A DNA stretch of 63,508 nt, the filler included. It is 6 parts of 6 records of this genome, joined end to end, with 100 filler letters (N's around TTAATTAATTAA, not from the genome) between each part and the next. Parts side by side here need not be neighbours in the genome. Positions count along the whole stretch, not along the records: positions 32,777 to 43,793 come from DRR378314_50; 5 more parts are not named here. One strand, 5' to 3'. The notes beneath the pieces are model-generated. The model had not been told where the DNA came from and made no database searches. It was given only the letters and a program-made list of their open reading frames with translations. Position numbers and translations under genes: made by a program. Positions 1-63,508 of this stretch are shown one piece after another. Position 1 is the first letter of the stretch. Each line of letters opens with the position of its first letter.

Positions 1-118
1 ACTTGGCCACCTTCGCCCTGCGCCACGACGAGCCCACACGTTTTAACTTGGACGTTCGCTACGACCGCAATGCCAGTCCCGAGCGGGTCAGTTTTATTCA
101 GCGTTTTTATATCGAGCG

Positions 119-847
119 TTAAATTCGCACCGGTAGCGGTCGTGCTAATCGCACCGCTACCGGCGCTCCTGCCTGCCAATCTAGCGTAATACCGTAAGCC
201 AACACCTCAACCCCAGCATCTACTGCTGCGGCTAGCGCCGCCGCATAGATGGGATCGATATGGGCCGCTGGGGCTACATCGTGAATACCTTCATGGGCGA
301 CACAAAACAGCAGCACGGCCCTTTCGCCCTGCTCGGCCAGCGCGGTTAATGCATGCAAATGCTTGGTGCCCCTCACGCTGACCGAATCAGGAAAATAACC
401 ATGTCCATCGGCTTCTTTAAGGGTGACCTGCTTAACTTCAATAAAAACCTCGCCCTTATCAGGATCACTCAGCCGGAAATCGAGCCTTGCGTCACTGATT
501 TTCACTTCCCGCTTGAGCGTTTGATAGCCTGCCAATGGCGCAATATCACCGGCTAAAATAGCCTCCTCCACGATGCGGTTGGCGCGGCCAGTGTGGACAG
601 AAGCCAGCGCCAAGGCGCCATCTGATTGTGGCAACTCAATCCATTCCCAGGTCCAGGCCAGCTTGCGCTTGGGATTATCACTCCGTGACAGCCACACTCG
701 ACAACCGGGCACATTCACCGCCTTCATTGAGCCCGTGTTGGGGCAATGGGCAACGACTTCCTCGCCACTCTCCAGCCTTACATCGGCTAAAAAGCGCTTA
801 TAACGACGCATTAACACCCCAGACACCAACTCAGGATAGGTCGTCAT
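119..847 (-). CDS. sfsA: Sugar fermentation stimulation protein / PD-(D/E)XK nuclease SfsA
   Basis: Motifs RYKRFLADV, HCPNTGSM, EVKQVTL and FPDSVSVRGTKHL; usual position next to an aminotransferase and dksA. Confidence 0.95.
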   Translation of the reverse strand: MTTYPELVSGVLMRRYKRFLADVRLESGEEVVAHCPNTGSMKAVNVPGCRVWLSRSDNPKRKLAWTWEWIELPQSDGALALASVHTGRANRIVEEAILAGDIAPLAGYQTLKREVKISDARLDFRLSDPDKGEVFIEVKQVTLKEADGHGYFPDSVSVRGTKHLHALTALAEQGERAVLLFCVAHEGIHDVAPAAHIDPIYAAALAAAVDAGVEVLAYGITLDWQAGAPVAVRLARPLPVRI

Positions 848-2004
848 AGTCGGCTCACGAAACGGCCAATGCGCTCTACGGCCTCCTGCAACCGTTCAAC
901 GCTGTTAGTAAAGGCAATGCGCACATGGTGTTCGCCGCCCTCCAGCGCAAAATCAATGCCCGGAGTGATTGCCACGTTCTCCTCGACCAGCAACCGCTCA
1001 CAGAATGCCTGGCTATCTCGGCTGTAATGGGAAATATCCAACCACAGATAAAAAGCCCCTTGAGGTGGCAGGTCCGGGGCAAGCCCCAACTGCGCTAACC
1101 CATCCAACAACACTTGGCGTCGCTGCTTAAGCGTCGATCTACGCGCTTCCAAAATATCTCGACACTCTGGAGTGAAGGCGGCCAACGCCGCATGCTGGGA
1201 AGGTGTTGGCGCGGCAAGAAAGACGTTTTGCGCCAGCCTAGTAAGCGGTTCGACGGCATGTTCAGGCGCCACCAACCAGCCCAAGCGCCAGCCCGTCATG
1301 CCGAAATATTTAGAGAAGCTATTAACCACGAAGACCTGGTCGGAAAGCGATGTCGCCGATAGTGGTGCATCGTCATAATTCAAGCCTTGGTAAATCTCAT
1401 CGACAATCACGTCACCGCCTTTCGCAGCTACCGTGTTGGTGACCGCGTTTAGCGCCTCAGCGCCTAACGTATGTCCCGTAGGGTTAGACGGGGAAGCCAG
1501 CATGGCTAAACTCGTTTTAGCTTGCCAGTGCTGTTCAATTAACGGCGCCGTTAACTGCCAACCGCTTTGGCGCCCTACGGGAATGGCATCAATGTCTGCG
1601 CCAGCTAGGGCCATAAAGTGACGATTACACGGATAGTTGGGATCGGCCATCAAAACACGGTCGCCTTCTTCGACCAGTAATTGGCTAGCCAGCAGCAGCG
1701 CTCCAGAGGCCCCTGGCGTTACCAAAATACGTGAGGGGTCAACGGTGGCGTTAAAATGCTCGGCGTAATGTCTTGAAATCGCCTCCCGCAGCGACGCTAG
1801 GCCTGCCGCAGGTGTATAGCGCGTTTTGCCTGTTGCCAACGCTTGCTGGCCTGCTGCTACAATCGGTGCCGGCGTCGCGAAATCAGGTTCGCCGACCTCT
1901 AGGTGAATCACATCGTGGCCTTCGGCCTCTCGAGCCTGGGCCATTTCCAATAGATGCATCACGCGAAAAGGTGCAACGTGATTTACACGTGAATTCCAAG
2001 CCAT
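844..2004 (-). CDS. PLP-dependent class I/II aminotransferase
   Basis: Motifs GEPDF, SPSNPTG, DEIY and SFSKYFGMTGWRLGW (PLP lysine); start taken at the ATG at 2004 (MAWNS), downstream of an AAGGA RBS. Confidence 0.9.
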   Translation of the reverse strand: MAWNSRVNHVAPFRVMHLLEMAQAREAEGHDVIHLEVGEPDFATPAPIVAAGQQALATGKTRYTPAAGLASLREAISRHYAEHFNATVDPSRILVTPGASGALLLASQLLVEEGDRVLMADPNYPCNRHFMALAGADIDAIPVGRQSGWQLTAPLIEQHWQAKTSLAMLASPSNPTGHTLGAEALNAVTNTVAAKGGDVIVDEIYQGLNYDDAPLSATSLSDQVFVVNSFSKYFGMTGWRLGWLVAPEHAVEPLTRLAQNVFLAAPTPSQHAALAAFTPECRDILEARRSTLKQRRQVLLDGLAQLGLAPDLPPQGAFYLWLDISHYSRDSQAFCERLLVEENVAITPGIDFALEGGEHHVRIAFTNSVERLQEAVERIGRFVSRL

Positions 2005-2190
2005 AACGGTTCCTTCACTAAATGGTAGAGAAATCATGACGCAGGTCGTTGAAGAGGCAAGACCATGGTCGAAAATGCGCTATTATGCTTGCATAGCGCG
2101 CATTTTTCAGCTAAACAAGCATCCCTTTGGCGTGAGATCGTGACACACACTCATGGTCGATCAGCAGTCACATACGTAAGGGGCACTCCC

Positions 2191-2628
2191 ATGCCAGTAG
2201 CGGAAAAGAAACCGGAAGCGTCCAAGTCCTTCACCCCGTATGAGCCAGCACCGGGCGAAGAGTATATGAACGAGAAGCAGCTCGCGCACTTCCGCCAGCT
2301 CCTTCTAGACTGGAAACAAGATCTCATGGAAGAGGTGGATCGTACCGTACGCCACCTACAGGAAGACGCTAATAACTACGCTGACCCCGCTGACCGCGCT
2401 ACTCAAGAAGAGGGCTTCAGCCTGGAGCTGCGTACTCGGGATCGCGAACGCAAGTTGCTGAAAAAGATTAACGAAACCATCGAAAAAATCGATGAAGACG
2501 ACTACGGCTTTTGTGAAGCCTGCGGCGTTGAAATCGGCATTCGCCGCCTTGAAGCCCGCCCCACGGCAACGCTGTGCGTGGACTGTAAAACGCTGGCAGA
2601 GCTTAAAGAGAAACAGCTCGGTGGCTAA
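2191..2628 (+). CDS. dksA: RNA polymerase-binding transcription factor DksA
   Basis: DPADRA coiled-coil tip and C4 zinc finger (CEAC...CVDC); start taken at MPVAEKK. Confidence 0.96.
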   Translation: MPVAEKKPEASKSFTPYEPAPGEEYMNEKQLAHFRQLLLDWKQDLMEEVDRTVRHLQEDANNYADPADRATQEEGFSLELRTRDRERKLLKKINETIEKIDEDDYGFCEACGVEIGIRRLEARPTATLCVDCKTLAELKEKQLGG

Positions 2629-2681
2629 CCATCGGCGCGCATACGCTACAAGCTGCTAGTTTGTTACAAGCTAAAGCGTCC

Positions 2682-2710
2682 AACGGGCACCCTTGAGGTG
2701 CCCGTTTTTG
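2682..2710 (+). terminator. Intrinsic terminator after dksA
   Basis: AACGGGCACC-loop-GGTGCCCGTT hairpin followed by a T tract. Confidence 0.8.
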
Positions 2711-2789
2711 TTTGTCATCTTGTATTTATCGCTGTACTTATCATCGTAGTTAATCGCTGGCGCTATTTGAACAATTGATTCGGGCTGTC

Positions 2790-3689
2790 ATGACCCATAC
2801 CACGCACTACCGAGGACGTTTCGCTCCTACACCGTCAGGGCCACTGCATCTTGGCTCGCTAGTCGCCGCCCTAGGCAGCTATTTAGACGCCCGCGCTGCT
2901 GGCGGGCAGTGGCTGGTGCGCATAGAGGATATCGACCCGCCCCGCTGCCCTGAAGGCGCTGCTGATACAATTCTGCGTCAGCTTGACGCCTTTGGGCTTC
3001 ATTGGGATGAAGAAATCCGCTGGCAATGTCACCGTGATGAGGCTTATCAGCAGGCGCTCGATCAACTGGCTGCCCAAGGTTTGGCTTACCCGTGTAGCTG
3101 TTCGAGAAAGCAGTGGCAAGCGTTTTCAATCTATCCCGGCTGGTGCCGCGAGAGCGTTCGTGATGCCACAAAGCCGGTGGCCTGGCGGCTGCGCAGCGAC
3201 CTGGCAAAGCGCCCTATTACTTGGCAGGATCGGCTTTTTGGTTGCCAACAGTTCGACCCTGCCGTTTTGGGCGATGTTGTGCTTAAGCGCAAAGATCAGC
3301 TTTGGGCCTATCAGCTCGCCGTCGTAGTGGATGATGCTGATCAAGGCATTACCGATATTGTGCGCGGTTATGACCTGCTGGATAACACGCCCTGGCAAGG
3401 CCAGTTGCAGCAGGCGCTAGGCTTATCAACCCCCAGCTATCTACATTTACCGCTCGTGGTTACTCAAGAGGGTCAAAAGCTTTCTAAGCAAAATCTGGCC
3501 CCTGCATTAGCCGAAGACGCCGACGGCATTCGCCAACAGCTGTTTCAAGCACTGCAACTACTCGATCAGGCCCCACCTGACACGCTGGTTCAAGAGCCAC
3601 CCGAAACGCAACTAAACTGGGCAATAGCACATTGGTCTGTTGAAAAGCTTGTCGCTACCACCCACCGCCGCTATCAATCAGAGTCTTAA
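2790..3689 (+). CDS. gluQ: Glutamyl-queuosine tRNA(Asp) synthetase
   Basis: [15 protein letters not shown] and KLSKQN motifs, no anticodon-binding domain, located after dksA. Confidence 0.93.
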
Positions 3690-3690
3690 T

Positions 3691-3867
3691 ATGTACGTTT
3701 ATCGCATACTGCTGTTCTTGGTGTTTGGCGGCTATTTGCTTTCGCCGTTACTGATGGACGGCTGGGGAGATCCAAGCGTTGCCTGGTATCGCCCATTTGC
3801 TATTTGGGGCGGCCTGATCGCGCTAACGCTATGGCTTGAGCAAAAAAGGAAGTTAGATGAGCGTTGA
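3691..3867 (+). CDS. cbrX: CbrX-like 58-aa membrane peptide overlapping the cbrA start
   Basis: MYVYRILLFLVFGGYLLSP...AWYRPFAIW resembles Pseudomonas CbrX; the stop codon lies past the cbrA ATG (11-nt overlap). Confidence 0.8.
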   Translation: MYVYRILLFLVFGGYLLSPLLMDGWGDPSVAWYRPFAIWGGLIALTLWLEQKRKLDER

Positions 3868-6802
3868 GCTTTTAGGAGTAGTACTGCTGGGCTTAGGCTA
3901 TCTTGCCTTACTGTTTGCCTGCGGCATGGCCGTTGAGCGTGGCTGGGTGCCCGTGCGCATTACGCGCCACCCTATTGTGTACACCCTGGCGCTGGGCGTA
4001 TATGCCAGCGCGTGGGCAATCTATGGCAGTGTGGAGCTTGCGGCGAAAGCAGGCTTTGGCTACCTGGCATATTACCTCGGTGCAGCCGGGGCTTTTCTGC
4101 TGGCCCCCGTACTGCTGGTGCCCATACAACGCATTACTCGTACCTACCAGCTCTCTTCACTCGCGGATCTATTTGCGTTTCGCTACCGATCCCGCTGGGC
4201 AGGCACTCTGGTAACGCTGATCAGCCTGCTAGCCGTGATGCCGCTGCTGGGTATCCAGGTGCAAACCTTAAGCGATGCGGTCTACTTGCTCACCGGCAGC
4301 CGCTATAGCGCGGCGGCCACCCTGCTGTTTTGCGGTGTGATCGCAGGCTGTGCAGTGTTGTTTGGCGCACGCCACAGCCACCGACATCGTCACGATACGC
4401 TACTCAGCGTGATTGCTTTTGAATCGATCATTAAACTACTGGCGATGCTTGGGCTAGGTGCCATTGCACTGTGGTGGGTATTTGATGGGCCTCACGGATT
4501 ACAGCAGTGGTTAGAAGGGCCTGGAGCCGCAGCCCAAGCCGCAACGCCGCAATTTGAGGCTCCCCAATGGCGTACGCTACTACTGCTGTTCTTTGCGGCC
4601 GCTTTCATGATGCCGCACCTGTTTCAGATTACCTTTGCAGAAAGCCTTTCTCGTCACACCCTGCTCCAAGCCAGTTGGACATTACCGCTATTTTTGCTAC
4701 TGATGGCACTGCCAGTACCGTTGATTTGGTGGGCTGCACAATCGATAAACGAGACGGTTCCCGTTGCAGCCTACGCCGCCTTCTTGATGTCAGAGCATTG
4801 GTGGGTGGGAGCGCTAGCCTTCATTGGCGGCCTTGCCGCCGCCAGTGGCACCATGATGATGATCGCGCTGGCTCTTTCAGGCATGGTGCTAAACCACGTG
4901 GTGCTAGTGGCTCGCCCCCCGGAGGCGCGTAGCGATTTATACGGCTGGCTGCTCTGGCTACGTCGCGGTTTAGTCGTCGCTGTAATTGCGGGCGGGTGGC
5001 TATTTGCTGAAAGCGTCGGTCGCTACCATTCGCTAACAAACTTGGGGCTCGCTGCATTTGTAGGCATGGCACAGTGCCTGCCTGGCATGCTGGCGTTGTT
5101 ATACTGGCCCGGTGCGAACCGCAAGGGCATGATCGCCGGGCTAATGAGCGGCATCATCATTTGGCTGTGGGGCTTATGGTTGCCGCTTTTGCTTGATCTC
5201 CCCGCGCTCTCGCTGCCCCTCACTCCCTTGATGTCTGCGGATGCGCCCATTTGGTATAACGTTACGCTTGTTTCTTTAGCGGTTAACATTTTACTGCTCC
5301 TCATTGTGTCGTTATTTACCCGCATCTCAGAAGGAGAACGCTCTGCGGCCGAAGCATGCTCCGTAGATGCGGTCATTCGTTCAAAACGCCTACCACTGGA
5401 AGCAGCTACGGCGGGAGATTTCCCTGCTTATCTTGCCCAAGCGTTGGGCGATGAGGCTGCCAGCCGTGAAGTTGACCGCGCACTGGCAGCGCTAAACCTG
5501 ACACCTCAGGAGCGCCGCCCCTATGCACTGCGCCGCCTGCGCGACCGAATCCAGGCGAATCTATCCGGTTTAATGGGGCCTTCAGTTGCGCGAGATATTG
5601 TTGATCGTTACTTGCCCTACCGCCACGACGACGCACCGGTCACTGACGATATTCATTTTGTTGAAAGCCGCCTGGAAGCTTACCGCTCTAGGCTCACTGG
5701 GTTGGCTCGGGAACTGGATGGCTTACGCCGCCATCACCGGCAAACGTTAGCCTATTTGCCCGTGGGTTTGTGCGTGCTAGGCGACGATGATGAGCTGTTA
5801 ATGTGGAATGAGGCGCTTTCATCACTCTCCGGGATTAGCGGCGATAGCGTGATTGGCTCACGCCGAGATAGCCTGCCCCCACCCTGGCCTAATTTGCTCG
5901 GTAGCGTACTCAACGCCAGCCATACGCCGTTGTATAAACAAGCCGTGTCACTACATGGCAAGGATTACTTCCTCACTCTTCACAAAGCAGTGTTAAGCGG
6001 ACACGACAGCCGTGGCGGCAGCGTAATTTTGGTAGAAGACCATACTGAAATGAAGTGGCTAGAAGAGGAACTTGTCCACGCAGCGCGTTTGGCCTCCATA
6101 GGGCAACTTGCGGCAGGCGTGGCACATGAAATAGGCAACCCTATCACGGGCATTTCGTCACTGGCCCAAAACTTGCGCTACGATACCGATGACCCAGCGC
6201 TACTGGAAACGGCTGACCAAATTCAACAGTTAACCCAACGAGTCACCAAGATTGTTAACTCGCTGGTCGGTTTTGCCCACGGTGGCCGTCAAACCCTGCC
6301 ACTGCCGGCATCCCCCGCCTCGCTCTCTACCGTTAGCGAAGACGCGCTGCACTTGATCCATTTAGCGCGCTCGGGGGAGGATGTAAGCTTTACCAATGAC
6401 TGCCCGGATGACATCGTGGTGCGTGGCGATGCTCAGCGATTAACCCAGGTCATGGTCAACTTACTGAGCAATGCCAAAGACGCTTGCGACGCTCAGGGCA
6501 CGGTTCATATTGAAGCAGGCAAACAGGCAAGCCATGCTTGGTGGCGAGTCACCGATGATGGCCACGGCATTGACCCAAGCGTGAAGCATCGCCTTTTCGA
6601 GCCGTTCACCACGACCAAGCCTGCGGGTCAAGGAACGGGGCTTGGGCTCTCGTTGGCCTACCAAATTATCAATGAGCACCAAGGCAAAATAGAGGTTGCG
6701 TCACCACCTCCAGGAAAGCCTCGCGGCACTGCCATCACGCTTTGGCTACCGCTTTACCAACAGGATGATCACCTACCTCATGCCCAGGATACTGATTGTT
6801 GA
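3857..6802 (+). CDS. cbrA: SLC5-transporter-fused sensor histidine kinase CbrA
   Basis: N-terminal multi-TM sodium:solute symporter-like domain, PAS-like region, H-box GVAHEIGNP, and N/G1/F/G2 boxes; synteny gluQ-cbrA-cbrB-pcnB. Confidence 0.92.
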
Positions 6803-8165
6803 AGATGAAGCGATTATTCGCAGCGCTTTAAAGCGTTTACTCGAACGTCACAGCTATACCGTCAGCGAAGCGGGCAGCGCAGAAGAAGCACGTGAGCTGG
6901 CGCCTAGCGAGTTTGATCTAGTCATTAGCGACCTGCGACTGCCAGGTGATCCTGGCACCGCCCTCATTGAGGCCGCAGCCCCCGCGCCGGTACTGATAAT
7001 GACCAGCTATGCCAGCATGCGCTCGGCAGTCGACGCGCTTAAGCAAGGGGCTGTGGACTATGTTGCTAAACCATTTGATCACACCGAGCTTTTAGAAACC
7101 GTCGAACGCATTCTGCATAAACAGTCGATGCAGCAAGGCACACCTCCGGATATCACCGATGAAGGAGGTGGGCGTCAAACGATGATCGGCAATTGCACGG
7201 CTATGCAGCAGGTTTACACGCGCATTCGCAAAACAGCCCCGGCAGACGTTACCGTGCTAATTCAAGGAGAATCCGGCACAGGTAAAGAGCTCGTTGCCCG
7301 GGCCATTCATCAGCAAAGCAAACGCGCCAAAGCACCGCTGATTTGTGTGAACTGCGCGGCAATACCTGAGACGCTGATCGAGTCAGAGCTTTTTGGCCAT
7401 GAGAAAGGAGCGTTTACCGGCGCTAGCGCTGCCCGAACCGGGTTAGTGGAAGCCGCCGACGGTGGCACCCTGTTTTTAGATGAAATCGGCGAGTTACCAC
7501 TGGATGCCCAAGCGCGGCTGTTACGCGTACTTCAGGAAGGTGAAATCCGCAAAATTGGCTCCGTCGAAACACGCCATGTGGACGTGCGCCTGATCGCCGC
7601 CACCCACAGAGACTTGCGCGCTCTGTCAAAAAGCGGGGAATTCCGACTAGATCTCTACTATCGCCTCAACGTTATGCAGATTGAATTGCCACCGCTGCGC
7701 GACCGTGAAGAAGACGTATTGAAAATAGCCGATATCCTGTTAGATAAAGCCTGCAAACGTCATGATCGCCAAGGGCTTCGTTTGTCACGGGCTTCCCGAC
7801 AGGACCTACGCGACTACCCTTGGCCTGGTAACGTACGCGAGCTTGAGAATGCACTGGAGAGGGGCGTAATTCTAGCCGAGGGGCATTTGATTCACCCTGA
7901 CGACCTAGGCCTTGGCCCTGTTACCAATCGACCTCACTCTTCTGCAGGTAACAGCTCCGCATTAGCCAATGAATCATCAGCGCCAAGTGGGGATGACGAC
8001 GACCTCTCTCTCGAGGACTATTTTCAGCATTTTGTGCTGGAACATCAGGATCAAATGAGTGAAACCGAGTTAGCCCAAAAACTGGGAATTAGCCGTAAAA
8101 ATTTATGGGAGCGGCGCCAGCGCCTAGGCATCCCACGTAAAAAAACCGCACGCCGCCCCAATTAG
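6780..8165 (+). CDS. cbrB: Sigma54-dependent response regulator CbrB
   Basis: REC domain (ILIVEDE, DLRLP), AAA+ domain with GESGTGKE and GAFTGA, C-terminal HTH; start taken at MPRILIVED. Confidence 0.92.
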
Positions 8166-8221
8166 GTGGCGGCAATACCTATGATTAGCCATTCACCACC
8201 TCACCTTCTACGACTAACGTC

Positions 8222-8234
8222 CAATAGATTGATT
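8222..8234 (-). promoter_or_regulatory. IHF consensus site
   Basis: AATCAATCTATTG on the minus strand matches WATCAANNNNTTR, near a sigma54 promoter. Confidence 0.5.
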
Positions 8235-8270
8235 TGCATAAGAAATATCCAAAACCTTCCCATCAGCCAC

Positions 8271-8321
8271 TGTTACCTTCCCACACAACACGCCCCAAAA
8301 ATCCCTTAAAAACGGGTAACA
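8271..8321. promoter_or_regulatory. Putative CbrB enhancer half-sites TGTTAC (8271-8276) and GTAACA (8316-8321)
   Basis: Same hexamers as the CbrB sites upstream of Pseudomonas crcZ, about 100-150 nt upstream of the predicted TSS. Confidence 0.65.
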
Positions 8322-8395
8322 CTATGCGTTGCGATTAGTTCCCTGGCATAGCCAATAATTTCCAAGCCCATGAAAATAAAAGAATAAAAAATGGG

Positions 8396-8411
8396 TGGCA
8401 CAGCAAGTGCA
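8396..8411 (+). promoter_or_regulatory. Sigma54 (-24/-12) promoter
   Basis: TGGCAC-AGCAA-GTGCA with GG-N10-GC spacing; predicted TSS near 8422. Confidence 0.85.
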
Positions 8412-8421
8412 ATATTACTGG

Positions 8422-8885
8422 GCAAGAAGAACAAAATGGGCAGCGCGGACGTCGCTAACAAAAACAACATGACACCGCCCCAACCTGAGCCAAAACAAAA
8501 ACAACAGGGCCAGGCAGAGATCATAGTACTAACAAGAACAACAGGCTTGAGTCTCACGACTTGCTAGCGCTAAGCAGAATAGGCGCAGCGAACAATAACA
8601 ACAGTCAGCAAGTGCCCAAAAAAGGACGCGACGTACACAAAGAATCTGCTCCCAAACAAAAACAACAGCAGCATGTGTGTACACCCCGGAACCAATAACA
8701 ACACGCCGGGAGAAAAAGTTCGCGGTTGGATTATTGTTTTGAATACGAGGCGGTCGGAATCAGACTGGTTCTCACGCCTACCGACTGCGGTGCGTATTCA
8801 GAGCGATGTGCCATCATGAAGAAAAACAACAGCATGGACGCTGATTGTCTGCTTTATAGGGGAGGCTCTTGTAGCCTCCCCTTTC
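8422..8885 (+). ncRNA. crcZ: CrcZ-like Hfq/Crc-sequestering sRNA (about 460 nt)
   Basis: Lies between cbrB and pcnB, has a sigma54 promoter, eight AANAANAA motifs and a terminal hairpin. Confidence 0.82.
8859..8885 (+). terminator. Intrinsic terminator of the CrcZ-like RNA
   Basis: GGGGAGGCT-CTTGT-AGCCTCCCC followed by a short T tract. Confidence 0.75.
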
Positions 8886-9056
8886 CGCGTTTAAAGCAGT
8901 CGTCTTTTACAAACCCTGCTCCAGTGCTTTGCAAGCCTCAAGGGGTCGGCTACACTCAGCAACTTACCGCTAACCTTGCGGTCATTTTTTCGCTACGTTT
9001 CTCGATACTGTTTTCGATAATACTGTTTTCGATACCCTGCGAGTCGATATCGCCGC

Positions 9057-10442
9057 ATGTTTAAAGGATTTACCCGTTTATTACATAGCCCGGGAGAGCA
9101 CTTGAAATCCCTGCTCGATTCCCCAGAGAGCGCCGCCGATGCGCTCAGTCCCCGTATTATTCCGCGCTCCGAGCACCCTGTTTCTCGTCAGCAAATCAGC
9201 GAGGCCGCGTTAAAGGTACTCTATCGCCTTAATGGCGCTGGATTTGATGCCTTCCTGGTTGGCGGCTGCATTCGTGATGCATTGCTGGGCAAAATGCCGA
9301 AAGATTTCGACGTTGCCACGAATGCAACGCCGGAACAGGTGCGCGATCTGTTTCGCAACTCGCGGCTGATTGGTCGGCGTTTTCGCATTGTGCATGTACG
9401 CTTTGGTCGCGAAGTCATTGAAGTTACCACTTTCCGCGGCAAGCCTCAGGACGAGCACGGCGATCATATCGCCCAGCAGTCTGACGATGGCCTGCTATTG
9501 CGAGACAATGTGTGGGGCAACATCGAAGAAGACGCTCTACGCCGCGACTTCACCGTGAATGCGCTTTACTACAATATCGCTGACTTCACGATTCATGACT
9601 TTGCCAACGGCGCGCGTGATATTGAGTCACGTACGCTGCGACTGATTGGCGACCCCGTTACCCGCTATCGGGAAGACCCTGTACGTATGCTGCGTGCGGT
9701 GCGCTTTGCGGCCAAGCTCGATTTCACCATCGAGCCAGCCACTGAAGAGCCGATGTACGATCTGGCGCCGCTGTTACTGCAAATTCCTCCCGCCCGTTTG
9801 TTTGATGAAGTACTCAAGCTATTCATGTCGGGGCACGGCTTAATTACTTTCCGCTTACTGAGCCATTACAACTTGTTTGGCATGCTGTTCCCCGAAGCGG
9901 AAGAAGCCATGGCGGATGCTGCTTGGGCCGAAGATCTGATTGAACAAGCGCTCACTAACACCGATAAGCGCATTGCGGAAGGACGGCCAGTGACGCCAGC
10001 CTTCCTGCTAGCCGCCTTTTTGTGGGCACCAGTGGCACACCGTCAAGCCGAGCTTGAGCGCGAAGGCATGCCCGCAATTCCAGCGCTGCAAACTGCTGCC
10101 CAGCAGGTAGTCACTCGTCAGTTACAGCATATTTCGATTCCCAAACGCTTTGGCATGCCCATGCGCGATATTTGGGAACTACAGGCACGCCTTCCTCTGC
10201 GCCGTGGCAAACGGGCATTTCAAACCCGCGAACACCCACGCTTCCGAGCCGCCTACGATTTGCTGCTGTTGCGTGAACAAGCAGGTGAAATACCGCGTGG
10301 CTTAGGCGATTGGTGGAATGCCTTCCAGCAAGGTGATGAGCACGAGCAACTTCGGCTGCTGCAAAAAGTGGGAAGTGATCCGGCAAGCCAGGGGGACCGT
10401 CGACGTAAAAAACGACGCAAACCACGTAAAACAGAGCAGTAA
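9057..10442 (+). CDS. pcnB: Poly(A) polymerase I
   Basis: Motifs VGGCIRD, DFDVAT, LIGRRF, RRDFTVN, EDPVRMLRA and HPRFRAAYD. Confidence 0.96.
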   Translation: MFKGFTRLLHSPGEHLKSLLDSPESAADALSPRIIPRSEHPVSRQQISEAALKVLYRLNGAGFDAFLVGGCIRDALLGKMPKDFDVATNATPEQVRDLFRNSRLIGRRFRIVHVRFGREVIEVTTFRGKPQDEHGDHIAQQSDDGLLLRDNVWGNIEEDALRRDFTVNALYYNIADFTIHDFANGARDIESRTLRLIGDPVTRYREDPVRMLRAVRFAAKLDFTIEPATEEPMYDLAPLLLQIPPARLFDEVLKLFMSGHGLITFRLLSHYNLFGMLFPEAEEAMADAAWAEDLIEQALTNTDKRIAEGRPVTPAFLLAAFLWAPVAHRQAELEREGMPAIPALQTAAQQVVTRQLQHISIPKRFGMPMRDIWELQARLPLRRGKRAFQTREHPRFRAAYDLLLLREQAGEIPRGLGDWWNAFQQGDEHEQLRLLQKVGSDPASQGDRRRKKRRKPRKTEQ

Positions 10443-10449
10443 GAACACA

Positions 10450-10971
10450 ATGTCACTTGCTTATATTGGTCTAGGTAGCAATCTGGATGACCCCGTCAGC
10501 CAGATTCGCCAAGCCTTACGAGAACTGGACAAACTGCCTCTTTGCCAGTTGGTGGCCCAGTCGTCCCTATACGCTACACGGCCAATAGGGCCACAAGACC
10601 AGCCTGACTTCATTAACGCCGTGGCCGCCCTTGAAACTACGCTTTCTCCGCTGGCACTACTGGACCAGCTTCAAGGGCTAGAACAACGCCACCGCCGTCG
10701 GCGATTACGTCACTGGGGGCCGCGCACGCTGGATTTAGATCTGCTGCTTTACGATCAAACCACGATCGCGCGCCCCAGGCTTCAGGTTCCTCATCCCCAT
10801 ATGCATGAACGCGCCTTTGTATTAGCGCCTCTTGAAGAACTGGTGTCTGCTACTCAATTAGAGCCAATAGTGCTTTATCAACAGCCGCTTGCTGAGTGGC
10901 TGAAGCAGCTTGAGCAAAGCGGGATACAACGGTTAGACAATCCAAATGCTACCGTGACTGCTACCGTCTGA
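10450..10971 (+). CDS. folK: 2-amino-4-hydroxy-6-hydroxymethyldihydropteridine diphosphokinase
   Basis: Motifs AYIGLGSNL, WGPRTLDLDLL and PHP..HERAFVL. Confidence 0.95.
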   Translation: MSLAYIGLGSNLDDPVSQIRQALRELDKLPLCQLVAQSSLYATRPIGPQDQPDFINAVAALETTLSPLALLDQLQGLEQRHRRRRLRHWGPRTLDLDLLLYDQTTIARPRLQVPHPHMHERAFVLAPLEELVSATQLEPIVLYQQPLAEWLKQLEQSGIQRLDNPNATVTATV

Positions 10972-11106
10972 CACAAATCTCGACACCAAGCCCCCATTCA
11001 GGTAACAATTGCCAGTTACGCCACTTCACGCTTGCAAGGATGCAACGTTAATAATGGTCGGCTGCCCACGTTGCATCGGCCCACTTAGAAACTACGAGAG
11101 CACGCC

Positions 11107-11898
11107 ATGAAAACCGTCACCCTGAGCACTCTGCAGGCGTATAAGCGCGCCGGCGAAACGTTCAGTTGCCTGACCGCTTACGATGCCTCTTTTGCCCATG
11201 CCGCCAGCGCTGCAGGCGTTGATGTTCTGCTAGTCGGCGATTCCCTAGGCATGGTCTTACAAGGGCACACTAGTACGCTTCCCGTGACTATGGAAGATAT
11301 TTGCTACCACACACGCTGCACGGCGCGTGGTAAAGGCCATAGCCTGTTGATGGTGGACTTGCCGTTTATGAGCAACGCCACTACAGAGCGCATGCTAGAA
11401 GATTCTGCCGCATTGATGCGTGCTGGCGCTGAACTGGTAAAAGTCGAAGGCGAAGCATGGATGGCCGACGGTATCCGTGAGATGACCCGCCGCGGCGTTC
11501 CGGTATGCGCCCACCTTGGGTTAACACCGCAAACGGTCTACCAGCTAGGTGGTTATAAAGTGCAAGGCCGCGAAGCCGCCCAGGCCGAACAAATTATCAA
11601 TGATGCCAAAGTGCTCGTTGAGGCAGGTGCTTCCGTAATTTTGCTGGAGTGTGTGCCAGCAAGCCTGGGTAAAGCAGTAACTGAAGCCTTAGACGTCCCA
11701 GTGATTGGTATCGGCGCAGGCCCTGATACCGATGGCCAAATTCTAGTCATGCACGACGTGCTAGGCGTTACTCATGGCCGCACACCGCGCTTCGTCAAGA
11801 ATTTCATGGCGGATGCTGAAAGCATTCAAAGTGCATTTTCACACTACCATGAAGCGGTTAAAACCCGTACTTTCCCAGCCGCTGAGCACTGTTTTTAA
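11107..11898 (+). CDS. panB: 3-methyl-2-oxobutanoate hydroxymethyltransferase
   Basis: Motifs [21 protein letters not shown] and GIGAG. Confidence 0.96.
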
Positions 11899-11927
11899 GC
11901 GCCAACTGGAACGACCACGACCCCTTT

Positions 11928-12797
11928 ATGCGCACTTTACGAGATATCAACGAATTACGCAGCACGCTCCGCGAATACCGCCAGCGTGGCCAACGCATTG
12001 CCTTAGTGCCCACCATGGGCAACCTGCATCAAGGCCACTTGGCGCTTGTGGCCAATGCTCGTCAGCTCGCTGACGTCGTCATTTCAAGCCTGTTCGTGAA
12101 CCCCATGCAGTTCGGTCCTGGGGAAGACCTGGACGCCTACCCACGGACGTTCGAGGCAGACCAAGCGCAGTTGACCGATGCTGGCTGCGATATTCTCTTC
12201 GCTCCCACTGTCAGCGCGCTTTACCCCAATGGCCTGGCTGCCCAGACCCTCGTGCATGTCCCAGACGTAGGCGAAGGGTTGTGCGGAGGCTCGCGCCCCG
12301 GGCACTTTGATGGTGTTTCTACCGTGGTCAGCATGCTATTTAATCTGGTGCAGCCGGATGTGGCTTGCTTCGGTGAAAAAGATTACCAGCAACTTGCGGT
12401 CATTCGTAAGCTGGTGAGTGATCTACACATGCCTATCGAGATTATCGGCGTACCGATTGTGCGCGCCGATGACGGCCTAGCGCTCTCCTCTCGTAATGGT
12501 TATTTAAGTGCGTCTGAGCGCGCAAAAGCCCCCATGCTATATCGCACCTTATGCGAGCTACGCGATGCGTTAGAGCGCGGCACCCCCGCCGAAGAGGTAC
12601 TACAACAGGGTAAAACGGCACTGTATGATGCTGGCTTTACGCCTGATTACCTTGAGCTACGTGACGCAACGCTTGCTCCTGTGGGCAGCTCGACACGCAG
12701 TGCCGTGCTACTAGCGGCGGCTAAGCTAGGCCCCGCTCGACTTATTGACAACATCAGCGTGCAGCTCCCAGACGCTGCCACTGACACTAGCGCGTAA
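11928..12797 (+). CDS. panC: Pantoate-beta-alanine ligase
   Basis: Motifs [27 protein letters not shown] and LALSSRN. Confidence 0.96.
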
Positions 12798-12823
12798 GCT
12801 AGTTTCGCTATTTAGGAGTTTCT

Positions 12824-13204
12824 ATGCACACGATTATGCTGAAAGCCAAGCTGCATATGGCTCGCGTTACCCACGCGGTACTCAATTACGAAGGTTCCTG
12901 TGCTATCGACGGGGAATTGCTGGATATGGCCGGTATTCGCGAAAACGAGCAAATCCAGATCTATAACGTGGAAAACGGCGAGCGCTTCACTACCTACGCG
13001 ATTCGTGGAGAAGAAGGCTCTCGGCTAATTTCCATCAATGGTGCAGCCGCGCATTTAGCCTCACCGGAACACCGGATCATTATTTGTAGTTACGCTCACT
13101 ACTCTGAAGCAGAGCTTGAAAAGCATCAGCCAGCGCTTGTCTATCTGCAAGAAGGCAATCACGTTAGCCACACCAGTAATGCGATTCCTGTTCAATTAGC
13201 GTAA
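12824..13204 (+). CDS. panD: Aspartate 1-decarboxylase
   Basis: YEGS self-cleavage site plus RFTTYAI and INGAAA. Confidence 0.96.
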
Positions 13205-13231
13205 GCCAAGCAGTTGAGTAAGCAGCTATTT

Positions 13232-13260
13232 AACGGGCCGTTTTACGGCCCGTTTTTATT
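13232..13260 (+). terminator. Terminator after panD
   Basis: AACGGGCCGT-loop-ACGGCCCGTT followed by a T tract. Confidence 0.8.
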
Positions 13261-13276
13261 TGCCTAAAAAAGCGTA

Positions 13277-13292
13277 TTGCCGCAATGCACAA
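13277..13292. promoter_or_regulatory. Putative PhaR-type operator upstream of the thiolase
   Basis: Imperfect palindrome TTGCCGCAATGCACAA of the TGC/GCA-rich type seen upstream of PHA genes. Confidence 0.45.
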
Positions 13293-13412
13293 CCTTCCCC
13301 TATGCTGATAGATAAGTTCGACACAACATGCTAACAACAATGGAGAGTCCGCTTCCCCTGAAGCCTCTGTCCTCACTCGGAACGTTGCGTTACTTACCCA
13401 AGGAGTCATCAT

Positions 13413-14591
13413 ATGCAAGACGTGGTTATTGTCGCCGCTCGCCGCACCGCCGTAGGAAGCTTTGGTGGATCACTCGCTGGCATTCCTGCTAGCGATTTAG
13501 GTGCATTGGTTATTAAAGACATTCTCGCCTCTACCGGCGTTGCCCCAGAGCAAATTGATGAAGTGTTGCTAGGCCAAGTGCTGACCGCTGGCGTAGGTCA
13601 AAACCCTGCGCGCCAGGCGGCTATCAAAGCTGGTCTGCCTGATGCCGTTCCCGCCATGACGATCAACAAGGTATGTGGCTCAGGCCTCAAGGCCCTTCAC
13701 TTGGCTACCCAAGCCATCCGTTGCGGTGACGCCAGCGTTATTCTGGCAGGTGGACAGGAAAACATGTCTGCGTCCCCGCATATCCTGCCTAACTCGCGTA
13801 ACGGTCAGCGCATGGGCGACTGGAAAGCGATTGATTCCATGGTTCACGACGGCCTGTGGGATGCATTCAACAACTATCACATGGGTATTACCGCGGAAAA
13901 CCTGGCGGATAAATACAGTATCACTCGCGAAGCGATGGACGAGTTCGCGGCGGCCTCGCAACAAAAAGCCGCGCAAGCTATCAGAGATGGTAAATTCAAA
14001 GGCCAGATCGTTCCTGTGGAAATTCCGCAGCGCAAAGGCGATCCAGTGGTGTTTGATACGGATGAGAACCCACGGGAAGTTACCGCTGAGAAGCTAGGTG
14101 GAATGCGCCCGGCGTTCAAGAAAGACGGCACCGTTACCGCCGGTAACGCCTCCTCCTTAAACGATGGCGCTGCCGTGGTGATGCTTTGCTCAGCAGAAAA
14201 AGCCAAAGAACTTGGCTTAGAGCCACTGGCACGTATTGCTGCTTACTCTAACGCTGGCGTTGACCCGGCAATTATGGGCATTGGCCCGGCCCCAGCCACC
14301 CGCCGCTGCCTCGAAAAAGCGGGCTGGAGCCTGGACGACCTGGACCTAGTAGAAGCTAACGAAGCATTCGCTGCTCAAGCGCTTTCAGTCAACAAAGAGT
14401 TGGGCTGGGATGTCAGCAAAGTGAACGTTAATGGCGGTGCTATTGCACTAGGCCACCCGATCGGTGCTTCTGGCTGCCGCATCTTAGTCAGCCTACTGCA
14501 TGAAATGATTGCGCGTGATGCTAAGAAAGGCTTAGCCACCCTGTGTATCGGCGGCGGCCAAGGCGTCGCACTAGCGATTGAGCGCCCTTAA
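13413..14591 (+). CDS. phaA: Acetyl-CoA C-acetyltransferase (beta-ketothiolase)
   Basis: Motifs [20 protein letters not shown] and LCIGGGQG; PhaA/AtoB-type sequence. Confidence 0.85.
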
Positions 14592-14617
14592 CCACTTTTT
14601 CAATACGGTTAAACGCT

Positions 14618-14647
14618 ATGCCCCCGCTAAGAGCGGGGGCATTTTTT
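14618..14647. terminator. Terminator between the convergent phaA and MFS genes
   Basis: ATGCCCCCGCT-loop-AGCGGGGGCAT followed by a T tract. Confidence 0.8.
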
Positions 14648-14667
14648 ACGGTTTATGTTGCAACGTC

Positions 14668-15837
14668 CTAGCGACGCTTCTCACCCACAATGCTTGAAGG
14701 CGTTCGCCATACCAACAACGCCCCCAGCAGGAATAGCCCCGATGCCGCCCACATAGCAATCGGCAGGCTAGTGCCATCGACGATACGTCCACCAAACATG
14801 GCCCCTAAACCAATCGACATATTAAAGGTAAAGGCCATCAGCGCGGTGGCAGCCTCGGTATTAGGTGCCGTACGTATAATCCAGGTTTGAATACTCACTG
14901 ACACGCTGCCAAAAACAGCTCCCCATACCATTAGCAGCAGGACGCCGCTGATAGGCTGAACACCCAGCAGCGGGAAAACAGCCACAACTAACAGTAACAG
15001 GCTAGGAATGGCCAGCACCGCCCGATAAGGGTGACGCCCAGCAAAGATACCTGCCGCGATATTACCTAAAATCCCGGCCGCCCCATATAGCAACAGCAAA
15101 CTGCCAACATGGCGCTGAGCTACGCCACTAATCTCCTGCAGAATAGGGCTAATAAAGGTATAAGCAGCAAAGTGCCCAATAACGACAAAGCCGGTGGTTA
15201 ACACCGCGACACGCACACCGCGATTGCTAAACTGCTGCGCTAACATACGCAATCGTACCGGCTCTCTTGGCGGCAGTGGCGGTAGCCAACACCATAGTGC
15301 AATGGCGGTTAAAAGACTCAGCCCGCCTAGCGCGCCAAACGCCACCCGCCAGTTGCTCAGGTCCCCAAGCAGCGTACCTAACGGCACCCCCAATACTGAC
15401 GCAGCGGCCACACCACCGAAAATAATCGTCATGGCCTTGGCAACCTGATCGCTGGGCACCAGCCTTGGGGCAATACTGCCCGCAATGGCCCAGAACCCGC
15501 CGATACTAATGCCCACCAACACACGGGCTGCCAGTAGTAACCCAAAATTGCTGGCCACTGCTGAAAGTGCGCTGCCAATCACCATCACAATCATCATCAC
15601 CGTGAGCATGATGCGTCTATCTAGACGGCCTACCGCGACCGGCAACAGCGGCGCAGAGAAAGCGGCAACCACTCCCGGAACAGTCACCATGAGGCCCGCC
15701 ATACCTGGCGTAACACCCATTGACGACGCCACCTGGGACAATAACCCTATAGGCAGCTGCTCAGCTGTCACCAATAAAAAAATGCCGATCATCACGGCCA
15801 CTACCGCCCACCAACGCGGCGCTTGCTCCTTCTCCAT
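14668..15837 (-). CDS. MFS transporter, DHA1 (NepI/YdhP-like)
   Basis: About 12 hydrophobic segments; motifs EQLPIGLL, GRLDRR, LGVPLG and GHFAAYTF. Confidence 0.85.
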   Translation of the reverse strand: MEKEQAPRWWAVVAVMIGIFLLVTAEQLPIGLLSQVASSMGVTPGMAGLMVTVPGVVAAFSAPLLPVAVGRLDRRIMLTVMMIVMVIGSALSAVASNFGLLLAARVLVGISIGGFWAIAGSIAPRLVPSDQVAKAMTIIFGGVAAASVLGVPLGTLLGDLSNWRVAFGALGGLSLLTAIALWCWLPPLPPREPVRLRMLAQQFSNRGVRVAVLTTGFVVIGHFAAYTFISPILQEISGVAQRHVGSLLLLYGAAGILGNIAAGIFAGRHPYRAVLAIPSLLLLVVAVFPLLGVQPISGVLLLMVWGAVFGSVSVSIQTWIIRTAPNTEAATALMAFTFNMSIGLGAMFGGRIVDGTSLPIAMWAASGLFLLGALLVWRTPSSIVGEKRR

Positions 15838-15876
15838 GTTCTCTTCTCTTTTCCTATACTGCCTATAAAACGACAC

Positions 15877-15906
15877 CGCCCCCGCAACTGAAAGCTGCGG
15901 GGGCGG
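15877..15906 (-). terminator. Hairpin/terminator after pnp
   Basis: CCGCCCCCGCA...TGCGGGGGCGG inverted repeat. Confidence 0.65.
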
Positions 15907-15925
15907 CCGTTACGTCTACATCGCT

Positions 15926-18070
15926 TTAGTTAGCGACGTCCGCCTCGGCAGCGGCAAAAGCTGCTTTCTCTTCCTCGGTGATCTCTTTGATTGAGAGTTT
16001 CACACGATTGCGGTTGTCGATATCCAATACTTTCACAATCACATCATCGCCTTCATTTAAGAAGTCGCGCACGTTGTTAACGCGCTCGGCAACAATTTGC
16101 GATATGTGAACCAAGCCGTCAGTACCCGGCATGATATTAACGAAAGCGCCAAAATCCGCAATGCGAACTACTTTACCGTTATAAAGCTTACCAATTTCCG
16201 CCTCTGCGGTAATTGCCAGCACGGTATCAATGGCTTTTTTGGCTGCGGCTTTATCTTCGGCGTAGATGCGCACGGTGCCATCATCATCCAGATCAATAGA
16301 GGCGCCGGTATCTTCGCAAATTTTACGGATCGTCGCGCCGCCTTTACCAATCACATCACGGATCTTGTCCGGATCGATTTTAATCGTCGCCATGGACGGA
16401 GCATTTTCCGACACATCCGTACGACTTTGGCTGATCACGTCGTTCATCTGAGCGAGGATACTGAGGCGAGCATCATGGGCCTGCTGCAGCGCTTTCTCCA
16501 TGATCTCTTCATTGATGCCTTCAATCTTAATGTCCATCTGCAGAGCAGTAACGCCCTCTTCAGAACCGGCAACTTTGAAGTCCATATCGCCCAGATGATC
16601 TTCGTCACCCAGGATATCGGTCAATACCGCATAGCCGTCTTCATCTTTCACCAAGCCCATGGCAATACCGGCCACCGGTGCTTTTAATGGTACACCAGCA
16701 TCCATCAGCGCGAGCGAGGAGCCGCACACTGACGCCATGGAGCTAGAACCGTTAGATTCGGTGATTTCCGATACCACACGGATGGTATAGGGGAAAACGT
16801 CTTCTGACGGCAGCATTGCTTGAACGCCACGGCGTGCTAAACGGCCATGGCCGATTTCGCGACGCTTCGGGCCGCCCATAAAGCCGGCTTCACCAACACA
16901 GTAAGGAGGGAAGTTGTAGTGCAGCATAAAGCGGTCTTTACGCTCACCTTCCAGGGACTCGATCAGCTGCGAATCGCGCAGGGTGCCCAAGGTAGCAATG
17001 GCGATGGCCTGAGTTTCACCACGGGTAAATACTGCCGAACCGTGTGTCTTAGGCAGTACACCCACCTCAATCGCTAGAGGACGTACAGTGGCATTGTCGC
17101 GTCCATCAATACGGGGCTCGCCTTTCACGACACGAGAGCGTACAACGCGCTTTTCAAGGCCAGCAAACGCACCTTTCACGTCATCTTTGCTGAACTTACC
17201 TTCTACTTCTTCGCCTTCAGCAGCGGCCAACTGTGCAACCGCTTCATCTTTCAGCGCTGACAGCGCATCTTGGCGAGCCATTTTGTCAGTAATGCGATAA
17301 GCATCACCTACCTTGGCTTCAAAGGCATCGGCCATGGCCGTTTTCAGTGCTACATTTTCTTGGGCCGGCTGCCAATCCCAACGCGGTTTGCCAGCTTCAG
17401 CGACCAGCTCTTTAATCGCGCTAACGGCTACCTGCATTTCTTGGTGACCAAACAGCACGGCACCGAGCATTTCGTCTTCAAGCAGTTCCTGAGCTTCCGA
17501 CTCCACCATCAATACCGCGTTTTCGGTACCGGCAACAACCATGTCCAGCTCTGAGGTAGTCAGCTCTTCAACGGTTGGGTTTAGGAAGTAGCCCTGCTCT
17601 TCATTAAAGCCCACACGTGCCGCGCCAATCGGGCCGTTGAACGGCACGCCAGCAATACCCAGCGCTGCCGAAGTGCCCAGTAGGGCTGCGATATCGGGGT
17701 CATGATTACGATCAGTCGACAGAACAGTACAGATAACCTGCACTTCGTTCATAAACCCTTTAGGAAATAGCGGACGGATCGGACGATCAATCAGACGCGA
17801 GGTAAGGGTTTCTTTCTCAGTAGGACGCCCTTCGCGCTTAAAGAAGCCGCCGGGGATCTTGCCCACTGCGTAGGTTTTCTCTTGGTAGTGTACCGAGAGT
17901 GGGAAGAAAGGCTGATTGGGGTTTGCTTCTTTTTTAGCCACAACCGTACACAGTACGACGGTTTCATCCATGGTCACCATAACGGCGCCAGTGGCTTGGC
18001 GAGCAATACGCCCAGTTTCTAGGGTGACGGTGCTACGACCGTATTGAAACGTTTTTTTTACCGGATTCAC
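15926..18070 (-). CDS. pnp: Polyribonucleotide nucleotidyltransferase
   Basis: Two RNase PH domains plus KH and S1; GTG start after AAGGAAG. Confidence 0.97.
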
Positions 18071-18170
18071 GGCGACTTCCTTTAACATTAATATCTACTT
18101 GTCTTTTCGCTTGGGTCGTTTTGACTCGCCACCATTCTAGGCGCTGTGGCGCCATACGGCTACCAGAAAC

Positions 18171-18207
18171 AAAAAAACGGGCAGCCCACAAGGGGCTGCC
18201 CGTTTTT
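18171..18207 (-). terminator. Terminator after rpsO
   Basis: AAAAAAACGGGCAGCCC...GGGCTGCCCGTTTTT. Confidence 0.8.
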
Positions 18208-18225
18208 GATCGTTGCCGTTAACGC

Positions 18226-18495
18226 TTAACGACGCAGACCTAAACGCTGAATCAGAGACTGATAGCGTTCAAAATCTTTACGCTTCAGGTAATCCAACAG
18301 CTTACGACGCTGGTTTACCATGCGGATCAGACCACGACGAGAGTGGTGATCCTGCTTGTTGGTTTTGAAGTGGTCCTGCAGGCCATTAATGTTGGCGCTC
18401 AGCAGTGCAACCTGAACTTCAGGGGAACCGGTATCGTTATCGCCGCGGCCGTATTCGTTGACGATCTCGGCCTTCTTCTCAGCGGTTAATGCCAT
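18226..18495 (-). CDS. rpsO: 30S ribosomal protein S15
   Basis: Motifs [12 protein letters not shown] and DHHSRRGL. Confidence 0.98.
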
Positions 18496-18614
18496 CTGTC
18501 TCTCCAGTAAGCAATATGCCTAAAATTGAATGGGTGAGACCACGCATATTTGCAGTCTCATGCAACTATCTTCACGTACAATTTTCGCGCAAATCGCTAC
18601 GTCCTTGCAACGCT

Positions 18615-19535
18615 TTACGAGATAGCGACGGTACTTAACAGCCGCTTGGGAGCTACTTCCTGCGCCCCTTTTACAACGCCAAGGCCGATAAACGTCTCAG
18701 CGTAATAAAGTTTTGCCAGCGCATCAGGCTCAAGCGCACCAATGGCTAAGCTAGCCGGTTGGCCGTGTGCAAGACGCCCGTAAGCCGTTTCATCCACCGT
18801 CAGCGACGGCAAATGATCAACCAGCACATCCGCTGGCATTAGTTCAGCCTCGCGGGTGGCTTGGTCTGCCAGCGCCTCAAGGCCCTCCAGTGTCCACATT
18901 GCATCGCCAGTAAAGGGCCCCGTTTTGAGCCTTCTCAACTGGCTAATGTGGGCACCACAGCCCAGCGCATGACCAATATCTTCAGCCAAGGTACGAATAT
19001 ACGTGCCTTTGCTGCAGCTGACTTCCATCTCAAAGGCAGTGCCCTCGAAAGCAAGCAGCCGCGCATCATACACGCTTACTCGCCGCGCTGCACGCTCAAC
19101 GTGCTTACCCTCACGGGCAAGCTCATAAAGCTTTTTGCCTTGATGCTTCAATGCCGAATACATCGGCGGCACTTGGTCAATCTCGCCGTGAAAGCGAGCT
19201 AGGACTGACTCGACATCCTCGGCCGTTAAGCGGGGGATCTCGCGCTGTTCAATGACCGTGCCTTCGGCATCACCGGTGTCTGTAATCACGCCCAGTTCTA
19301 CACGGGTGCGATACATCTTGTCGGCTTCTAACAGGTGCGCGGAAAACTTAGTTGCTTCCCCAAGGCAAATAGGTAACAAGCCTGTTGCCATAGGGTCCAG
19401 CGTGCCGGTATGACCGGCTTTCTGCGCCTCAAACAGACGACGCACACGCTGCAGCGCATGATTGCTGGAAATGCCCTTAGGCTTATCCAGCAGCAATACG
19501 CCATTAACCGGCAGTCCGCGACGGCGACGTGCCAT
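18615..19535 (-). CDS. truB: tRNA pseudouridine(55) synthase
   Basis: Motifs KAGHTGTLDPMATG, PPMYSA and CSKGTYIRTL. Confidence 0.97.
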   Translation of the reverse strand: MARRRRGLPVNGVLLLDKPKGISSNHALQRVRRLFEAQKAGHTGTLDPMATGLLPICLGEATKFSAHLLEADKMYRTRVELGVITDTGDAEGTVIEQREIPRLTAEDVESVLARFHGEIDQVPPMYSALKHQGKKLYELAREGKHVERAARRVSVYDARLLAFEGTAFEMEVSCSKGTYIRTLAEDIGHALGCGAHISQLRRLKTGPFTGDAMWTLEGLEALADQATREAELMPADVLVDHLPSLTVDETAYGRLAHGQPASLAIGALEPDALAKLYYAETFIGLGVVKGAQEVAPKRLLSTVAIS

Positions 19536-19951
19536 TAGCGCGTCTCCTCACCATTGTCATTGTCGCCGCCCTCTTCATCATCCTGTTGACGTGCGCGGTC
19601 AGTTGAAACCGCTTCGTCGATCAGTGATGAGAGGTGCTGGCCGCGTACCACGCTTTCATCGTAATGAAAGCGCAGTTCAGGTACGTGACGCAGCTTAATA
19701 CGTTTGGCAATTTGGCTTCTTAGAAAGCCTCCAGCGCGCTTTAGCACCTGCAGGTTTTCTTTGATACGCGCGGGATCTTGCTCACCCAATAAGGTGACAT
19801 AGATATCGGCGTAGCCAAGATCACGGCTAACGGTCGCGCCGCTCACCGTGATCATGCCCAAACGCGGGTCTTTCACTTCGCGCTGGATCAGTACTGCCAG
19901 CTCCTTTTGGAGCTGGTCAGCAACTCGGTCGGTACGCTTAAATTCGCGCAT
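19535..19951 (-). CDS. rbfA: 30S ribosome-binding factor A
   Basis: Motifs VKDPRL and LRHVPELRF. Confidence 0.97.
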   Translation of the reverse strand: MREFKRTDRVADQLQKELAVLIQREVKDPRLGMITVSGATVSRDLGYADIYVTLLGEQDPARIKENLQVLKRAGGFLRSQIAKRIKLRHVPELRFHYDESVVRGQHLSSLIDEAVSTDRARQQDDEEGGDNDNGEETR

Positions 19952-19968
19952 GATTGCTCCTCGCGGCC

Positions 19969-22512
19969 TTACAGGCTGCGCTCGACCTTCACTTGGTCAA
20001 AGACTTCGATCTTATCGTTGACCTGAACATCGTTGTAGTTCTTCACGCCGATGCCGCATTCCATGCCATTACGCACTTCTTGAACGTCATCTTTGAAGCG
20101 GCGCAGCGACTCGAGCTCGCCTTCGTAAATCACAACGTTGTCACGCAGTACACGGATACGTTTGCTGCGCGATACGGTGCCTTCGACAACCATACAGCCA
20201 GCCACTGCACCAATTTTCGGTGCGCGGAACACATCGCGTACTTCGGCCACGCCCACGATCTCTTCTTTCCACTCGGGAGCAAGCATACCGCTCATCGCCT
20301 GCTTAACCTCATCGATCAGCTGGTAAATAACGCTGTAGTAGCGCAGATCCAGGCCTTCACGTTCGATGATTTCACGAGCAGCCGCATCAGCACGGACGTT
20401 GAAGCCGACGACGATGGCCTCAGAAGCAAGCGCCAAGTTGGCATCGGTACCGGTGATACCGCCAACACCCGAGGAGACCACGGCAACTTCAACTTCACCG
20501 GTGGAGAGTTCTTCCAGGGCGCCTTTGATAGCTTCCAGCGAACCTTGAACGTCGGCTTTCAGAACGATGTTGACCTTGGCCACTTCGTCTTGGCCCATCT
20601 GGCTGAACATGTTCTCCAGCTTGGCCTTCTGCTGACGTGCCAGGCGCACTTCGCGGTATTTGCCTTGACGGAAGTTAGCCACTTCACGGGCTTTCTTCTC
20701 ATCGGCAACAACCATGAAGTCATCACCTGCATCCGGTGTGCCATCCAAACCTTGGATTTCGACCGGCATCGCAGGGCCAGCGGTATCCACTTGCTTGCCC
20801 AGCTCATTGGTAAGCGCACGAACGCGGCCGTAATGCAGACCAGCAAGAACGATATCGCCTTTCTTCAGCGTGCCGTTTTGTACCAGAACGGTGGCTACCG
20901 GACCGCGACCTTTATCAAGGCGCGATTCAACCACAACGCCTTTACCAGGTGCGGAAGGTACAGCCGTCAATTCAAGTACTTCTGACACAAGTTGAATGGC
21001 TTCCAACAGCTCTTCGATGCCATCGCCAGTCTTCGCAGAAACGTGAACAAACTGGGTGTCACCACCCCATTCCTCTGAAATCACGCCATGCTGCGAGAGT
21101 TCATTACGAATGCGGTCCAGATCGATGCCCTGCTTGTCGATCTTGTTCACCGCCACCACCATGGGTACTTCAGCAGCTTTGGAGTGTTCGATCGCTTCAA
21201 TCGTCTGGGGCATTACGCCGTCGTCAGCAGCAACAACCAGGATAACGACGTCAGTCGCTTTAGCACCACGGGCACGCATTGCGGTAAACGCCGCGTGGCC
21301 AGGGGTATCCAGGAAGGTAACGCCGCCGTGGTTGTCTTCCACGTGGTAAGCACCGATGTGCTGGGTAATACCGCCCGCTTCGCCAGTGGCGACTTTCGCG
21401 CGACGGATATAATCCAACAGCGATGTTTTACCGTGGTCAACGTGGCCCATAACAGTGACCACCGGTGAACGAGTGATCTCTTCGCCTTCGTAGGAGATGC
21501 CTTCCAGCATTTCCGTTTCCAGCGCATCGTCCTTCACTAGCTTGACCTTGTGGCCCATCTCTTCCACAACGATAGCCGCAGTATCCTGGTCAATCGTTTG
21601 GTTGATGGTCACGGCCGCGCCCATGTTGAACATGGCCTTGATCACTTCATTGGCCTTGATCGACATTTTGTCGGCCAGCTCAGCAACGCTGATTGACTCA
21701 GGAATCGAGACTTCACGGACGATCGGCTGAGTCGGCTTTTGGAAAGCATGCTTGCCGTTGCCACTCTGACTGGCACCACCACGACGACCGCCGCGACGCT
21801 CGGCACGTTTGACTTTCTTACCGCCACCACCGCGCTTACGCTCTTCGCGGTCGCCACGATCCTCATCGTCACTACGGCCTTTTTTCTTAGCCGCTGCCTT
21901 TTTAGGCGGCGCTGTACGACGATCCGTGCGGCCTTCTTTCGGCGGCGCAGGCGGCAAATCATCAGGTGCCGGGGTATCGTCGATTTGCAGCTCAGGTACA
22001 GCGATCTCGGGTACTTCAGCTGCTTTCGCCTTGGCTTTCTCTTCCTCGGCTTTACGTGCAGCATCTTCCGCAGCTTTCGCTTTAGCCGCTGCCGCCTTCT
22101 CTTCAGCTTCGCGGATATCGCGAGCTTTACGCTCGGCTTCCGCTTCCGCCATATCACCTACCAACTGGCGCGGACCAGAATGCTTAGGCTCAGGCGCTTT
22201 CGGCTTATCTTCTTCAGCGCTCTTAACGTACGTTTTCTTCTTACGCACCTGCACTTCGATCGTTTTGCCACGCTCACCCGTTTTAATACGGCTACGGGTT
22301 TTACGCGTCAACGTAATGCGGTTTTTGCTAGCATCGCTGTCACCACCGCCATGACTTTTTTTCAAAAAGCTTAGCAGCGTTTGCTTATCGTCTTCAGACA
22401 CGGCGTCACTTTCTGACGCATGTTTTAAACCAGCTTCTTTCATCTGTTCCAATAGGCGGGGCACATCACGGCCCACCTTTACTGCAAAATCTTTAACTGT
22501 CATATCCGACAT
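19969..22512 (-). CDS. infB: Translation initiation factor IF-2
   Basis: Motifs [13 protein letters not shown] and NKID plus the C-terminal ECGI region. Confidence 0.98.
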
Positions 22513-22538
22513 AGTGACCCTCCTCAGCCCGTGACCTT

Positions 22539-24053
22539 TTACTGTGTGTTCGAATCCGATACGCCATCGTCTTCAAACCAGGGCGCACGGGCAGTCATGA
22601 TCAGTGCCGCTGCGCGCGCTTCGTCCAACTCCTCGATATCGACCAGATCGTCGACAGACTGCTCGGCGAGATCTTCCATGGTGACGATGCCTCGGCTAGC
22701 CAGAATGAAGGCCAGGTGGCGCTCCATGCCGTCCATGTCCAGCAGATCGTCTGCTGGTTGGGCACCGTCTAGCGCTTCCTCCGAGGCAATGGCCATCGTC
22801 AGCAGCTCGTCTTTCGCTCGTGCGCGCAGCTCTTCCACCAAATCTTCATCGAACTCTTCGATTTCGAGCATCTCTTCAAGCGGCACGTAGGCAACTTCTT
22901 CCAGGGTGGTGAACCCTTCTTCTACTAATAGGCGGGCAACGTCTTCGTCCACTTCCAGATGCTGAACAAAGGAGTCCACCAGGCTATCAATTTCCTGCTC
23001 ACGTTTTGACTCAGCTTCATCTTCGGTCATCACGTTAATACGCCAGCCGGTTAGCTCAGAAGCTAAGCGCACGTTCTGGCCGCTACGACCAATGGCCTGA
23101 GCCAGATTGTCTTGAGCAACGGCAACGTCCATGGCGTGAGCATCTTCGTCAACCAGGATAGACGCCACATCGGCAGGTGCCATGGCATTTATCACCAACT
23201 GCGCTGGGTTGTCGTCCCACAGCACAATATCGACACGCTCATTTTGCAGCTCTGACGACACTGCCTGTACGCGAGAACCGCGCATACCAACACACGCCCC
23301 AACAGGGTCGATGCGGCGGTCGTTAGTTTTAACGGCGATTTTGGCCCGCGAGCCAGGGTCGCGCGCCGCACCCTTGATTTCAATCAGCTGTTCAGCAATT
23401 TCCGGTACTTCAATTTTAAACAGCTCAATGATGAATTCAGGACAGGTACGTGACAGCTGTAGCTGTGCACCACGCGCCTCTGGATCAACTTTCACTAGCA
23501 AGGCGCGTACCCGCTCATTCATGCGGTAGCGCTCACCGTGAATCATTTCGTTACGCGGCAAGAACGCTTCAGCGTTTTCACCCAGGTCGATAATCAATCC
23601 GTCACGCGTGGTTTTCTTGACGATGCCTGCTACCAACTCGCCTTCGCGGTCAGCGTACTGACGAACCACTTCAGCGCGTTCGGCTTCACGTACCTTTTGC
23701 ACGATAACCTGCTTTGCAGTTTGCGCAGCGATACGGCCAAACACGGCATTTTCAATCTTTTTCTCAACCACATCGCCTAGTTTCAGCGGCGGATCACGCT
23801 GCTCGGCGATGGTTTCTTTAATTTCATAATCAGGTGTTTCAAATTCGTCATCTTCGACAACGGTCCAGTAGCGGAACGTATCGTAGTCGCCCGTGCGGCG
23901 ATCGATATGAACGCGCACATTGGCTTCTTCCTGATCAAAACGCTTGCGTGACGCGCTAGCTAGCGCGGCCTCAACCGCCTCAAAAATAACATCGCGGGGG
24001 ACGCCTTTTTCGTTAGAGATCGCGTCCACGACCATTAAAATTTCTTTACTCAT
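22539..24053 (-). CDS. nusA: Transcription termination/antitermination factor NusA
   Basis: [12 protein letters not shown]1 and KH domains, acidic C-terminal repeats. Confidence 0.98.
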
Positions 24054-24123
24054 GCGTTTGCCTCGCCAGAAAACCTGTCCTTTTGTGCATCATCCCGGCA
24101 GCCTGCCGGAAGCCGCCACCCGT

Positions 24124-24585
24124 TTATTCGTCGAATTGCGGGACGACGTGCGCAGAATCGATGCTTTCGATTGGAAAACAGTACTCTTCGCCATCCAGCT
24201 GTAGCAGTACTTCATCGCCTTCGACACCAGCGAGAAGGCCTTGGTATTTACGCCGTCCATCAAAAGCCACGCGCAATTTGAGCGCAACGTGGTGGCCTTG
24301 ATAACGAATAAATTGATCCAGGGTATATAAGGGACGTGCCATACCAGGCGACGAGACTTCCAAGCGGTATTCGCCAGGAATGGGATCTTCCACATCCATA
24401 ACGGCACTGACTTGGCGACTAATATCAGCGCAGTCTTCCACGCTGACGCCACTTTCGCGTTCGATATAAATTACCAGCCGCGAATGCTTGCCCTGGGAAA
24501 GATGGTCGATACCCCATAGCTCAAAACCCATGGCGGCTACGACAGGTTCGATCAGCGCGTGAAGCGCAGCGTGTTTTGTGGCCAC
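24124..24585 (-). CDS. rimP: Ribosome maturation factor RimP
   Basis: Motif YRLEVSSPG; GTG start at 24585 after an AGGAG RBS. Confidence 0.94.
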   Translation of the reverse strand: MATKHAALHALIEPVVAAMGFELWGIDHLSQGKHSRLVIYIERESGVSVEDCADISRQVSAVMDVEDPIPGEYRLEVSSPGMARPLYTLDQFIRYQGHHVALKLRVAFDGRRKYQGLLAGVEGDEVLLQLDGEEYCFPIESIDSAHVVPQFDE

Positions 24586-24736
24586 AGACAAAGCTCCTAT
24601 AGCCGTTGCATCAGGCACCTGGCCAGGAGTTGAATGAGAAGCTAGGTGGCTGATTGGCGTTACCCGGAAATGTGTCTCTGGCAATTCGGAAGACATCCGC
24701 TCTGGAGACACTCTTGGCTCTCGAAAAGCTACTAAC

Positions 24737-24766
24737 AAAAAGCCCCTTCACAGGAAGGGGCTTTTC
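24737..24766 (-). terminator. Terminator between the tRNA and rimP
   Basis: AAAAAGCCCCTTC...GAAGGGGCTTTT. Confidence 0.75.
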
Positions 24767-24880
24767 GAAAGAAACCTGTAATACCACCTAATAACATGAT
24801 TTGGCTTTCGCCCTTGCCCAACCAACATCAAGATTAACTAACATCAAGACTTTTCAGGCGATTAACATGTTACTAGTAAA

Positions 24881-24910
24881 TGGTAGCGGGGACCGGATTT
24901 GAACCGATGA
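24881..24910 (-). tRNA. metY: 3' fragment of initiator tRNA-Met, truncated by the contig end
   Basis: Minus strand reads TCATCGGTTCAAATCCGGTCCCCGCTACCA (T-arm, acceptor stem, CCA). The anticodon is not visible; identity is inferred from sequence and position upstream of rimP. Confidence 0.8.
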
Positions 24911-25010
24911 NNNNNNNNNNNNNNNNNNNNNNNNNNNNNNNNNNNNNNNNNNNNTTAATTAATTAANNNNNNNNNNNNNNNNNNNNNNNNNNNNNNNNNN
25001 NNNNNNNNNN
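24911..25010. other. Artificial contig linker
   Basis: N44-TTAATTAATTAA-N44, giving stops in all six frames. Confidence 0.99.
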
Positions 25011-25625
25011 TTCCTCGATCAACTTTTCCATATACATGCCTCCGTTGCCAAAGGCTGCAGTAGCTTCCGTAACGGCACTGTTGAAGTTTTTCTCCATTTG
25101 ATCTTCGGACCAAATGGCTCGCATTCCTTTACCGCCACCACCAGCGGTAGCTTTGATCATAACGGGATACCCCATTTTTTTGGCTTCTTTTTTGGCATGG
25201 TCAACATCCTTTAACAGGCCTTCGGAGCCAGGCACGGTGGGTACACCGGCTTTCTTCATGGTTTCCTTGGCGGTTGCCTTGTCTCCCATTTTGTCGATCT
25301 GCTCCCCAGAGGCGCCGATAAATTTTATATCGTGCTCGGCACAGATTTTTGAGAATTTGGAATTTTCTGAAAGGAAACCGTATCCTGGGTGAATGGCATC
25401 GGCATTGGTAATTTCTGCCGCGGCTATAATATTTGGAATCTTTAAATAAGATTCACTACTTGGGGGAGGTCCAATACAAACGGCTTCGTCGGCAAAGCGG
25501 ACATGAAGACTTTCCTCATCGGCCTTGGAGTAAACGGCAACCGTTTTTATGCCCATTTCCTTGCAGGTTCTAATAATCCGCAAGGCAATTTCACCCCTAT
25601 TTGCAATCAATATTTTTTTAAACAT
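25011..25625 (-). CDS. accC: Acetyl-CoA carboxylase biotin carboxylase, 3'-truncated
   Basis: Motifs [24 protein letters not shown] and GGGGKGMR; runs into the linker. Confidence 0.96.
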
Positions 25626-25709
25626 AGAACACAATCTTAAATTCGGAATTCTAAATCTTAAATGGTTTTGGGCCATAAATGTTGCCCAAAAAATATCATT
25701 TAAAATTCA

Positions 25710-26207
25710 CTACGATGGGTCTACTAAGAACAAAGGTTGGTCAAACTCTACTGGAGAGGAATCATCAACCAATATCTTAACAATTTTACCTGAAACTTCT
25801 GATTCAATATCGTTGAAAAGTTTCATTGCTTCGATCACACAAAGGACATCACCTTGGTTAATGGTACTTCCAACCTCCACAAAAGGTGGTTTGTCGGGAG
25901 ATGGTTTCCTGTAGAATGTTCCTATGATCGGGGATTTGATAGTAATATATTTTGAATCATCGTCCGTTTTTTTCGTATCGGATGATGCAGGGGCCGAAGC
26001 TTCCGGTGCAGCAGGCGCTGGAGCAGCCGGTGCAGAAGATGGAGCTTGAGCTACCGGTATTTGTTGAACTATTGTGGTTTCCGGTGTGTTGGAATCGTTA
26101 CTTCCCGTTCGAATGGTGATCTTAATGTCCTCCATTTCCAACTTCACCTCGCTAGCCCCCGATTTGGCTACGAACTTGATTAAACTTTGAATTTCCTTAA
26201 TGTCCAT
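25710..26207 (-). CDS. accB: Biotin carboxyl carrier protein
   Basis: EAMK biotinylation motif and Ala/Pro-rich linker. Confidence 0.97.
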
Positions 26208-26233
26208 GGAATATAATTTAGTTAGTTGTGTGA

Positions 26234-27229
26234 TTAAGAATTATAGGCCCATTTTAAATAAATGGATCCCCATGTGAAACCACCACCAAAGGCGGCGAAT
26301 ATAATATTATCCCCTTTTTTCAATTGTTTTTCGTAATCGTACAACAATAGGGGAAGTGTTGCTGATGTGGTATTACCGTAACGGTCGATGTTGATCATCA
26401 CCTTATCTGCTTCTAACCCCATGCGGTTTGCAGTGGCGTCGATAATACGCTTATTGGCCTGATGGGGCGCCAACCAATGCACGTCGTCCTTGTTCAAGTT
26501 GTTCCGCTCCATGATCAAGGCCGAAACATCGGCCATGTTTGAAACGGCGAATTTAAAGACCGATTTCCCATCTTGGTAAACGTAGTGTTGTTTGTTTTTA
26601 ACGGTTTCCTCAGATGCGGGCAAAATGGAACCTCCTGCATCAATCTTCAAGAACTGACGGCCAATACCATCCGAACGAAGGTACTCGTCCTGTAGACCTA
26701 GACCTTCTTCATTGGGTTCAAAAAGAACTGCGCCCGCACCATCTCCAAAAATAATACAAGTAGTTCTATCGGTATAGTCTATGATGGACGACATTTTGTC
26801 TGCACCGATGACCAATACCTTTTTGTACCTGCCGGATTCTATATAACTGGCCGCGGTGGACATCCCGTACAAAAAACTGGAACAGGCTGCCTGTAAGTCG
26901 TAAGCAAAAGCGTTTACCGCACCAATTTCCGAAGCTACATAAGCTGCTGTGGAGGCAACGGGCATATCCGGGGTTGCAGTGGCAACGAGTACAAAATCTA
27001 TTTCGGAAGCGTCAATGCCTCTTTTTTGAAGCAAGTCTTCCGCAGCTTTGATAGCCATATAAGATGTTCCCGCGTTCTCTTCTTTTAAGATTCTTCGCTC
27101 CTTGATTCCTGTTCGGGTGGTGATCCATTCATCGTTGGTATCCACAATGGTTTCCAAAACTTTGTTGGAAAGCACAAAATCCGGAACGTATCCTCCTACA
27201 GCTGTTATTGCTGCTGTTGTTTTCTTCAT
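26234..27229 (-). CDS. fabH: Beta-ketoacyl-ACP synthase III
   Basis: Catalytic triad motifs AACS, HQAN and GNTTSA. Confidence 0.96.
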
Positions 27230-27348
27230 TTTTAGCCTCTCTTTATTGTCAAAAAGATTGAAATTTGACCCAAAAGCGGTGAAAATTAGTCATTTTATAT
27301 GACTTTACAGGGAAAATTAACCGTTTTTGGGTGTTAACGTGGGCCCAT

Positions 27349-27380
27349 AAAAAACTCCCGTTAAAAATTGAACGGGAGTT
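27349..27380 (-). terminator. Terminator after rpmF
   Basis: AAAAAACTCCCGTT...AACGGGAGTT. Confidence 0.7.
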
Positions 27381-27403
27381 GCTTTATTATAAGGGATTTG
27401 CGG

Positions 27404-27604
27404 TTAGGCCGCAGTTTCCTCTTCTGTTTTGTCAATCAAAACCTGACCTCTGTAGTACAATTTGCCCTCATGCCAGTGCGCTCTGTGGAACAAGTGCATT
27501 TCACCTGTTGTAGAGTCCTTGGCAATTGTTGGCGCAACTGCTTTGTAGTGGGTTCTTCTTTTGTCCCTTCTGGTTTTTGATATTTTTCTTTTAGGATGTG
27601 CCAT
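27404..27604 (-). CDS. rpmF: 50S ribosomal protein L32
   Basis: [19 protein letters not shown], Bacteroidota type. Confidence 0.97.
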
Positions 27605-27611
27605 TATAAAC

Positions 27612-28145
27612 CTATTTATCCGTTAGTAACTTTTTTAAATCGTCCCATCTGGGATCTGTTTCTTCTATTGATTTGGTGTTCTCTTTTGGCTGTAACTCTT
27701 CGAGTTTGTCCAAGATTTCCGATTGCAAGGTTCCGTCCTCAACACCGGGATGAATCCTTTTTTGTGGAACGGCCAGCACCAACATTTCATAAATGTACTG
27801 TGCTATATTGAATTGGTGCTCTCCGTGTGGAATGATCAAGATTTCATCATCTTCATCATTGAACTCCTCGCCAAACTTGACGACAAGCTTTAAGTCGGAA
27901 TCGATAGGCTGGTCGTAAGGTTCGCCCGTTAAATCACAATCAACATTTACCGTACCCTTCGCTTCAATCTGAAGTTCCATCATGGTGCTCATTTTTTCCA
28001 AAACAGCATCAATTCGAACGGAAGCTCCGTTAAATTCTTGGTAGTCAAAAGATTCAAAGAACGCATCATCAATTTCGTACACAAATTTATGTTTTCCCAA
28101 CTTCAGACCTGAAAAAGGGATAAAAAACTCTTTCAGCTTCATCAT
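27612..28145 (-). CDS. yceD: DUF177/YceD family protein
   Basis: C-terminal DPRW motif, acidic, directly upstream of rpmF. Confidence 0.9.
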
Positions 28146-28187
28146 TTCTACACTTAAGGTTTGTGTACCAGCCTTTAAAGGCGGGTG

Positions 28188-28218
28188 CAAAGATACTACT
28201 AATTTACAAAACTGCAAT
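28188..28218 (-). promoter_or_regulatory. Bacteroidota housekeeping promoter for yceD-rpmF
   Basis: Minus strand TTG-N20-TATCTTTG matches the -33/-7 TAnnTTTG consensus. Confidence 0.7.
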
Positions 28219-28255
28219 TCTAGCTACAACAAATATCCAAAATGATGTAAACTTT

Positions 28256-29308
28256 TTACCTTTCTCGCTTAATTTTCTGCTTTTGCAAGGGGTTTTTGGT
28301 CAGTTCCCGATATTCTATTCTATTCTTAAATACTTGAATTGCAGTAAATACGGCCTCTTTAAAAGAACCCTCGTCTGCCTTGCCCTTTCCTGCTATTTCA
28401 TAAGCGGTTCCGTGGTCCGGGGATGTTCTTACCTTGTCCAGACCTGCGGTATAATTGACACCTTTTCCAAAGGAAAGGGTTTTGAAAGGGATTAAGCCTT
28501 GATCGTGATAAGCGGCCAAAACGGCATCGAAATTTTTATGGTTATCGGAGCCGAAAAAGCTGTCCGCCGAATAGGGCCCATAAACCAAAGTTCCTTTATT
28601 GAACATTTCCGCTATGGTCGGTTTCAATATTTTATCGTCCTCTTCGCCAATGGTGCCACTGTCCCCACTATGTGGGTTAATTCCCAAAAGCGCAATCTTG
28701 GGGCGGCGGATACCAAAATCCATTTTAAGGGATTTTTCCATTGTGGCCACCTTTTCACGAATCAATTTAGGGGTAATGGCCTTGGCCACATCTTTTACCG
28801 CAATATGGTCGGTGAGCAAGCCAACACGCAAGGAATTGGTTACCATAAACATAAGGCTTTCGCCCCCTAACTCTTGCGCGAGGAAATCCGTATGTCCTGG
28901 AAACTTAAAATCGTCCGACTGTATATTGTTTTTATTGATGGGCGCCGTGACCAACACATCAATCTTACCTTCTTTTAGGGCAGTAACGGCAGCTCTCAAC
29001 GAACGAATAGCAAAATCACCCCCTTCTTTCGTGGATTGACCGTATTCAATTTTCGGCACTTCTTTCCATACATTCACAATATTGACCTTGCCCTCCAAGG
29101 CTTGCCCTGCATCCCTAACACCGTTGAACTTGAGGTCCATTCCCAAATCTTTGATTTGTTGCGATATGGTTTTGTTGGATGCAAAGATGACCGGGGTGCA
29201 AAAGTCCAACATTCTTGCATCTTCAAATGTTTTTAGAGCGACTTCGCACCCAATACCGTTAATGTCCCCTATGGAGACCCCTAACTTTATTTTTTGATTT
29301 TCCTTCAT
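28256..29308 (-). CDS. pdxA: 4-hydroxythreonine-4-phosphate dehydrogenase
   Basis: Motifs GDINGIG, TAPINK, GHT, NPHSG, YHDQGL and RTSPDHGTA. Confidence 0.95.
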   Translation of the reverse strand: MKENQKIKLGVSIGDINGIGCEVALKTFEDARMLDFCTPVIFASNKTISQQIKDLGMDLKFNGVRDAGQALEGKVNIVNVWKEVPKIEYGQSTKEGGDFAIRSLRAAVTALKEGKIDVLVTAPINKNNIQSDDFKFPGHTDFLAQELGGESLMFMVTNSLRVGLLTDHIAVKDVAKAITPKLIREKVATMEKSLKMDFGIRRPKIALLGINPHSGDSGTIGEEDDKILKPTIAEMFNKGTLVYGPYSADSFFGSDNHKNFDAVLAAYHDQGLIPFKTLSFGKGVNYTAGLDKVRTSPDHGTAYEIAGKGKADEGSFKEAVFTAIQVFKNRIEYRELTKNPLQKQKIKRER

Positions 29309-29328
29309 AAAATGAATGCTGTTATGGC

Positions 29329-29336
29329 TACTTTTG
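29329..29336 (+). promoter_or_regulatory. Bacteroidota -7 element upstream of riboflavin synthase
   Basis: TACTTTTG located 30 nt before the ATG. Confidence 0.5.
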
Positions 29337-29366
29337 CATTACAAAACTAGTCAATTAATAAGACAC

Positions 29367-29957
29367 ATGTTCACAGGGATCATAGAGACTTTGGGGAAAG
29401 TTGAAAAGCTGGAAAAAGAAGGCGGAAATCTGCACATTACCGTTGCTTCAAATATTGCTTCGGAACTCAAAATTGACCAAAGTGTTTCGCACAACGGGGT
29501 TTGCCTTACAGTGGTTTCCATTGATGGTGACAACTATACAGTAACTGCCATTGAAGAAACTCTTGAGAAAACCAATTTAGGAGATTTGACATTGGGCGAT
29601 GTGGTGAACTTGGAGCGCGCCATGGTTCTGGGAGCCCGTTTGGATGGGCACATTGTGCAAGGGCACGTGGACCAAACAGCGATTTGCAAACTGGTTGAGG
29701 AAAAGGAAGGCAGCTGGATCTACAGTTTTGAATATGACCCCAAACTCAATAATGTTACTATCGAAAAAGGGTCCATTACCGTGGATGGGGTGAGTTTAAC
29801 CGTAGTAGACTCCCAAAAAAATAGTTTTAGCGTAGCGATTATTCCTTACACTCACGAACATACCGGTTTCCATACCTACAAAGTGGGAACTACCGTAAAC
29901 TTGGAGTTTGATGTGGTCGGGAAGTATGTTTCCAGGTTATTGGAGTTGAGGGGTTAA
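29367..29957 (+). CDS. ribC: Riboflavin synthase (alpha chain)
   Basis: MFTGI N-terminus plus NGVCLT, GHIVQGHVD and VNLEFD. Confidence 0.95.
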   Translation: MFTGIIETLGKVEKLEKEGGNLHITVASNIASELKIDQSVSHNGVCLTVVSIDGDNYTVTAIEETLEKTNLGDLTLGDVVNLERAMVLGARLDGHIVQGHVDQTAICKLVEEKEGSWIYSFEYDPKLNNVTIEKGSITVDGVSLTVVDSQKNSFSVAIIPYTHEHTGFHTYKVGTTVNLEFDVVGKYVSRLLELRG

Positions 29958-29963
29958 TACCCA

Positions 29964-31766
29964 TCAAAGCACACTCCGCATTCCGCGCCATATTTTAATC
30001 AAGAAAAATGTTGCTACCAACACCAAACCTGTGAGCCCCATGGCCAATGGATAATTGCCATAAATCCAGTTTCCTGTGGCAAAAAGACAGCCATACACCA
30101 AAATACAGCCAACTATCATGGCCAAAACACCGGATGGAACTGTCCATTTTTCATTACCATCATCCAAAGAAACCCCTTCGGCTTTGGCTTCTTCATGAAT
30201 CTTTTTCCAGCCAGGACCTCCCGGTTTTGTGATTTTGTAGAATCGGTACAATACCTTGTTTTCTTCAGGTTTGGTTAAAAAGGTCGTTGCCAACCAAAGT
30301 ATCGTGGTTATAAGCACGACCAGTGGAAATTTGCTCCAGCCTGGAAATGGTGCTGCTTCTGACAAAAAGAGCGCGTCTTCGTATTGCCAGAACAAAATGG
30401 AAATGATACCCGATGAGAACATCGCCACAATTTCGCTCCATGCATTGATACGCCACCAGAACCATCGCAACAAAAAGATAAGACCAGTTCCAGCACCGAA
30501 CATGATAATGATGTCAAACAATTGCGTTGCATTGTTGAGTTCCAAAGCAAACAAACTGCTCAAGATCATCAGAACAACGGTGGAAATTCTTCCCACGTTC
30601 ACCAACTCTTTTTCTGAAGCATCCTTGTTAATCTGTTGTTTGTAAAAATCATTTACAATATAAGAGGAACCCCAGTTGAGGTGTGTTGAAATGGTTGACA
30701 TATAGGCCGCTCCCAAAGAAGCCATTACCAATCCCAATAAGCCTGTGGGCAATTTGGTGAGCATGGCGGAATAGGCCAAATCATTCTTAAGTATATTCTC
30801 GGGCACATTTGGAAAGGCCTGACGAATACTGTCCAAATCGGGGAATACGACGATAGAGGCCAATGCCACCAAAATCCACGGCCAAGGTCTTAGCGCATAA
30901 TGTAATATGTTGAAGAAAAACGTTGCTCCAATAGCGTGATTTTCATTTTTGGCGGCCAACATTCTTTGGGCAATATAACCTCCGCCGCCTGGTTCACCAC
31001 CGGGATACCATGCACTCCACCATTGCACTGCCAAGGGTATGATCAACAGACCAATTAATGCTTCGGTATCTGAAAAATCGGGAAGAATGGACATTTTTTC
31101 CTGCACTTGTGCATTGGCCAAAATATTGTCCAAACCACCCACTTCGGGCATATTTACCAAGTAGACAGCTGCTCCGATAGCACCGCCCATGGCAACAAAA
31201 AACAGCAGAAAATCGGTATAAACCACCCCTCTAAAACCACCAACGGCACTGAATATTACGGTAATTGTACCTCCCAGCAACACCGTTTCAACAGGTTCCA
31301 GACCCAGCATTACCTGTCCAATTTTGATGGCTGCCAAAGTTACGGCCGACATGGCCATTACATTAAAGACAACTCCCAAATATAAAGACCGGAACCCTCT
31401 TAGGAAATGTGCAGGCTTTCCGCCATATCTTAGGTCATAAAACTCCATATCGGTGGAGACGTTGGATTTTCTCCAAAGTTTCGCGTAGACAAAAACCGTA
31501 AGCAAACCTGTGAGCAAAAACGCCCACCAACCCCAGTTTCCAGAAACCCCATCGGTCCGGACAAAATCCGTTACCAAATTGGGAGTATCCGTGGAGAATG
31601 TTGTGGCTACCATGGAAAAGCCTAAAAGCCACCAAGGCATACTACGGCCAGATAAAAAGTATTCTGCTGTGTTCTTCCCTGATTTTTTGGATACATAGAT
31701 TCCGATAAAAAGGACTATGGCAAAAAATCCAAAAATGATGATGTAATCTAAAAGTTCTAGTTTCAT
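29964..31766 (-). CDS. Sodium:solute symporter (SLC5) family protein
   Basis: Motifs YFLSGRSMPWW, SMVATTFS and YIAQRM; about 14 TM segments. Confidence 0.9.
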   Translation of the reverse strand: MKLELLDYIIIFGFFAIVLFIGIYVSKKSGKNTAEYFLSGRSMPWWLLGFSMVATTFSTDTPNLVTDFVRTDGVSGNWGWWAFLLTGLLTVFVYAKLWRKSNVSTDMEFYDLRYGGKPAHFLRGFRSLYLGVVFNVMAMSAVTLAAIKIGQVMLGLEPVETVLLGGTITVIFSAVGGFRGVVYTDFLLFFVAMGGAIGAAVYLVNMPEVGGLDNILANAQVQEKMSILPDFSDTEALIGLLIIPLAVQWWSAWYPGGEPGGGGYIAQRMLAAKNENHAIGATFFFNILHYALRPWPWILVALASIVVFPDLDSIRQAFPNVPENILKNDLAYSAMLTKLPTGLLGLVMASLGAAYMSTISTHLNWGSSYIVNDFYKQQINKDASEKELVNVGRISTVVLMILSSLFALELNNATQLFDIIIMFGAGTGLIFLLRWFWWRINAWSEIVAMFSSGIISILFWQYEDALFLSEAAPFPGWSKFPLVVLITTILWLATTFLTKPEENKVLYRFYKITKPGGPGWKKIHEEAKAEGVSLDDGNEKWTVPSGVLAMIVGCILVYGCLFATGNWIYGNYPLAMGLTGLVLVATFFLIKIWRGMRSVL

Positions 31767-31834
31767 TTGTTTAGTTTGGCTGGAGCTAAAGATAGGTTTT
31801 TTGAGTTACTTTTGTGAACCTGTAAAAAGTCTTC

Positions 31835-32590
31835 ATGTTTCTTTCCACATTCTCAGATATTTCCGTTGCCGCATGGACCATGGCCGCCACCGCTGTTTTT
31901 TTAATGGGGGTTTCCAAGGCGGGCCTCAAGGGAATGTCCATTTTTAATGTGACTTTAATGGCATTGGCTTTTGGTTCCAAGGCTTCCACGGGACTTTTTA
32001 TTCCCTTGTTGATCGTGGGCGATACTTTTGCCGTGATTTATTATAACCGACACACCCAATGGAAGTATATTATAAAATTTCTTCCATGGATGATTTTGGG
32101 AATTCTACTGGGTGTTTTGATTGGAAAAGACCTACCCGAACAGGAATTTAAATGGGCCATGGTGGTGGTGATATTTATAAGTTTGGGCATGTTGGTTTTT
32201 TGGGACCGCCGAAAGTCGAAGAAGGTGCCCACCCATTGGTTGTTTTCAGGTTCCATGGGAATATTTGCTGGTGTTTGCACCATGATCGGAAATTTGGCCG
32301 GCGCTTTTACCAATATTTTCTTTTTGGCAATGCGATTGCCCAAAAATGAATTTGTGGGTACGGCGGCTTGGTTGTTTTTTATCACCAACCTCTTTAAAAT
32401 GCCTTTTCATGTGTTTGTTTGGAAGACCATTACGGTGGAAAGTCTGTTGATTAATCTACGATTACTACCAGCTATTTTTGTTGGTTTGGTTTTGGGAGTT
32501 TTCTTGGTGAAGAAAATCAACGAAAAAAACTACAAACGCTTTATTTTGATTGTGACGGCGATTGGTGCCGTGGCGATTTTGTTTAGGTAA
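31835..32590 (+). CDS. TauE/SafE (sulfite exporter) family membrane protein
   Basis: About 250 aa, about 8 TM segments, motifs GVSKAG, TMIGNLAG and FVGTAAW. Confidence 0.8.
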   Translation: MFLSTFSDISVAAWTMAATAVFLMGVSKAGLKGMSIFNVTLMALAFGSKASTGLFIPLLIVGDTFAVIYYNRHTQWKYIIKFLPWMILGILLGVLIGKDLPEQEFKWAMVVVIFISLGMLVFWDRRKSKKVPTHWLFSGSMGIFAGVCTMIGNLAGAFTNIFFLAMRLPKNEFVGTAAWLFFITNLFKMPFHVFVWKTITVESLLINLRLLPAIFVGLVLGVFLVKKINEKNYKRFILIVTAIGAVAILFR

Positions 32591-32648
32591 TAATACCTCA
32601 CAACAAATACCATAAATAAAGAGAAGAGGTCTAAAAGTATTGAAAAGC

Positions 32649-32676
32649 GTCATTCTGAATTCATTTCAGAATCTCA
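32649..32676. repeat. Start of a palindromic REP-like repeat at the contig end
   Basis: GTCATTCTGAATTCATTTCAGAATCTC contains an ATTCTGAA...TTCAGAAT hairpin resembling dispersed flavobacterial repeats. Confidence 0.5.
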
Positions 32677-32776
32677 NNNNNNNNNNNNNNNNNNNNNNNN
32701 NNNNNNNNNNNNNNNNNNNNTTAATTAATTAANNNNNNNNNNNNNNNNNNNNNNNNNNNNNNNNNNNNNNNNNNNN
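32677..32776. other. Artificial contig linker
   Basis: N44-TTAATTAATTAA-N44. Confidence 0.99.
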
Positions 32777-32792
32777 TTGCAAGTTCAGACAT
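32777..32792 (-). CDS. First codons (MSELA) of a truncated downstream gene, possibly the ABC ATPase
   Basis: AAGGAG RBS followed by an ATG overlapping the end of the racemase gene; product is inferred only. Confidence 0.4.
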
Positions 32793-34272
32793 GTGTTGAA
32801 CTCCTTTCTGTATTGGAAAACGAATTTGCCCGCTGGGTCAAAGCCAAGGTCACGCATTTGCGTGCCAGAATATCTGTGGGATCCAACATGGGCGGTAGTC
32901 CTGAATTCGTTCCCGGGGCAATCAGAGGAAGCTCGGTGCAACCCAGGATGAGCACATCGGCACCACGTTCTGAGAGATGTTGGCAGGCAGCAAACAATTG
33001 TTCCCGACAGTGGCCTTCGGTATGCCCGGCTTTCACCCCCTCGTCGCCGTAGATGGCGTCCATGACCTGTGCCTGGTAGTCGGGTTCCGGTGTCATCAGC
33101 TTAAGTCCAACCGCTTCGGCAGATTTGTGATATAGGCGGCTTTGCACAGTTCCATTTGTGGCAAGTAATCCGATTTTTGAGGCGCCAGGATAAGTATCTT
33201 GAATAGTTGCGATGGTTTCTGACAGCATGCTGACGATCAGGATATCCACATGCCGCTGGATCCTGTCCAAATAGGCATGCGCAGTGTTGCACGGGATCGC
33301 AATAATGTTTGCTCCTGCCCGCTCAAGTTTCTTGCAAGTAGCATACAGTGCCACAGTAGGATCTTTTCCATCCCCTGAAAGATTTTCTGTACGGTCGGGG
33401 ATTTGCGGATTCTGCTCTACCACCACCTTGATGTGGTCCTGGTCGCATTGTGCGTGTGTATTTTGCACAATCCGGGAAACAAAATCGACAGTTGCTGCGG
33501 GGCCAACGCCGCCAACCACTCCAACCTTGAAAGGCATGGTTCCACCACCACGGGAAACCCCAGCAGCATATTCAGCAAAGATCTGATTGCAATTCAGGAC
33601 GCGGAAACTGTGTTCTTCAAACAGGGAGCTCATTTGAGCCGGAATATCCGTAAAACCGGATAGGATAACATCTGCGCCTCTGGACATCAGATGCGTACAG
33701 GCATTGATAATCGCAACTTGTGCTTCCGGAGAAGAGTGCCCGGACTTCAATCCTTCAGGCCCGTATATCGCCTGCACCAGCGCTTTTTCGTGTGCCTGTT
33801 CAGGGTACAAAATTTGGTGGTCCGGTGCGAGCAGCCGGTCGAGGTATCCTGTCTTGCGCACGAACGGAGAGGTCAACACACCGACACTCATGGGAACTTG
33901 TCTTGAAAGGTAGTCGCCAATGGCCTCTCCAATGCCAATAATTCGCAATCCCACTTCGGGAATGATTTCGTCCAGAAAGGTCTGTGAAAGGAAACAAGGC
34001 ACTAAAGCGAGATCACGCGCGTCCAGTTCCATTTGACGTGCCATTTCATAGACGTAGAGCTTTCGGCTGGTAGCGGCGTATTGCGTGTCAAAAGGCTTAA
34101 CAGCTTCTTGAAAAGGATGTTGTACGAAACTGATGTCGATGTGTTGCCCGTCGGAAGTGTCTGGTGTTGCGCGGATGATCCTTTGCAGGATATCCGCGCC
34201 GGCGATGACTCCTAGTCCACCAATCAGGCCCAATTTTGGCTGGGAGGCTTTTACGGATTGGCTAACTGACAT
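32785..34272 (-). CDS. Asp/Glu racemase family protein with two tandem racemase units
   Basis: Unit 1: GLIGGLG, PCFLS, GFTDIP. Unit 2: GVVGGVGP, PCNTAH, GCTELP. Confidence 0.9.
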   Translation of the reverse strand: MSVSQSVKASQPKLGLIGGLGVIAGADILQRIIRATPDTSDGQHIDISFVQHPFQEAVKPFDTQYAATSRKLYVYEMARQMELDARDLALVPCFLSQTFLDEIIPEVGLRIIGIGEAIGDYLSRQVPMSVGVLTSPFVRKTGYLDRLLAPDHQILYPEQAHEKALVQAIYGPEGLKSGHSSPEAQVAIINACTHLMSRGADVILSGFTDIPAQMSSLFEEHSFRVLNCNQIFAEYAAGVSRGGGTMPFKVGVVGGVGPAATVDFVSRIVQNTHAQCDQDHIKVVVEQNPQIPDRTENLSGDGKDPTVALYATCKKLERAGANIIAIPCNTAHAYLDRIQRHVDILIVSMLSETIATIQDTYPGASKIGLLATNGTVQSRLYHKSAEAVGLKLMTPEPDYQAQVMDAIYGDEGVKAGHTEGHCREQLFAACQHLSERGADVLILGCTELPLIAPGTNSGLPPMLDPTDILARKCVTLALTQRANSFSNTERSSTHV

Positions 34273-34279
34273 TTTTTTC

Positions 34280-35389
34280 TCAGTGACCAGTCTTCAGTTT
34301 CTTTTCCAACCGCAGCGAATACCGTGACATCGAAAAGCAGAACATAAAGAAGACAAAGGCAACAAAGACATAAGCCTCAATCTCCAGTCCGAGCCAATTG
34401 GCGTCTTGGGTCGAATTGACGACAATAAGCAGAAAGTCAAAAAGACCGATGATCGACACCAGCGTTGTGTCCTTAAACGCTCCGATAAAGAGATTGACGA
34501 TCCCTGGCAGAACGGTTTTTAGAACCTGCGGCATGATCACCAAGCGGATCTTTTGGAAATAACCCAACCCCATGGCGTCGGCGGCCTCATATTGGCCAGC
34601 GGGTATTGCTTGTAGTCCTCCACGGATCACCTCAGCCATATAAGCAGCAGAAAACAGCACCAGCCCGATGGTCACGCGCAAAACGTTGTCGATATCCAAC
34701 CCGGGAGGCAGGACAAAAGGAAGCATAAATTGGGCCATAAACAGGATGGTGATCAGTGGGACTGCCCGGACACCTTCGATGAAGCAGATACAGACGAAAC
34801 GTAATATCGGCAGTTTTGATACTCTACCCAGTGCGAATAGTATGCCCAACGGAAGCGAAAGAACGATCCCGATTGTGGCCAGGAAGACCGTAAGGAACAG
34901 GCCGCCCATGTCGCTGCTTGGCACCTCTCCCAAGGTTATCCCCCCAAAGAAAAGGTCAAAAGCGATCAGAGGATATCCGAAAATCATTGCCCGAACGGCA
35001 ATACTACGCTGTTTCTTTTGGCCAAACAGAATAAAGCCGAGCCCAACTATATAAAGCGCCGTGCCAAGGTTGATCCGCCAGCGCTCATCCGGATCATAAA
35101 ATCCATAAATTATCTGTCCGAAACGCCGCACGATCATTGCCCAGCAGGCCCCGTCTCCTTTTTCTCGGCATTCAGCTGCGCTGCCAGCATCAAAAACAGC
35201 TGAGAAAAGGGCCCAATCCAGAAAGCGCGGGAGCAAGACCGCGGCAATGGCAATGATCGCAAGGCTGGCAATCGAATCGTACCAAGTGCTGAAGAACCAG
35301 CGGCGCAGCCAGTGTATCTCCTGATTCTCCGGCGGCGGCAGCGCTGGTGCGTCTTTAGTGCGGACCCAAGCAAAGTTCAAATCACTCAT
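34280..35389 (-). CDS. Polar amino acid ABC permease (AapM/BztC-like)
   Basis: Motifs GACW, IEGVRAVPLI, AYMAEVIRGGLQ and GQYEAA. Confidence 0.9.
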   Translation of the reverse strand: MSDLNFAWVRTKDAPALPPPENQEIHWLRRWFFSTWYDSIASLAIIAIAAVLLPRFLDWALFSAVFDAGSAAECREKGDGACWAMIVRRFGQIIYGFYDPDERWRINLGTALYIVGLGFILFGQKKQRSIAVRAMIFGYPLIAFDLFFGGITLGEVPSSDMGGLFLTVFLATIGIVLSLPLGILFALGRVSKLPILRFVCICFIEGVRAVPLITILFMAQFMLPFVLPPGLDIDNVLRVTIGLVLFSAAYMAEVIRGGLQAIPAGQYEAADAMGLGYFQKIRLVIMPQVLKTVLPGIVNLFIGAFKDTTLVSIIGLFDFLLIVVNSTQDANWLGLEIEAYVFVAFVFFMFCFSMSRYSLRLEKKLKTGH

Positions 35390-35392
35390 GGT

Positions 35393-36580
35393 TCAGCGCT
35401 CCATCAGGGCCATACGGCGGTTGTAGATGTTCATCAGGAGTGAAATGGTCAGCGAAATAGTCAGATAAACAGCCATTGTCAGTAGAATTACTTCCACGGA
35501 TTGACCGGTTAGATTCAGGGTAGAGCCTACGAAGACATTAACGAGTTCCGGATAACCCACTGCAATCGCAAGTGATGAATTCTTGACCACGTTGAGATAG
35601 TGGTTGGTGACGGGAGGAATAATCACTCGCATCGCTTGGGGCACTACTATCTTGCTGGTGATACGGCGCGGTTTGAGCCCTAACGCCTGCGCAGCTTCAA
35701 TCTGCCCCTTGCTTACTGCCATGATCCCCGCACGGACATTTTCGGCAATAAAGGCTGCAGCATAAAGCGAAAGCGCGATCCAAAGGGCAAATAGCGACCC
35801 GATTACCTCGATGCCACCTGAAAAGTTGAAGCGCCCAGCTTCAGGGATATCCCAAGTAGTCTTAATACCACCTACGATCCAAATAAGAGCGAAGATCACT
35901 ACAGCAGCGGCAACTGATGCCATGAAAATAGGAAAATCCTGCCCAGTTCGCGCTTTTTTTACTTTAGCAAATACCCACAGCCCAGCAATCGCGGCGGTGG
36001 AAATCCACAACGCGACCAAAAGAAGCCAGCCTTGCCCGCCAAAGTCCGCGAACGGCAGGTTCACACCCCTGTTGTGGATATAGAGTACATCCATCCCAAA
36101 CGGATTAAGAGCAGTGATCTCAGCGCCCTCACGAACACTCGGCAACGCGATCCAGACACCAAAGAACCAAAACAAGATGTGCAGAAGGAGAGGAACATTT
36201 CGTTCGACCTCCACAAAGGCGCTTGCTACCGAGGAAACCAGCACATTGCCGGACATTCGCATCAAACCGAACATGAACCCCAGAACAGTCGCCAGAACAA
36301 TCGACATGGCGGACACCAGCAAGGTGTTCAGGATGCCTATCTTGAGCGCATCCAAATGCGTCGATGTTGCGAAATCGAACGGCAATAGCGAGAAAGAAAT
36401 ATCATACCCGGCGAGATTTCCAAGAAAGCCGAAGCCATACTGAATGCCAAGACGCTCCAGGTTTACGATTGCGTTTCCTGCCAGATAAAACAGGAGAAGT
36501 AGAACAATCACAACGACTAGGACTTGTGAGGAGATGGCCCGGACTCTCGAGTCGCGCCAAAGTATGGAAATACTGTTCAT
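35393..36580 (-). CDS. Polar amino acid ABC permease (AapQ/BztB-like)
   Basis: Motifs GILNTLLV, RNVPLLL, AENVRAGI, GQIEAA and KNSSLA. Confidence 0.9.
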   Translation of the reverse strand: MNSISILWRDSRVRAISSQVLVVVIVLLLLFYLAGNAIVNLERLGIQYGFGFLGNLAGYDISFSLLPFDFATSTHLDALKIGILNTLLVSAMSIVLATVLGFMFGLMRMSGNVLVSSVASAFVEVERNVPLLLHILFWFFGVWIALPSVREGAEITALNPFGMDVLYIHNRGVNLPFADFGGQGWLLLVALWISTAAIAGLWVFAKVKKARTGQDFPIFMASVAAAVVIFALIWIVGGIKTTWDIPEAGRFNFSGGIEVIGSLFALWIALSLYAAAFIAENVRAGIMAVSKGQIEAAQALGLKPRRITSKIVVPQAMRVIIPPVTNHYLNVVKNSSLAIAVGYPELVNVFVGSTLNLTGQSVEVILLTMAVYLTISLTISLLMNIYNRRMALMER

Positions 36581-36596
36581 TTTATTCTCCTAGTCG

Positions 36597-36628
36597 GAAT
36601 GGGCGACCAGGAAGAGTGCCGCCCATTC
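36597..36628 (-). other. Intercistronic hairpin after the binding-protein gene
   Basis: GAATGGGCG...CGCCCATTC inverted repeat; likely mRNA-stabilising or attenuating. Confidence 0.55.
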
Positions 36629-36639
36629 TGTTCCTCAAA

Positions 36640-37635
36640 TCAACGGAACGGCGGCGCGTATTGCAGACCACCATTGGTATAGAGATTGTTCAAGCCACGG
36701 CTTAGGCCAAGCGGTTGCACATTGCGTTCCCACATCTCGCCATAATTTCCGACAGATTTGATCGCCTTATGTGCCCAATCCGCCTCAAGGCCCAATGCGG
36801 AGCCAATATCGCCTTCCACACCGAGCAGACGGCGGACTTCAGGATTGGTTGATGTCGATGCGATCTCGTCCACGTTTTCCTGGGTGATGCCGAACTCTTC
36901 CGCTGCTATGAGCGCATTGCGCACCCAACGGGCAACATCACCCCATTGATCGTCGCCCTGTCGAACATATGGTGCCAGCGGCTCTTTCGAAATGATTTCC
37001 GGCAAAACCATGTGATCCGCAGGTGTGTCAAATGTGGTCATAGCAGCAGCGACTGCGCTCTGGTCACCGGTGAACACATCGCAAGCACCGTCAACGTAGC
37101 CTTTTCTTGCGTCAGAGTTTGAGCCGAAAGACACCGATTTGAAATCTAGGCCGTTGGCACGGAAGTAATCTGCGAGAGTTTGCTCGGTGGAGGACGCAGT
37201 GGCCAAGCAAATAGAAGCACCGCTCAGGTCGTTAACACTTTTCACGCCTAGACTGGAACGGACGATGAAACCTTGACCATCGTAATACATCGTACCGATG
37301 TAATCGACTGCCTGCGTCGTATCGCGCATCACCGACCAGGTAGTGTTCCGCGAGACGATGTCTACCTCGCCTGATTGAAGGATTGTGAACCGATTCTTGG
37401 CGCTGACCGGAGTGTATTCAACCTTCGAAGCATCACCCAGCACTGCTGCGGCCACGGCACCGCAGTAGTCGACGTCAAAACCTTTCCAGGTGCCAGCGTC
37501 ATCAGTTGCCGAAAACCCCGGAAAGCCACTGTTTATGGCGCATTTCAAAGTACCATTGGCCTGAACGTTCTCAAGGGTGCCGGCACCCGCCGCGCCTGCG
37601 GCTATGACAGCAATTGCTGCAAACAAGTATTTCAT
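36640..37635 (-). CDS. Amino acid ABC substrate-binding protein (AapJ/BztA-like)
   Basis: Signal peptide plus GFDVDYC, SRNTTW, YYDGQG, ISKEPL and VGNYGE. Confidence 0.92.
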   Translation of the reverse strand: MKYLFAAIAVIAAGAAGAGTLENVQANGTLKCAINSGFPGFSATDDAGTWKGFDVDYCGAVAAAVLGDASKVEYTPVSAKNRFTILQSGEVDIVSRNTTWSVMRDTTQAVDYIGTMYYDGQGFIVRSSLGVKSVNDLSGASICLATASSTEQTLADYFRANGLDFKSVSFGSNSDARKGYVDGACDVFTGDQSAVAAAMTTFDTPADHMVLPEIISKEPLAPYVRQGDDQWGDVARWVRNALIAAEEFGITQENVDEIASTSTNPEVRRLLGVEGDIGSALGLEADWAHKAIKSVGNYGEMWERNVQPLGLSRGLNNLYTNGGLQYAPPFR

Positions 37636-37651
37636 GTTTTCCTCCTTGGAT

Positions 37652-38728
37652 TTAGTTTTGCCGCTTTGCTACGGCGTTAAGAATATGATCGTGAGGCAAG
37701 GCGTAGACCGTTCTCCCCTCAAAGCCTGTCGTGGTTTCGGCTGTGCAAAGAGAGTCGAGAATTGCTTCTTCTGTGGCTTCGACGGCGGCATGGAACAATG
37801 GGTCCATCTTGCGCGCTGGAATTGAAGAAATCCCCACAGACGGTTCTTCCGACAAAACGTCAATTATGTTTCCCGTGGAAAACGCGATGGCAAAATCACC
37901 GCTGCCGCTATTAGCCATGGCACCGGTCCGTCCTAACCCCAATACTGCCCGCCGACTGAGAGCGTTGCATTGCTGTGGTAGCAGTGGTGCATCCGTGGCG
38001 ATAATAATGACGATGGACCCATCTTCACCGGGCAACACTCTTTTCCGCTCAGGTATTGGCACCATTTTGTGCGATATTTCGCGGCCCAGATGGATACCGT
38101 CCACTACAAGGTTTCGCCTATCCCCGAAATTGGACTGCGCCAGAACTCCAAGCGTGTAGGCTTGCCCTGCCACCTCTATTTGGCGCGACGAGGTGCCAAT
38201 GCCGGACTTGAAATCGTAGGTGCACATTCCGGTGCCCCCGCCGACGCATCCCTCCTCAACGGGACCCCGCTTAGCGGCTTGAATCACTTGCGCGGCATGT
38301 TCAGGAAGGATAGCCCCCGACATCGGGTCACTGATCCATCCATCCCAGGTTTCACCAACCACGTGATGGGTATAACCATGAGCCGCAGTGTCCGGGCAGA
38401 TGGCATTTAACCCTTGCACCAGAGCGCCAACCCCAAAGTAGGAAGTTAGCAGGATTGGCCCGTTTACAAGGCCACTCTCTTGCAACCAGTCCCGGCCAAT
38501 AACCTGTCCGTAGCCGTTCAGAACATGTGAGCCGCCAAATCTGGCTTTCAGCCACAGATCATCGGGTGGGCAATGAAGAATAGCGGTCGCGCCTGTGCAG
38601 ATACCGCCATCCTTAAGGGTAATATGACCAACTGATACGCCGGGAACATCCGTGATGGCATTGTTAACTCCTGGCGGCAGGAAACCTGGTGCAACTCCCA
38701 AGTCACGAATTCGAATTGCCGATGGCAT
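37652..38728 (-). CDS. DmpA/P1 (S58) family aminopeptidase
   Basis: NAITDVPGV, EEGCVGGGTGM, G|SIVIIIATDAP autoproteolysis site, SGDFAIAFST. Confidence 0.9.
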   Translation of the reverse strand: MPSAIRIRDLGVAPGFLPPGVNNAITDVPGVSVGHITLKDGGICTGATAILHCPPDDLWLKARFGGSHVLNGYGQVIGRDWLQESGLVNGPILLTSYFGVGALVQGLNAICPDTAAHGYTHHVVGETWDGWISDPMSGAILPEHAAQVIQAAKRGPVEEGCVGGGTGMCTYDFKSGIGTSSRQIEVAGQAYTLGVLAQSNFGDRRNLVVDGIHLGREISHKMVPIPERKRVLPGEDGSIVIIIATDAPLLPQQCNALSRRAVLGLGRTGAMANSGSGDFAIAFSTGNIIDVLSEEPSVGISSIPARKMDPLFHAAVEATEEAILDSLCTAETTTGFEGRTVYALPHDHILNAVAKRQN

Positions 38729-38795
38729 CAGTTCCTACCCTCTCACTTTGCGCATGTGGTAAGCAAGGCTACGCAGAGGGTAATCGCCGCGTCCA

Positions 38796-38830
38796 ATTCT
38801 GATTTGGATTTCGCTATTCCAATATAGAAT
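38796..38830. promoter_or_regulatory. Tandem LysR-type boxes upstream of the dmpA-like operon
   Basis: Perfect ATTC-N7-GAAT (38816-38830, T-N11-A) plus degenerate ATTC-N7-GATT (38796-38810). Confidence 0.6.
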
Positions 38831-38842
38831 GACTAAACAAGA

Positions 38843-39751
38843 TCAGCCAACTAAAGATGAATCTAAGTTCCCCCAAATACGTTGCACCAGCCGGCTTTCT
38901 ACTTCTTTCAACCCATAAACCCTGACTTCAAGCTGTTCGAACCAAGCCTCTGACCCGGCAAGCACCAAATTACCGGTTTCCAATTCAGACTGCACTGAAG
39001 AATACGGCAGCCAAGCAATACCTTGCCCCATAAGCACACAGTTTTTTAAAACCTCGACTGTGGGGCTTTCAGCAATCGTCCGGCATTGTCCTGCATCAAA
39101 GTTATTCCGACGGAAAATCATGTCTTCGACTCGTGCCAGAAACCCGTCACGGGAATATCTAAGAAGCCGGACATCGTCAGGTTTTCCAGAAGCGAGGATC
39201 GAGGGCGGCCCATTTGAATATGCAAGAGTGACCGGCACGAACATCTCTGCTGCGAGGACCCGAGAATGGAACTTGCTCTTGTCGTACAGGGAGGGCAGCG
39301 ATGGATGAGAATATTGAAGAACTAGATCCACTTCCCTGTCCCCAAGTGCTTGAACCATCGTGTAAAAGTTTTGTGTTTTTAGACTAAAGCTGAAGTCACC
39401 GCAGGTGTCTTTAAGTTCTGCGAGCCACCGAGGAGCAAACAGCATCAGTAGTGTCGTCGCTCCTAGAATCCGCAGTTCGACTTCTCTGGAACTGTAAGAA
39501 GTACGCAACCGACCCCGCTCGGAGATCATCGCATTCAGTGTGGTTTGAGCTATTTCGCGGAATTCCGTGCCTGCTGGTGTCAGGACAGCAGGGAAAGTAC
39601 GCCGGTCGATCAATTCAGTACCTAACCAGTTTTCCAACGACTTGATGCGTTTGCTGAATGCTGACTGGGTCATGTTTCTTTGAGCTGCCGATACCGAAAA
39701 GTTACCGTTATTTGCCAGTACCATAAAGTCCTCAAGCCAAGACAGTTCCAT
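38843..39751 (-). CDS. LysR family transcriptional regulator
   Basis: MELSWLEDF...NFSVSAAQRNMTQSAFSKRIKSLE wHTH; resembles the HypT/YjiE subgroup. Confidence 0.9.
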   Translation of the reverse strand: MELSWLEDFMVLANNGNFSVSAAQRNMTQSAFSKRIKSLENWLGTELIDRRTFPAVLTPAGTEFREIAQTTLNAMISERGRLRTSYSSREVELRILGATTLLMLFAPRWLAELKDTCGDFSFSLKTQNFYTMVQALGDREVDLVLQYSHPSLPSLYDKSKFHSRVLAAEMFVPVTLAYSNGPPSILASGKPDDVRLLRYSRDGFLARVEDMIFRRNNFDAGQCRTIAESPTVEVLKNCVLMGQGIAWLPYSSVQSELETGNLVLAGSEAWFEQLEVRVYGLKEVESRLVQRIWGNLDSSLVG

Positions 39752-40292
39752 CAGCGCCACCAATTTATCTCATTCCTTTGCACCATACATTGATGGGCAC
39801 CGATAGACAGTCGTCGGCCAACGGTTTTGCTGCAAAGTTTGCGACATGTGTAGACGCCCAAAACCCCCGAAAATCCGCCATTTCCTTCAACAAACTGAAA
39901 AGAGCTTGGCGCCAAAAAAACTGGCGCAGATCGCACTCGAAGATCAAAAAGGTACACGCACTGCATTCATTAGATCACTTTCTGTGTCCGTAACACACTG
40001 TTTTTCAACAGAATGGGGCAGAGTTTGCTCATTCTCCGCACCCACGAAAAACTGAAGCCTGACGCCGAAAGGTGACGCTGAGATTGTCGGAATTGCGGAC
40101 AGTTTTCCGCAACGCCGAAAGTCGAGTTCGCGCCCAATTCAGTCATTAGAATAAGCGATTCAAAAGGGGCAAATTCAAGTCCCTGAGTTTGAGCCGATTT
40201 TACGAATCTTGAATATGTGCCATTCTCAACTTTGGCGATACCAGTCAAACTTGGATTTAGACTTGGTGCCTGTGGCCTGGGAGGAGCCAGTT

Positions 40293-41693
40293 ATGAACTT
40301 GAGACCTGACCCAACTTTTCACGCAACTCCGAAACTCGCTATGGAAGCGCCTGCGGAAACGCTGGCCTTTACGTTGATGCTGAGCCCTGACGGTTCCGAG
40401 CCTGATGGCCTGGCCGTCATAGATGTTGATCCGAAATCCGAGACGTACAGCCAGATCGTCCACAAGCTTATGATGCCCAACACGGGGGACGAGTTTCATC
40501 ATTTTGGCTGGAACGCGTGTTCTTCTGCGCTCTCACCCTTGACCGGACACGCGTTTTTGGAACGGCGGTACCTCATCATACCGGGGATCCGGTCCTCGCG
40601 CATCTACGTGATTGACGTAAAGGAACCTCTTAAGGCAAAAATTCACAAGATCATCGAACCGGAAGAGGTTCTGGCAAAAACGGGTTATTCCCGCCCACAC
40701 ACAATCCACTGCGGTCCCGAAGGGATTTATGTTTCGACGCTCGGAGGCGGCGGTGCGGACGGCACGGATGGTCCTCCGGGTATATTCATCATGGATTGTG
40801 AAACCTTTGAGATTTTAGGCCGCTATGAAATGGACCGAGGTGAACAAGATAAACACTACGACTTCTGGTGGAATCTCCCACGCGATTACATGGTAAGCTC
40901 GGAATGGGGGCTGCCACCGCAGTTCGAAAACGGGATTGTGGCTGAGGACTTGTTGTCCAACAAATATGGTCACAAGATCCATTTCTGGAACCTGCGCGAG
41001 CGCCGCAACGTCCAAACCATCGATCTGGGCGAAAACCACCAGATGGCTTTAGAAATCCGACCCGCTCATGATCCGGCAAAGGATTATGGCTTCTGCGGCG
41101 TCGTCGTGGACACCACAAACCTACAAGGTGCGATTTTCACGTGGTGGCGGAAAGATGACGGAACCTTCGAGGCGAAGAAAACCATCACGATTGATCCGCG
41201 ACCAGAGAAGGCCGAGAACCTTCCGCCTCTGCTGCAGGGATTTGAGGCCGTACCTCCATTGGTGACCGATATCGACCTGAGTTTGGACGACAAGTACCTC
41301 TACGTCGCCTGCTGGGGTCAGGGTGAAATGCATCAGTACGATGTGTCCGACCCGATGAACCCCAAGCTGACCGGCAAGGTCGAGCTTGGCGGGATCGCGC
41401 GCGGAGCAAAACATCCGAACGGCAAGAGTTTCGCCTACGGCCCCCAGATGGTCGAGATCAGCCGGGACGGCAAACGGGTTTACTGGACCAACTCGCTGTA
41501 TTCGACGTGGGATGATCAATTTTACCCTGATGATGAGGGCGGACAAATGGTTATGGCCAATGTCGGGGAAAACGGCGGTCTGGAGCTGGACCAGGATTTC
41601 TATGTCGAGTTCCCCAAAGGCTATCGAAGCCACCAGATCCGCTTGGAAGGCGGAGACTGCTCAACCGACAGCTTCTGTTACCCGTCGGTCTGA
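40293..41693 (+). CDS. 56-kDa selenium-binding protein family (SELENBP1 / methanethiol oxidase-like)
   Basis: Motifs DEFHHFGWNACSS, PHTIHC, YDFWW, SSEWG, GPQMVEIS, TNSLYSTWDDQFYP and GGDCSTD; GGAGGAG RBS; no signal peptide. Confidence 0.92.
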   Translation: MNLRPDPTFHATPKLAMEAPAETLAFTLMLSPDGSEPDGLAVIDVDPKSETYSQIVHKLMMPNTGDEFHHFGWNACSSALSPLTGHAFLERRYLIIPGIRSSRIYVIDVKEPLKAKIHKIIEPEEVLAKTGYSRPHTIHCGPEGIYVSTLGGGGADGTDGPPGIFIMDCETFEILGRYEMDRGEQDKHYDFWWNLPRDYMVSSEWGLPPQFENGIVAEDLLSNKYGHKIHFWNLRERRNVQTIDLGENHQMALEIRPAHDPAKDYGFCGVVVDTTNLQGAIFTWWRKDDGTFEAKKTITIDPRPEKAENLPPLLQGFEAVPPLVTDIDLSLDDKYLYVACWGQGEMHQYDVSDPMNPKLTGKVELGGIARGAKHPNGKSFAYGPQMVEISRDGKRVYWTNSLYSTWDDQFYPDDEGGQMVMANVGENGGLELDQDFYVEFPKGYRSHQIRLEGGDCSTDSFCYPSV

Positions 41694-41696
41694 CGT

Positions 41697-42365
41697 GTGG
41701 AAGGAATAGACACGGCAACTGCCCTTTGGTGGGCTGTTGTCGCCTCGGGCATTTATCACGGGGTCAATCCGGGTATGGGTTGGCCCCTGGCAGTGTCTGC
41801 GGCGCTGATGGACAAAAGCCCGTACAGCCTGTTCAAAGCGTTGATCGCGCTGGCGGTCGGGCATCTGGTTGCGATGGGTGCCATTCTTTTTCCCTTTACC
41901 GCGCTGCTTTTTCTGGCCGAATGGCAGCGTGAAATTCAGATTGGCGCGGCATTTCTTGTGATCGGGCTTGGCGTCTATCTTTTGTTCAACCGCCGCCATC
42001 CACGATTTCTTGCGCGCGTACCACCATCGCGGCTTGCGCTTTGGTCGTTCCTTGCGGCGATGGCGCATGGTGCGGGCCTGATGTTGGTTCCAATCTATCT
42101 TGGGATCTGTCGTACGATCACCACTGACGCAGGCCATGCGGCGGCCTCCAATCTGATGACTGGCAACGCCCAAATCGCTGTTGGTGTCGCCTTGGCTCAC
42201 ACCTTGGCCATGACAATCTCAGGTGGTTTGCTTGCGTTCGGTGTTTACCAATGGCTGGGCCTTAAGTTCCTCTCAAGGAGTTGGTTCAACCTGGACATAC
42301 TTTGGGCACTGAGCTTGATTCTTGTGGGATCGATTTCGTTGCTGTTCGTTCATCTGGCGGGCTAA
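41697..42365 (+). CDS. Uncharacterised membrane protein co-transcribed with the SBP56 gene
   Basis: About 6 TM segments with His-containing motifs HGVNPGMGW, GH, AHGAG and AHT; starts 3 nt after the SBP56 stop. Confidence 0.8.
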   Translation: MEGIDTATALWWAVVASGIYHGVNPGMGWPLAVSAALMDKSPYSLFKALIALAVGHLVAMGAILFPFTALLFLAEWQREIQIGAAFLVIGLGVYLLFNRRHPRFLARVPPSRLALWSFLAAMAHGAGLMLVPIYLGICRTITTDAGHAAASNLMTGNAQIAVGVALAHTLAMTISGGLLAFGVYQWLGLKFLSRSWFNLDILWALSLILVGSISLLFVHLAG

Positions 42366-42502
42366 TTGGAATGCAGGGCCGAGTAGGCCGCAGAGCAATC
42401 GTTCAGCTCACACACCTGCGAACAGTTGCTTTGTCCGCTCTTTGGATTTCCGTCCGTCTTCCAGCTTCGCTGGCGCAGCGAATATTTTGTGTGGATGTCT
42501 CC

Positions 42503-42737
42503 TGCATAGCAAGGCATTTTTTGAGCTTGATGTGAGCGATTGTCAGATGCGGTCTTGCGTCCGGCCTGTTTGCGCGGCGCATACGACCGCTGGCCCTGAT
42601 GGTTTCCGCTACCTAAGTCCCAAACTTCTTTAGCGGACAACATAGTGTCCCAGACATTCGACGGGGTGTCTCAGCTAACGGGCTGACATTGCTCCATCAT
42701 ATCAATGGTCTTGCGTCTCTGATGTTCCTTTTGGCTT
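42503..42737 (-). ncRNA. Putative bridge/seekRNA-encoding 3' non-coding region
   Basis: About 240 nt downstream of the transposase gene; folds by eye into two stem/internal-loop modules. Confidence 0.6.
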
Positions 42738-43757
42738 TTATGCTGCGTGAGGCCGATACCTTTCGTTGCGGGTCATAACCGCCCAGATGATACGGGCAGT
42801 TTTGTTGGCCATCGCGACGGTGACCACGCGCGGGGACTTTCGTTCTCGCAACGACATCTCCCACGGATCAACGCGGTCTGGATTGATCTTCATCTGGTTG
42901 AACCGGGCGGTCATGCCAGTCACTAGAAGGCGCCTGAGGTATCGATCTCCCATCTTGGAGATGCGCCCGAGGGGTTCTTTGCCGCCGCTTGATCGGTTGA
43001 TCGGCGTCAACCCCAGCCAGGCGGCAAACTCTCGTCCATTGCGGAACTGATGCCCGTCGCCAGGGGTTGCTACAATTGCCGAAGCTGTGACTGGACCGAC
43101 CCCGGGTATGGTCCTCAGCAACATAATCTTTGGGTCTCTGCGACCTTCAAGCAGAATGCGTTTATCGTACCAAAGAATGCGCAAGTGCAGAGCAACCATC
43201 TGGTTGCACAGGTTTGTCAAAACTTCGATTGCGACTTCAGGAATGCTCGGGCGATCTCCGTCCAGCACCGCCTTTGCAAATTTCACGGCACTGCCGATCC
43301 CTTGAGCAATCACGATACCAAACTCCCTCAGCAGGCCGCGCAACATGTTGCTGAGCTGGGTCCTTTGCCGCACGACCAGATCCCGCGCACGTTGGAGGAA
43401 CAGGACGCCCTGCTGCTGCTCGGTCTTGATCGCGACAAAGCGCATCGTCGGACGCGTGACAGCTTCACAGATCGCTTCTGCATCGATGGCGTCAGTCTAT
43501 CCGCGTTTGACGTAGGCTTTCACATACATTGCAGGCATCAGCTGGACTTCTTGGCCCAACTTCTGGGATTGCCGCGCCCAATGGTGGCTCGATCCGCAGG
43601 CCTCCCTTCCAATGAGACATGGCTCAAGGTTCTCGAAAAACTTCAAAAGCTGTGCACGCCTGAGTGACTTGTTGAACGCAACGGTCCTGTCCGCTTTGAT
43701 CCCGCGCACCTGAGGGATGTTCTTGGCCAGATCTAGGCCGACTGTTGTAACCTGCAT
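42738..43757 (-). pseudogene. IS110 transposase/recombinase with an in-frame TAG at 43497-43499
   Basis: The two ORF-track fragments share one frame: GLDLAK...EAC...KRG*TDAIDAEAICEA...IPGVGP...AWLGLTP..SSGGK; 340 codons in total. Confidence 0.9.
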
Positions 43758-43793
43758 TGGGTGGCTCCTTTCCTAGCAGTGATAGACAACTGC

Positions 43794-43893
43794 NNNNNNN
43801 NNNNNNNNNNNNNNNNNNNNNNNNNNNNNNNNNNNNNTTAATTAATTAANNNNNNNNNNNNNNNNNNNNNNNNNNNNNNNNNNNNNNNNNNNN
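43794..43893. other. Artificial contig linker
   Basis: N44-TTAATTAATTAA-N44. Confidence 0.99.
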
Positions 43894-44134
43894 TTTTTTT
43901 GCTGCCTGTGCTTAGCCGCCTCGCGCGTACTACTGTATATCATGTGCGAGCTGGAGATCGTTGGCCAATGCTGTATCGGCGACGTCCAGCCGTCACTGCG
44001 CGCTCTGGCGGCAGGTCCGTGCCGGCGCACCCTTACTGCACGATGCTGCCCAATGTGGCCTAGTACTTCATATTCACTCCGCGAATATTTCTTCGCGGTT
44101 CTCGTCTTTTTTCTTTTCGCCCACGCACACGCAG

Positions 44135-46675
44135 TATGCATTCATGGAGGAAATGCTGGGAAACGTGCCGGGTGCGCGCCGGGTGTTCGAAAGGTGCGTA
44201 GTCGGTCGCGCAGCGAATACCGCACCGGAAAAGGAGAGGGGTGGAAATAGGAATATTCCGCGCATCGTCGCGCAGTGTCTTTACAATGGGCGTGTGCTTC
44301 CGCCTTCCGTGAGCATCGTTGACAGCGTGTGCGATCGACGTCGCCGCCTCAAGGGAGGCCCAGGCTCCCCGTCGTGCGCGCGAGGCGTGTACTTGGCTAG
44401 TCGTGATCTTGAGCCCGGTTACCGCACCTTTCCTGAACCCCGAAAATACTCCGATTGGAGCACACGACGTCGCTCAAGGCTTCCGAAGATCACCCTGGTA
44501 CCAGAAAACAGTCTGTTGTACTATTGTTCCTGTACATGCGTTCACATGGATATTTCTCCACTCACTATCAGCACCTCCGTACTCCCGCGACTGCTGTGGC
44601 GATGGTCGTGCGCCCACCGCCACCGCGTTATCTACAGGTGGATGCAATGGCATCCGAATGAGAAAGCCTGGATGACGTACATCAACATGGAGGTTCGATA
44701 CAAAGAGTTTGACCGGGCACGAAACATCTATGAGCGCTTTGTGGAAAGTCATAATACTCCGGCCGCGTGGCTGAAGTTTGCCAAGTTCTGCGAAAAGAGG
44801 TACGTGGTGCTCTATCGGAGTGCACTGTGAGGTGAATAGTGATTTTGAGAAGCATGAAGAGTCCAAGGGACACGTACGGGTTTGATTTGCAGCTCTGCAA
44901 CTTTTTCTTTTCGGAGTGATTGCGGCGCAGGGACGTAGCAGAAGCTTTTTCGTAGTGCCGTCTCATGTGCTCTTCCTGCTTTCTTATCGTCAGCGCTAGT
45001 GCAATCTGATGTAGTAGAGCAAGAGGTACGATGTAGCTTTCCGATTGATCAAAATGACGCGGGGGCATGTTCGACCGCGGCAGTTGATGTTGAACATGAG
45101 GATTTTGGTGCAGTTTCCTGCTGCCTTTCGGTACTCTCCTGTTGCTTCCCTTTCTCGCTGCTCCTGTTTTATTGTTCGGGCCCACGTCGGCGTTTTGGTG
45201 CATCGACACATACAGTGATTTCACTGAGTATTTTCTCACACTACATAGTCTCTGTATGCCGAAATTGACGCTCGCTATTTCTTGTTTGCCGATTTTTTTA
45301 TTTCTTGCTGCGATGCAGTCGCTCCTCCGGTCGCACTGAGCAAACGCGATCGGTCTTTGAGCGCGCTATGGAGTCGCTGGGCGAAGAAGCGCTGACACCT
45401 GCATTCCTGATTGAGTTCGCCAGCTTTGAAGAGCGTGAGCGCGAGTTTGACCGCGCGCGCGTCATTTACAAGTACGCGTTGGACAATCTACCGAAGAACG
45501 ATGCAGAGGAGGTGCACAGAGCGTACATGTCATTTGAGAAGAAGCACGGCGATCGCGAGGGCATCGAAGACGCCGTGCTGGCCAAGCGCCGCTTCCAGTA
45601 CGAAGAGGAGCTGAAGCAGAACCCGCGGAACTACGACGTGTGGTTCGACTACGTGCGCCTCGAGGAAGAAGACGGAGAGCACAGTCGCATTCGCGAAGTG
45701 TACGAGCGAGCCATCTCGAATGTTCCGCTCAGTAGCGAAAAGCGCCATTGGCGAAGATACATTTACCTCTGGATCATGTACGCCGTGTTCGAAGAGCTCG
45801 ACGCCGACGATGTCGATCGCGCGCGCGAGGTGTACAAGGCGTGTGTAGGAATTGTCCCGCACAAAAATTTCACTTTTGCCAAGATCTGGCTTCTCTTCGC
45901 GAGCTTTGAAATCCGCCAGAAAAACCTCAAGGCAGCTCGGCTGCTCCTGGGCCGGGCGATCGGCATGTGTCCGAAAGACCGTCTTTTCCGTGGGTACATT
46001 GAGCTCGAGCTGCAACTTGGAGAGATCGACCGCGTGCGCAAAATCTACGAAAAGTATATCGAGTGCTTCCCTGCAAACTGTGCAGCGTGGACCAAATTTG
46101 CCGAGCTTGAGGTCTCGCTCGGAGAGGATGACCGTGCGCGCGCCATTTACGAGCTGGCGGTGTCGCAGCCGCAGCTCGACATGCCCGAACTACTCTGGAA
46201 GAACTACGTCGACTTTGAGATCGCGTGCGGCGCGTACGACCGCACACGCTCGCTTTACGAGCGTTTGCTCGAGAAAACGCAGCATGTCAAAGTCTGGCTC
46301 AGCTTCGCGCGCTTCGAGGATGAAGAAGCAGGCGACCACGAGCGCGCGCGCGCCACATTCGAGCGGGCTTACAAGGCGTTCTCGCAGGATGCGGCGACGA
46401 AAGAGGAGCGCCTCATGGTCCTCGAGGCGTGGCGGGATGCCGAGGTCAACGCAGGAGACGCCGACATGGCGGCAGAGGTCAACAAAAAGATGCCGCGCAA
46501 GGTCAAGAAGCGTCGCGCTGTCACTGGCGACGACGGCTCCGTGCAAGGTTTCGAGGAGATTGTGGATTACATATTCCCCGACGATGCCTCGACGAAGCCC
46601 AACCTCAAGCTGCTGGAAATGGCACACAGGTGGAAGCAGCAACAAGGAGGAATGTCTGCCGATGCTGCCGAGTAG
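44135..46675 (+). CDS. CRNKL1: Crooked-neck/Clf1 spliceosomal HAT-repeat protein, 5'-truncated; exons 44135-44193, 44638-44799, 45319-46675
   Basis: YAFMEEMLGN, WRRYIYLWI, FTFAKIW, LDMPELLWK, DYIFPDD and KLLEMAHRWK; two GT-AG phase-2 introns restore a continuous frame. Confidence 0.92.
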
Positions 46676-47752
46676 TGCGACCGGGAACACGCTGCTCGAT
46701 CGATGGTGCAGTACGGCAGACTTGCCGCGGCGTGGCCGTGGCGTGCAGCGAGTCGACACCGTTGCTGCTCGCGGCGCCGCGCGCGCGTAGTAAAAAGCGC
46801 TGTGCCTCCCGCTTGCGCCGTGTGAACGACCGCGCCTGGCGCTGCTTCTTGTCTGCGGGCACGCAGACATGGAACTTTGATGCCGAAGCGCTGATGCTCC
46901 TCCTGTGCGATCGTGTTTCTGTTTTTTTTTCAATTGTATTTGTGCGCAGCGTGAGGCGCCCATCCGGGTGCGCGCGCGTCTGCGCACTGTGAGGGAAGGA
47001 GCTGAGGCTGCGAATGAATGAATGCGCAGACACGCAAGCGTTCCTGCTTCCACATGCGGCGCCGCGGACAGCAGTTCCGCTCTTCACTGCCGCGTCTCCT
47101 GCGCGCTACGCCCGCCGGCTCGCTGCCGCGGCGATCCCGTGCCTTGCTCCCCTCCTTTGCCCGCACAGGATTATTTGGTGCATAATTTATACTCGCTAAC
47201 CCCAAACATTACTCTTTTCCAGCGTCTAGCTTGACCATCGCGTGGCGGCGTGCTGGCGCCTTGCACAGCGCCACGCCGCTCTGTCGCGTCGGCACTGCTG
47301 TCGGAGTGCGCTCGGCGCCAATCGGAACCCCGCTTTCGAGCCCTATCGCACTGCTCGGCGCCGCTCGCCGCGTCCCGCACCGCGCCCGAGCTGCGCGGTC
47401 CCGCCGGGCGGTGCGGTGGAGAGAGCGCCCGCGCTTACCGCCGCTGCTTTTTTTCTTCTGTTCTAGACTTGGAGCAGCAGCATTAGTCTGTGCGTTGTAG
47501 ACTATCGGTGACCCTTTGTTACACGCCTGCGACGCGCTCGGCCTGCATAAGGGCCGGTGAGCAGCGCGCGGCAGCGCAGGCCCGCCGCGGCGCGATCTAC
47601 GCGCGCGCTCGACACGAGCACCATTTGCCGTATCTTTTGCCATAGACACGGCGGTATCACTGTCAACTTAGCGCAGCGCGTACGCAACCACATCAATTGT
47701 ATGGCCTGACGGGTCACTGGCTGACCGGGTGAAAGCGAGGACGGGCAACGAG

Positions 47753-50700
47753 ATGACTCCCAATCGAGTTGCGCGCAAAGCGGCGAAGCGCGCTCTACCC
47801 GTCCAGCCAGATGTCGAGCCCGACGCCGTCGACGAGCAGAAGATGGATAATTTCTGCAGCGCAGTCCGCAGAGCGCGAGAAATCTTGCAGCTTGACAAGG
47901 TAAGCGAGCATTTCTTGCGATTCATCGCATAATTGTACGGTTGCGGTGGCACTTTTCTTGAGCTCGTGCGGCAGAGCCGTGTTGCAGCGCGACGGCGGTG
48001 TCTGGCCGTGCGTCTCGCGTGCGCGAGCGCGCTCGGCCGCCGCCGCCGCCGCACCGCTCTGTGCTCTCCGCGCAACGGGCCCACTCCGGCAGCGCAGCGC
48101 AGGAAAATGACGGTCAGGCGTTGCGGGGATGATCTAAGATCCATATTTCCTTGTGCATAAGATGGCGCTCATTTTGTTGCGGCTGTTCGCTGCCCTGTCC
48201 TGCAGAGCGATTTCGCGTTGCTTTTGAACCCGGAGTCGCCACCGCACAGCAACGAAATCGCGCAGTGGGAAGCAGGTACGGTGCACCTTGCGCTCACGGC
48301 AGCGCACCGGTCATGCGAGCCGCTCTGCGCCGTATTCCAGAGTGTATTTGCGTGGCATTCGTCCGTCATGCATATCTCATATCCAAGTTTCGCGTATATA
48401 TATTTTTTTGCCGCGGGTTATATCGCAAGGGTCCTAGCGCGCTTCAGTCTAGCAGACTCCCCGTGATTTCTCCGGTTGCCCACTCGTGCGTTCTTTCTGA
48501 CAACAAGGAGAGAAAATAACTTCGTGTGAGATTCTTCCTTTGCGATCTCATTTCTCCACTGTATGATGGGGCCGTCGTGTGGTTTATGTAGGAAAAGTCT
48601 GTCCGGAGGGATACATTGTTGTTCGCGCGATCAAGCTGGCGAAGATGAAGGACATTGCCGGTCCGCTGCGCATCGTGCAGGGTCGCCTGCGTAAGAAACA
48701 GCGCATGATGAGCAGGGCTGCGCGCGAATTGGGCATGGCGAGAATGGGCGCCAGTTCTTTGCCTGAACAGAGCGATAAAAAGTTCGCGCTGTCGCATGTT
48801 CGCCACGCGATTGTGCAGGACTGGCAGGAAGAAACGCTGTTCGGCCCTGTCGTACTGGACAAACTCAGCGTGCGCAAGGCGGCAAAGTTGCTCGCGAAAC
48901 ACCCTGCGTCCGGCCGCGCGGCCCTACAGCAGCTCGTCGAGGGCTCCACTGTCGCTAGTGCGCTGCGGTCAGCTTCAGAAAGCCATGACATGCTCGCGGC
49001 GAGCGCCAAGACGCACCAGCGTAAACGCGAAAACACCGGGCGTGGCGCGGATGAGCGGGCTTCTCGCTCGCCACGTGCAGCATCTGCGCCAGCAGCCCTC
49101 CCCGGCGGCTCTGCGTTTCCAGACGGCCTTCGAAGCGATAGTGCCTCTGTACCGGAAAGGAATGCACAGCATATAGATCAACATGTCCAGCCTGCTTCCG
49201 GATCTTTGGATACCAGCGACAGGAAGCGGGCGGCAGGAGCAGGGCAGAGGAAACCGCCTGAAGAGCCACCGGGTGCGCCAGCAATCGATCCAATGGCTCC
49301 GAACGAACGAGACGGCGATTGCGCCCACGGTCAGGAACCTCTTCCTGTACTGCCTGCGCATTCAGACCGTCGTCCTTCGCAGCATGACAAGAATGCTGTT
49401 GGCAGCGAGGTTCGACGCTCAACAATGGGGCCGGGAAGCACTGAAAACGCTACCCGACACGGTGCTGCGGTACGCGACAGGTCGAATCAGGAAGGGGACG
49501 TACCTTCGCGCGGAGTGCCTGTGCGCAAGCAAGGATCTTCCGCTCAGATGCCACAGGCAGGACAGCAGCAGATTGATTCAAGAGAATCAGTGCGAGTGCA
49601 GGTGATCGATGACGAGCCTCAAAGCGGAGCACTTGCCGCGAATGGTAATCGCGAGGTCATTGTGATCAGCTTGCTGAGCGATGACGAGAGCGAAGTTGAC
49701 GAGGATGAGGGTGAGCTACAGCGTTCCCAAGCATCGCCTCCTCCGCCAAAGGCGCATGAAGCGAAAACAAACGCGAACGCGGAAGGACATGAGCAAGGCG
49801 TGGGAAGAAGTCTTGTTGCGAAGCCCGACTCCTCGCGTCGGAAATTCGACAGTGATCGCGCCCCCAAGGAAGTGCCCAATGTTGCGACAGAAAATAATCC
49901 GGCAAAGGCAGAGCGTTTATTACGTAAGGGTGCATCGGAATCTCCTCCGAGAGCTCTGCCCGAAGAACCGCCCCAAGATGGCAAGGCGCTTGGAAAAGGA
50001 CTTTTTGGCGTACAGTATGGCTCCTCGAAGAAGAGGAGTAACGACGAAGTGCCAAGACATTCTGCACAAAGTCGCATGGAAGTCGAAGGCCGCGCCTCCC
50101 AGCCTGCTCCACCAAGTTTTCACCGTGCTTTCCCACTGACGCCCTCCGCTTCGAAATGGGATGAAGTGTGTAAGCCGCGGCGTCAGAATGACGAAGAACA
50201 GCGTCCTGAAAATGTCAAGGCACCTATCGCAGCGGCTGTGGAATCAGGAATCGTTGCACCGGACCATGACGATGCCGTGTCTTCCACATCTTCCAGGTCG
50301 CAGTACAAAGCGGCAACTCCGCAGCGCTCCTCCATCGTTAACGGTAACGAGCGTAGAAGGGATTCTCACGCACGCGTGGCTGGCGAAAAGCGCCGCAATG
50401 AAGTCAATGACTCTGGTACACAATCCAAAGGACGCAAAGTTGCGCGCACTCTGCCCATCGGCGCAAACAACCAACAGGAAACCGATGGTTCTGCGCGCGC
50501 TGTTCCGGCGCCTCTCAGTTTGAGCATGGTATCGCGCCGGATAGTTGATGAAATGACCGAGGAAAAGAGCGGTCAAGCGAATCGTGCGCCAGCTGCAGCT
50601 CCAAAGAGTAATCGCGCGGTCACGCGGGCAGATGCGCCTCGCACCAAACACGCCCCTCGTGCGCCACTGCGAGCCTCAGAAGGCACTGGCAGCGCAGCTC

Positions 50701-51845
50701 GTGCCAAAGGCGATGGTGCGATCGAGAGAGGCCCTGGGCGTGCGTCCCGTGCAGATCAGCAAGGTACTGGGAAAGGTGCGCACGCGGAAGCACTTCAGCC
50801 AAGTGCAAGGCAGAGGCGCGGCGGGGAGCCTGTCCCTACTCGCGTGCAGAAGGAAGGTGCTGCAAATCCGGGGAATCCTGTCCCTGCTGGTACACAACGT
50901 GTCCCAGGGTCAGCTGATGCGAAGAGGCCTTCCGCACAACGCCAGTCGTTGGACGGGACTGCCGGCGCGGCGATCGCGGAGGTTAGTGGGTCGAGAAAAA
51001 TATCAAACTCCGTTTCCCCGCACCAAGTCCAGGCAGAATTTCGTCCAACTTCAGGAGAACCTGGCAGAGGTGTACAAACTCCGAGACAAGCGCGATCTAC
51101 AAGCGTGCAACAGCAGGATGGTGCTATGCGCCGGGTGCGAGCGGTGCAGACGGGTCGTGTGGCGGCGCGCTCTGGGAAATTGCCTGACAAGCTCTCGGCA
51201 GGTGAACGAGCGGGCCGCAAGCAGGGAAAGACTCGGGTGACACCACCGGGGGAGCCACGTGCCACAGATGCTGTGATTGACAAGCGCAGTGTTGCGGCTC
51301 GTAGGAATGATGACGCATCACTGCAGCCGCATGGCACCCAGAGCAGTGGTATTGTCGTAGATCTGCGCAACGGTTTGGATTCGAGCTTAGGATATGGTGA
51401 AAGAGAAGCGCCTGGCAATCGGCCGCAGAGCGCGAGAGCGACACCACCACAGCACGCAAAGCAAGGAGGCAAATCCCCTTCTCCGATGCAGACGCCGCGT
51501 AGCCCGGTGCCTTCCGCGCTGCCGCATTTTGCGCGACCCCTCCGTGGTCCCTCTGACACGGCGTCGAAGGGGGTTGAGCTCTCAGAGGAGCGAGATGGGC
51601 ATGTTTCAGCCCTGCGACAACAAAATGCTACTGCGCCAAACGGACCGATAGCCCAACTGCCGGCAGAGAATGCCCCAGGAACCAACTCTGGTGTTAACGG
51701 TGATGCCGTCGGATCTTCTGCGCAGCATGGACTCGGCGAAGGAAATCACAGAGCTTCAGGGCATAGGCAGTCCAGTAGCTCTGGTTTCGACAATGGGGCC
51801 GGCGGTAACGCGCGCGAGGCGAGGCGCGGCGGTGCTCCGGAGCGC
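47753..51845 (+). CDS. Spliced eukaryotic gene: N-terminal Cro/C1-like HTH plus a long disordered region, 3'-truncated; exons 47753-47899, 48206-48275, 48592-51845
   Basis: Donors GTAAGC (47900) and GTACGG (48276), acceptors CAG (48205) and TAG (48591), consistent phases 0 and 1; last exon is open for more than 3.2 kb. Confidence 0.65.
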
Positions 51846-51945
51846 NNNNNNNNNNNNNNNNNNNNNNNNNNNNNNNNNNNNNNNNNNNNTTAATTAATTA
51901 ANNNNNNNNNNNNNNNNNNNNNNNNNNNNNNNNNNNNNNNNNNNN
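51846..51945. other. Artificial contig linker
   Basis: N44-TTAATTAATTAA-N44. Confidence 0.99.
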
Positions 51946-52308
51946 TTCAACCGCCGGGTTCAGCCGGTGAATCTCGTCGATGAACAACACGTCACGCGCT
52001 TCCAGATTGGTCAGGATCGCGGCCAGGTCACCCGCCTTGGCCAGCACAGGACCCGATGTCATGCGAAACCCGACCCCCAATTCACGCGACATGATCTGCG
52101 CCAAGGTTGTTTTACCCAAACCGGGGGGGCCATGGAACAAGGTGTGGTCCATCGCCTCGCCGCGCTGTTTCGCGGATTGGATAAAGACCGCCAGATTCGA
52201 GCGTGCCTCTGCCTGCCCGACAAATTCGGACAGCAGCTGAGGGCGCAAGGCGCGGTCGACATCTTCCGGCATCGGCTCTGGCCGCACGGTGGGGTCAATT
52301 TCGGTCAC
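51946..52308 (-). CDS. ruvB: Holliday junction branch migration helicase RuvB, 3'-truncated
   Basis: Motifs [17 protein letters not shown] and LFIDEIHRL. Confidence 0.96.
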
Positions 52309-52356
52309 AACATACCTTTACGCGAAGAAAACCCGTCAGGGCTTGTTAAGCGCACC

Positions 52357-53019
52357 CTAACCCTTGGGGGCAAGAAGTTTCAACGCAGCGCGGATAAGAT
52401 CCGGCGTTGCCGCCCCTTCCATTTCACCCGCCGCCTGCGCCACCGCAGCTGCCGCATCACCGGGGCTGTAGCCCAGATTGCCCAGTGCGGACAAGGCTTC
52501 GGACTGGGCCGATGCATTTGGTGTCGCGGCTGCCGGTTTCGCCCGCGCGACCGGTTCCAGCACTTCGGCCTCAACCTCGCCCTGCGCTTCGGCCAATGTT
52601 CCCGACATTGCCATCACGCTGGGGGCCTTGTCTTTCAGATCCAGCACCACGCGCTGCGCAATCTTCGGCCCCACCCCTTTTGCCGCCTTCACTGCGTTCC
52701 AGTCGCCCAGCGCAATGGCGCGGCTGACCCCATCCGGCCCCAAGGTCCCAAGGATCGCCAGTGACGCCTTTGCCCCGATCCCCTGCACCGAGGTCAGCAA
52801 GCGGTGCCATTCCTTTTCCACCAATGTCTGAAAGCCAAACAACTGCATCAGGTCTTCGCGCACCACCATATCAGTATAGAGCGCGGTTACCTCGCCCACA
52901 GCTGGCAAAGCGGCCATGGTACGGTCCGAACAATAGACCAGATAGCCCACGCCGCGCACATCAATCAGCAGGTGATCCGCCGCGCGGTATTCGATCCTGC
53001 CAGTAATCTTACCGATCAT
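52357..53019 (-). CDS. ruvA: Holliday junction branch migration protein RuvA
   Basis: [22 protein letters not shown], HhH motifs and ALGNLGY. Confidence 0.96.
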
Positions 53020-53522
53020 ATGCCCGCCCTCGCTACCGCTGCCGCCAGCGAACTCGCCCCGCCGTGATGCGCATGACAGATCGCAATCGCCAGCGCGTCC
53101 GTTGCATCCGGCCCGTTCAGCACAACACCGGGCAATTGCACCTTTACCATATGGGCCACCTGTTGTTTGTCCGCATGCCCTGCCCCGACAACCGTTTTCT
53201 TGATCTTATTGGGCGCATATTCACCCACCGGCAACCCGGCCTGCGCCGGCACCAGCATCGCAATGCCGCGCGCCTGCCCCAGTTTCAGCGTCCCTGCGCC
53301 GTCCTTGTTTACAAAAGTCTGTTCAATCGCCGCCGAAACCGGCTGATACCTTGCAAAAACCCCGGTCAGCTGAACATGCAAATCCAGCAGCCTTTGCGCC
53401 AGTGGTTCATCCCCCTGCGATTGGCATACGCCGTTCGCCACATGGCTCAGCCGATTGCCCGTGACGTCAATGACGCCCCACCCAAGGTTGCGTAACCCCG
53501 GATCAATGCCAATTATGCGCAT
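53016..53522 (-). CDS. ruvC: Crossover junction endodeoxyribonuclease RuvC
   Basis: Motifs IIGIDPG, KLGQARG and [12 protein letters not shown]. Confidence 0.96.
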
Positions 53523-53566
53523 CATTACCCTGCTCTCGTTTATTTTGTTGCTTTTATGATGCACTA

Positions 53567-53581
53567 GCACGAAACGCGAAC
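53567..53581 (-). promoter_or_regulatory. Alphaproteobacterial LexA (SOS) box upstream of ruvCAB
   Basis: GTTC-GCGTTTC-GTGC, one mismatch from GTTC-N7-GTTC. Confidence 0.65.
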
Positions 53582-53857
53582 ATCCGCCAAGCATTTGTGC
53601 GCAAATGCCAAATACGACATAGCACCTGTCGCAGATAGACATCGGTGTCGTTTATCGCCAGTTTCGAAGCCAAAAACGACATCTGTTCAATCCAAATTTT
53701 ACCTTAATTTATCGCGGGTTAACTATCGTTTCGACCTATGCAGAAAACGCAGATCACACATGCAATTGCAGGAGTTGTGGCACCGTAACGAACCCCCTAT
53801 CTGCCGCTCATACCGCCGAGGAAATCGGCATAACATACATACAAAAGGACGGCTCAC

Positions 53858-54067
53858 ATGGCAGCTTTCGACACAACCCGCACCGCATACGGCTCCACAT
53901 CAGCCGTTTCCTCATTCATCACACGCAGCATCTCTGCTGTTGTTGCATGGAACGACGCCCGCGTGACACGCAGCGCATTGGCCTCTCTGACAGACCGCGA
54001 ACTGGACGATATCGGCCTGGTCCGTGGCGACATTGACGCGGTCGCACAGCCAAACTTCTTCCGCTAA
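53858..54067 (+). CDS. DUF1127 small protein
   Basis: Signature TRSALASLTDRELDDIGLVRGDI; AAAGGA RBS. Confidence 0.92.
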   Translation: MAAFDTTRTAYGSTSAVSSFITRSISAVVAWNDARVTRSALASLTDRELDDIGLVRGDIDAVAQPNFFR

Positions 54068-54183
54068 GACCAAGGGGCGCGGCGGCCCTCCCCTGCCGCG
54101 CTTTTTGGACTGTCTCGACGATTGTGATACTTATCTTGGTAGCCTGACGCAGAGACGGGGGTTTGACCCAAACTCCAAAATAG

Positions 54184-54223
54184 AAAAAGCCGCGCTCTGA
54201 CCCCCAGAAGCGCGGCTTTTTTT
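54184..54223. terminator. Bidirectional intrinsic terminator
   Basis: AAAAAGCCGCGCT...AGCGCGGCTTTTTTT. Confidence 0.8.
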
Positions 54224-54291
54224 GTGCCTTCAGACATGCAGACCCCCGAGATCTGCGCCGGTCATCACTCTCGCGCTGACCGGCAAAGCAC

Positions 54292-54645
54292 TTAACGTAG
54301 TGTTGGCCCTACTGAATCGGCCAGAACTTCAGTCACCGGATCAATGGCAAGCGCCTTGGCTCCCACCTGTTCAATCATGGTGCCGGTTTCAAGTTTCGCC
54401 AGCCGCTCGTTGTAGGTGATCGGTCCTACGGCGATCAAAGCCACCGCTTTGAAAGCGATCAGCCCCGCCACAGCAAGAACAACCAGTTTGATCGGTCCAC
54501 CGCCCCGCACGGGCCGGCGTTTTGGCTTCACAACAATCAGGCCATCTTTGCCAACTTTGGTCGTGTAGCCATGAGTCATTTTCTGATGCTTTTGACCAAG
54601 CGCTGTCAGGCGATTTACAAAGTGGTCGTGGTTCTCAACCCGCAT
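54292..54645 (-). CDS. Hypothetical single-TM protein
   Basis: 117-aa ORF with a GAGAG RBS-like element, a DGLIV segment and one TM helix. Confidence 0.7.
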   Translation of the reverse strand: MRVENHDHFVNRLTALGQKHQKMTHGYTTKVGKDGLIVVKPKRRPVRGGGPIKLVVLAVAGLIAFKAVALIAVGPITYNERLAKLETGTMIEQVGAKALAIDPVTEVLADSVGPTLR

Positions 54646-54758
54646 GGTAGCAGTCTCTCATTTAACAAACGGCCCCCACCGCTGTTAAGAAACTATTAGC
54701 CAAAGAATGTGGCGAAATCTGGGCAACTGCCTCAAATAGACCTTAAAACCCCTTCAAT

Positions 54759-55631
54759 TTAGGTCATTTTTTGAAGCGTTAGCGTCGTCCAGTCAACAAT
54801 GCTTTCCCTGTGCATAAGATTGACGCCGGATCGTGCATAAACCTCAATCACCTCATCCGCCTGTTCATTCAAAATGCCGGAAAGAATCGCATAGCCGCCC
54901 GGTTGCAGGGAATCCGCCATATCCGGGGCCAATGCGATTAACGGACCTTTAAGGATGTTGGCGAAGACCAGATCAAAAGGGGCCGCCGCAGCAAGGTCAG
55001 CGTGATCAAAGCCTGCGGCCTCGACACAGGTGACCCGCCCGTCCAGCCCATTCGCCGTGACGTTGGCCTTCGCGACGTCCACAGCCACCTCATCAATATC
55101 GCTGGCCAGCACGGTTTCTGGCCAGATCCGCGCGGCAGCCATTGCCAGAACGGCGGTGCCACACCCCACATCGACAACATTCTTGCCCGCAAACCCATCT
55201 GTCGCGAGCCGGTCCAATGCCCGCAAGCAGCCCAGCGTTGTGCCGTGATGTCCGGTGCCGAATGCCATCGCGGCCTCAATCAGCAAGGGTTCGCAATTCT
55301 CGGGCACCTTATCCGCGTCATGGGAACCATAGACAAAGAAACGCCCGGCCTCGACCGGTGCCAGTTCGCGTCGCACATGGGCCACCCAATCGGTTTCAGG
55401 CAGCTCGGACACAACAAAGGGTTTTGCCCCCATCGCCGCCGCCAGCACGGCCAAGGCCGTTTCATCAGGCGTTTCCTCAAAATAGCCGCCAACCTCCCAC
55501 AGGCCGGAACCATCTTCCATTTCAAAGACGCCCACGCCAGTGGGTTCCGGCGTCAGCCGCTCCATCGCCTCGCCCAGCGCATAGGCAGGCGCGCGTCCCT
55601 CAAGTGTGGTGAGTGCGGTGAATGTGGCCAT
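54759..55631 (-). CDS. prmA: Ribosomal protein L11 methyltransferase
   Basis: Motifs AMAFGTGHHGTT, DVGCGT, FANIL and ILSGIL. Confidence 0.94.
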   Translation of the reverse strand: MATFTALTTLEGRAPAYALGEAMERLTPEPTGVGVFEMEDGSGLWEVGGYFEETPDETALAVLAAAMGAKPFVVSELPETDWVAHVRRELAPVEAGRFFVYGSHDADKVPENCEPLLIEAAMAFGTGHHGTTLGCLRALDRLATDGFAGKNVVDVGCGTAVLAMAAARIWPETVLASDIDEVAVDVAKANVTANGLDGRVTCVEAAGFDHADLAAAAPFDLVFANILKGPLIALAPDMADSLQPGGYAILSGILNEQADEVIEVYARSGVNLMHRESIVDWTTLTLQKMT

Positions 55632-57022
55632 TATCTTCTCCGGTGTTTGTCTGGGTTCGGGTAGGCGCGTGACGGGACCGGGTCAAGGGCTTGCCCGTCC
55701 GGGCTGCGCAGCCCTTTGACATAGAACCAGCCCCAGGTTGCCGCGATCATACCCATCACCCCGCCGGCAAGTGCCTGCCCATAGATCACCCCGGTCGCCC
55801 CGAACGCCCCGGTCAGGGCCGCCGCCGCAGGGTAACTCAGCACGCCATCCTTGATCCAGTTCACCAGCGTAGAGCGTGCGGGCTTTCCCAGATTGTTGAA
55901 AGCAGCATTGGACACAAACAGCGCGCCGATGAAAACAAACCCGCCCACGCCAATCAATGTGAAAGATTGCAGCACCTCGACTCCCACTCCTGTCAAACCG
56001 AAGGCCGCGATGACATAGGGTGTTGCCAATAGCATCAGCGCCCAGGCGACAAGCGTATAGACAAGGCAAAAGATCAGCGCGTCACGATAGGTGCTGCGCA
56101 CCCGCGCCATCTGCCCCGCGCCATAGTTCTGCCCAAAGATCCCGCCAATCGCGCCGGATAGGGCAAATACCCCGCCAAAGACCACAACCGTCAGCCGCCC
56201 GATCACCGCCCATGCCGCCATTGCCGCATCACCATATTGCGCCATCACCATGGTCAGCAGGTAATTCCCCGCCGGTGTCGACATCTGTGTGGCAATCGCC
56301 GGCCCCGCAACAACCATGAACGGCCCCGCAATATTGCGCAGCGTGCGCGCAGTGGGCCGGTCCACCAGCTTCATCTGGATCACCGCGAAATACACCGCCA
56401 GCGCCAGCAGGCAAAGGCGGAATAACACCAGACCAATCGCCGCCCCATCCAGCTTCCAGCCCAGCCAGAAGATCAGAACCGGGTCAATCAGCATCAACAC
56501 CACACCGGCAAACAATGTGACATACATTGCCTTCGCCCCATAGCCATCAGCACGCAGCGCGCCTGACAAAACAAGGGCCGCCGACATCGGGATCAGCGAG
56601 GGGATGGTGAAGGCCAGATAGCGTGCCGCCAGCCGGGCGGTGTCCCCCTCGGCCCCGGCCATCCCAACCAGCTGATGTCGAAATCCGACGATCAAGGCCG
56701 TCACGCCTGCAAGGATGCAGGCCGAAATCACCACACCCGCCCCTGCCTGCCGCCGCGCCTGATCCCGGTTGCCCATCCCGATGCTGCGCGAAATCACCGC
56801 CGTTGCGGCAATCATCAACCCCACCGCAACCGAGACTGAAAAGAACTGTACCGCATAGGCAAAGCCAATCGCCGCCACCAGTTGCGGATCACCCAGCTGG
56901 CTGATCCAGAACAGGTTCGCCGCATCCACCAAAAACACAAAAGTGATGCCCATGGCACCCGTCGCCGTCATGCGCACCACATGACCCATGGTGCCCCCGG
57001 TCAGAAAGCGCCCCGGCCCCAT
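55631..57022 (-). CDS. MATE family efflux transporter
   Basis: About 12 TM segments; motifs VD..FWISQLG, LRADG, DPVLIF and GQNYGAG; start uncertain. Confidence 0.9.
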   Translation of the reverse strand: MGPGRFLTGGTMGHVVRMTATGAMGITFVFLVDAANLFWISQLGDPQLVAAIGFAYAVQFFSVSVAVGLMIAATAVISRSIGMGNRDQARRQAGAGVVISACILAGVTALIVGFRHQLVGMAGAEGDTARLAARYLAFTIPSLIPMSAALVLSGALRADGYGAKAMYVTLFAGVVLMLIDPVLIFWLGWKLDGAAIGLVLFRLCLLALAVYFAVIQMKLVDRPTARTLRNIAGPFMVVAGPAIATQMSTPAGNYLLTMVMAQYGDAAMAAWAVIGRLTVVVFGGVFALSGAIGGIFGQNYGAGQMARVRSTYRDALIFCLVYTLVAWALMLLATPYVIAAFGLTGVGVEVLQSFTLIGVGGFVFIGALFVSNAAFNNLGKPARSTLVNWIKDGVLSYPAAAALTGAFGATGVIYGQALAGGVMGMIAATWGWFYVKGLRSPDGQALDPVPSRAYPNPDKHRRR

Positions 57023-57023
57023 G

Positions 57024-58256
57024 TTACTCGGCTGCCTGCGCAAGCCCGGCGCTGAAGATCGTTTCATTACCCCGTGTGGGGTGACGCGGAATCAACATCG
57101 CAAGAGCAAAAGACACTGCCGCCATGCCTGCCGCCAGAAAAAACACCGCAGCGGGTGAGATCAGCCATAGCAGCCCCAGCCCCACAGGCAGGAACACCGC
57201 CGCAATGTGATTGATGGTAAAGGCCACTGCCGCAGTGGGCGCGATATCCGCCGGATCGGCAATCTTCTGGAAATAGGTTTTCTGCGCCATGGCCAGACCA
57301 AAGAACAAATGGTCCAGCACGTATAAAGTTGCCGCAACCATGACGCCCCACCCCAGATAATAAACCCCGCCATAGCTCAGAAACACCAGGATCAGCCCGA
57401 TATATTCAAACCCCAGCGTGCGCCTTTCGCCAAAATAACCCACCGCTCGGCCCAGCAGCGGGGCAAACAGAATGTTGGCAACAAGGTTGATCAGATAAAG
57501 CGTGGTGATTTCATGCACGTCATAGCCGAATTTCTCGACCATCATGAAACCTGCAAAAACCATGAATATCTGACGCCGCGCACCGCCCATGAACTGCAAG
57601 GCATAATACAGCCAGTACCGGCGGCGCAGGATCATCTTCTTGTGCTGCGGTGTCGGGGCCTCGAACTGCGGGTAGGCCAGCATCGCAAACACCGCGATCA
57701 CCACGGTCAGACCGCCCCCCACCATATAGACAATATTATAGGACAGATTCAGCGTGTCCCAAAGCGCCATAATCGCCAGATAAGCAATCAGGGTCGCAAA
57801 GGACCCCACCGCCATCAACCAGCCCAGCATGCGCGGGGCATCTTCAATCTTCAGCCACTGCAATTGCAACGACTGGTTCACAGTCTCGTAATAATGAAAC
57901 CCGATCGAGCTCAACATGGTCAGCGTCAGGATTCCGCCCATCGAGGGAAACCACGCCGTCACGGCAGTTGCCGCCCCAAGCAGGATCAGCGCCACCATCC
58001 CCAAAACCTGTTCGCGCACGAACAGGATGATCGCAATCACCCCAACGGCCAGAAACCCCGGAATCTCGCGTATCGTATGCAACAACCCGATGTCCGCGCC
58101 ATCAAAACCCGCAACCTCAATCACAAAGTTGTTCAGCAGAGCAGCCCAGGTGTTAAAGGCAATTGGCATCGCCAAAGCCATAAGAAACAACAGTGAAACA
58201 GGCCTGCGCCAAAACGGCAGGGACTTGGCATCTTCGAGGGTGATATATTGTGTCAT
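57024..58256 (-). CDS. MFS transporter
   Basis: About 12 TM segments; motifs REIPGF, GARRQIF and TINHIAAV. Confidence 0.88.
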   Translation of the reverse strand: MTQYITLEDAKSLPFWRRPVSLLFLMALAMPIAFNTWAALLNNFVIEVAGFDGADIGLLHTIREIPGFLAVGVIAIILFVREQVLGMVALILLGAATAVTAWFPSMGGILTLTMLSSIGFHYYETVNQSLQLQWLKIEDAPRMLGWLMAVGSFATLIAYLAIMALWDTLNLSYNIVYMVGGGLTVVIAVFAMLAYPQFEAPTPQHKKMILRRRYWLYYALQFMGGARRQIFMVFAGFMMVEKFGYDVHEITTLYLINLVANILFAPLLGRAVGYFGERRTLGFEYIGLILVFLSYGGVYYLGWGVMVAATLYVLDHLFFGLAMAQKTYFQKIADPADIAPTAAVAFTINHIAAVFLPVGLGLLWLISPAAVFFLAAGMAAVSFALAMLIPRHPTRGNETIFSAGLAQAAE

Positions 58257-58383
58257 CCCTCACCCTTACGCCCGCCCCAAGGGAAAGACGAGATGAAAAC
58301 CACATCCGCCCTCCCCGCCTTGCGCCACGCCGGCCCCAAGCACAGCATCAGCTGCCCCCTCTTTTTGGCCTTATATACTGTCC

Positions 58384-58483
58384 NNNNNNNNNNNNNNNNN
58401 NNNNNNNNNNNNNNNNNNNNNNNNNNNTTAATTAATTAANNNNNNNNNNNNNNNNNNNNNNNNNNNNNNNNNNNNNNNNNNNN
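58384..58483. other. Artificial contig linker
   Basis: N44-TTAATTAATTAA-N44. Confidence 0.99.
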
Positions 58484-60344
58484 CATGTCCTTCTCACGGT
58501 CGAAACTTTTCTGTACTTGTTCTGATGGTTCTACCGCAGAGTCGCTGGTGGAGGAACTCTGTCAGTGCATTCGAGCGCGCGATATCCGCCTCCGAGCGCT
58601 CAGCGCCACATGTTTGCGGCATCTGATGCACAAAAACCAAAAGGTACATTCCCTCCGCGTTCACACACAAACAGGCTTTACATGCGACCTCTCTCTATAT
58701 ATACTATTTCCGAGAGTTAATTGCAGAGGATCAGGACTCAACTGCTCATGACGTGCGACACATGGAAAAAGACGACGGATAGACGAGGATCGCAGATTCC
58801 CGAGGAAGCACCAGGACCAAGTATTGTCATGTTGTTGTTCTCGCAGTGCGTCGCGCAGTGGGTCAATGAACATCGTCGTTCAATTTGTATGTTTGTGATT
58901 CTCTCGCTTTGCATTCTGTAGGCTGTTGGAGTTGTTCGATCGCTTGAGGGCGCGAACCGAATCCGCGAAGCGGAGCGACTCGTCACCAGAGGTTCGTCTC
59001 ACTCGATTTGGGGGATATTTCCTCGCAACCGCCACGCACTACTCGAGGCGTAATGCACATTTTCCTCCTTCACACACTCATATTTGTAAAAGAATGGACT
59101 AGCAGTTGCGACTATTGGTGCTTCAGTACCTGGCACTTTATGAAAGCGCTGTACTTGTTGCGAAAAAGAATGGCATACCCTGATGATGCAGAAGAAGAAG
59201 TGCACTTTTTGGCGATTTCTGCTCCGTGCTGCGTTCTACCAGCATCCGCCTAACAAGTATCTTCTGGAACGCAATGCGCCCTCGACTCGCGCTACTTTAG
59301 AATTCGGAGCTTATCTCGAAAAAGACTGGAGTGAGGAAGTTGCTTCTGGAAGCAAGATTTACTTCACGCGGCTCTTTCCTCCGCCTTTGCTCAGGGAACT
59401 CGACGCGAAATCGGTATGTTGATTACGTCTACGAGGAAAAAGATGGGCACTCGGAGCGCCACATTTCCGCACAAATGTATCGGGAAAGTCGTACCGGTGC
59501 TCGCATAAGTTTCTGCCTCCTCCATTGCTCCTATCTGACGTTCTATAACCTCGGCGTACACGGGAATTTCGGTTCGGGGTGCGCTTGCAGATCGCACAGT
59601 GCGCAGCCGTCGCGCGACGCGAGTTGCAAATCGCGTGGGAAACGCTGCAGCGCGAGCGCTATCCACTCGAGACAGGCTACAATACTGCTCCCGATCCGTT
59701 TATTGAACGCCTGGGTCACTAATGAATGTAAACGAGTACACTTGCGCTTCGATCGACGTTCAGCATCTCGAGTGCGAAGCGACAGTCCATTGCTTAGCTG
59801 TTCAGAGCGCGTTGCACTGTGGACGAGAGAGTGCGCCAAGAGCCGGAAACTGCGCGCGCGGATCGCAGCAACAGTGGCGCGCGCCGTCTATCAACGCCCA
59901 CCTCCTTCTGTCTACTGAACACGATACAGATACCTCTTCTCTAACCTATCGCGTGTGTTGCAGTAACCGTGTGTGAGGAGCTTGTAATTCGGACGAGGCA
60001 AAGTGGAGGATGTGCGGGTGTGCTGTAGCTTCCTGGTACGGGTTGTTGTCGCGAAACTCACTCCATTTCCGCAGCTTCTGACCAACGAATCGCTTACAGA
60101 TACAAACCTTCGCAGCGGTTCATGATCAGCAACAGGAGACACACGTAACGTTCACAGAGCGGTTTATTCTTCGTACTTCTGTCCAGCTCCCTTCCACACA
60201 GAATAAAACACCCGCTTTCATGCAGTGTCGCTCGCCAGCAAGCTTCGCCAGTCCCTCCAACCAACCGCGCGCGGCGACGATCAAGTAAATCAAGCAAATG
60301 CGCAGGGTGTCTCGCGTACAGACACGGCTCGATATCACTTCTCT

Positions 60345-61997
60345 TCATACCAAGGACCATTCAAACATAACTGGAGTGTGGTCGGAGGCGTTTGTCGCCA
60401 CAAACGCGTTGCGCTGGCCGACGTCAACCCTTTCTTCGTCAGTTGTCCGCAAGTAGTACTGGTCGAACGCGCGCTCGAGACTGCGGTGCTGCTGCGGCAT
60501 GCTGTACGCAAACGCAGCGGCGGCTCGTGCGCTGCCGGAGGGTGAGACAACGACCGCCCAATCCAAGGCCTTTTGGATACTTCCTTCTTTGGTCTTGTCA
60601 CTCCGTACTCGGCAGCGGCGCTCCTCCGTATCAGCAGCGGCGTTTGCCGGATCCTCGTCAGCGCCGCTGTTCGGGCTGCGTGGCGAGCTGAAACGCAGCG
60701 GCGAGCTGCAACCGTCGCCGTACCGCTCATCATCGAAGACATTGCGCAGGCACAGGCCGGATTCGTCGCTAAACTGGTTAGCAAGGAAATTCATATCTCC
60801 GCAGAAGAAGACAGGGATCCCGTGCTGCACGGCGTAGAGCTCAAGCGCGTGAATCACTGCCCCGAACGCCACATCAAGCGCAACTTGCGCACCGCGCAGC
60901 ATACTCTTTTTTGTTGGAAAATGGATGTTGACCAGAAGAAAGGACCTGCCAAGATTTCGATCGGTCATGCGACAGCAAAGACATCTCTCGTTTATCACAG
61001 TAACAGCGGCTTTGCGTCGCTCATCAAACCGTCTGAACCAGCGCCGAATATCGTGAGCAGGAATGTCGTCTTCGGTTGCTCCAGCGGGTGTGTTGGGAGC
61101 TTTCTCGAGCGACGCTGCAACGTCGTCGACAACAGTGCAGTCGAACCGCGGCGAGTACAGTACTCCCAGATAGCTGCCTGTTCTGCGGTCGCCTCCTTCC
61201 TCCTGCTTGCTCTCAACTTTCATCGGCTGGTCGCCAATTTTCTTTTCCTCTCGTACTCTGTTAACACGAGTGAGCAAAGACGTATCGGCCTGATTTCTCC
61301 CTTTCTTGCGCAGGGTGTGCGCAAAAACGCCGGCCGCTCCAGCCTCTTGCACGCAGATGATGTCAGCTGCCGCCAAGTTTTCGACGAGGCGCTGCGGAAG
61401 GCGAGCCGGCTTCGCCTGCGTTGCAACTGGACTGGATTTCACCTCGGGAACACCATCAAGCAATGTGCCTTGCGTATACGATTTCCATACGCTCGGGTGC
61501 TGGTCGGAAAGTACCGCATAGCTGACGCCAGGCTTGTTCACACCACCGATGTTAAACGAGGCGATGAGCACACTGTCATCTCGAAGCTGCAGCGCTGCGA
61601 GCTCTTTCTGCAACTCGTCGGCGTCGGCGTCTGCCGCGTGTTTACGCTCCTGGCGTATCGATTCAGGCAAAGGAGATCCATCTTGTACTTTGCCAAAATC
61701 TCCATCGAGATTTCTTCTCGTTGACACTCGCGGTGAATGAGGAGTCGGCGAAGAACGCAATCGTTCACTGGCGGCACTCGCGTCGATGGCCGCATCTTCC
61801 GCCCGCGCAGTGTCCGCTTGGGACAAAACGGGAGTCTCGATCTCGCCGCGCGCGCGCGCCGTTTTGCCACTTCCCCTTCGCTTAGGCTGCGCCCCGCCAA
61901 TAGATTGAAACTCTTTTTGCTCTACATCATTGTTGATGCGTTGTTCATCATGACGCGTAGCTTGGATCTCTTTCCCACTGGAGTTGGCGCTGCCCAT
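60345..61997 (-). CDS. Endonuclease/exonuclease/phosphatase (EEP) fold protein with a predicted N-myristoylation motif
   Basis: Motifs in order: IASFNI, DIICVQE, LVNIHF, FCGDMN, ALDW, ASDHTPV; N-terminus MGSANS fits MGxxxS. Confidence 0.8.
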   Translation of the reverse strand: MGSANSSGKEIQATRHDEQRINNDVEQKEFQSIGGAQPKRRGSGKTARARGEIETPVLSQADTARAEDAAIDASAASERLRSSPTPHSPRVSTRRNLDGDFGKVQDGSPLPESIRQERKHAADADADELQKELAALQLRDDSVLIASFNIGGVNKPGVSYAVLSDQHPSVWKSYTQGTLLDGVPEVKSSPVATQAKPARLPQRLVENLAAADIICVQEAGAAGVFAHTLRKKGRNQADTSLLTRVNRVREEKKIGDQPMKVESKQEEGGDRRTGSYLGVLYSPRFDCTVVDDVAASLEKAPNTPAGATEDDIPAHDIRRWFRRFDERRKAAVTVINERCLCCRMTDRNLGRSFLLVNIHFPTKKSMLRGAQVALDVAFGAVIHALELYAVQHGIPVFFCGDMNFLANQFSDESGLCLRNVFDDERYGDGCSSPLRFSSPRSPNSGADEDPANAAADTEERRCRVRSDKTKEGSIQKALDWAVVVSPSGSARAAAAFAYSMPQQHRSLERAFDQYYLRTTDEERVDVGQRNAFVATNASDHTPVMFEWSLV

Positions 61998-62675
61998 TCG
62001 CGGTTTCGTGCGGTCGGTCGGTCAGTCCCAACGAGCGGTGGCTCGGAGTGCTTCCCAGCTGCCTCGCGCGGCGCTCCCAGAGGCGGACGCGTGCGGGAAA
62101 TGAAAATCCCAAAACCCTCCGGTGAATTTCGTGACTTGCGGCGCGCTCGCGGCGGTGGCGGAGCGCCATTTCGAGCCTACACGCACGTCTGCTTGCTGGT
62201 TGACAAAGATCTGCTCGCTCCGTTTTCTTGGGTAGAAATATGGAATCGCTGATGGCACGACATGCCACCTCGTTTGTGACAATGTGCGTGGGCTTCGACC
62301 CGCGCTGGACGAGTGCGCAGTTTTGCTGCGATTTTTTAGCGTTGCAGCACAAGCGGGCCGCGAAACACCGTCGCCGCACGCTGGCGTTGGAACGTCCCGC
62401 TCTCCCACCTTGCAAAGGGCAACTCCCACCCACCGCTTTTGCAACATCAACCTACACCCCCCACTGAAAAATAAAACAGAGCAATGCTGTATCTACATAG
62501 TGCAAGGCACTGGTAATGAAGCTTCCCACCTCGCGTTGTTCCTCCAAGTATGGCGGCAAGGTGTAGGGTTCCTCTCGCTGCGAGCGTGCCAGCGTGGAGC
62601 GCTCCGCTACTCGTGCTCTCCCTGACGCTCGAAATCACTCCCTTGGATGGCAATTTATTTATCATCGATGTGGGG

Positions 62676-63422
62676 TTATGTCGCAGACACGCGCTCTCGC
62701 ACAAGAAGGCGCAAGCTCTTCGCTGACTTGGCGAGTGCTCGCGCGGAGTCTCGCCCGAGCGCGCCGTCAGCGCACAGTAGCACAGCTGTCGGGACGATCC
62801 AGTCCTGCGCGTTCGCCGCAGTGACGTGCACAGAGGCATCTCCGGTACTATCGTGTAGCGAGGAGCTATCGACATCCCCGTATATGGCGCGCAGGAGTGA
62901 TTGTCGCGCACGGTCAGCATTTGCGCCACTAACGGCGGCTACAATGCCAACGGCACGGTCGAAGAGTTTCAGATTGGTCACTCGCACGTTGATCATACGA
63001 TTCCCAAACACACAGCCTAACCCAATATGCGCGCCAGTGCTTATTACGTTGATGATAACCTGCCAAATCCACCAACCAAGCACGTCCAGAGGAATCAGGA
63101 TGTACATAAGACTTTGCAAGGGCTGGAATGTACCGCACGAAGATGTCAAGACCAGCGACAGAGACACACTTGCTACGACGCTCACAAGAATCATTCGCTC
63201 CCTTTGCTTCACAATAAACCTCACTCGAAGCCAAACGTAACACACGCTGTACGGAAGTTTATGCAACAAATCGGTGCTGTCCTTCGAGCAATACTAGCGT
63301 TGTCATGTTGAGTGAAGGTTTCACATTTGGCGTCGCAAACCTGACCTTGAATGCGAGTTCTTCAAGTATCGGCCAACAGTTCCGCCCCGAGAGCGACGAT
63401 TGCGGAAGAACAACATCTACGT
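62676..63422 (-). CDS. 3' exons (63422-63346 and 63059-62676) of a glucokinase regulatory protein / MurQ-like SIS-domain gene
   Basis: Spliced read ELAFK|VIINVISTGAHIGLGCVFGNRMINVRVTNLKLFDRA...SLLRAIY; GT-AG intron at 63345-63060. Confidence 0.75.
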
Positions 63423-63508
63423 CTGCGCTCAAAAATAGAAACGCAAGAGCGTCCGCGACAGCTAGGTAAGAGGCGGTGGGAGTGACAGCTACACGCACAT
63501 GTGTACTC

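Follow-up and report, generated by a model that had tools for sequence, protein, structure and literature searches.

A probable guide RNA gene in the 3' non-coding region of an IS1111-type insertion sequence of roseobacter-group bacteria

Which molecule selects the insertion site of a mobile element is the question raised by an insertion sequence in the window, the stretch of 63,508 nucleotides of DNA analysed here, in which a folded non-coding region behind the transposase gene holds short segments resembling the DNA on either side of the element. The earlier note, made from the letters of the window, had proposed an IS1111-type seekRNA/bridge-RNA region at this place, and the transposase, the element ends and the 3' non-coding region fit such an assignment, with the fold covarying among relatives and the two loops covarying with their flanks. 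Non-coding DNA of 250 nt separates the transposase stop (42738) from the right end of the element (42488) and is very probably the gene of such a guide RNA (seekRNA/bridge RNA). The window is a chain of separate contigs with five runs of N around the linker TTAATTAATTAA, and the element sits on the piece 32777-43793, which shares 99.4% identity over 1494 nt with a Ruegeria contig (locus L005).

42488..43793, minus strand: IS1111-type insertion sequence, 1306 of about 1355 bp present, delimited by homology with 84 related loci
42738..43757, minus strand: IS110-family DEDD transposase pseudogene, 339 codons, in-frame TAG at codon 87 (43499-43497)
42491..42502, minus strand: right subterminal inverted repeat, GGAGACATCCAC
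42488..42490, minus strand: right terminal extension of 3 bp, ACA, the last bases of the element, where collapsed contigs stop
42466..42487, minus strand: right target half, made up of AAATATTCG (42487-42479) leading into a hairpin of a repeat family, TTCGCTG-CGC-CAGCGAA (42482-42466)

Homology to the 84 related loci begins at the contig edge and stops at 42488; the first 49 nt of the element are absent because the contig stops at 43793, and the complete element is present in L005. The transposase carries an N-terminal PF01548 domain (E = 7.9e-12) and a C-terminal PF02371 domain (E = 8.8e-26) and scores 307 bits against the NCBIfam model NF033542, 'IS110 family RNA-guided transposase' (cutoff 140). 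Its length of 339 codons and the motif GLTPINRSSG agree with PMC11187229, where IS1111 transposases are described as 330-350 aa long and as bearing the motif GL-P----S(t)G. A PDB sequence search gave similarity to IS621 and ISCro4 in the C-terminal domain only (E ~1e-8). The longer of the two non-coding regions lies 3' of the transposase gene, as fits the IS1111 group, with 250 nt downstream (42737-42488) versus 85 nt upstream (36 in the window and 49 in L005). Judged by its sequence, the element belongs to the IS1111 group within the IS110 family and lies on the minus strand. Relatives are numerous, a blastn search against plasmids returning 422 records, the best of them from roseobacter-group genera, and a scan of genome contigs yielding 80 loci with a protein identity of 62-100%; no copy of the element was found in G001, the closest genome searched.

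Codon 87, the nonsense codon of this copy, is Lys in relatives, and KRGKSDAID is among the commonest strings where the frame of the relative is correctly read. L005 carries the same insertion with two base differences in the element, the same TAG and an identical non-coding region, and its genome contains no second copy of the element. With the TAG common to two genomes and no second copy in the sister genome, the transposase of this copy is probably dead and the copy immobile, and, by the same token, its RNA gene is most likely a relic.

The ends of the element were placed by comparison with relatives, in which the homology runs 49 nt beyond the contig edge of the window, starting at the conserved GATGGGGTGGATGGCTCC, and ceases on the right at ..GGAGCCATCCACACA, corresponding to window position 42488; repeat-collapsed contigs of about 1350 bp stop at the same right end (L008, L014, L038, L052, L054 and L065). 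The family consensus has subterminal repeats of 12 bp, GTGGATGGCTCC on the left and GGAGCCATCCAC on the right, a length within the IS1111 range of about 11-13 bp; in this copy the right repeat GGAGACATCCAC and the left repeat GTGGATGGTTCC, taken from L005, are complementary at 10 of 12 positions. The rule given for IS1111 elements in PMC11187229, by which the left end extends 7 bp and the right end 3 bp beyond the repeats, agrees with the extensions N+GATGGG and ACA observed here, a 7 (or 6)/3 pattern without target duplication. From the subterminal repeats and the 7/3 rule, the element therefore is N-GATGGG...ACA of about 1355 bp, a boundary good to about 1 nt because the comparators have diverged. 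The earlier note had placed ATATTCG immediately outside the element end, which does not hold: family alignment and collapsed contigs put the right end at 42488 (..CCACACA) and not at 42486, so that ATATTCG begins at flank position 3. Six relatives (L015, L022, L031, L058, L067 and L069) lose the right end partway through the subterminal repeat (..GCAGGAGCCAATGGTATGGACCCCGCCGCC..), and these six broken ends seem to have a common foreign sequence, perhaps that of another element targeting this end.

The RNA of the minus strand can be divided into two modules.

42542..42714, minus strand: structured 3' non-coding region, seekRNA/bridge-RNA gene as modelled from alignment A1, RNAalifold and pair counts, with modelled ends
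42612..42675, minus strand: putative target-binding module, helices P3 and P4 and hairpin P5 around an internal loop
42675-42670/42617-42612, minus strand: P3, GCUGAG/CUUAGG
42665-42663/42621-42619, minus strand: P4, CCC/GGG
42650-42647/42638-42635, minus strand: P5 hairpin, GGAC/GUCC
42652..42660, minus strand: loop 1, putative right-target guide CGAAUGUCU, complementary to the top strand at right-flank positions 1-9
42625..42634, minus strand: loop 2, putative left-target guide GCUAAAGAAG, in the sense of the left flank and ending in the first bases of the element, AG
42549..42609, minus strand: second module, candidate donor-binding loop, closing stem GCGG/CCGC (42609-42606/42552-42549)
42595-42592/42566-42563, minus strand: P6, second module
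42590-42587/42577-42574, minus strand: P7, second module, covarying
42605-42596, minus strand: single strand of the second module, AAACCAUCAG
42562-42553, minus strand: single strand of the second module, GGACGCAAGA

The stem, internal loop and hairpin described beforehand are present, with five pairs in P3 as written and G.G as its outermost pair, and the internal-loop strands include CGAAUGU (42660-42654) and GCUAAAG (42634-42628); equally, the second module, described as GCGG..GGCC..GCGG/CCGC..GGCC..CCGC, was recovered at 42609-42549. Taken alone, the window sequence provides weak evidence for a fold (z-score -2.65), and the structure was assessed in homologues. The non-coding alignment comprises 68 of 85 sequences, those with the right end found; alignment A1 derived from it contains 59 distinct sequences, after duplicates (L005, L068 and L070) and six sequences with insertions or truncation (L033, L034, L042, L064, L079 and L083) had been dropped. 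RNAalifold on A1 retains the fold in these 59 sequences with seven helices and 30 pairs, 98.6% of the cells being paired, while the paired fraction falls to 20-42% in slid controls. Changes on both sides of a pair occur in 74 cells versus 26 +/- 7.6 in shuffles, and none of 500 shuffles reaches 74. Compensatory changes are found in four helices, P3, P4, P5 and P7, with CG replaced by UA in P4 in 19 sequences, AU by GC in P5 in 29 and GC by AU in P7 of the second module in 15; those in P3, P4 and P5 thus define the first module as stem, internal loop and hairpin.

A covariance model built from A1 scores 179 bits at 42542..42714, matches no other site in the window and has matches in 50 of 151 sampled genomes from the family of the L005 genome. 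Rfam covariance models applied to 42300-43900 (E <= 10) gave no relevant match, the sole match being a chance snoRNA (E = 2.9). The A1 model also matches the second module alone (model positions ~102-164) away from full-length matches, among others at G120:C14:89307-89366, G048:C6:109441-109501, G048:C13:25413-25473 and G019:C1:2444357-2444401; these may be other IS1111 clades having that module, or solo remnants.

The two internal-loop strands are the variable parts of an otherwise conserved RNA, and their resemblance to the flanks is the central observation. The complementarity of CGAAUGU to ATATTCG (42485-42479) consists, as had been claimed, of six Watson-Crick pairs and one G-T pair; the role proposed for this segment as a target guide was upheld, its extent as a heptamer was not, the in-register loop 1 being the 9-nt CGAAUGUCU, which forms seven Watson-Crick pairs, one G-T pair and one mismatch with the flank AAATATTCG (42487-42479). 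Covariation of the loop strands with the flanks was examined in 56 loci with both flanks, mostly in roseobacter-group records and with the window left out; 55 loci remained when L079 was later left out because its left end is ambiguous. In these 55-56 elements the 5' strand follows the right flank, read as its reverse complement, and the 3' strand follows the left flank extended by the first two bases of the element. Loop 1 matches the reverse complement of right-flank positions 1-9 with 7.23/9 for cognate and 6.70 for non-cognate combinations (56 loci), and loop 2 (9 nt) matches the last eight left-flank bases plus G with 6.66/9 versus 4.97 (56 loci). For neither loop do any of 20,000 shuffles attain the observed match, counts which overstate independence as the related sequences have common ancestry; the outcome is unchanged if flanks are shuffled only inside each of three subfamilies, or if every distinct guide pair is represented by a single locus (n=33). 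The reservation that a 7-nt match might arise by chance is thus valid for the window alone, while in the family comparison the match is not due to chance.

Position by position, bases 1-8 of loop 1 match in 36-53 of 55 loci and position 9, the last base, which faces flank position 1, in 21; the last six bases of loop 2 match in 44-55 of 55 loci and its first three in 21-29. Loop 1 hardly discriminates because CATTCG is common to most targets. Clear switches of loop 1 are seen in L004 (CGAACGGCA vs GGAACGGCA), L012 (CGAAAGTCA vs CGAAAGTCC), L105 and L055 (GCTTTGTCC vs GCTCTGTCC); L055 has a second comparison, AGTGCAG vs AGCACAG, in which the two differences are both wobble-compatible, and L049 and L074 have GCTTTGCTG, the same as the flank. 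In 54 of 55 loci the base that precedes GATGG recurs as the penultimate base of loop 2 (42626). A held-out set of 30 new loci, eight with both ends found by pattern and six after removal of two duplicates, repeated the effect weakly (969/20,000 and 126/20,000); in two of the six (L112 and L113) loop 1 was clipped to 8 nt by the added alignment, with scores of 1 and 3.

The matches of the window itself are imperfect, loop 1 being identical at 7/9 and loop 2 at 6/9 positions. Only one of 54 foreign loop-1 sequences fits the right flank of the window equally well. The left flank lies outside the contig and was taken from the 99.4% identical locus L005, where it ends in ..GCGGCCCTAAGG followed by the first bases of the element, AG; only two of 54 foreign left flanks fit loop 2 equally well, and at the six positions which match best in the family loop 2 agrees with the L005 flank at five. 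A GCTAAAG-like heptamer had been predicted for this missing flank, and a similar sequence was found, although not an exact one, GCUAAAGAAG matching CCCTAAGG+AG at 6/10 positions plus one wobble. Neither of the two outcomes named beforehand as speaking against guide function, a left flank devoid of a GCTAAAG-like sequence and a lack of guide-target covariation, occurred.

The sequence into which the elements insert is, judged from the flanks, a hairpin-containing intergenic repeat of roseobacter-group genomes, with the consensus ..gatgctgcg.tg..gcccc.CAaAGC to the left and GGcCATTCGCTGC... to the right of the insertion point. The right half of the repeat forms a hairpin, TTCGCTG/CAGCGAA in the window. 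Uninterrupted copies, the empty sites by which the reading was to be checked, were found in several places. One in G002 reads ..CCCGCTTTGC joined to GGTCATTCGCTGC.., and three loci in the L005 genome read ..CAGCCCGCTTTGC joined to GGTCATTCGCTGC.., while occupied sites of that type read ..CGCTTTGC-TG-ATGGGG...CACACA-GGTCATTCG... In the uninterrupted repeats the left half joins GG.. directly, without N or a duplicated base; by comparison with the occupied sites, the N before GATGG therefore belongs to the element and nothing is duplicated. Furthermore, the left flank of L005 was searched in 61 congeneric genomes, of which 12 match, and in one congener (L131) the orthologous intergenic region is uninterrupted, reading ..GGCCCGTCAAAGG and then AGACAATCGCTGCGCGAGCGAAGCTGGAAGACGGACGG.. 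with the junction between GTCAAAGG and AGACAATCG. The ideal reading of loop 1 of the window is AGACATTCG, and loop 1 fits the L131 site at 8/9 positions, better than the present flank AAATATTCG (7/9); loop 2 GCUAAAGAAG matches GTCAAAGG+AG of L131 at 7/10 positions plus one wobble. The right half in L131 starts with AG, as does the element, and loop 2 ends with it, and therefore the two guides overlap on the core; an overlap of the target matches is likewise described for published seekRNAs in the available text of PMC11187229.

These observations can be integrated into a model in which the RNA would fold into two modules, the P3/P4 stem and the P5 hairpin holding the internal loop open. Loop 1 CGAAUGUCU would pair with the top strand immediately to the right of the insertion point and loop 2 GCUAAAGAAG with the bottom strand immediately to its left, extending two bases into the future start of the element. 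In the likely original target, AG would also form the first two bases of the right half-site, with the guides overlapping on this core dinucleotide. The second module would probably present the joined ends of the circle in a like manner, with CCAUC set against GATGG and ACACA-N-GA copying the right end and the start of the left end, and insertion would take place between ..CAAAGC and GGnCATTCGCTGC.. without target duplication. The fold with its covariation, the covariation of guides and flanks and the empty sites are shown by the sequences; production of the RNA, its binding by the transposase, a donor function of the second module and the precise place of crossover are inferred.

It is quite improbable that the structure constitutes another cis-acting element, such as a DNA site for transposase binding, a terminator or a regulator of transposase expression, with the protein picking the target and the loop matches reflecting a shared consensus. 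Such a reading would be in line with the occurrence of GGnCATTCGCTGC in most targets, so that any loop with CGAAUG scores high, as seen in the non-cognate mean of 6.70/9 for loop 1, and with the outcome of the search for expression signals. The promoter scan of the region yielded no promoter-like site, and the three terminator-like sites include none at the end of the RNA on its strand, one of them being the target hairpin. Among 23 sequencing runs only X1 contains at least half of the stretch, and no X1 contig covers the region (X22, X23, X1 and X3 compared); in two metatranscriptomes the contigs over 42492-42796 come from relatives, are more than 10% different and show neither transcription, strand nor ends. 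However, where loop positions vary they change together with the flanks, and they do so inside subfamilies too (0/20,000), wholly different guides are found in L055 and L105, and published IS1111 elements have exactly this arrangement, with an RNA that, according to PMC11187229, is essential and co-purifies with the transposase.

Common descent at the DNA level would be an explanation if recombination had brought part of the target repeat into the non-coding region; the resemblance would then have nothing to do with guide function. The repeat family does occur in the same genomes and some relatives have palindromic insertions inside the second module, yet each of the two matches spans only 6-9 nt, they run in opposite senses, their order is swapped, with the complement of the right flank coming first, the copy of the left flank second and a conserved covarying hairpin between them, and loop 2 continues into the first two bases of the element, which is not expected of a captured repeat; such a capture appears exceedingly unlikely. 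There is equally a very slim chance, suggested by analogy, that the RNA has become a trans-acting small regulator in the host independently of transposition, like Ssr9, which in Pseudomonas putida adjoins ISPpu9 and also exists as solo copies, as described in the accessible text of PMC12288879. The dead transposase beside a non-coding region identical in the window and L005 would be compatible with this scenario, as would the matches confined to the second module (model positions 102-164) in several genomes. However, the window and L005 differ by only two bases over the whole element, so the identity of the non-coding region is uninformative on selection, and the partial matches often lie at contig ends.

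Donor binding by the second module is partly supported by its sequence. CCAUC in this module corresponds, as reverse complement, to GATGG of the left end and, in the wider family form, AA(A/C)CCAUCA to (T)GATGG(G/T); ACACA-N-GA, on the opposite side of the P6/P7 hairpin from it, repeats the right end followed by the initial bases of the left end. These end matches mirror the geometry of the first module and fit a remark in PMC11208160 on possible donor binding by IS1111 RNAs in a multi-loop. In a mutual-information scan, the base before GATGG (N) ranks top. It agrees with the base in ACACA-N-GA (42555) in 37 of 55 loci (T-T in 28, C-C in 7 and A-A in 2), and for T, C and A all three N positions agree; N switches inside subfamilies (L025/L035; L051/L061/L068; L005; L055), and L105 and L107 are two further A-A cases. 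In the other 18 of 55 loci (L001-L030 type) the flank has G and ACACA-N-GA has C, though loop 2 has G. As for the fold, the closing stem GCGG/CCGC is invariant in A1 and without covariation, and RNAalifold prefers the helices P1 and P2, in which GCGG and CCAUCA are paired with upstream segments, burying CCAUCA; P1/P2 and GCGG/CCGC are equally conserved, with covariation in neither.

A tentative and rather doubtful extension is that the roseobacter clade represents a natural record of a two-loop IS1111 bridge RNA, not restricted to target seeking, in which the 3' module would read the right-end/left-end circle junction and N would be a programmable core written three times, in the DNA end, the left-target guide and the donor strand. 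If so, the exception with G in the flank and C in the RNA would point to an undescribed rule of core recognition. As a separate observation, palindromic insertions of ~37-41 nt (CTGCCCGGCAG-type) flank the GGCC helix of the second module, on one side or on both, in L042, L064, L079 and L083 (also L033 and L034); those of L079 and L083 seem complementary to one another within each locus, as if adding RNA arms.

The closest known systems are ISEc11, ISKpn4, ISPst6, ISPa11 and ISXne4, which according to Siddiquee et al. (2024, PMC11187229) have, as here, a DEDD transposase of ~339 aa that contains GL-P----SG, ends extended by 7 bp and 3 bp beyond the subterminal repeats and a long 3' non-coding region. 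Their seekRNAs equally contain two short target matches in a folded RNA, overlapping in the target, with the complement of the top strand 5' of the match to the bottom strand, and are naturally redirected by changing just these segments (PMC11187229, in its accessible part). The clade described here is set apart from them, going by the descriptions, by its occurrence in the roseobacter group and by its target, an intergenic hairpin repeat; in addition, its guide RNA is a prediction from sequence and 33-34 distinct guide pairs occur within one clade. Judged at sequence level, the features that define an IS1111-family member with a seekRNA are all found, the donor-binding loop being a candidate.

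The core is CT in IS621 and N-G with a variable first base here, the transposase resembles the IS621 and ISCro4 proteins in its C-terminal domain only, and the donor loop here is a candidate. In the IS621 structures the left-target guide reportedly continues into the first bases of the donor, which is termed 'handshake', and the same feature is seen here. The bridge RNA of IS621 (Durrant et al. 2024, PMC11208160; structures 8WT6 and others), as far as the available text describes it, also has a target internal loop in which each loop strand reads one half-site on opposite DNA strands with overlap at the core, and a second module, to which the candidate module here, which could read the donor junction in the same geometry, would correspond; the IS621 RNA is encoded in the left end upstream of the gene, here in the right end (PMC11208160). 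ISPpu9 of Pseudomonas putida is a further IS110-family element with a small-RNA gene 3' of the transposase gene, and it inserts into repetitive extragenic palindromes, a likeness drawn from the description in the accessible part of PMC12288879.

Nothing specific on this element in roseobacters was found in the literature as far as its text was available. The probable guide RNA adds a clear case, though an ordinary one, to a system that was described in 2024; the mechanism being already known, the finding mainly adds a well-documented natural example. Its value lies in one clade in which 33-34 distinct guide pairs address variants of a single intergenic repeat and for which empty sites are in hand, a series from which the important guide positions (here ~8 nt for the right flank and ~6 nt for the left) can be learned and one bearing on whether IS1111 RNAs read donor ends, while the general picture is unchanged.

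The same piece of the window as the element carries a gene for an SBP56 selenium-binding protein (40209-41693, plus strand; E = 1e-175), followed 3' by a membrane-like ORF of 222 aa without Pfam match (41697-42365, plus strand), the end of which is ~120 nt from the insertion. Joins of the window pieces at runs of N lie at 24955, 32721, 43838, 51890 and 58428, and the GC content changes stepwise between pieces, for instance with 0.43 at 24-34 kb versus 0.54-0.62 elsewhere. On the contig adjoining the bacterial one, an uninterrupted protein of 456 aa (45305-46675, plus strand) has Syf1/CRNKL1 and PRP39 HAT repeats and is, by its sequence, of the eukaryotic pre-mRNA splicing factor type; with such a contig beside a bacterial one, the assembly is therefore a mix of eukaryotic and bacterial DNA.
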